A stretch of DNA of 31,861 nt from an uncultured Gammaproteobacteria bacterium. GTDB taxonomy: Bacteria > Patescibacteriota > Patescibacteriia > UBA2169. Positions 1 through 31,861 of the stretch are shown in pieces. Under the pieces are notes generated by a model. That model was not told where the DNA came from. It did not search any database and saw only the letters and a list, made by a program, of their open reading frames with translations. The stretch lies in contig CAYIMZ010000001.1 in NCBI GenBank assembly GCA_964364695.1, positions 1 to 31,861 on the forward strand, in the 5' to 3' direction. Numbering within the stretch: position 1 is the first letter of the stretch; each line of letters starts with the position of its first letter. The position numbers and the translations under genes are program-made.

Positions 1-497
1 CCGCGTTCGTGCAGCAGGCGTACGGCTGGAGCGACGAGCAGTTCATTGAGCGGGTTTTGCGCCCGTTCCTGCTGCAGCAGAAGGTGAAGGCCGCGCTCAT
101 AGGCGAGTTCGGCAAGAGCGATGAGGATCTGGAGCAGGAAGCCCTGTCTTTGGTTGTTTTAGCGCGCGAGGAAGGCGCTGATTTTGGCGCGCTTGCGCGC
201 GAGTACAGCTACGACGCAACCACGGCTGGTCAGGGAGGGGATCTCGGGTACTTTGGCCGCGGCGCGCTTGAGCCTGCGCTGGAGCAGGCGATATTCAACA
301 TGGAGATCGGCGAGGTGAGCGATCCGGTCAAGTCATCCTACGGCTTCCACGTCATTAAGCTGGAAGACAAGCTGACCGATGAGGATGGGGTCGCGCAAAA
401 AGCCCGGGCCAGGCACATCCTGGTGCGCGGGTTCAATTTTGACGAGTGGGTGGAAAGCCAAAAGCGCGACATCCCGATTTTCCGGCTCGTGCGTTGA
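1..497 (+). CDS. Peptidyl-prolyl cis-trans isomerase, parvulin/PpiC type (PrsA/SurA-like), 5' truncated by the window
   Basis: FGALAREYSYDATTAGQGGDLGYF...GEVSDPVKSSYGFHVIKL is the rotamase signature; the frame is open from the window start. Confidence 0.88.
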   Translation, partial: AFVQQAYGWSDEQFIERVLRPFLLQQKVKAALIGEFGKSDEDLEQEALSLVVLAREEGADFGALAREYSYDATTAGQGGDLGYFGRGALEPALEQAIFNMEIGEVSDPVKSSYGFHVIKLEDKLTDEDGVAQKARARHILVRGFNFDEWVESQKRDIPIFRLVR

Positions 498-522
498 TTT
501 TCTTCAATTTTTTTGCTATAGT
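494..522 (+). promoter_or_regulatory. Sigma70-type promoter for hicB-hicA
   Basis: TTGATT (494-499), 17 nt spacer, TGc-TATAGT (517-522); a 10 bp perfect palindrome ATAGTACTAT (524-533) overlaps the start codon. Confidence 0.6.
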
Positions 523-531
523 GATAGTACT

Positions 532-777
532 ATGAGAAGCTACAACTTTCAGGTGGTCATTGAGCCGGACGAGGACCGCTGGTTTGCGTACTGTCCCGCG
601 TTGAAAGACCATGCAGCGACTACCTGGGGCTACACGTACGAAGAAGCGCACAAAAACATTCAGGAGGTAGTGCAGATGATTATCCGCGGACTGAAGCGAG
701 ACGGTATTTGCATTCCTGAAGGATCAGTGGAAGAGGTGTCTCTCACGAGAGAACCCAAGGTGATGGCGCTGCTCTAG
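532..777 (+). CDS. hicB: HicB-family antitoxin (short, no obvious C-terminal DNA-binding domain)
   Basis: YNFQVVIEPDEDRWFAYCPAL...TWGYTYEEAHKNIQEVVQMII...IP matches the HicB partial RNase H fold; start re-assigned to ATG 532 within ORF 379..777. Confidence 0.85.
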   Translation: MRSYNFQVVIEPDEDRWFAYCPALKDHAATTWGYTYEEAHKNIQEVVQMIIRGLKRDGICIPEGSVEEVSLTREPKVMALL

Positions 778-792
778 CTGCCTGTTGATGCC

Positions 793-1041
793 ATGCCGGT
801 TAACCTAAGCCAGGTACGAGGTTTGACTGCGAGAAAGATTATTCAGGCCCTTCGTCAAGATGGGTTTTATTTATGGGAGCAAGAGGGAAGCCACCAGCAG
901 TACCGACATATGGATGGGAGGGCAGTGACTGTTTCTTTTCATTCCTCGGGTGATACGTTTAAGATAAAAACACTTAAATCAATGATGGAACAGGCTCGAT
1001 GGGACGAGTCAGATGTGAGGAGTTTGGGGTTGGTAGGGTAA
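793..1041 (+). CDS. hicA: HicA-family mRNA interferase toxin
   Basis: IIQALRQDGFYLWEQEGSHQQYRH..GRAVTV.FH...TLKSMMEQA has the HicA GSH catalytic motif; adjacent to hicB. Confidence 0.88.
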   Translation: MPVNLSQVRGLTARKIIQALRQDGFYLWEQEGSHQQYRHMDGRAVTVSFHSSGDTFKIKTLKSMMEQARWDESDVRSLGLVG

Positions 1042-1047
1042 CAATAC

Positions 1048-1827
1048 ATGCGGTTTTCAAAGATTAGCATCGGATTGATTGCGGTAGTTGTCGCCGCGCT
1101 TGCGGGGATTCGTTTCTTTGTGCTTCCAAGAGTTGCGAAAGTCGCACAGGAACCACCTGAAGAGTCATTGCTCTATCAATCTTTTGATCCCAATTTTCAA
1201 GCAACGTCCTTTGTGCTTAACGAAGTTTTAGAAGCCAATACGAATGATATTTATTACGGTTACTTATTTTGGCAGGAAGAGGATGGATATTCTTTACCCT
1301 TGCGCGGGTACAGTGGGGGTGTTGTCAGCGCGGTTGTCCGCCCGGGCGAAAGCGTTGAAGACATAGTAGCGTTTGTCAATGCGCGGTTGTTGGAGGAGGG
1401 ATACCAAAAAGACGCGCGCAATACTGATGTCACCGATAACGGGTTTGATACAACCCACCGGTATGGGTACCGTAAGGGTGATACTCTATGCCGTATTTCC
1501 ACGACAGATACGTTTCACTCGGATATTGAAGTGTTTTGCGGCGCCATTACCGAGCAGGACAGAATGTATCATCAAGAATTTTTTAACACTCTCAATCCGC
1601 TCGCGCGTACGGATGCGGTATTTGTGGTTGATATAGTGCATGGTGATTATGCCAGGGGATCCAAAGGGAGCGGGTTCGCGTGGTACGCAAAGAAAGAGAA
1701 CGGCGTTTGGAGAGAATTGTTTGAGGCGCAGGAAGAATTATTTTGTGACCAGGTGGACGAGTATGCCATTCCCGTTGAGGTGTACCGCAATTGCCTTGTA
1801 TCAAAAGAGGGCCAGACGCGGTTTTAG
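1048..1827 (+). CDS. Hypothetical membrane-anchored/secreted protein
   Basis: 259 aa ORF with an N-terminal hydrophobic helix (ISIGLIAVVVAALAGIRFFVL) and four Cys; no family recognised. Confidence 0.7.
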   Translation: MRFSKISIGLIAVVVAALAGIRFFVLPRVAKVAQEPPEESLLYQSFDPNFQATSFVLNEVLEANTNDIYYGYLFWQEEDGYSLPLRGYSGGVVSAVVRPGESVEDIVAFVNARLLEEGYQKDARNTDVTDNGFDTTHRYGYRKGDTLCRISTTDTFHSDIEVFCGAITEQDRMYHQEFFNTLNPLARTDAVFVVDIVHGDYARGSKGSGFAWYAKKENGVWRELFEAQEELFCDQVDEYAIPVEVYRNCLVSKEGQTRF

Positions 1828-1867
1828 AACCTCTGGAGGATCGCGCGTTAATTTTAGGCCTTGATAC

Positions 1868-1941
1868 TGGAGCGGGATACGGGAATCGGACCCGCTTCTC
1901 TGGCTTGGGAAGCCAGCGTACTGCCATTGTACTAATCCCGC
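1868..1941 (-). tRNA. tRNA-Gly (anticodon CCC)
   Basis: Reverse complement GCGGGATTAGTACAATGGCAGTACGCTGGCTTCCCAAGCCAG...GTCCGATTCCCGTATCCCGCTCCA forms a cloverleaf with encoded CCA. Confidence 0.95.
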
Positions 1942-1972
1942 TCGGCCAATCGTAGGGACGTCACTAATAGTC

Positions 1973-2048
1973 TGGAGCCACCTCCGGGGATCGAACCCGG
2001 GACCTCTGCTTTACGAAAGCATTGCTCTACCAGCTGAGCTAAGGTGGC
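1973..2048 (-). tRNA. tRNA-Thr (anticodon CGT)
   Basis: Reverse complement GCCACCTTAGCTCAGCTGGTAGAGCAATGCTTTCGTAAAGCAGAGGTCCCGGGTTCGATCCCCGGAGGTGGCTCCA, 76 nt with CCA. Confidence 0.95.
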
Positions 2049-2122
2049 TCGTCAGAGTCGGGACTTCGGCTTGCGCGTGCTGCTTCCGCAGCCCGCTTCA
2101 GCCTTCGCCCGCCTCTTCCTCT

Positions 2123-2168
2123 CGGATTTTTCCTTAACCTCGCTTCGCTTGGCCCAAGGAAAAATCCG
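2123..2168. repeat. Perfect 13 bp inverted repeat enclosing a CGCTTCGCT core (REP-like palindrome)
   Basis: CGGATTTTTCCTT (2123-2135) / AAGGAAAAATCCG (2156-2168), loop AACCTCGCTTCGCTTGGCCC. Confidence 0.75.
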
Positions 2169-2201
2169 TTTTTATTTAGATTTCAGATAGACACGAATCT
2201 A

Positions 2202-2236
2202 TGCTATAATGTAATATGCCGGAGGACATAAGTCAA
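2202..2236. promoter_or_regulatory. Overlapping divergent promoters: ftsEX (+) and tRNA-Thr/Gly (-)
   Basis: Plus strand: TGc-TATAAT (2205-2210). Minus strand: TTGACT (2236-2231), 17 nt, TACATT (2213-2208). Confidence 0.65.
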
Positions 2237-2249
2237 TTCCAGAATTTTC

Positions 2250-2930
2250 ATGGTTGAATTTAAGAATGTCAGCAAAATCTACCCTGGCCAGCAGACGGCC
2301 CTGAAAAACGTGAACCTCAAGATTGAGCCGGGCGAGTTTGTGTCCATCGTGGGCCAGAGCGGCACGGGCAAAACCACGCTGGTCCGGCTCATTCTCGCCG
2401 AGGAGCCCCCAAGCCGCGGCAGGATTATCATCGGCGGCTGGGACATCACGGACATCCGCCAGCGCGAGATCCCGATTCTTCGCAAGCAGATTGGCGTGGT
2501 GTTCCAGGATTTCAAGCTCCTGCCGCGCAAGACCCTGTTTGAGAACGTGGCGTTCGCCCTGGAGGTGGGCGGCGAGGAATGGGACAAGATTCAGGAGATC
2601 GTGCCCCAGGTGCTGCGCATCGTGGGCTTGGAGGGCAAGATGAACCGGTTTCCGAACCAGATTTCGGGCGGGGAGCAGCAGCGCGTGGTGGTGGCGCGAT
2701 CCCTGGCGCACCGGCCCAAGATCCTGGTCGCGGACGAACCCACCGGGAACTTGGATTCCATCAATTCGCGCGACATCATTGAGTTGCTCAAGAAAATTAA
2801 CGACTTCGGCACCACGGTCATCCTGGTTACGCACAACCGCGAAATCGTCAATGATTTGCACCGGCGGGTGATTACCATGGAGGACGGTATCATCATCAGC
2901 GATAGGGAACGCGGCAAGTATTTGTTGTAA
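2250..2930 (+). CDS. ftsE: Cell division ABC ATPase FtsE
   Basis: Walker A GQSGTGKT, IGVVFQDFKLL, signature ISGGEQQRV, Walker B ILVADEPTGNLD; followed by ftsX. Confidence 0.93.
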   Translation: MVEFKNVSKIYPGQQTALKNVNLKIEPGEFVSIVGQSGTGKTTLVRLILAEEPPSRGRIIIGGWDITDIRQREIPILRKQIGVVFQDFKLLPRKTLFENVAFALEVGGEEWDKIQEIVPQVLRIVGLEGKMNRFPNQISGGEQQRVVVARSLAHRPKILVADEPTGNLDSINSRDIIELLKKINDFGTTVILVTHNREIVNDLHRRVITMEDGIIISDRERGKYLL

Positions 2931-2938
2931 CCGTCATT

Positions 2939-3859
2939 ATGATTTTTCTTTCTCTATCCAGGATTATAAAATTTTCGCTCCAGAATTTCTGCCGGAACAT
3001 CTGGCTCTCCATCGTGACCATCACCATCATCGTGTTGACGCTCTTCTCCGTGACGTCGCTCGTGTTCGTGAACGCGGTCATGAACGAGGCCATCGGGCTC
3101 GTCAAGTCCAAGGTGGACGTGTCCGTGTACTTCAAGCCGGAGGCGACCGAGGAGCAGATTGCGGCGGTGCAGCAGAGCCTTTTGAACCTGCCGTACGTCA
3201 CCGCGGTTACGCACGTCACCAAGTCCGAGGCTCTGGCCAAATTGCGGGAGCAGTACAAGGGGAGCCCCCTCATCCTTGAGTCCTTAAAAGAGCTCACGGA
3301 CAATCCGCTCGGGGACACCCTCATCGTGAACACGGCCGAAACGTCCGACTACCAGAAGGTGATAGACCTTTTGAACGCGACTCCGCAGTTCGCGCTCCTC
3401 GTGGATAACCAGAGCTTTGACGACAACAGCTACGTCATAGAAAAGCTTGAGCAGATTTCAGGCCAGCTTGAGCGCATCGGTTTGGGGGTCACGGTGTTCT
3501 TCGGGCTCATCTCGCTCCTCGTGATCGTGAACACCATTCGCATCGCCATTTACACGCACCGCGACGAAATCGGCATCATGAAGCTCGTGGGGGCGTCCAA
3601 CTCGTTCGTGCGCGGCCCGTTCTTGGGCGAGGCCATCCTGTACGCCGCCCTCGGCAGCGCCATCACGTTCAGCCTCGCGTACATGGTGGCCACGTTCTCC
3701 GATCCCTACGTGGTGGGGCTGCTCGGGCCTGTGGACTTCACCTTGCTCTCGTACTTGAACCAGCACGTGCTCTACATTTTCGGGGGCGAATTGCTCGGCA
3801 TTATTGTGATATCAATGTTCGCAACCACCCTTGCGCTCCGGCGGTATATGAGGGTATGA
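2939..3859 (+). CDS. ftsX: Cell division permease FtsX
   Basis: FCRNIWLSIVTI, large extracytoplasmic loop with NPL, NTIRIAIYTHRDEIGIMKLVGASNSFVRGPFLGE. Confidence 0.93.
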   Translation: MIFLSLSRIIKFSLQNFCRNIWLSIVTITIIVLTLFSVTSLVFVNAVMNEAIGLVKSKVDVSVYFKPEATEEQIAAVQQSLLNLPYVTAVTHVTKSEALAKLREQYKGSPLILESLKELTDNPLGDTLIVNTAETSDYQKVIDLLNATPQFALLVDNQSFDDNSYVIEKLEQISGQLERIGLGVTVFFGLISLLVIVNTIRIAIYTHRDEIGIMKLVGASNSFVRGPFLGEAILYAALGSAITFSLAYMVATFSDPYVVGLLGPVDFTLLSYLNQHVLYIFGGELLGIIVISMFATTLALRRYMRV

Positions 3860-3873
3860 TGGGGAGCCGTTAT

Positions 3874-3947
3874 TCGGGGGTCGTCTAATGGTAGGACAGC
3901 GGCCTTTGGAGCCGTGAATCGGGGTTCAAATCCCTGCCCCCGAACCA
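3874..3947 (+). tRNA. tRNA-Gln (anticodon TTG)
   Basis: TCGGGGGTCGTCTAATGGTAGGACAGCGGCCTTTGGAGCCGTGAATCGGGGTTCAAATCCCTGCCCCCGAACCA; U1-A72 pair; a candidate promoter TTGCGC(3831)-18-TATGAT(3855) lies inside the ftsX 3' end. Confidence 0.95.
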
Positions 3948-3956
3948 GTGTTTTAA

Positions 3957-3979
3957 GAGAGCCAAGGAGGCTCTTTTTT
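3957..3979 (+). terminator. Intrinsic terminator after tRNA-Gln
   Basis: AGAGCC-AAGGA-GGCTCT followed by a T-tract. Confidence 0.6.
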
Positions 3980-3988
3980 GATGTGGGC

Positions 3989-4016
3989 TTGCTTTTTTTG
4001 AAAAATGTGGTATAGT
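3989..4016 (+). promoter_or_regulatory. Promoter for the receiver-domain gene
   Basis: TTGCTT (3989-3994), 16 nt, TGg-TATAGT (4011-4016). Confidence 0.55.
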
Positions 4017-4062
4017 ATTTTTACTCGTTCCACAAAACTCCAAACCCGCAGAGAGGCAGTGT

Positions 4063-4443
4063 ATGGCAACGATCATGCTGGTTGACGACAGCCCGGAAGT
4101 GAGGAGGACAATCGCGGACTGTGTGCTCGTGGGCATTCCGGGCGATCACAAGCTGCTGGAGGCAGGGAAGGCAACAGATGCCTTTGAGTGCTTGGGGTCC
4201 GGCACAGTTGACCTCATCATCACCGAGCTACGGTTCAACCAAGGCGCCATGGACGGCCAGCGGATGATAGACTACATCCGCATCGAGGACTCCAACGTGC
4301 CCATCATCGTGGTGGCGAGCGTGGACGACGAGAGCGTCCTATATGAGGTTCGCGGGGCGACACGGGTTTTCTCCAAGCCGTTCCGCATCGCCGAGCTTAC
4401 GGAGGCGGTTGCGAGCCTGCTGCCTTCTGTCCCAGTCAAGTGA
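4063..4443 (+). CDS. Single-domain response regulator receiver (CheY-like), phospho-acceptor Asp replaced by Glu
   Basis: IMLVDDS...VDLIITELRF...MDG...PIIVVAS...FSKPF. Confidence 0.85.
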   Translation: MATIMLVDDSPEVRRTIADCVLVGIPGDHKLLEAGKATDAFECLGSGTVDLIITELRFNQGAMDGQRMIDYIRIEDSNVPIIVVASVDDESVLYEVRGATRVFSKPFRIAELTEAVASLLPSVPVK

Positions 4444-4542
4444 AGCCGGAGGGTGCGGCAAGGGGATGATGTTCTCGGGGCGAGCGTGCATGCAGCGCGC
4501 CGCCCCTATTTTTTATGCGCGATGTTGGTGTATACTGTATGC

Positions 4543-5295
4543 ATGAACCAAAAACAAAAACGCATCGCCGAGGTTAAAGCCGCGCACCATAACGCCACTG
4601 CCATGGAGCGCTACCACCATGCGGGCAGGGGCTCGTATCTGCGCAACATGGTGTACGGCGCGAACGACGGCATTGTTACCACGTTCGCGGTGGTCGCGGG
4701 CGTTGCCGGAGCCAGCCTTGAACCAAAGATCGTGCTGATTCTTGGATTTGCGAATTTAATTGCGGACGGAGTTGCCATGGCAACCGGGAACTTTTTGGGC
4801 ACGCGGAGCGAAAATGCGCTCCAGGCAAAGGAGCGGGCCATGGAGTCATGGGAAGTGGCCAATGTTCCGGACGAAGAACGCCGCGAGATTCGCGACATCT
4901 ACCGCACAAAAGGGTTCAAGGGCCAGGATTTGGAGGCCGCGGTCCGCATCATCACGTCCGACAAAAAACTCTGGGTTGATGAGATGATGGTGAACGAGCT
5001 CGCTATCATCCCCGGGGAAGAAGAAAATCCCTGGAAGAACGGGCTTGCCACGTTTGTGGCGTTCATTGTTGCTGGCTTATTGCCGCTTCTGCCGTACGTG
5101 TTCGGGGTGGAATTCGGCAGCGCATTCGCGACTGCCGTTGGCATGACCGGCGTTGCATTGTTTGCGGTCGGGTCTGCGCGTTCATCGGTCACCAAAGAAC
5201 ATTGGCTTGTTTCGGGCCTTGAGATGCTCGGCGTGGGCGCCATTGCCGCGGTTTCAGCCTATGGGGTAGGGTATTTGCTCCAGGGCCTGGCATAG
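4543..5295 (+). CDS. VIT1/CCC1-family Fe/Mn transporter
   Basis: YLRNMVYGANDGIVTTFAVVAGV...GFANLIADGVAMATGNFLG...ERREIRDIY..KGF; start chosen at ATG 4543, 6 nt after TATACT (4531-4536). Confidence 0.9.
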   Translation: MNQKQKRIAEVKAAHHNATAMERYHHAGRGSYLRNMVYGANDGIVTTFAVVAGVAGASLEPKIVLILGFANLIADGVAMATGNFLGTRSENALQAKERAMESWEVANVPDEERREIRDIYRTKGFKGQDLEAAVRIITSDKKLWVDEMMVNELAIIPGEEENPWKNGLATFVAFIVAGLLPLLPYVFGVEFGSAFATAVGMTGVALFAVGSARSSVTKEHWLVSGLEMLGVGAIAAVSAYGVGYLLQGLA

Positions 5296-5340
5296 AAAAA
5301 GATTCCCGACACTTTTTTCTCATTTGAAAATCCTGCCATA

Positions 5341-5369
5341 TTGACAAGCAGACTGTTTTTTGGTATGGT
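5341..5369 (+). promoter_or_regulatory. Near-consensus promoter for the lipoprotein gene
   Basis: TTGACA (5341-5346), 17 nt, TGg-TATGGT (5364-5369); ~145 nt leader with perfect SD AAGGAGGTG (5506-5514). Confidence 0.7.
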
Positions 5370-5518
5370 GATATCTATTTTGGGCTGAACTGGGATTATA
5401 CGTATCTTCAGCTCAAAATGGGCATACATCCCTGATCAAAGTCAAGGACAAGCCGGTCTTTGTCAATCCATTTCTCATCGGTATATCACTAGGTCTTAAC
5501 AGACCAAGGAGGTGTTCC

Positions 5519-7513
5519 ATGCGACTGAATGTCGCAGTGTTCTTCGTGATGGCCGCGCTTCTCGGATGCGCGGATCGCGGTCCGGACAAGGGCAACACGG
5601 TCCTGGGTCCGGGCGATGCCGCATACCGGCTCGCCGCGCTCCCGCCCGACAACGCGCTCTTGCGCTTGTCGGATCTCACCGGCCGCAACCTTGAGGGCCG
5701 GGTCAAAGTGGATATCTACGCGCGTGAACCGCGCGTGGTTAACGGGGTTACAACTGTTGTTGAGACCCGCGTCGCAACGCGCACCGCGCAAGCGGACGCT
5801 CTGTTCGCGTTCTTCGTCTCGTCCATTCCTGCAGACGGAGACGGCAACGGCGTCGTTGACTTTGACGACTTCTTCTTGTTCGCGGACACGTTCGGCTTGC
5901 GGGAAGATAGCGAGGAGTTCAATCCCGTCTTTGACATGGACGGGAACGGCGTCGTTGACTTTGACGACTTCTTCAAGTTCGCGGACTTCTTCGGAAAGCG
6001 GAGCGCACGAGGCGCGGGCAAGCCCGCAGCAATCACGCCTCCGGTTTCCTACGAAGACGCGCCGCGCGGCAGATTGCCCGAGGCGCTGTTCGCAAGCGCC
6101 TGGGCGACCCTGGAGGATGTCTTGCGGGAGATCAACGGACCGCAGCCCGCGGCAAAGTCGCTCCAGACTTCAACGGAGCCGGAGTATCGGTTCCACATAG
6201 AGAGCCTAGAGACGCCCCCGGCGTTTGAGCCGTTTGATGTCATCATCACCGGCTCGTTCCCTGCTCACGGGGAGCCACCGAGAGAAATCTCGGTCACGCC
6301 CGCGGGCGTGGTTGGCGCCATCACCCAAACCCTGTTCGTGAGCCCCCAGGATACCACGGTTGCCTTTGGCGGCAATGCTACGATCCGCGGCATCCTGACT
6401 ACGCTGTATGATGGGGTTCCGAGTTTGGTGCAGGCTGTTACGCCTGTGCCGACATCCCGGGACACGGCGCAGAACGCGGACGGTACGCTCCGCGTGACTG
6501 CCCTGTTTTCGTACGAAGGCCTCACGGCGAGCCAGATCATCACGGTTCTCGCGCCGCCTCCTCCGCCAGACACCGAACCTCCCGCGATTGCTGTCCAGGT
6601 ACTGGAAGGCAACACGCGGCTACGGCTGACTGTGTCCGACAACCGCGCTCCCGAGCTCACGGTGACCATTACCGTGGCAGGCGGTACGATTGCGGACCAG
6701 GTGTTGCAGGAAGCCGGAACACCGGCTGACTACAACACCGGGCTCGCCTACGACGTGAGTTCACCGTGGCGGACCAGCCCTGTTTCGATCCGGGTCAGCG
6801 ATGGCCTGAACGAAGCAATCCTGGACACCGCGCTCGCGGCACAGGACGTAACTGCGCCCGTGGTCACTATCGCGGATGGCGGGTCCATAAGCGCGGAGGG
6901 GAGGCTTGCACTCTCGTTCATAGCAGACGAGGACCAGTCCGGAGTGGACCGCTCCGGTTCGTCGGTTTCCATCGTCGTGCGTTTCCCGGACGGGAGCGAG
7001 ACGGCTGGGACGTTCTCCGCGTTGAGCCGGTATGGCACATCCGGAGTCAGCGGGACTGTTGCTTCGTCGTTCGGCTCGCCGAACACGGGCTCCCCGCGCA
7101 ACGTGGAGATCGTGGTGCAGGTTGCGGACGAGGCTGGCAACACCGGCCAGAGTTCCGTGACCCTCCGCCAGAACACCTACAGCGCACCTCCGCCTCCGGC
7201 GCCTCCTCCTCCTGCGCCAGAGCCTGAACCTGAACCCACACCCCCGCCGGTCGCGCCGAGCATCAGCGCGGCAACTGCCAACGGCGTTGCGCCCGGCGGC
7301 ATTATCATCGTTACTGCCGGGAGCTCAATCGCGCTCTCTGCGAGCTTCTCGGGCACTCCCACGCCGAGCGCGTCCTGGTTGCTCGCAAGCCATGCGGCGA
7401 GCGGCGCAACCGCATCAATCACTGCGGCGAGCGGCAACCTGGTGCTGACGGTCACGAACAGCGCGGGCACGGTTACCCGCACGTGGCAGGTCGTCGCATC
7501 GGGCGCGCCGTAG
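5519..7513 (+). CDS. Predicted lipoprotein with a dockerin/EF-hand-like duplicated Ca-binding motif, Ig-like domains and Pro-rich linkers
   Basis: Lipobox LLGC (Cys17); DGDGNGVVDFDDFFLFADTFG and DMDGNGVVDFDDFFKFADFFG; PPPPP and APPPPAPEPEPEP linkers. Confidence 0.75.
   Translation: MRLNVAVFFVMAALLGCADRGPDKGNTVLGPGDAAYRLAALPPDNALLRLSDLTGRNLEGRVKVDIYAREPRVVNGVTTVVETRVATRTAQADALFAFFVSSIPADGDGNGVVDFDDFFLFADTFGLREDSEEFNPVFDMDGNGVVDFDDFFKFADFFGKRSARGAGKPAAITPPVSYEDAPRGRLPEALFASAWATLEDVLREINGPQPAAKSLQTSTEPEYRFHIESLETPPAFEPFDVIITGSFPAHGEPPREISVTPAGVVGAITQTLFVSPQDTTVAFGGNATIRGILTTLYDGVPSLVQAVTPVPTSRDTAQNADGTLRVTALFSYEGLTASQIITVLAPPPPPDTEPPAIAVQVLEGNTRLRLTVSDNRAPELTVTITVAGGTIADQVLQEAGTPADYNTGLAYDVSSPWRTSPVSIRVSDGLNEAILDTALAAQDVTAPVVTIADGGSISAEGRLALSFIADEDQSGVDRSGSSVSIVVRFPDGSETAGTFSALSRYGTSGVSGTVASSFGSPNTGSPRNVEIVVQVADEAGNTGQSSVTLRQNTYSAPPPPAPPPPAPEPEPEPTPPPVAPSISAATANGVAPGGIIIVTAGSSIALSASFSGTPTPSASWLLASHAASGATASITAASGNLVLTVTNSAGTVTRTWQVVASGAP
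5840..5986 (+). repeat. 48 bp direct repeat (45/48 identical, 99 nt period) encoding the two EF-hand-like motifs
   Basis: Copies at 5840-5887 and 5939-5986. Confidence 0.9.
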
Positions 7514-7549
7514 TCGCGTCGTTCTTCAATCGGTTCTTCTGTAGAGAAG

Positions 7550-7590
7550 GGAGGTCATCTGCGTTCGCGCGGTGGCCTCCTCTTTTTTTT
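7550..7590 (+). terminator. Intrinsic terminator after the lipoprotein gene
   Basis: GGAGGTCATC-T-GCG-TTCG-CGC-GGTGGCCTCC then TCTTTTTTTT. Confidence 0.8.
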
Positions 7591-7604
7591 GTTCAAAGCG
7601 GGAA

Positions 7605-7634
7605 TTGACAGATTCCACAAAAATAGTGTAAACT
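7605..7634 (+). promoter_or_regulatory. Promoter for the 1502 aa adhesin gene
   Basis: TTGACA (7605-7610), 18 nt, TAAACT (7629-7634). Confidence 0.55.
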
Positions 7635-7719
7635 AGGCTCTTATATATTTTTAGCTTTATTGGTTGCTTTCATAGGCAAGCATAGGCTAGAATAGCATAG
7701 CTTGCTTTGGTAGGCATTT

Positions 7720-16758: not shown

Positions 16759-19700
16759 ATGAACCATTCATTCTTCCCTGTGCTCTCCATTTCAAAAATT
16801 CTCGTGATTGCGGGCGTATTTGCGCTATCGCTTTTTGTTGGCGCGCACGCGCAGGCTGCTCCAACGATTTCTGCAAAGAATGAAATTCATACTTCCTATT
16901 CGGCCAGCGGCCAACTTGCATCTTCTGTTCGCGCCGAACCCGGCGATACTTTGATTTTTCAGCTGTTCGGAAACGGCACTTCAGCTTCAAGTTTTATACT
17001 GACATTGCCTTCTGACTTAACATACTCAAGTAATACAGCCAGTTTGACGATTAGTCCGTCTGCTTCGGTTAATATTAGCGGACAGACTATTACATGGAAT
17101 TTTTCCACTAACAGTTTCCAAGTGGTTCAGTTTAGGGCAACAGTTGCTTCTGGATCTAGTTTAAGTACCAGTCATGGCTTGTCTGTCACTTTTTCAACGG
17201 ACACAGCTGCGTCTCCATCCACCCCAGTTACCGTGACAACCGGGCCGATCGTGACCGGCATTACGCCTTCAACCGGCAATAACTCAAGCGCGGTTTCTAT
17301 TACTTCCATCAACGGGCACGGATTTACGGGCGCAACCTCGGTGACGCTTTCATTGGACGGTACTGCCACGAACCACACCTTTGATCTCACCGGAGCAACC
17401 ATTACCGACACCTCAATTTCCGGAGGCCACATCAACGTCCCTGACGCATTTGCGGCAGGTTCGTACTGGGTGCTCGTCACCGTCACTTCAAGCGGGAATG
17501 CGCTTGTCACCAATGCCGATACAACCGAAACCGTAAAGTACACCGCGACCGACGGCATTCCTCCGACCATGAGCACTGGTTCAAATTCCTACGTGCACTC
17601 AACCGGCGTGCTGACGCTCAACTTCAATGAAACCATTGATGTGTCCGCAACTGACGCAACCAAGATCACTTTGGCGGACGCTTCAAGCGGCGGAAACAGC
17701 CTCACGCTCAATGCGAGCACTTCTGTTTCAACCACTGACAGCTCCCAGGTTGCATTCACCTTGGTTCAGGCTGACCGGAACTCCATTTCCACCTGGGGCC
17801 AAACCGTGAATACGCTGTACGTGCACATCAACGGCAACGGTATCTATGATACCAGCGCAAACCCGCTTTCCAACCAGGGGAGCAGGACTGCTTTGGACAC
17901 TTGGACCGAAGATACTGTGCAGCCAACCGCTTCCATCGCCTATACCCAATCAAGCGCGACGGTCACGTCCGCGAAAGCAGGTTCGCTCACCATTACCGTA
18001 ACGTTCAGCGAGCCGCTCGCAACTACCCCGAAGATTGCTATTGACCAGCAGGGCACCACGGACATTGCCGCCACCAATCTCACTGCAGGTTCGGGCAATG
18101 CCTGGACCTACGCGTACACGGTTGTGCTGGACAATGCGGCCGCGTATGTGGACGGAACCGCGACTCTCACCATAAGCTCTGCCACGGACTACGCGGCCAA
18201 CGCTTTGGGCACGGTGACCGGCGCTACATTCACCATTGATACGCTTGTCCCGAGCCCTGCTATCACGACACTCGCGGGAACTTCAAGCGGCCAGACCGCA
18301 GCAAACTTCAGCTGGACTCCCACGTACTCTGCGAGCGATTTTTCAACCTATAAATTCTACTGGCGGACAACCAGCGGCGTTACGAGCGCGAACGGAACGC
18401 TGATTGACAAGAACACGTCCGGCTACTCAAACCTGGGCACAGCGAGCACCTCGTCGCTTTCGCTTTCAGGCCTTTCCGCAGGGACAAATTATTACGGCGT
18501 CATCTACATCTGCGATACCGCGGCAAACTGCTCGGCGGTGTCCAATGAGGCGAACGCGCGAACCCAGGATAACGCAGTGGTGACTGCGCCGGTTTCGGGT
18601 GGCGGGGGAGGCGGCTCTACCAGCACCCAAACGACCACGTCTTCCGCAAAAACCGTTTCATCCGACGGGGGTTCCTTTACCACAACGCTTCCGAGCGGTA
18701 CCACGGCCACGGTGAGCGTTTCAGAAGGCACGTTTGAAAGCTCAACTACCATCACGGTTTCAGAGGCTACGAGCTCCCAGATTACAAGCGCCCCGCTCGC
18801 TTCGTCCGTTGGGTCAGTGATCGGCTCAAGCATGGTGAACATTGCGGCTGCGAGTTCCGGCGTTCCGGTAACGAGCTTCAGCCAGCCCGTGACGCTTGCG
18901 TTTGCGTACACTGCCTCCCAGCTCGGCACCACGGACGCCTCCAAACTGCGCGTGGCATACTTTAACGAAACCACAGATGAATGGGTTGCCTTAAACTCCA
19001 CCATTAACGCCGTAACGCGCACCGTGACTGCGGACACTGGTCACTTCACTCTGTTTGGGCTCATCAGCTTTGTGAATCCGCCTGCGCCTGGCACCGAAGA
19101 CACGTCAGCCCCTGCAGAAGGCGAAGGCCAGGTCCTGGGCTCAACGGTCGGCGTGTACCCGAACGGCACGCTCTTGAAGGCTCCGAACGCGGCTGCGGTT
19201 TGGCACATCTCTGGCGACCAGAAGCACCTCATCAAGTCAGCTGCAATCTTTGAATCGCAGTTCAGCTGGAACGACATCATCACCATTCCTTCTAGCCGCC
19301 AGATTGACCTCTACGAGCAGGGCGCAGACGTAAAGTTTGGCGCAGGCGCTTTGGTCAAAATCATGGCAGAGCCGGCCGTGTACCGCGTTTCCGGCACCGG
19401 GGACATTGCCCCGATCCTTTCAGAAGCGGTATTTACGGGCCGTGGCTACTCATTTGCGGATGTGGTTGAGGCCGAAGCAACGCTGCTTGCGGATTACCCC
19501 AAGATTGGGGTGATTGATTCAATTAGCGCGCTCTACACCGGAGATTTGGTCAAGCTCGCGTCCTCGCGCGCGGTGCACTACGTTGAAAACGGCAAAGTGC
19601 GCGTGATTCCGTCCAGCGCCATATTCCATGAGCGCGCATTCAAGTTCTCAAACGTCCGAACCATCGCCCAGGAACAGTTTGCCAGCCTCGCAACTGGCAG

Positions 19701-19920
19701 CGCCTTGACGTATCCGGACGGCACGCTCGTGAAGGGCGATTCCGCGTCCGTGTACGTGGTTGCTGACGGGAAAAAGCGTCCTATAGTATCGGGCGCTGAC
19801 TTTGAGGCTTTGCTCTACAAGTGGCAGAACATCGTGTATGTCCCCGAATCGTTGCTTGCGGCGATTCCTGAAGCAAGTTCGCTCAAGCTCGTGATGTATG
19901 ATACCATTATAGAGCCATGA
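16759..19920 (+). CDS. Large Ser/Thr-rich surface protein (DUF11-like, IPT/TIG, Ig, FN3, ZU5-like) with four C-terminal CPR-type repeats
   Basis: Signal peptide; AEPGDTLIF; PIVTGITPSTG; LSAGTNYYGVI; YFNETTDEW...GHFTLF; four repeats of the type YPDGTLVK...VYVVADGKKRPI. Confidence 0.78.
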   Translation: MNHSFFPVLSISKILVIAGVFALSLFVGAHAQAAPTISAKNEIHTSYSASGQLASSVRAEPGDTLIFQLFGNGTSASSFILTLPSDLTYSSNTASLTISPSASVNISGQTITWNFSTNSFQVVQFRATVASGSSLSTSHGLSVTFSTDTAASPSTPVTVTTGPIVTGITPSTGNNSSAVSITSINGHGFTGATSVTLSLDGTATNHTFDLTGATITDTSISGGHINVPDAFAAGSYWVLVTVTSSGNALVTNADTTETVKYTATDGIPPTMSTGSNSYVHSTGVLTLNFNETIDVSATDATKITLADASSGGNSLTLNASTSVSTTDSSQVAFTLVQADRNSISTWGQTVNTLYVHINGNGIYDTSANPLSNQGSRTALDTWTEDTVQPTASIAYTQSSATVTSAKAGSLTITVTFSEPLATTPKIAIDQQGTTDIAATNLTAGSGNAWTYAYTVVLDNAAAYVDGTATLTISSATDYAANALGTVTGATFTIDTLVPSPAITTLAGTSSGQTAANFSWTPTYSASDFSTYKFYWRTTSGVTSANGTLIDKNTSGYSNLGTASTSSLSLSGLSAGTNYYGVIYICDTAANCSAVSNEANARTQDNAVVTAPVSGGGGGGSTSTQTTTSSAKTVSSDGGSFTTTLPSGTTATVSVSEGTFESSTTITVSEATSSQITSAPLASSVGSVIGSSMVNIAAASSGVPVTSFSQPVTLAFAYTASQLGTTDASKLRVAYFNETTDEWVALNSTINAVTRTVTADTGHFTLFGLISFVNPPAPGTEDTSAPAEGEGQVLGSTVGVYPNGTLLKAPNAAAVWHISGDQKHLIKSAAIFESQFSWNDIITIPSSRQIDLYEQGADVKFGAGALVKIMAEPAVYRVSGTGDIAPILSEAVFTGRGYSFADVVEAEATLLADYPKIGVIDSISALYTGDLVKLASSRAVHYVENGKVRVIPSSAIFHERAFKFSNVRTIAQEQFASLATGSALTYPDGTLVKGDSASVYVVADGKKRPIVSGADFEALLYKWQNIVYVPESLLAAIPEASSLKLVMYDTIIEP

Positions 19921-20834
19921 ATATTTTAGAAGTTTCTGGCCTCAAAAAGTCATACGGAAAATTTGATGCCCTGAAGGGCATTTCTTTTTCCATTGGCGCC
20001 GGCGAAATCCTCGGATTTTTAGGGCCGAACGGGGCAGGCAAGACCACCACCATCCAGATCATACTGCAGATCATCACCCCGAACGCGGGCGAGGTGAAGC
20101 TCTTTGGTATGGACGCGTTTAAAAACCGGGAAGTAACGCTACAGCGGATGAACTTTACATCCGCGTACGTGTACTTGTTCGGGTCCCTCACGGTGTGGGA
20201 AAACCTCAAGGTGTTTGCCATGCTCTACGGGGTGAAGGGTACGGAGCGCATCACCAAACTTTTGAAAGAGTTCGAAGCAGAGGATTTGAAAGACAAAAAA
20301 GCAGTCACCTTGTCTTCGGGCCAACTGACCCGGGTCATGGTTGTGAAAGCGCTGCTGAATAATCCCGAACTGCTGCTGCTTGATGAGCCGACGTCCAGTT
20401 TGGACCCGGACATTGCCGAAAAGATGCGCGAGATCCTCAAGGAAGTGCACAGGACGCGCAAGGTTTCCATGCTCTACACCTCGCACAACATGGCGGAAAT
20501 AGAGCAGATGTGCGACCGCGTGATATTCCTTTCCAAGGGGGAGATTGTGGCCAATGATACGCCCGAGAAGCTCACAAGCCTGATCCCGAACCACGATTTG
20601 CGCGTGACGTTTGAGGATGACCCCCGGGAACTGTCGGAGTTCTTAAAAGAGCACCGCATCGCCGGGAAAATTTCCGACCATACGCTGCACGTAGTCGCGG
20701 AAAACGAGGAGATTCCGAACATCCTGGGCAAGCTCTATTCGTCCGGAAGGCGCATCCGGGACATAAGCATTGACGAGCCGGACCTGGAAGACGTATTCTT
20801 AAAGATCGCGCGCGAAAGCGCCGCTAAAAAATAG
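19917..20834 (+). CDS. ABC-2 type exporter ATP-binding subunit
   Basis: GPNGAGKTT, LSSGQ, LLLDEPT; ATGA overlap with the upstream gene. Confidence 0.92.
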   Translation: MNILEVSGLKKSYGKFDALKGISFSIGAGEILGFLGPNGAGKTTTIQIILQIITPNAGEVKLFGMDAFKNREVTLQRMNFTSAYVYLFGSLTVWENLKVFAMLYGVKGTERITKLLKEFEAEDLKDKKAVTLSSGQLTRVMVVKALLNNPELLLLDEPTSSLDPDIAEKMREILKEVHRTRKVSMLYTSHNMAEIEQMCDRVIFLSKGEIVANDTPEKLTSLIPNHDLRVTFEDDPRELSEFLKEHRIAGKISDHTLHVVAENEEIPNILGKLYSSGRRIRDISIDEPDLEDVFLKIARESAAKK

Positions 20835-20835
20835 C

Positions 20836-21630
20836 ATGAAGCTGCACCGGATAAACGCAATCATCCTGCACCACCTCTACTTCTGGAAGAAGTCAGTGCC
20901 GAGGTGGCTTGATATTTTGTACTGGCCCGTGGTAACGCTCTTGGTGTGGGGGTTTATCACCACGTTTCTGCAGAAGGGGCAGTCGGGGGAGGCGGGTACT
21001 GCGATTCTTGGCATGTTCCTCGGCGGCATCACGCTGTGGATGCTTTTCCAGCGCGCACAGCAGGACATTGCCATCTCGTACTTGCAGGACATATGGAGCC
21101 GTTCCATCGTGAATTTGTACGTGTCTCCCATGACCAACGCGGAGTTCGTTGTCGCGTCTATCCTCGTGGGAATCATTAAGGTAATCATCACGCTCGCGGT
21201 GATGGGCGTGTTGAGCGCGGTGCTGTACGGCTTCAACATATTCACGCTCGGATTCAGCCTGATTCCGTTCACCGCTCTTTTGCTTATTTTCGCCTGGGCA
21301 CTGGGGCTGTTCATCACCGGGGTGGTGTTTAGGTTCGGCACGGACGCGCAGGTGTTGGCGTTCGGGGCAAGCTTCATCTTGCAGCCCATTGTGGCCGTGT
21401 TCTACCCGCTCTCCATTCTGCCGGAGTGGGTTCAGCCCATAGCGCTCGCGTTTCCGCTCACACACATTTTTGAGGGCATGCGTGCCGTGCTCGCAACCGG
21501 GCGCATTCCGGTTGATGCGCTGCTCTGGGCTGCCGGGCAAAACGCGCTCTACCTCTTATTCGGGGCGTGGTTTTTCGGAAAAATGTTCAGCCACGTCAAA
21601 ACAAAAGGCTTACTCGCGAAACTGGAGTAG
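20836..21630 (+). CDS. ABC-2 type exporter permease (NodJ-like)
   Basis: Six hydrophobic segments; NLYVSPMT..EF; VFYPLSILPEWVQPIALAFPLTHIFEGMR. Confidence 0.9.
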   Translation: MKLHRINAIILHHLYFWKKSVPRWLDILYWPVVTLLVWGFITTFLQKGQSGEAGTAILGMFLGGITLWMLFQRAQQDIAISYLQDIWSRSIVNLYVSPMTNAEFVVASILVGIIKVIITLAVMGVLSAVLYGFNIFTLGFSLIPFTALLLIFAWALGLFITGVVFRFGTDAQVLAFGASFILQPIVAVFYPLSILPEWVQPIALAFPLTHIFEGMRAVLATGRIPVDALLWAAGQNALYLLFGAWFFGKMFSHVKTKGLLAKLE

Positions 21631-21633
21631 CCT

Positions 21634-23142
21634 ATGCCGCGGCTCTCGCACAAGCCTTTGTACCGATTTTTGGAAACCATACCCGCAATTCTGGTGTGGG
21701 GGACGTTTATCGGCTCCGCGGTCCTTTCGTTCTACGCTCCGCTCGCCGCGATCTACATCATCATACTGTTTGATTTGTACTGGCTCATCAAGGCAATCTA
21801 CTGGCTCGTGTACCTGTTCAATTCCTACCGCAACTTCAGGCGCGACACGAGCATAGACTGGCTTGCCCGGTTGCGCGCCGAAGACCCGGTGTCGCAGGAC
21901 GGCAGAGGGTCGCACTGGGGCGATCTCTATCACCTGATTTTTCTGCCTACGTACCAGGAATCTTTTGAGCTGGTTGACACGACGTTTCGGGGACTTGTCG
22001 GGAGCAACTACCCTGCAGACAAGTTCATGATAGCGATCGGCGTTGAGGAGGGGGACAAGGAAAACGGGCTTGCGATCGCGGAGCGGATCCGCGAGAAGTA
22101 CGGCAGCAAGTTTTTCAAATTTTGGGTTACGGTGCACCCCAAGGGCTTGCCGAACGAGCAGCCGGGCAAGGGCTCAAACGACGTGTGGGCGGCCCGGCAC
22201 GTGAAAGAGGAAATTGATACGCTCGGCATTCCGTATGAGCGCATCATCGTGTCCGCGTTTGACATAGACACGATCGTGCACAAAGAGTACTTCGGGCATT
22301 TGACGCACAAATTTTTGACGCACGAGAAGCCCCACAACACGAGTTTTCAGCCCGTGGCGCTCTTCAACAACAACATCTGGCAGTCCAACCCCATCACGCG
22401 CACCATTTCAAACGGCACCACGTTCTGGCTCTTAACGGACCTCTCGCGTCCGGACCGTTTGTTCACGTTTTCCTCGCACAGCATGAGCTTCAAGACCCTG
22501 GTTGCGGTCGGGTTCTGGGAACCGGATATCGTGACCGAGGACTCGCGCATCTTTCTGCAGTGCTTCCTGCACTACAACGGCGACTACACCGTGACGCCCA
22601 TGTACGTGCCCGTGTCCATGGACACGGTTGAGACCGGCTCGTTCTGGGGGAGCCTTGTTGCCGTGTACCGGCAGCAGCGCAGGTGGGCCTGGGGCATTGA
22701 GCACTTCCCGTACATGGTGTGGCACTTCCGCGGCAACAAGAATATCCCGTTTTTAAAAAAATTCAAGTACTTCTTTAACGTGGCGGAGGGCATGTACTCC
22801 TGGGCAACCGCGCCTCTGCTCATTATCATTTTAGGCCGCCTGCCGCTTTACTTTGCGGATCGCGCGACCCAGGAAACCGTGATCGCGCAGAACGCGCCTT
22901 TTGTGCTGGACTGGCTTCTCACCACCGCGCTCGTGGGGCTATTCGCGACCGCCATTCTCTCCGTTGTCCTCCTGCCGCCTGCGCCGAAAGGGGAGAAGTA
23001 CCGCTACCCCATTATGTTCCTCCAGTGGATTCTGTTTCCGGTGAACATGATTCTATTCGGCTCAATTCCCGCCATAGAGGCCCAGACCAGGCTCGCAACA
23101 GGCCGCTACCTCGGATTCAACGTGACGAAGAAAAATCGGTAA
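21634..23142 (+). CDS. Processive family 2 glycosyltransferase (cellulose-synthase-like), multi-TM
   Basis: FLPTYQE, FDID (DxD), TED, QQRRW (QxxRW), with flanking TM helices. Confidence 0.88.
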   Translation: MPRLSHKPLYRFLETIPAILVWGTFIGSAVLSFYAPLAAIYIIILFDLYWLIKAIYWLVYLFNSYRNFRRDTSIDWLARLRAEDPVSQDGRGSHWGDLYHLIFLPTYQESFELVDTTFRGLVGSNYPADKFMIAIGVEEGDKENGLAIAERIREKYGSKFFKFWVTVHPKGLPNEQPGKGSNDVWAARHVKEEIDTLGIPYERIIVSAFDIDTIVHKEYFGHLTHKFLTHEKPHNTSFQPVALFNNNIWQSNPITRTISNGTTFWLLTDLSRPDRLFTFSSHSMSFKTLVAVGFWEPDIVTEDSRIFLQCFLHYNGDYTVTPMYVPVSMDTVETGSFWGSLVAVYRQQRRWAWGIEHFPYMVWHFRGNKNIPFLKKFKYFFNVAEGMYSWATAPLLIIILGRLPLYFADRATQETVIAQNAPFVLDWLLTTALVGLFATAILSVVLLPPAPKGEKYRYPIMFLQWILFPVNMILFGSIPAIEAQTRLATGRYLGFNVTKKNR

Positions 23143-24022
23143 GTTTGAAATCCGGGTGTCCGCGCTTGAATTTTTCAAACGGCATCCGCTTTCTGCCTTC
23201 AAGCTGGACTTCTTCCGGAGTGCCGTCTTTTGCAATTGACCAGATAATCAGCTTTTTGCCGCGCCAAGAGGTCCACGCGCCTGGCCAGGGGTTCATGGCC
23301 CGCACCTGCGCGTTGATTTCGTCAATAGCCTTTGACCAGTCAATGCGGCCATCCTCTTTGGTCAATTTTTTGGTGTACGACGCTTGAGAGTCGTCTTGAG
23401 GTTTTGGTTTGACGCGGCCGGCAATGTAATCAGGAAGGGTTTTGATGAGGAGTTCTGCGCCGAGTTGCGCGAGTGCATGGTGCAGCTCACCGGCAGTCAG
23501 AGCGCTGATAAGATTGCTTCGCTTCGCTCGCAATGACATCTTGGCCTGCGCCACAATGGGCCCGTGGTCCATCTCATCATCCAGCTTCATTAGCGTGGCC
23601 CCGGTTTCTTTGTCTTGGTTTAGAATCGCGGCCTGCATGGGGGAGGAGCCGCGGTATTTCGGCAAAAGAGAGGGGTGGATGTTGAGGATGCCAAGCGGAA
23701 ACGCGTCAATCAATTCTTTGGGAATGATTTCTCCGTACGCCACGAGAATGCCTAATTCAGCGGCCTCGACGCCAGAGGCGGCGTGGACGCTTTCCCCTGA
23801 AGCGGCGAGGCCGCCTCTGGAGTCCACGCCGCTTATGACATCAATCCCTGCCTCAAGCGCAACTTTCTTGACGGGCGAGGGGACTGCTTTTGAGTGGTGC
23901 CTGCCGACTGGCTTGTCTGGTTGGGTCACGACAAGTGTGATGCGACAAAACGGCGCCTCTATAAGCGCCTTAAGAGCGGGGACCGCAAAATCCGGAGTTC
24001 CGAAAAACGTGACGCTCGTCAT
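23117..24022 (-). CDS. fmt: Methionyl-tRNA formyltransferase with two palindrome-derived segments
   Basis: FFGTPDFA, VVTQPDKP.GR, LVAYG, NIHPSLLPKYRGSSP, MDHGP, KLTKEDGRIDW, RAMNPWP. Confidence 0.95.
   Translation of the reverse strand: MTSVTFFGTPDFAVPALKALIEAPFCRITLVVTQPDKPVGRHHSKAVPSPVKKVALEAGIDVISGVDSRGGLAASGESVHAASGVEAAELGILVAYGEIIPKELIDAFPLGILNIHPSLLPKYRGSSPMQAAILNQDKETGATLMKLDDEMDHGPIVAQAKMSLRAKRSNLISALTAGELHHALAQLGAELLIKTLPDYIAGRVKPKPQDDSQASYTKKLTKEDGRIDWSKAIDEINAQVRAMNPWPGAWTSWRGKKLIIWSIAKDGTPEEVQLEGRKRMPFEKFKRGHPDFKLTDFSSSR
23511..23538. repeat. AGATTGCTTCGCTTCGCTCGCAATGACA palindromic repeat half-unit, in frame in fmt
   Basis: Encodes MSLRAKRSNL on the minus strand; ATTGC/GCAAT stem around a CGCTTCGCT core. 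Confidence 0.75.
23768..23824. repeat. Extended hairpin in frame in fmt
   Basis: CCAGAGGCGGC (23772-82)/GCCGCCTCTGG (23810-20), inner CGCTT/AAGCG stem; encodes DSRGGLAASGESVHAASGV. Confidence 0.7.
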
Positions 24023-24510
24023 AACTTCATCGCATGCAAGCTTTTTTCGCCTTTCGTGATTTTTGACGCGCGTTCAATGAACAGGATGCCCCGCATGTGG
24101 TCAATCTCGTGCTGCAGGACCCGAGCGAACAACCCGGTTGCCTTTATCTTCTGCTCCGTGCCCGAGAGGCCCGTAAACCGCACCTTGATTTTTTTGTGCC
24201 GCAGGACTTGCCCGAACACGCCGGGAATTGAGAGGCAACCTTCCTCGCCTTCTTCCATTTCCCTTGACGCGGAAAATATTTTTGGATTGATGATTACCAG
24301 ATGATCTTCAAGTTCTTTGTCCGCGTCCTTGTGGATGATGGCCGCGCGCACGCTCGTACCCACCTGCACCGCTGATATGCCAATGCCTTTTTCCGCCTGC
24401 ATGGTGTCTATCAAATCCGAACACAATTTTTGTACAGCCCCAACATCGCCAACTTTTGCTGACGGTTCGTTGAGTCGCGGGTCTGGGTAATACACTAATG
24501 GAAGATTCAT
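24019..24510 (-). CDS. def: Peptide deformylase
   Basis: GIGISAVQVG, EGCLS, HEIDH; start MNLPLVYYPDPRL at 24510 overlaps the priA stop (ATGA). Confidence 0.95.
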   Translation of the reverse strand: MNLPLVYYPDPRLNEPSAKVGDVGAVQKLCSDLIDTMQAEKGIGISAVQVGTSVRAAIIHKDADKELEDHLVIINPKIFSASREMEEGEEGCLSIPGVFGQVLRHKKIKVRFTGLSGTEQKIKATGLFARVLQHEIDHMRGILFIERASKITKGEKSLHAMKL

Positions 24511-26210
24511 AGTACGTTTTCCGGGTCCCGGTCTATGGCCCAGTCCGGGCTCACGTCCCAAAGGTCCGGCAATTGCGCGTTAGGGGGTAGTTTTATGAGC
24601 AATGACTGGCGGTTGCTATGGTCCGTAAACGGGCCTGTCGCGTTCGGAAGGCGGCGCTTGAGTTCGCCGGCCGCTTTTCCGTCTTTGCCGCGGTACGAAA
24701 GTTTAACCAGTTTGGAAAAGGGGGGATAGGAGAGTTCGCGGCGAGACGCGAGTTCATCTGCCGCAAACGCTTCAAACTCTCCGTACGCGAATGCCCTGAC
24801 TGCCAAGGAGTCAGGAGAATAGGACTGGAGGATGATGCGCCCAAACCCCAGTTCCTGCGCCAGCATCTGCCAGTGCTTGAGCCGATAGTAGACCCGTTCC
24901 GGGGAACGGTAATCCGGAATCGCGAGCATCGGCTCAATAGAGGCACATACGAGCAATCCGAGTGAACTGCGTTCAGAACTCAATTTCAGGCCTTCCAGGA
25001 CGCGCGGCGTAGCAACCAGAACTTGAAATTGCTCTTCTGATGCGCTCACTTTACAATTTTTCAGCTCTTGCGTCAATATTTCCAAAATGCTTTTCACGGA
25101 CACACCCCCCCTTCTCCCCCCCTTACCAAGGGGGGGATTGAGGGGTGGTTCCTCGCGCAGCGCGATAACCACGGCTTTCTTGTGTTGGCTAAGGGTTTCT
25201 TGAATCGCTTCTAGAGTCGCTCCCGCAATGGCGGAAAAGTCGCGGCGCGACATTTCGTTCTTCATATCAACCAATGACACGGAAAGTTTCTGCCCGCGCG
25301 CCGGAGGAAACAAGAGGGGAGTTGTACGCTGTTCGGCAATAATTTCCGAAGATGATGCAAACAAAAGTTTGGATTCGGTGATGCTGGCAAGCCAGGATGC
25401 GACAATGCGGCTGTCATATTTGGGATGTTGGTCGTACTGCTTGAAGTCCTCGCTCGTCGCGTCAAAAAAAATTATGTGCGAGTTTTCGCGGATCGGCAGA
25501 AACACGCCCTGGCGGGTTGAGAGGATGACGCGCGCGGATCCGGCCATAATGTTTTGGTACGCGTTCCAGTACTGCCCGAGGCTCAAGCGGCTATGGATGA
25601 CTGCGAGTTCGTCCGAACACATTTTGTGTACGCTTCCGGCAATGCCGTCTATCATGTCAAGTGTTGGGACCAGCACGAGCAACTGGGATTGTTCCCCCTG
25701 CTTTATGAGGTGAAGGAGCAGCCATACAAATGAGGACACGTCCTGGATGGTCAAAAAACGCGCTGACGAAATGCTCGCCGCCGCTTTTTTTAGTTGAAGA
25801 AGCTGGCTGGAGGATACGCTGAACGGAACGTCATTACCACCCCCTCGCCCCCTCCTTACCAAGGAGGGGGAACGTGGTGACGCGCGTTCGGGGCGCTCCG
25901 GAACCATGAGCCGCGCAACGCTGCCGCGGGTCACGAAATAATATGCGCTGAACTCTTGTATCAGCGCGAGCTGGCTCGCGGTCAGAACCGGTTCGCTCCC
26001 GATGACCGAATCAACGGGCCGGGCCCGGAAGCCCGTTCTCTCCTGCGCGGGCGCCACATCCAAGACAACTCCCGCGACTTTGGACGCGCGGAACGGAATG
26101 CGCACCAATGAGCCGGGCAAGACGCTCTGCCGCAGCTCATCCGGAACAAAGTAATCAAACACATCCGTGCTGGACGGCAGGCGGATCAGGGGAGTTACTT
26201 TTGCAATCAT
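24507..26210 (-). CDS. priA: PriA-like primosomal protein, degenerate (no Walker A/B, no Zn-binding Cys-rich region)
   Basis: N-terminal FDYFVP...PGSLVRIPF 3'-DNA-binding domain, HSRLSLGQ...W, ILSTRQGVFLP, FKQ...PKYDSR, C-terminal ELASRRELSYPPF. Confidence 0.8.
   Translation of the reverse strand: MIAKVTPLIRLPSSTDVFDYFVPDELRQSVLPGSLVRIPFRASKVAGVVLDVAPAQERTGFRARPVDSVIGSEPVLTASQLALIQEFSAYYFVTRGSVARLMVPERPERASPRSPSLVRRGRGGGNDVPFSVSSSQLLQLKKAAASISSARFLTIQDVSSFVWLLLHLIKQGEQSQLLVLVPTLDMIDGIAGSVHKMCSDELAVIHSRLSLGQYWNAYQNIMAGSARVILSTRQGVFLPIRENSHIIFFDATSEDFKQYDQHPKYDSRIVASWLASITESKLLFASSSEIIAEQRTTPLLFPPARGQKLSVSLVDMKNEMSRRDFSAIAGATLEAIQETLSQHKKAVVIALREEPPLNPPLGKGGRRGGVSVKSILEILTQELKNCKVSASEEQFQVLVATPRVLEGLKLSSERSSLGLLVCASIEPMLAIPDYRSPERVYYRLKHWQMLAQELGFGRIILQSYSPDSLAVRAFAYGEFEAFAADELASRRELSYPPFSKLVKLSYRGKDGKAAGELKRRLPNATGPFTDHSNRQSLLIKLPPNAQLPDLWDVSPDWAIDRDPENVL
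25102..25149. repeat. G/C-run palindrome copy A, in frame in priA
   Basis: CCCCCCCTT-ACC-AAGGGGGGG with a GGGGTGGT flank; encodes PPLNPPLGKGGRRGG. Confidence 0.8.
25836..25878. repeat. G/C-run palindrome copy B, in frame in priA
   Basis: ACCACCCCCTCG-CCCCCTCCTT-ACC-AAGGAGGGGG-AACGTGGT; encodes SPRSPSLVRRGRGGG. Confidence 0.8.
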
Positions 26211-26965
26211 ACAAACCTGGCAACGAGCATGCCCACGCCGTACTTCTGCTCGTAGTTCAATATGTCAGCCTCAAGCGCCATGCCGTCCAGGAGGCCCTTG
26301 ACTATGGCGAGCGGCAAGAGGGCGCCGAGAGAAGACGCCGAGGCGTCGCGCGAAAGCAGGGACTCGGCGTTGTCCGCGCGCAAGTCCGCGATAACGGCCT
26401 GGTCAAGCTTTCTGCCTGTTTCGCGGTCCTGGCCCCGCGCGCGCGACAGGTCCCCGACGGATACCACGCCTATTTTTCCGGCCGCGCATTCCAGCACGTC
26501 GCGCATCTTTTTTCCGAATTCAAACAACTGCGAGAGCGGGCTCGCGCTTGCCGCGTATATCGGCAGCAGCCGGTACGGCGCGTCCGGAGAGGAAAGCTGC
26601 AAAGCCGCAGCTCCGAGCGGCCCCTCCAGCGCTGGTTTGGTGATTGCCGCAATCGGGTACTCGGGCGCGAGGGCGGCCCGTATGCGGTATGCGGTCTCAA
26701 GATCCCCCGGGAAATTGGCGCGGGTGCTGAAGTGGCCGTACGGCTCAAATGATGCCGAGAACTCCGGGCTCACGTTTAAGAGGTGTGTGCCGTGCGGGCT
26801 CGGGTACGGGCCGAGCAGAATGAGGGTCTCGCAGCCCCGTGAGTAGGCATCGTGCCTGATGGCGACAATTGCCTGGTGCATTCTCCTGAACTGCCGCGCC
26901 TTATGCCTCGCGATTTGCGGCAGGAGGAGCGGGGAGTGGGGTATGTGCGCTACGTAGGATATCAT
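26207..26965 (-). CDS. LigB/MEMO1-like (class III extradiol dioxygenase fold) protein, probably degenerate
   Basis: HIPHSPLLLP, FPGDLETA, VVSVGDLS, YEQKYGVGMLVA; start re-assigned to ATG 26965, just after the upstream stop. Confidence 0.7.
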   Translation of the reverse strand: MISYVAHIPHSPLLLPQIARHKARQFRRMHQAIVAIRHDAYSRGCETLILLGPYPSPHGTHLLNVSPEFSASFEPYGHFSTRANFPGDLETAYRIRAALAPEYPIAAITKPALEGPLGAAALQLSSPDAPYRLLPIYAASASPLSQLFEFGKKMRDVLECAAGKIGVVSVGDLSRARGQDRETGRKLDQAVIADLRADNAESLLSRDASASSLGALLPLAIVKGLLDGMALEADILNYEQKYGVGMLVARFV

Positions 26966-26972
26966 ATATCGC

Positions 26973-28403
26973 TCACTGATTTTCTCCAAGAATTTCTCCC
27001 TCCCCGTACGTGACAATCAGGTCAAGCGGGTCTCCCAAGGGGTGCAAGTCAACCACGGCCTGCGGAACCGGAACCACGTCATCCCAGTTGAACCCGAGCT
27101 TTTCAAACGCTTCTCCGGAAATCACGGGCCGCCGCAACCCGTCAGAGATCACATAGACCGCAGGCGATTCGGGCGAGGTGATGGTAGTGCCGTCAGTGAG
27201 CTTGAGCCTGCCGGCGTACGCGTACTTGTTAAGCTCGTCCGGGTGAACCGGGGAGGGTTTTACGTTTTTGAAGTTGTTCGCGAGGATTGAGCGGTGGATG
27301 ATGCCCTGCTTTTCGCCGTCCTGCACCCAGAACACGGCCCCTGTTTTTTTGTCTTGCAACAGGGCTCCGGTCGGGTATGCGGATGAGAGGGTGATGTTTT
27401 CGCCGATGGTGTACAGGGCAAGGTCTTCTTCGGAGACGTCAATAATCTCTTCGGGATTGAATCCGATGGTCCTGAACACTTCCCCCGACGCGATGCCGCG
27501 GATGGAATCGTCAGCAAGGAGATACACCGTGCCCCAGGGAGCCCGGAGCAGGGAGTAGTTGGCAAACTGGATGGCTGGCCCGATTTCGTACTTTTCAAGC
27601 TCATTTTTGGAAACAGGAATGATGCGGTCCGGATTGTAGCGGGAATACAGGGCAGTGCGCGTTTTGAACGGCCTGCGCTTTCCGTGCTGGAGGAGCCACA
27701 CCCCGGGTTCTCCCTCCTCCTGCAGGAGCGTGCCATCCGGGTAGTTGCGCGTAAAGTAGCGCTGCCAGATGCGCCAGAAGTTGAAGTTTGCGCCGATTCC
27801 CGCGTCGCTGCCTCGGTACGGATTGTACGTGTACAGCACTGCGGTGGCGTTGTTTGCTGGGGTGATTTCGTACCCGTCAAGCGTTGTCTTGGTTTTCGCG
27901 GGCCCCCATCCGGTAAGTGTCCTGCCGAGCGACGTTAAATCCCGCAGGTAGTTCACGCGCACCTTTTCCGCGAACAAAGAAACTTGATTATAGAATCCAC
28001 GGAACGATTGGACGCTCGGGTCGCTCTTTGAGCAGGAATCGCAGATGCCGAATCCGGTTGCCCAGTCCAGCTGGTTCTGGGAGGGGCCCTGCGACGTGAT
28101 GAGGCTCTGCTCTTTCTGGAGCATTGCGAGAATCACCTTTGGGCTTACGCGGTAGGTCTGGGCTTCCTCAAAAATGATCTGGCTTGCCGGTTTGCGGACG
28201 CTGTTCACCACCTCCGTGAACCGGGCAAGGAAGCTTCCTTTCTGCTCCAAAAAGCGCTGGATGGCGTCCTGGGAAAGGGAGCTTGCGTCCTCCAGCTCAA
28301 CGTCTGAAATGATGAAATTCGGGTTAAACGATGCGGCCGCTGTTTGGTCAAGCGGCGCCAGAATCAAGGAAGCGAGGATGAGGATTGAGAGCATGTGTTT
28401 CAT
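26973..28403 (-). CDS. Secreted protein with a putative lysozyme-like muralytic domain and four C-terminal CPR-type repeats
   Basis: Signal peptide MKHMLSILILASLILAPLDQTAAA; FNPNFIISD...SPKVILAMLQKEQSLIT...TGFGICD...GFYNQV...NNATAVLYTYNP; repeats such as YPDGTLLQ...VWLLQHGKRRPF. Confidence 0.7.
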   Translation of the reverse strand: MKHMLSILILASLILAPLDQTAAASFNPNFIISDVELEDASSLSQDAIQRFLEQKGSFLARFTEVVNSVRKPASQIIFEEAQTYRVSPKVILAMLQKEQSLITSQGPSQNQLDWATGFGICDSCSKSDPSVQSFRGFYNQVSLFAEKVRVNYLRDLTSLGRTLTGWGPAKTKTTLDGYEITPANNATAVLYTYNPYRGSDAGIGANFNFWRIWQRYFTRNYPDGTLLQEEGEPGVWLLQHGKRRPFKTRTALYSRYNPDRIIPVSKNELEKYEIGPAIQFANYSLLRAPWGTVYLLADDSIRGIASGEVFRTIGFNPEEIIDVSEEDLALYTIGENITLSSAYPTGALLQDKKTGAVFWVQDGEKQGIIHRSILANNFKNVKPSPVHPDELNKYAYAGRLKLTDGTTITSPESPAVYVISDGLRRPVISGEAFEKLGFNWDDVVPVPQAVVDLHPLGDPLDLIVTYGEGEILGENQ

Positions 28404-28421
28404 ATGAGGATTGTAGCACAA

Positions 28422-28462
28422 AGTTCCCCCTCCTGTAATCAGGAGGGGGATAAGGGGGTGGT
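28422..28462. repeat. G/C-run palindrome copy C, intergenic
   Basis: Reverse complement ACCACCCCCTTA-TCCCCCTCCTG-ATTA-CAGGAGGGGGA-ACT, the same architecture as copy B in priA. Confidence 0.8.
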
Positions 28463-28472
28463 CGTTATGAAT

Positions 28473-28510
28473 AAAAAAAGCGGGCCCTCCAGATGTTCCT
28501 GGGGGGCCCG
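28473..28510 (-). terminator. Intrinsic terminator closing the candidate ncRNA
   Basis: Minus strand CGGGCCCCCCAG-GAACAT-CTGGAGGGCCCG-CTTTTTTT. Confidence 0.75.
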
Positions 28511-28823
28511 TGCCGCACTTGCCGTTTCGCTCGGCGCTACTTAGGCAGGAGTGATGCTACCTCGCTGGCGGCCTCTTGCCGGCGGAGCTAGCTTCCAGCC
28601 GGGGTCAGCTCGGTGTAGTGGTCGCGCTTGTCTAAAACTGCAACGCTACTGCAGATTGTCTACGCGAGCGCGCGCGTGCTGGCTAAGCGGCCAGCCCGTC
28701 AATCTTTCCGCAATCTCGCCAATTCCCTCAAATCAGGGAGCCCATATCCGGGCGGTGATTGGCTGCGGCCGCACTATCGCCGGGCAGTTGCGGCGACAGT
28801 GGTGAGCGAAAGGACTATGTAAT
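28473..28823 (-). ncRNA. Candidate ~350 nt structured non-coding RNA of unknown family
   Basis: Upstream TTGACT (28859-54)/18 nt/TAGTGT (28835-30); at least eight hairpins; ends in a GC hairpin plus U7; no credible ORF on this strand. Confidence 0.6.
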
Positions 28824-28896
28824 GGCTTAACACTAACAAAAATATACCCAAACAGTCAACTGGCAGGGGGTGTGGAAAAGTGATACACTACACCCC

Positions 28897-30108
28897 ATGA
28901 ACTCGGTGAACATACTTGGTGTTGAGGTCTCGGACGTAAGCGAGTCTTTCGCGCTCTCGCGGGTAAAAAGTTTTCTGGAAAGCCCGCACCAGCACTACAT
29001 TGTAACCCCAAATCCGGAAATCGTGCTCAAAGCCGTAAAAGACGGGGGGTTGCGCCGCATCTTAAACCACGCAGACATCTCGCTTCCGGACGGGTTCGGG
29101 CTCAAAATCGCGAGCCGCATCCTCGGCCAGAAACTGCACCATCGCATCACGGGCGCGGATTTTATGCTCGCGATCCTGGAACTTGCAGAGAGCGAGGAGT
29201 GGCCCGTTTTTCTGCTCGGCGGCTTGAACGAAAAAGTTTCAGAGCAGGCTGCCTGGCATGTGCGGTACAAGTACAAGAAGCTCAAAATCGTTGGCCAGGC
29301 ATCGGGCGGCGTGGTAGAATTCAGGCAGGCCAGGTGGCAGACGAGCGACAGCAAACTCATTGACCGCATCAACCAGTCCCGCGCCAAGATTTTGTTCGTG
29401 GGGTTCGGGTGCCCCAAGCAGGAGAAGTGGATTTTCCAAAACTTGGACAAGCTGCCGAATATTAAGCTTGCACAGACCTGCGGCGGAACCCTGGACTTCT
29501 TGGCGGGCGAGCGAAAACGCGCGCTATACGCAATCCGCAGGCTGGGACTTGAGTGGCTCTGGCGCCTCATCATTGAGCCGTCCCGATTCAAACGCATCTG
29601 GAACGCGACTGCGGTATTCGTGTGGAGAGCGCTCATGTGGAGCATAGCCATGCGCTTCGTATACCGCCCCAATGTGGCGGCCGCAATCCTGAACCAGGAC
29701 AGCAAGTTCCTGCTGATCAAGCGGTCCGACACTTCTGAAGAACACTGGCAGTTCCCGCAGGGCGGGGTAGATCCCGGGGAAACTCCGGAGGAGGCAGTCT
29801 TGCGGGAGGTGCGCGAAGAGACCGGCATTGCCAACAAGATAACCATTCTTGGCAAGCACCCGCTACAGCACGCGTACCGCTACCCGAGCGCGTGGCACCG
29901 GTATGCTCATGGGTTCAAAGGCCAGAAGCAGACTATCTTTTATCTCCGCTTTGCGGGAGATGACCGCGACATAACCCTGGAAGCGCACGAAGCGGAGGAG
30001 TACGCATGGGTAGCGCCGGAGGATGTGGTTGCGACCGTGTTTCATCGCAGGCAGCCAATGGCCCGTATGGTGATTGAAGGCCTTTCGCAATATGTCAAAA
30101 CCGAATAA
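28897..30108 (+). CDS. WecB/TagA/CpsF glycosyltransferase fused to a C-terminal Nudix (RppH-like) hydrolase
   Basis: IVTPNPE, LPDGFG, RITGADF, FVGFGCPKQEKWI, GGTLDF...RA...GLEWLWRL; then WQFPQGGVDPGETPEEAVLREVREETG (Nudix box); start at ATG 28897, 7 nt after TGa-TACACT. Confidence 0.9.
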   Translation: MNSVNILGVEVSDVSESFALSRVKSFLESPHQHYIVTPNPEIVLKAVKDGGLRRILNHADISLPDGFGLKIASRILGQKLHHRITGADFMLAILELAESEEWPVFLLGGLNEKVSEQAAWHVRYKYKKLKIVGQASGGVVEFRQARWQTSDSKLIDRINQSRAKILFVGFGCPKQEKWIFQNLDKLPNIKLAQTCGGTLDFLAGERKRALYAIRRLGLEWLWRLIIEPSRFKRIWNATAVFVWRALMWSIAMRFVYRPNVAAAILNQDSKFLLIKRSDTSEEHWQFPQGGVDPGETPEEAVLREVREETGIANKITILGKHPLQHAYRYPSAWHRYAHGFKGQKQTIFYLRFAGDDRDITLEAHEAEEYAWVAPEDVVATVFHRRQPMARMVIEGLSQYVKTE

Positions 30109-31540
30109 ACAAGTCAGGACCAGGTTTGCGCCTTCCCCAACCGGGGAGCCGCACGTGGGAAACATTCGCACTGCGCTGTTTTCGTGGCTCTATGCCCGGC
30201 ACTGCAACGGGGCATTTTTGCTGCGCGTGGAAGACACGGACCAGGCGCGCGAGGAAGAGGGGAGTTTGGCTGCCATTCTGGAAGCTCTTGCGTGGCTCGG
30301 GCTTACTGTTGACGAGGGCGTGATTGCCGCTGACGGATCCGAGAGAGGGGACAAGGGGCCGTACACCCAGTCAAAGCGGCTTCCCATCTATAAGGAACAC
30401 GCCAAGAAGCTCTTAGACGCGGGCAAAGCGTTCTACTGCTTCTGCTCTGCCGAGCGCCTGGCAGTGCTGCGGGAACTGCAAGCGCAGAAGAAGGAGCCCC
30501 CGCGCTACGACGGCAAGTGCTTGCGACTGGAACCGGATGAAACTGAAAAGCTCCTCGCGGACAAAGTCCCGCACGTCATCCGCATGAAAGTGCCGCAAGC
30601 AGGGGAAACTAAGTTTATTGACGCGGTCAAGGGCGAAGTTGTGTTCAAAAACGAGATCATTGATTTCCAGGTGCTTGTTAAGTCAGACGGGTTTCCCACG
30701 TACCACCTCGCGAGTGTGGTTGACGACCATTTGATGGGCATCTCGCACGTGTTCAGGGCGGATGAATGGCTGCCCTCAACCCCCAAGCATGTGCTGTTGT
30801 ACCAGTACTTTGGCTGGGAAGAGCCTGTGTGGGTGCACGTGCCCATCATCTTGGGCCGCGACCGGAGCAAGCTTTCCAAGCGGCATGGTGCGGTGTCTGT
30901 GCTGGATTACCGAAAGGATTACCTGCCCGAAACCCTCATCAATTACCTCGCGCTCCTGGGCTTTAACCCAAAGACCGAACAGGAAATGCTCTCCAAGGAA
31001 GAGCTCATTGAGCAGTTTGACATACCCAAGATCAACAAGAACAATCCCATATTTGACGTTGCCAAACTTTCCTGGCTCAACGGCGAGTACATAAAGAGCA
31101 TGACCCCGGATGCGTTGGCTGACATGCTGCGCGACGGTCGCAATGACATCGTCAAAGCAGTTGCGCTTGTGCAGGACCGCCTGGAGAAGCTGTCTGACTT
31201 CGGGCCGATGACAGCGTTCCTCTGGAAAGACGAGCTTGCGTATGATGCATCAACCCTCATTCCGAAAAATTTTGACAAAGAAAAGACCCGCGCCATGCTC
31301 GCAGCCGCATCTCGGGTGGCGTCTGGCATCGCTCCCGAGGATTGGGACCATGAAACCATTTGTCAAACTTTTTTTGCGCACTGCGAAGAGCACAAGATCG
31401 CAAAAGGGGATTTACTCTGGCCATTGCGCGTTTCCGTAACCGGCCTGGAGCGATCGCCGGACGTGTTCGGAGTGATGGCAGTGCTCGGCAAAGAAAAAAC
31501 TCTTGCCCGCGTTGCAGCCGCGATTGACCGCTTGAGGTAA
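30092..31540 (+). CDS. gltX: Glutamate--tRNA ligase
   Basis: RTRFAPSPTG, HVGN (HIGH), LRVEDTD, KLSKR (KMSKS), PTYHLA.VVDDH. Confidence 0.96.
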   Translation: MSKPNKQVRTRFAPSPTGEPHVGNIRTALFSWLYARHCNGAFLLRVEDTDQAREEEGSLAAILEALAWLGLTVDEGVIAADGSERGDKGPYTQSKRLPIYKEHAKKLLDAGKAFYCFCSAERLAVLRELQAQKKEPPRYDGKCLRLEPDETEKLLADKVPHVIRMKVPQAGETKFIDAVKGEVVFKNEIIDFQVLVKSDGFPTYHLASVVDDHLMGISHVFRADEWLPSTPKHVLLYQYFGWEEPVWVHVPIILGRDRSKLSKRHGAVSVLDYRKDYLPETLINYLALLGFNPKTEQEMLSKEELIEQFDIPKINKNNPIFDVAKLSWLNGEYIKSMTPDALADMLRDGRNDIVKAVALVQDRLEKLSDFGPMTAFLWKDELAYDASTLIPKNFDKEKTRAMLAAASRVASGIAPEDWDHETICQTFFAHCEEHKIAKGDLLWPLRVSVTGLERSPDVFGVMAVLGKEKTLARVAAAIDRLR

Positions 31541-31564
31541 AGTGTGGTATACTACCACCTGGGT

Positions 31565-31861
31565 ATGGGTACCGCATCACATAAAATGCATCCGCAGTTA
31601 TGGCGGAACAAAACGCTGGCCGCACTCCTAGTGGTGTGCGTTTTTTTGCTGCAGCCCAATCTTTTGAACGCGCAAGACGAAAGCGCAACCGGAAAAAACC
31701 CCGAAGTCCAGGACATCGCCCAGCAGCTGCGCGAGCAGCGAAAGGCCATTGAGGAGGTGCAGAAAAAGGTTGATGAGTACGAATCCCGCATCCAAGCAAA
31801 GCGCAACGAGGCCCTGACCATCAAGAACCAGCTTGACGGGCTCGGTGACCAGATTGACCAG
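31565..31861 (+). CDS. Secreted coiled-coil protein (EnvC/PcsB/CwlO-like N-terminus), 3' truncated by the window
   Basis: My translation: MGTASHKMHPQLWRNKTLAALLVVCVFLLQPNLLNAQDE...LREQRKAIEEVQKKVDEYESRIQAKRNEALTIKNQLDGL; TGg-TATACT upstream; no stop before the window end. Confidence 0.6.
   Translation, partial: MGTASHKMHPQLWRNKTLAALLVVCVFLLQPNLLNAQDESATGKNPEVQDIAQQLREQRKAIEEVQKKVDEYESRIQAKRNEALTIKNQLDGLGDQIDQ

What the first reader, a model, noticed from the sequence alone, without database searches (positions are those of the whole stretch)
28473..28823. Unassigned ~350 nt highly structured RNA gene with its own promoter and terminator
Seen on the minus strand: promoter TTGACT-18-TAGTGT; an 11 bp hairpin CACTGTCGCCG/CGGCGATAGTG; a multibranch CCGCA-GCCAAT...ATTGGC-GAGAT-TGCGG enclosing two hairpins; hairpins GCTGGC/GCCAGC, ACGCG/CGCGT, CTGCA/TGCAG, GAGCT/AGCTC and GCCG-AGCGAAA-CGGC; then a terminator. 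The 5' TTTCGCTC is complementary to GAGCGAAA in the last hairpin loop (possible long-range pseudoknot or switch). I could not match it to RNase P, tmRNA, SRP, 6S, T-box or an intron. Inference: a novel large ncRNA, or an attenuator upstream of the muralytic-priA-def-fmt operon.
Basis: partly seen in the sequence, partly recalled or inferred. Interest (0 to 1): 0.72.

Follow-up and report, generated by a model that had tools for sequence, protein, structure and literature searches.

The report
Genus-specific structured leader RNA, ORF-less copy
This is a real but very narrowly distributed structured RNA element of a groundwater Parcubacteria genus: in sister species it is the folded leader of a tiny protein gene, and in this genome the tiny gene is missing, so it is a modest curiosity and not a new major RNA.

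Summary
No Rfam family matches, here or in the two homologous units. It is not RNase P, tmRNA, SRP or 6S RNA: 30 of 30 relatives carry RNase P RNA at other loci, and the closest congener G001 (98% complete) lacks the unit.

Only the 5' half is conserved: H1-H5, 28638-28801, with an invariant core at 28677-28701. Homologues were found in 3 of 14 genomes of the order, all in one genus (G000, G002, G004). A covariance model built from G002+G004 alone finds the window copy (32.7 bits, E 2e-8), and H4 and H5 keep pairing through compensatory changes.

In G002 and G004 this domain is the 5' UTR of a 43-49 aa orphan ORF whose Shine-Dalgarno sequence and AUG are buried in helices. A third ORF homologue exists in a MAG.

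The window copy lacks that initiation region and ORF. Its 3' half is not homologous and folds no better than shuffles (z +1.27). The proposed long-range 5'/3' pairing is at chance level.

Best reading: an ORF-less derivative of a leader-plus-small-ORF cassette. A free-standing ncRNA is the main rival. No expression data exist.

The parts
28854..28859 (-). -35 box TTGACT of the RNA unit
   Evidence: Read. The TTGAC part is invariant in G000, G002, G003 and G004 in alignment A1.
28830..28838 (-). Extended -10 (TG-n-TAGTGT). It is weaker than TGATAGAAT (G002) and TGATACAAT (G004). The inferred TSS is near 28823.
   Evidence: Not flagged by the consensus scan. The TSS is inferred from spacing only.
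28772..28801 (-). H1, an 11-bp hairpin that follows a conserved UCGC..ACCA motif
   Evidence: Folds. A hairpin sits at the same place in G002 and G004, but I chose the register, so the covariation counts there are soft.
28708..28768 (-). H2 multibranch: outer stem CCGCA/UGCGG and inner stem GCCAAU/AUUGGC, enclosing two hairpins
   Evidence: The inner stem H2b has 2 compensatory, 1 one-sided and 3 invariant pairs across 3 genomes. The AGGAG-containing internal loop of G002/G004 is absent here.
28677..28707 (-). Conserved core: junction (A)UGACGG plus hairpin H3 (GCUGGC-6 nt-GCCAGC)
   Evidence: 25 of 28 consecutive columns are invariant in 3 genomes (A4). The exact pattern is at 28677-28701. 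Four-fold codon sites of the flanking genes are only 0.50-0.57 identical.
28662..28677 (-). H4 hairpin ACGCG/CGCGU
   Evidence: Formed in the model-based alignment. Compensatory C-G/U-A and G-C/U-A.
28638..28654 (-). H5 hairpin CUGCA/UGCAG
   Evidence: Formed. Two pairs are changed on both sides in G000 relative to G002/G004.
28536..28637 (-). Non-conserved spacer that occupies the place of the translation initiation region and small ORF of G002/G004
   Evidence: No minus-strand ORF of 20 aa or more. No similarity to the ORF regions above shuffles. z +1.27. A strain-level variable patch lies at 28618-28630.
28512..28535 (-). 3' stem-loop (GCCG...CGGC), a reduced form of the stem-loop kept in G002, G003 and G004
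   Evidence: Alignment A1. The inner hairpin GGCAG/CUGCC of the congeners is missing here. Read by eye.
28473..28510 (-). Intrinsic terminator: GC-rich hairpin with one C/A mismatch, followed by U7
   Evidence: Folds. Conserved in G002, G003 and G004; its 3' half remains in G001. Not flagged by the simple scan.

Best explanation
The region is one promoter-to-terminator transcription unit on the minus strand. It lies between the divergently transcribed WecG/TagA-NUDIX gene and a 476-aa secreted protein gene that has its own promoter. Its conserved part is a roughly 165-nt multi-helix domain (H1-H5) with an invariant core, (A)UGACGG plus the GCUGGC/GCCAGC hairpin.

In the congeners G002 and G004 this domain is the long 5' UTR of a 43-49 aa basic, His/Lys-rich orphan ORF. 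That ORF's Shine-Dalgarno sequence (AAGGAGGA) and AUG are buried in a local hairpin and in a helix that pairs GUGGAYY with codons 6-8. The complete cassette therefore looks like a translation-control leader whose default state is 'off'. An upstream AGGAG-containing internal loop in H2 could compete for the anti-SD strand; this step is inferred, and the trigger is unknown.

The window's copy keeps H1-H5 and the terminator. It has lost the AGGAG loop, the initiation region, the ORF and the inner 3' hairpin, and its -10 box is weaker. It is most likely an ORF-less derivative of that cassette, transcribed if at all as a non-coding RNA of about 350 nt. Its remaining function, if any, resides in the H2-H5 core.

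Shown: homology, helices, presence or absence of the ORF, and distribution. Inferred: transcription, translational control, and loss of function.
For: - Synteny and homology. Alignment A1 and the BLAST coordinates place homologous units in G002 and G004 between the same two genes.
- Independent model test. Model R1, built from G002+G004 only, finds window 28611-28706(-) at 32.7 bits, E 2e-8. H3, H4 and H5 are formed; the initiation-region helix is broken or deleted.
- Covariation. On A7, 98.5% of cells are paired and 4 pairs are changed on both sides, against 0-1 in the slid controls; 9 of 500 shuffles reach this. In the manual table, the anchored helices H2b, H4 and H5 hold 7 compensatory, 3 one-sided, 8 invariant and 0 broken pairs. 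G-U pairs favour the minus strand.
- Constraint on the core. 25 of 28 core columns are invariant, while four-fold sites of the flanking genes are 0.50-0.57 identical.
- The small ORF. G002 and G004 have an SD and AUG followed by ORFs of 49 and 43 codons, with in-frame indels. A third homologue, P0005 (51 aa), was found among 1.84 billion representatives.
- No ORF in the window. There is no minus-strand ORF of 20 aa or more in the body and no tblastn match to P0005.
- Decay in the genus. The unit is cleanly deleted in G001 and reduced to promoter, 3' stem-loop and terminator in G003.
Against: - No expression data exist for any copy.
- Only 3 RNA homologues are known, so the covariation statistics are weak, and A7 was fitted to the model.
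- The coding signature of the small ORF is weak. Differences by codon position are 14/11/17, with 4 synonymous against 20 non-synonymous codon differences. Its conserved 5' end could therefore reflect RNA pairing rather than coding.
- The window's 3' segment shows no detectable homology to the ORF. 'Derived by loss' is inferred from the distribution, not seen as a pseudogene.
- The strict conservation of the H3 core in the ORF-less copy fits a function independent of the ORF, which is the rival reading.
- No ligand or protein partner is known.
Confidence: 0.5

Rival explanations
1. A free-standing ncRNA, protein-binding or trans-acting, whose functional unit is the H2-H5 core. On this reading the small ORF in G002/G004 is an add-on (a dual-function RNA) or is not translated, and the window's copy is a fully functional RNA-only form.
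For: - The only part conserved in all three genomes is the RNA domain, and the H3 core is invariant in the ORF-less copy too.
- G000-specific compensatory changes keep H4 and H5 paired.
- The small ORF evolves fast with a weak coding signature.
- The unit has its own promoter and terminator in every copy.
Against: - The unit is dispensable: it is deleted in G001 (98% complete) and gutted in G003.
- A perfect SD at 5-6 nt from the AUG, and an ORF kept open in 3 diverged sequences with in-frame indels, argue for translation.
- G000 has a weaker -10 box and has lost other conserved features, namely the H2 internal loop and the 3' inner hairpin.
- No target or partner is known.
Confidence: 0.25
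2. A transcription attenuator or leader of the downstream operon (476-aa protein, priA, def, fmt), as the first reader proposed as an alternative.
For: It lies upstream of the operon on the same strand and ends in a terminator that could in principle be read through.
Against: - The downstream gene has its own extended -10 promoter (TGnTACAAT) 6-7 nt before its ATG in all 7 syntenic loci inspected, including G001, G005, G008 and G010, which lack the unit.
- A dispersed REP-like palindrome lies between the terminator and that promoter.
- No anti-terminator alternative was found, and the 5'/3' pairing is at chance level.
Confidence: 0.05
3. Chance folding of GC-rich intergenic DNA, with no functional RNA at all.
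For: - The genome is 52-65% GC in this part of the window.
- The opposite strand folds equally well.
- The 3' half folds no better than shuffles.
- No RNA run holds the stretch, which is not evidence either way.
Against: - The independent model hit at E 2e-8.
- Compensatory changes with no broken pairs in the anchored helices.
- 25 of 28 invariant core columns against about 50% identity at four-fold sites.
- The conserved promoter and terminator framing.
Confidence: 0.08
4. A highly divergent housekeeping RNA (RNase P, tmRNA, SRP or 6S), since the Rfam models find none of these anywhere in this assembly.
For: The own genome gave no RF00010, RF00169 or RF00013 hit, and only tRNA-sized RF00023 hits. 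The size, about 350 nt, resembles RNase P RNA or tmRNA.
Against: - RNase P RNA was found in 30 of 30 relatives at other loci than the unit: G002:C33 against C10, G004:C6 against C24, G003:C15 against C31.
- The unit is absent from G001 (98% complete) and from 11 of 14 genomes of the order.
- ARAGORN finds no tmRNA in the window.
- The assembly is only 86.6% complete in 126 contigs, which explains the missing RNAs.
Confidence: 0.01

Closest known systems
Translational riboswitches and other structured 5' leaders with an SD-sequestering expression platform (a general class; orphan candidates come from comparative genomics)
   Same: In G002 and G004 there is a long multi-helix 5' UTR with a highly conserved junction and hairpin core, followed by helices that bury the SD and AUG of the very next ORF. 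An upstream SD-like AGGAG could act as an anti-anti-SD; this is inferred.
   Different: No Rfam family matches at E up to 5-10. No ligand or partner is known. Only 3 representatives exist, in one genus. The regulated gene is a 43-51 aa orphan ORF. The window's copy has no ORF to regulate.
Dual-function sRNAs that also encode a small protein (SgrS/SgrT, RNAIII/delta-haemolysin, SR1/SR1P; recalled from general knowledge, not from a call)
   Same: A single promoter-to-terminator unit that combines a structured RNA with a small ORF. The RNA part is better conserved than the peptide.
   Different: No base-pairing target, seed region or chaperone link was found. The ORF lies 3' of the whole structured domain. 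The function is unknown.
Type I toxin mRNAs (hok, tisB, zorO type; recalled from general knowledge)
   Same: Long, highly folded 5' UTRs that mask the SD of a small ORF of fewer than 60 aa. Patchy, strain-variable distribution with frequent decay.
   Different: The peptide is hydrophilic and basic, with no hydrophobic helix. No antisense RNA gene was identified; a specific search for one was not done.
RNase P RNA, bacterial type A (RF00010)
   Same: Similar length and multi-helix appearance. A GGAAAG...ACGGGCU stretch looks superficially like the P4 region; the likeness is recalled, not tested.
   Different: No model match. The true RNase P RNA genes of the congeners lie elsewhere. The unit is dispensable.

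Membership tests
RNase P RNA (RF00010) | Match to the covariance model at or above its gathering score | tested here: not met
   No hit in the window at gathering or at E up to 10. None anywhere in G000.
RNase P RNA (RF00010) | It is the genome's single essential copy, so homologous loci in relatives should be their RNase P genes | tested here: not met
   30 of 30 relatives have RF00010 hits. In G002, G003 and G004 these lie on other contigs than the unit. The unit is absent in G001.
tmRNA (RF00023) | tRNA-like domain with a tag reading frame | tested here: not met
   ARAGORN finds only 3 tRNAs in the window. The RF00023 hits in G000 are tRNA-sized, 14-31 bits, below the 47-bit cut-off, and none lies in the window.
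SRP RNA (RF00169) and 6S RNA (RF00013) | Match to the covariance model | tested here: not met
   No hit in G000 or in the region at E up to 10.
Any Rfam 15 family (riboswitches, T-box, ribozymes, introns, r-protein leaders) | Model match for the window copy or its homologues | tested here: not met
   Searches (window; G002 unit; G004 unit) gave only chance-level hits (E of 1.6 or more, 12-16 bits) to eukaryotic miRNA/lncRNA/snoRNA models and a few short bacterial or viral ones, all far below their gathering scores.
Cis-regulatory translational leader (riboswitch-like) | Sits in the 5' UTR directly upstream of the regulated ORF | tested here: not met
   Met in G002 and G004. Not met in the window: there is no ORF of 20 aa or more and no SD/AUG after H5.
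Cis-regulatory translational leader (riboswitch-like) | Expression platform that sequesters the SD and start codon | tested here: inconclusive
   Predicted helices cover the SD and AUG in G002 and G004, but with only 2 sequences there is little covariation: 1 broken cell, and the single both-sides change in helix 4 of A7 comes from the window row, where that helix is not formed. The platform is absent in the window copy.
Cis-regulatory translational leader (riboswitch-like) | Binds a ligand or protein that changes the fold | not testable with these tools
   Needs in-line probing, SHAPE or reporter assays.
Conserved structured RNA motif (generic) | Helices supported by compensatory changes in independent lineages | tested here: met
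   There are only 3 sequences from one genus, so this meets a descriptive standard and not an R-scape-level one.
Intrinsic terminator | GC-rich hairpin followed directly by a U-run | tested here: met
   Hairpin 28481-28510 plus U7 at 28473-28479 in the folds, conserved in 4 genomes. The strict scanner missed it because of a stem mismatch.
Type I toxin-antitoxin | Small hydrophobic toxin peptide and an antisense RNA | tested here: not met
   The peptides P0001, P0002 and P0005 are basic and hydrophilic by inspection. An antisense RNA was not searched for.

The most novel reading that the evidence does not exclude
H1-H5 is the aptamer-like sensor of a new riboregulator class in Patescibacteria. 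It controls a previously unknown small basic protein in cis, and the window's ORF-less copy shows that it can also work as a stand-alone RNA.
Probability: 0.15. Interest if true: 0.55.

Novelty: new member of a known kind. Interest (0 to 1): 0.28.

Why it matters
Almost no regulatory RNAs have been described for Patescibacteria. Two literature searches listed no paper whose title or abstract concerned this element or a comparable regulatory RNA. I opened only one paper, PMC11665869, as passages via find; it mentions riboswitches only as a possible engineering tool.

A conserved folded leader in front of an orphan small protein, with natural ORF-less, truncated and deleted variants inside one genus, gives a ready-made comparative series. 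That series could be used to ask whether the RNA or the peptide is the functional part.

Its reach is small, however. There are three RNA copies in one genus, the unit is dispensable, and there are no expression data.

Tried and rejected
Searches for homologues
- BLASTN of the unit against 60 relatives gave matches in 12 of 61 genomes. Apart from G000, only G002, G003 and G004 matched at the syntenic unit.
  - 6 matches were a 24-nt stretch of 23S rRNA.
  - 3 were the REP-like palindrome (G001, G008, G010).
  - 1 lay in a coding region (G060).
- Core pattern with up to 2 mismatches in 401 class genomes: 4 genomes matched, of which G071 and G231 are chance. G071's match lies inside coding-looking sequence by eye; G231's match was not inspected and was judged from its two mismatches. 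The reversed-pattern control gave 5 hits.
- Exact pattern scan of genome contigs: 7 hits. Two are the G002 and G004 records. The other 5 show no similarity beyond the motif; by eye some look like hairpins after stop codons or coding sequence.
- Exact pattern scan of metagenome contigs: 8 hits, none homologous.
- Model R1 over the order: 3 of 14 genomes.

Searches on the small ORF
- Pfam and NCBIfam on the small ORFs: nothing.
- The search for homologous proteins with P0002: found only itself.
- ESM Atlas with P0002: best score 0.86, recognition below threshold, so no usable lead.

Expression and alignment
- Expression: no RNA holder was listed among the 8 runs. The contigs laid show presence and strain variants only.
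- MAFFT alignments A2 and A3 are out of register in H2, so I did not build a model of H1-H2. The counts for H1 and H2 rest on a register I chose and are soft.

Ideas rejected
- That the window's 3' segment is a recognisable pseudogene of the small ORF: alignment scores were at or below the shuffle mean.
- That the 23S-like 24-mer means rRNA mimicry: it is not conserved in the G002/G004 units and its E-value is about 0.005 per genome.

- Supplements of papers were not consulted.

Full report
OBSERVATION

- TTGACT, an 18-nt spacer and TAGTGT with an upstream TG.
- An 11-bp hairpin (H1).
- A multibranch (H2) enclosing two hairpins.
- Three further hairpins (H3, H4, H5).
- Two weaker hairpins, then a GC-rich hairpin followed by seven U.

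RNAfold reproduces them.

The region is the 493-nt spacer between two divergent genes. One is a WecG/TagA-NUDIX fusion (Pfam); its true start is the ATG at 28897, judged from its orthologues. The other is a 476-aa protein with a signal-peptide-like N-terminus. The 'muralytic' label for that protein could not be confirmed: it has no Pfam, NCBIfam or PDB match.

Folding energy is only partly above chance:

| Segment | z-score | Shuffles folding as well |
|---|---|---|
| Whole unit, minus strand | -3.28 | 0 of 100 |
| Whole unit, plus strand | -3.36 | 1 of 100 |
| 5' half (28643-28822) | -2.0 | 7 of 200 |
| 3' half (28512-28642) | +1.27 | 187 of 200 |

The proposed UUUCGCUC/GAGCGAAA long-range pairing is matched or beaten by 79 of 200 shuffles. 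No better 5'/3' pairing exists in the homologues: 35 of 200 shuffles for G002 and 81 of 200 for G004.

NOT A KNOWN RNA

Rfam 15 gives only three tRNAs in the window at gathering thresholds. In the region at E up to 10 it gives only chance-level hits (E 3-8, 12-16 bits), mostly to eukaryotic miRNA/lncRNA models. The homologous units of G002 and G004 are equally blank. ARAGORN finds no tmRNA.

The own assembly has 733 kb in 126 contigs and is 86.6% complete. It has no RNase P, SRP or 6S hit, and only tRNA-sized tmRNA-model hits. That made a divergent housekeeping RNA worth testing.

The idea fails. RF00010 finds RNase P RNA in 30 of 30 relatives. In the congeners it lies on other contigs than the unit's homologue. 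The unit is also missing altogether from G001, which is 98% complete. The housekeeping RNAs are most likely just unassembled.

HOMOLOGUES AND DISTRIBUTION

BLASTN against 60 relatives matched 12 of 61 genomes. Besides G000, only G002, G003 and G004 matched at the syntenic locus. The rest were a 24-nt 23S rRNA look-alike (6 genomes), a dispersed palindrome (3 genomes) or coding sequence (1 genome).

The 25-nt core pattern occurs exactly only in G000, G002 and G004:
- Among 401 class genomes with up to 2 mismatches, two further matches are at the level of the reversed-pattern control.
- Among all species representatives, 7 exact hits include 2 true ones.
- Among JGI metagenome contigs, 8 hits include none that is homologous.

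The covariance model R1 finds 3 of the 14 genomes of the order, all in the same genus. The record title of the G002 contig names a Parcubacteria-group groundwater MAG.

ANATOMY ACROSS THE GENUS

Alignment A1 and the upstream regions of the 476-aa gene's orthologues show a graded series:

| Genome | State of the unit |
|---|---|
| G002, G004 | Complete: TTGACT and an extended -10 (TGATAGAAT / TGATACAAT); a 5' UTR of more than 200 nt with H1-H5; AAGGAGGA 5-6 nt before the AUG; an ORF of 49 or 43 codons; a 3' stem-loop; the terminator |
| G000 (window) | Has the promoter (weaker -10), H1-H5, a reduced 3' stem-loop and the terminator. About 100 nt of unrelated sequence replaces the initiation region and ORF |
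| G003 | Keeps only the promoter, 3' stem-loop and terminator (about 90 nt) |
| G001 | Deleted from the -35 box to the terminator loop, leaving the terminator's 3' half. This is the closest relative by the flanking protein (88% identity) |
| G005 | A tiny remnant |
| G008, G010 | The slot holds unrelated small-ORF units |

For the window copy, there is no minus-strand ORF of 20 aa or more in the body, and the replacement segment has no similarity to the ORF regions above shuffles.

In all seven loci the 476-aa gene keeps its own TGnTACAAT box 6-7 nt before its ATG. This argues against the unit being that gene's attenuator.

IS THE STRUCTURE REAL?

- A model built only from G002 and G004 (A5, structure given by me) finds the window copy at 28611-28706(-) with 32.7 bits and E 2e-8. 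H3, H4 and H5 are formed; the initiation-region helix is not.
- On the model-fitted alignment A7, 98.5% of cells pair and 4 pairs change on both sides, against 0-1 in the slid controls. Nine of 500 shuffles reach this. Two of the four compensatory pairs are G000-specific changes in H5.
- My manual helix table gives, for the sequence-anchored helices H2b, H4 and H5, 7 compensatory, 3 one-sided, 8 invariant and 0 broken pairs. H1 and H2 also look compensatory, but I chose their register.
- Several G-U pairs would be A-C on the other strand, which favours the minus strand.
- The core (junction plus H3) has 25 of 28 invariant columns. Four-fold degenerate sites of the flanking genes are only 0.50-0.57 identical between G000 and G002/G004. 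The G004 WecG comparison was dropped because the locus held only 30 aligned residues.

With three sequences from one genus this is good descriptive support, not statistical proof.

THE SMALL ORF

G002 and G004 differ at 14/11/17 sites by codon position, with 4 synonymous against 20 non-synonymous codon differences. Their indels are in frame. That is a weak coding signature.

A profile search of 1.84 billion representatives found a third member. P0005 (51 aa) shares the N-terminal MK.IHP...SRGHPH block and the Lys-rich middle. By their accession prefixes it comes from the same MAG as a copy identical to G004's ORF. It matches nothing in G000, G001 or G003.

No Pfam or NCBIfam family matches, there are no other homologues, and the protein atlas gave no usable lead. 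SD-led genes do occur in this window, so translation is plausible.

MECHANISM

For the complete cassette I infer translational masking:
- The SD lies in a GUCCUC-AAG-GAGGAC hairpin.
- The AUG lies inside a UCUU/AAGA pairing.
- GUGGAYY pairs with codons 6-8.
- An AGGAG-containing internal loop in H2, present in G002/G004 and absent in G000, could compete for the anti-SD strand.

The trigger (ligand, protein or temperature) is unknown.

For the window copy, the loss of the AGGAG loop, initiation region, ORF and inner 3' hairpin, together with the weaker -10 box and the deletions in G001 and G003, points to a cassette that is decaying in this genus.

The strict conservation of the H3 core in the ORF-less copy keeps the free-standing-ncRNA rival alive at about one in four.

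COMPARISON AND NOVELTY

It works most like a structured translational leader. It also resembles dual-function sRNAs and type I toxin mRNAs in layout, but the peptide is hydrophilic and no antisense partner is known.

It belongs to no described family. As a thing, it is a new, tiny, genus-restricted member of a known kind. Two literature searches listed no paper whose title or abstract concerned it, and one paper read by passages added nothing.

VERDICT

Interest is modest.

Noticed in passing
window 28426-28449; 17 other loci in G000: A perfect palindrome, CCCCTCCT-N6-AGGAGGGG, lies between the terminator and the next promoter. It is a dispersed REP-like element: 18 loci in the 733-kb assembly against 0 for the reversed control. 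Many metagenome contigs match only this piece, with loose ends on both sides.
   Followed up: partly
window 28401-28439 (-) and 28874-28899 (+): Both flanking genes have an extended -10 box (TGCTACAAT; TGATACACT) ending 6-7 nt before their ATG, with no SD. They therefore look like leaderless mRNAs. The same arrangement is kept in all 7 syntenic loci for the 476-aa gene.
   Followed up: partly
window 28522-28545 (-): A 24-nt stretch is 92-96% identical to the 5' domain of 23S rRNA in 6 relatives (E about 0.0005-0.009 per genome). It is not conserved in the G002/G004 units, so it is probably chance.
   Followed up: partly
window 28564 and 28618-28630: Groundwater runs X6 and X8 hold a strain variant with 6 substitutions plus a 5-nt insertion packed into 13 nt of the non-conserved segment, and one further substitution. 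The rest of 28422-29000 is identical.
   Followed up: no
G000 whole assembly: The Rfam models find no RNase P RNA, SRP RNA, 6S RNA or true tmRNA. RNase P RNA is found in 30 of 30 relatives, so these genes are probably on unassembled parts of the genome (86.6% complete, 126 contigs).
   Followed up: partly
L065 (G008) and L067 (G010), up to 700 nt upstream of the 476-aa gene's orthologue: In other genera of the family the same slot holds unrelated promoter-to-terminator units with their own small ORFs (11 codons ending in RRRR; about 58 codons with several Cys). The slot may be a hot spot for small lineage-specific genes.
   Followed up: no
L012 (G002) about 1365-1400 and about 1760-1790; L010 (G003) 1393-1542: The 5' end (UCGCACCAC...GCGCCGC) and the 3' stem-loop region of the unit share a direct repeat. 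Recombination between the two copies could explain the short G003 form that lacks the body.
   Followed up: no
window 26976-28403 (-): The 476-aa secreted-looking protein is conserved across the family (69-88% identity), and each of the five genomes searched also holds a second, 35-39%-identical match. It has no Pfam, NCBIfam or PDB sequence match, so the 'muralytic' label is unverified.
   Followed up: partly
proteins P0004 and P0005 (accessions with the same locus-tag prefix): One Parcubacteria MAG carries two different small-ORF homologues on two short contigs. They are either paralogous cassettes or two strains binned together.
   Followed up: no
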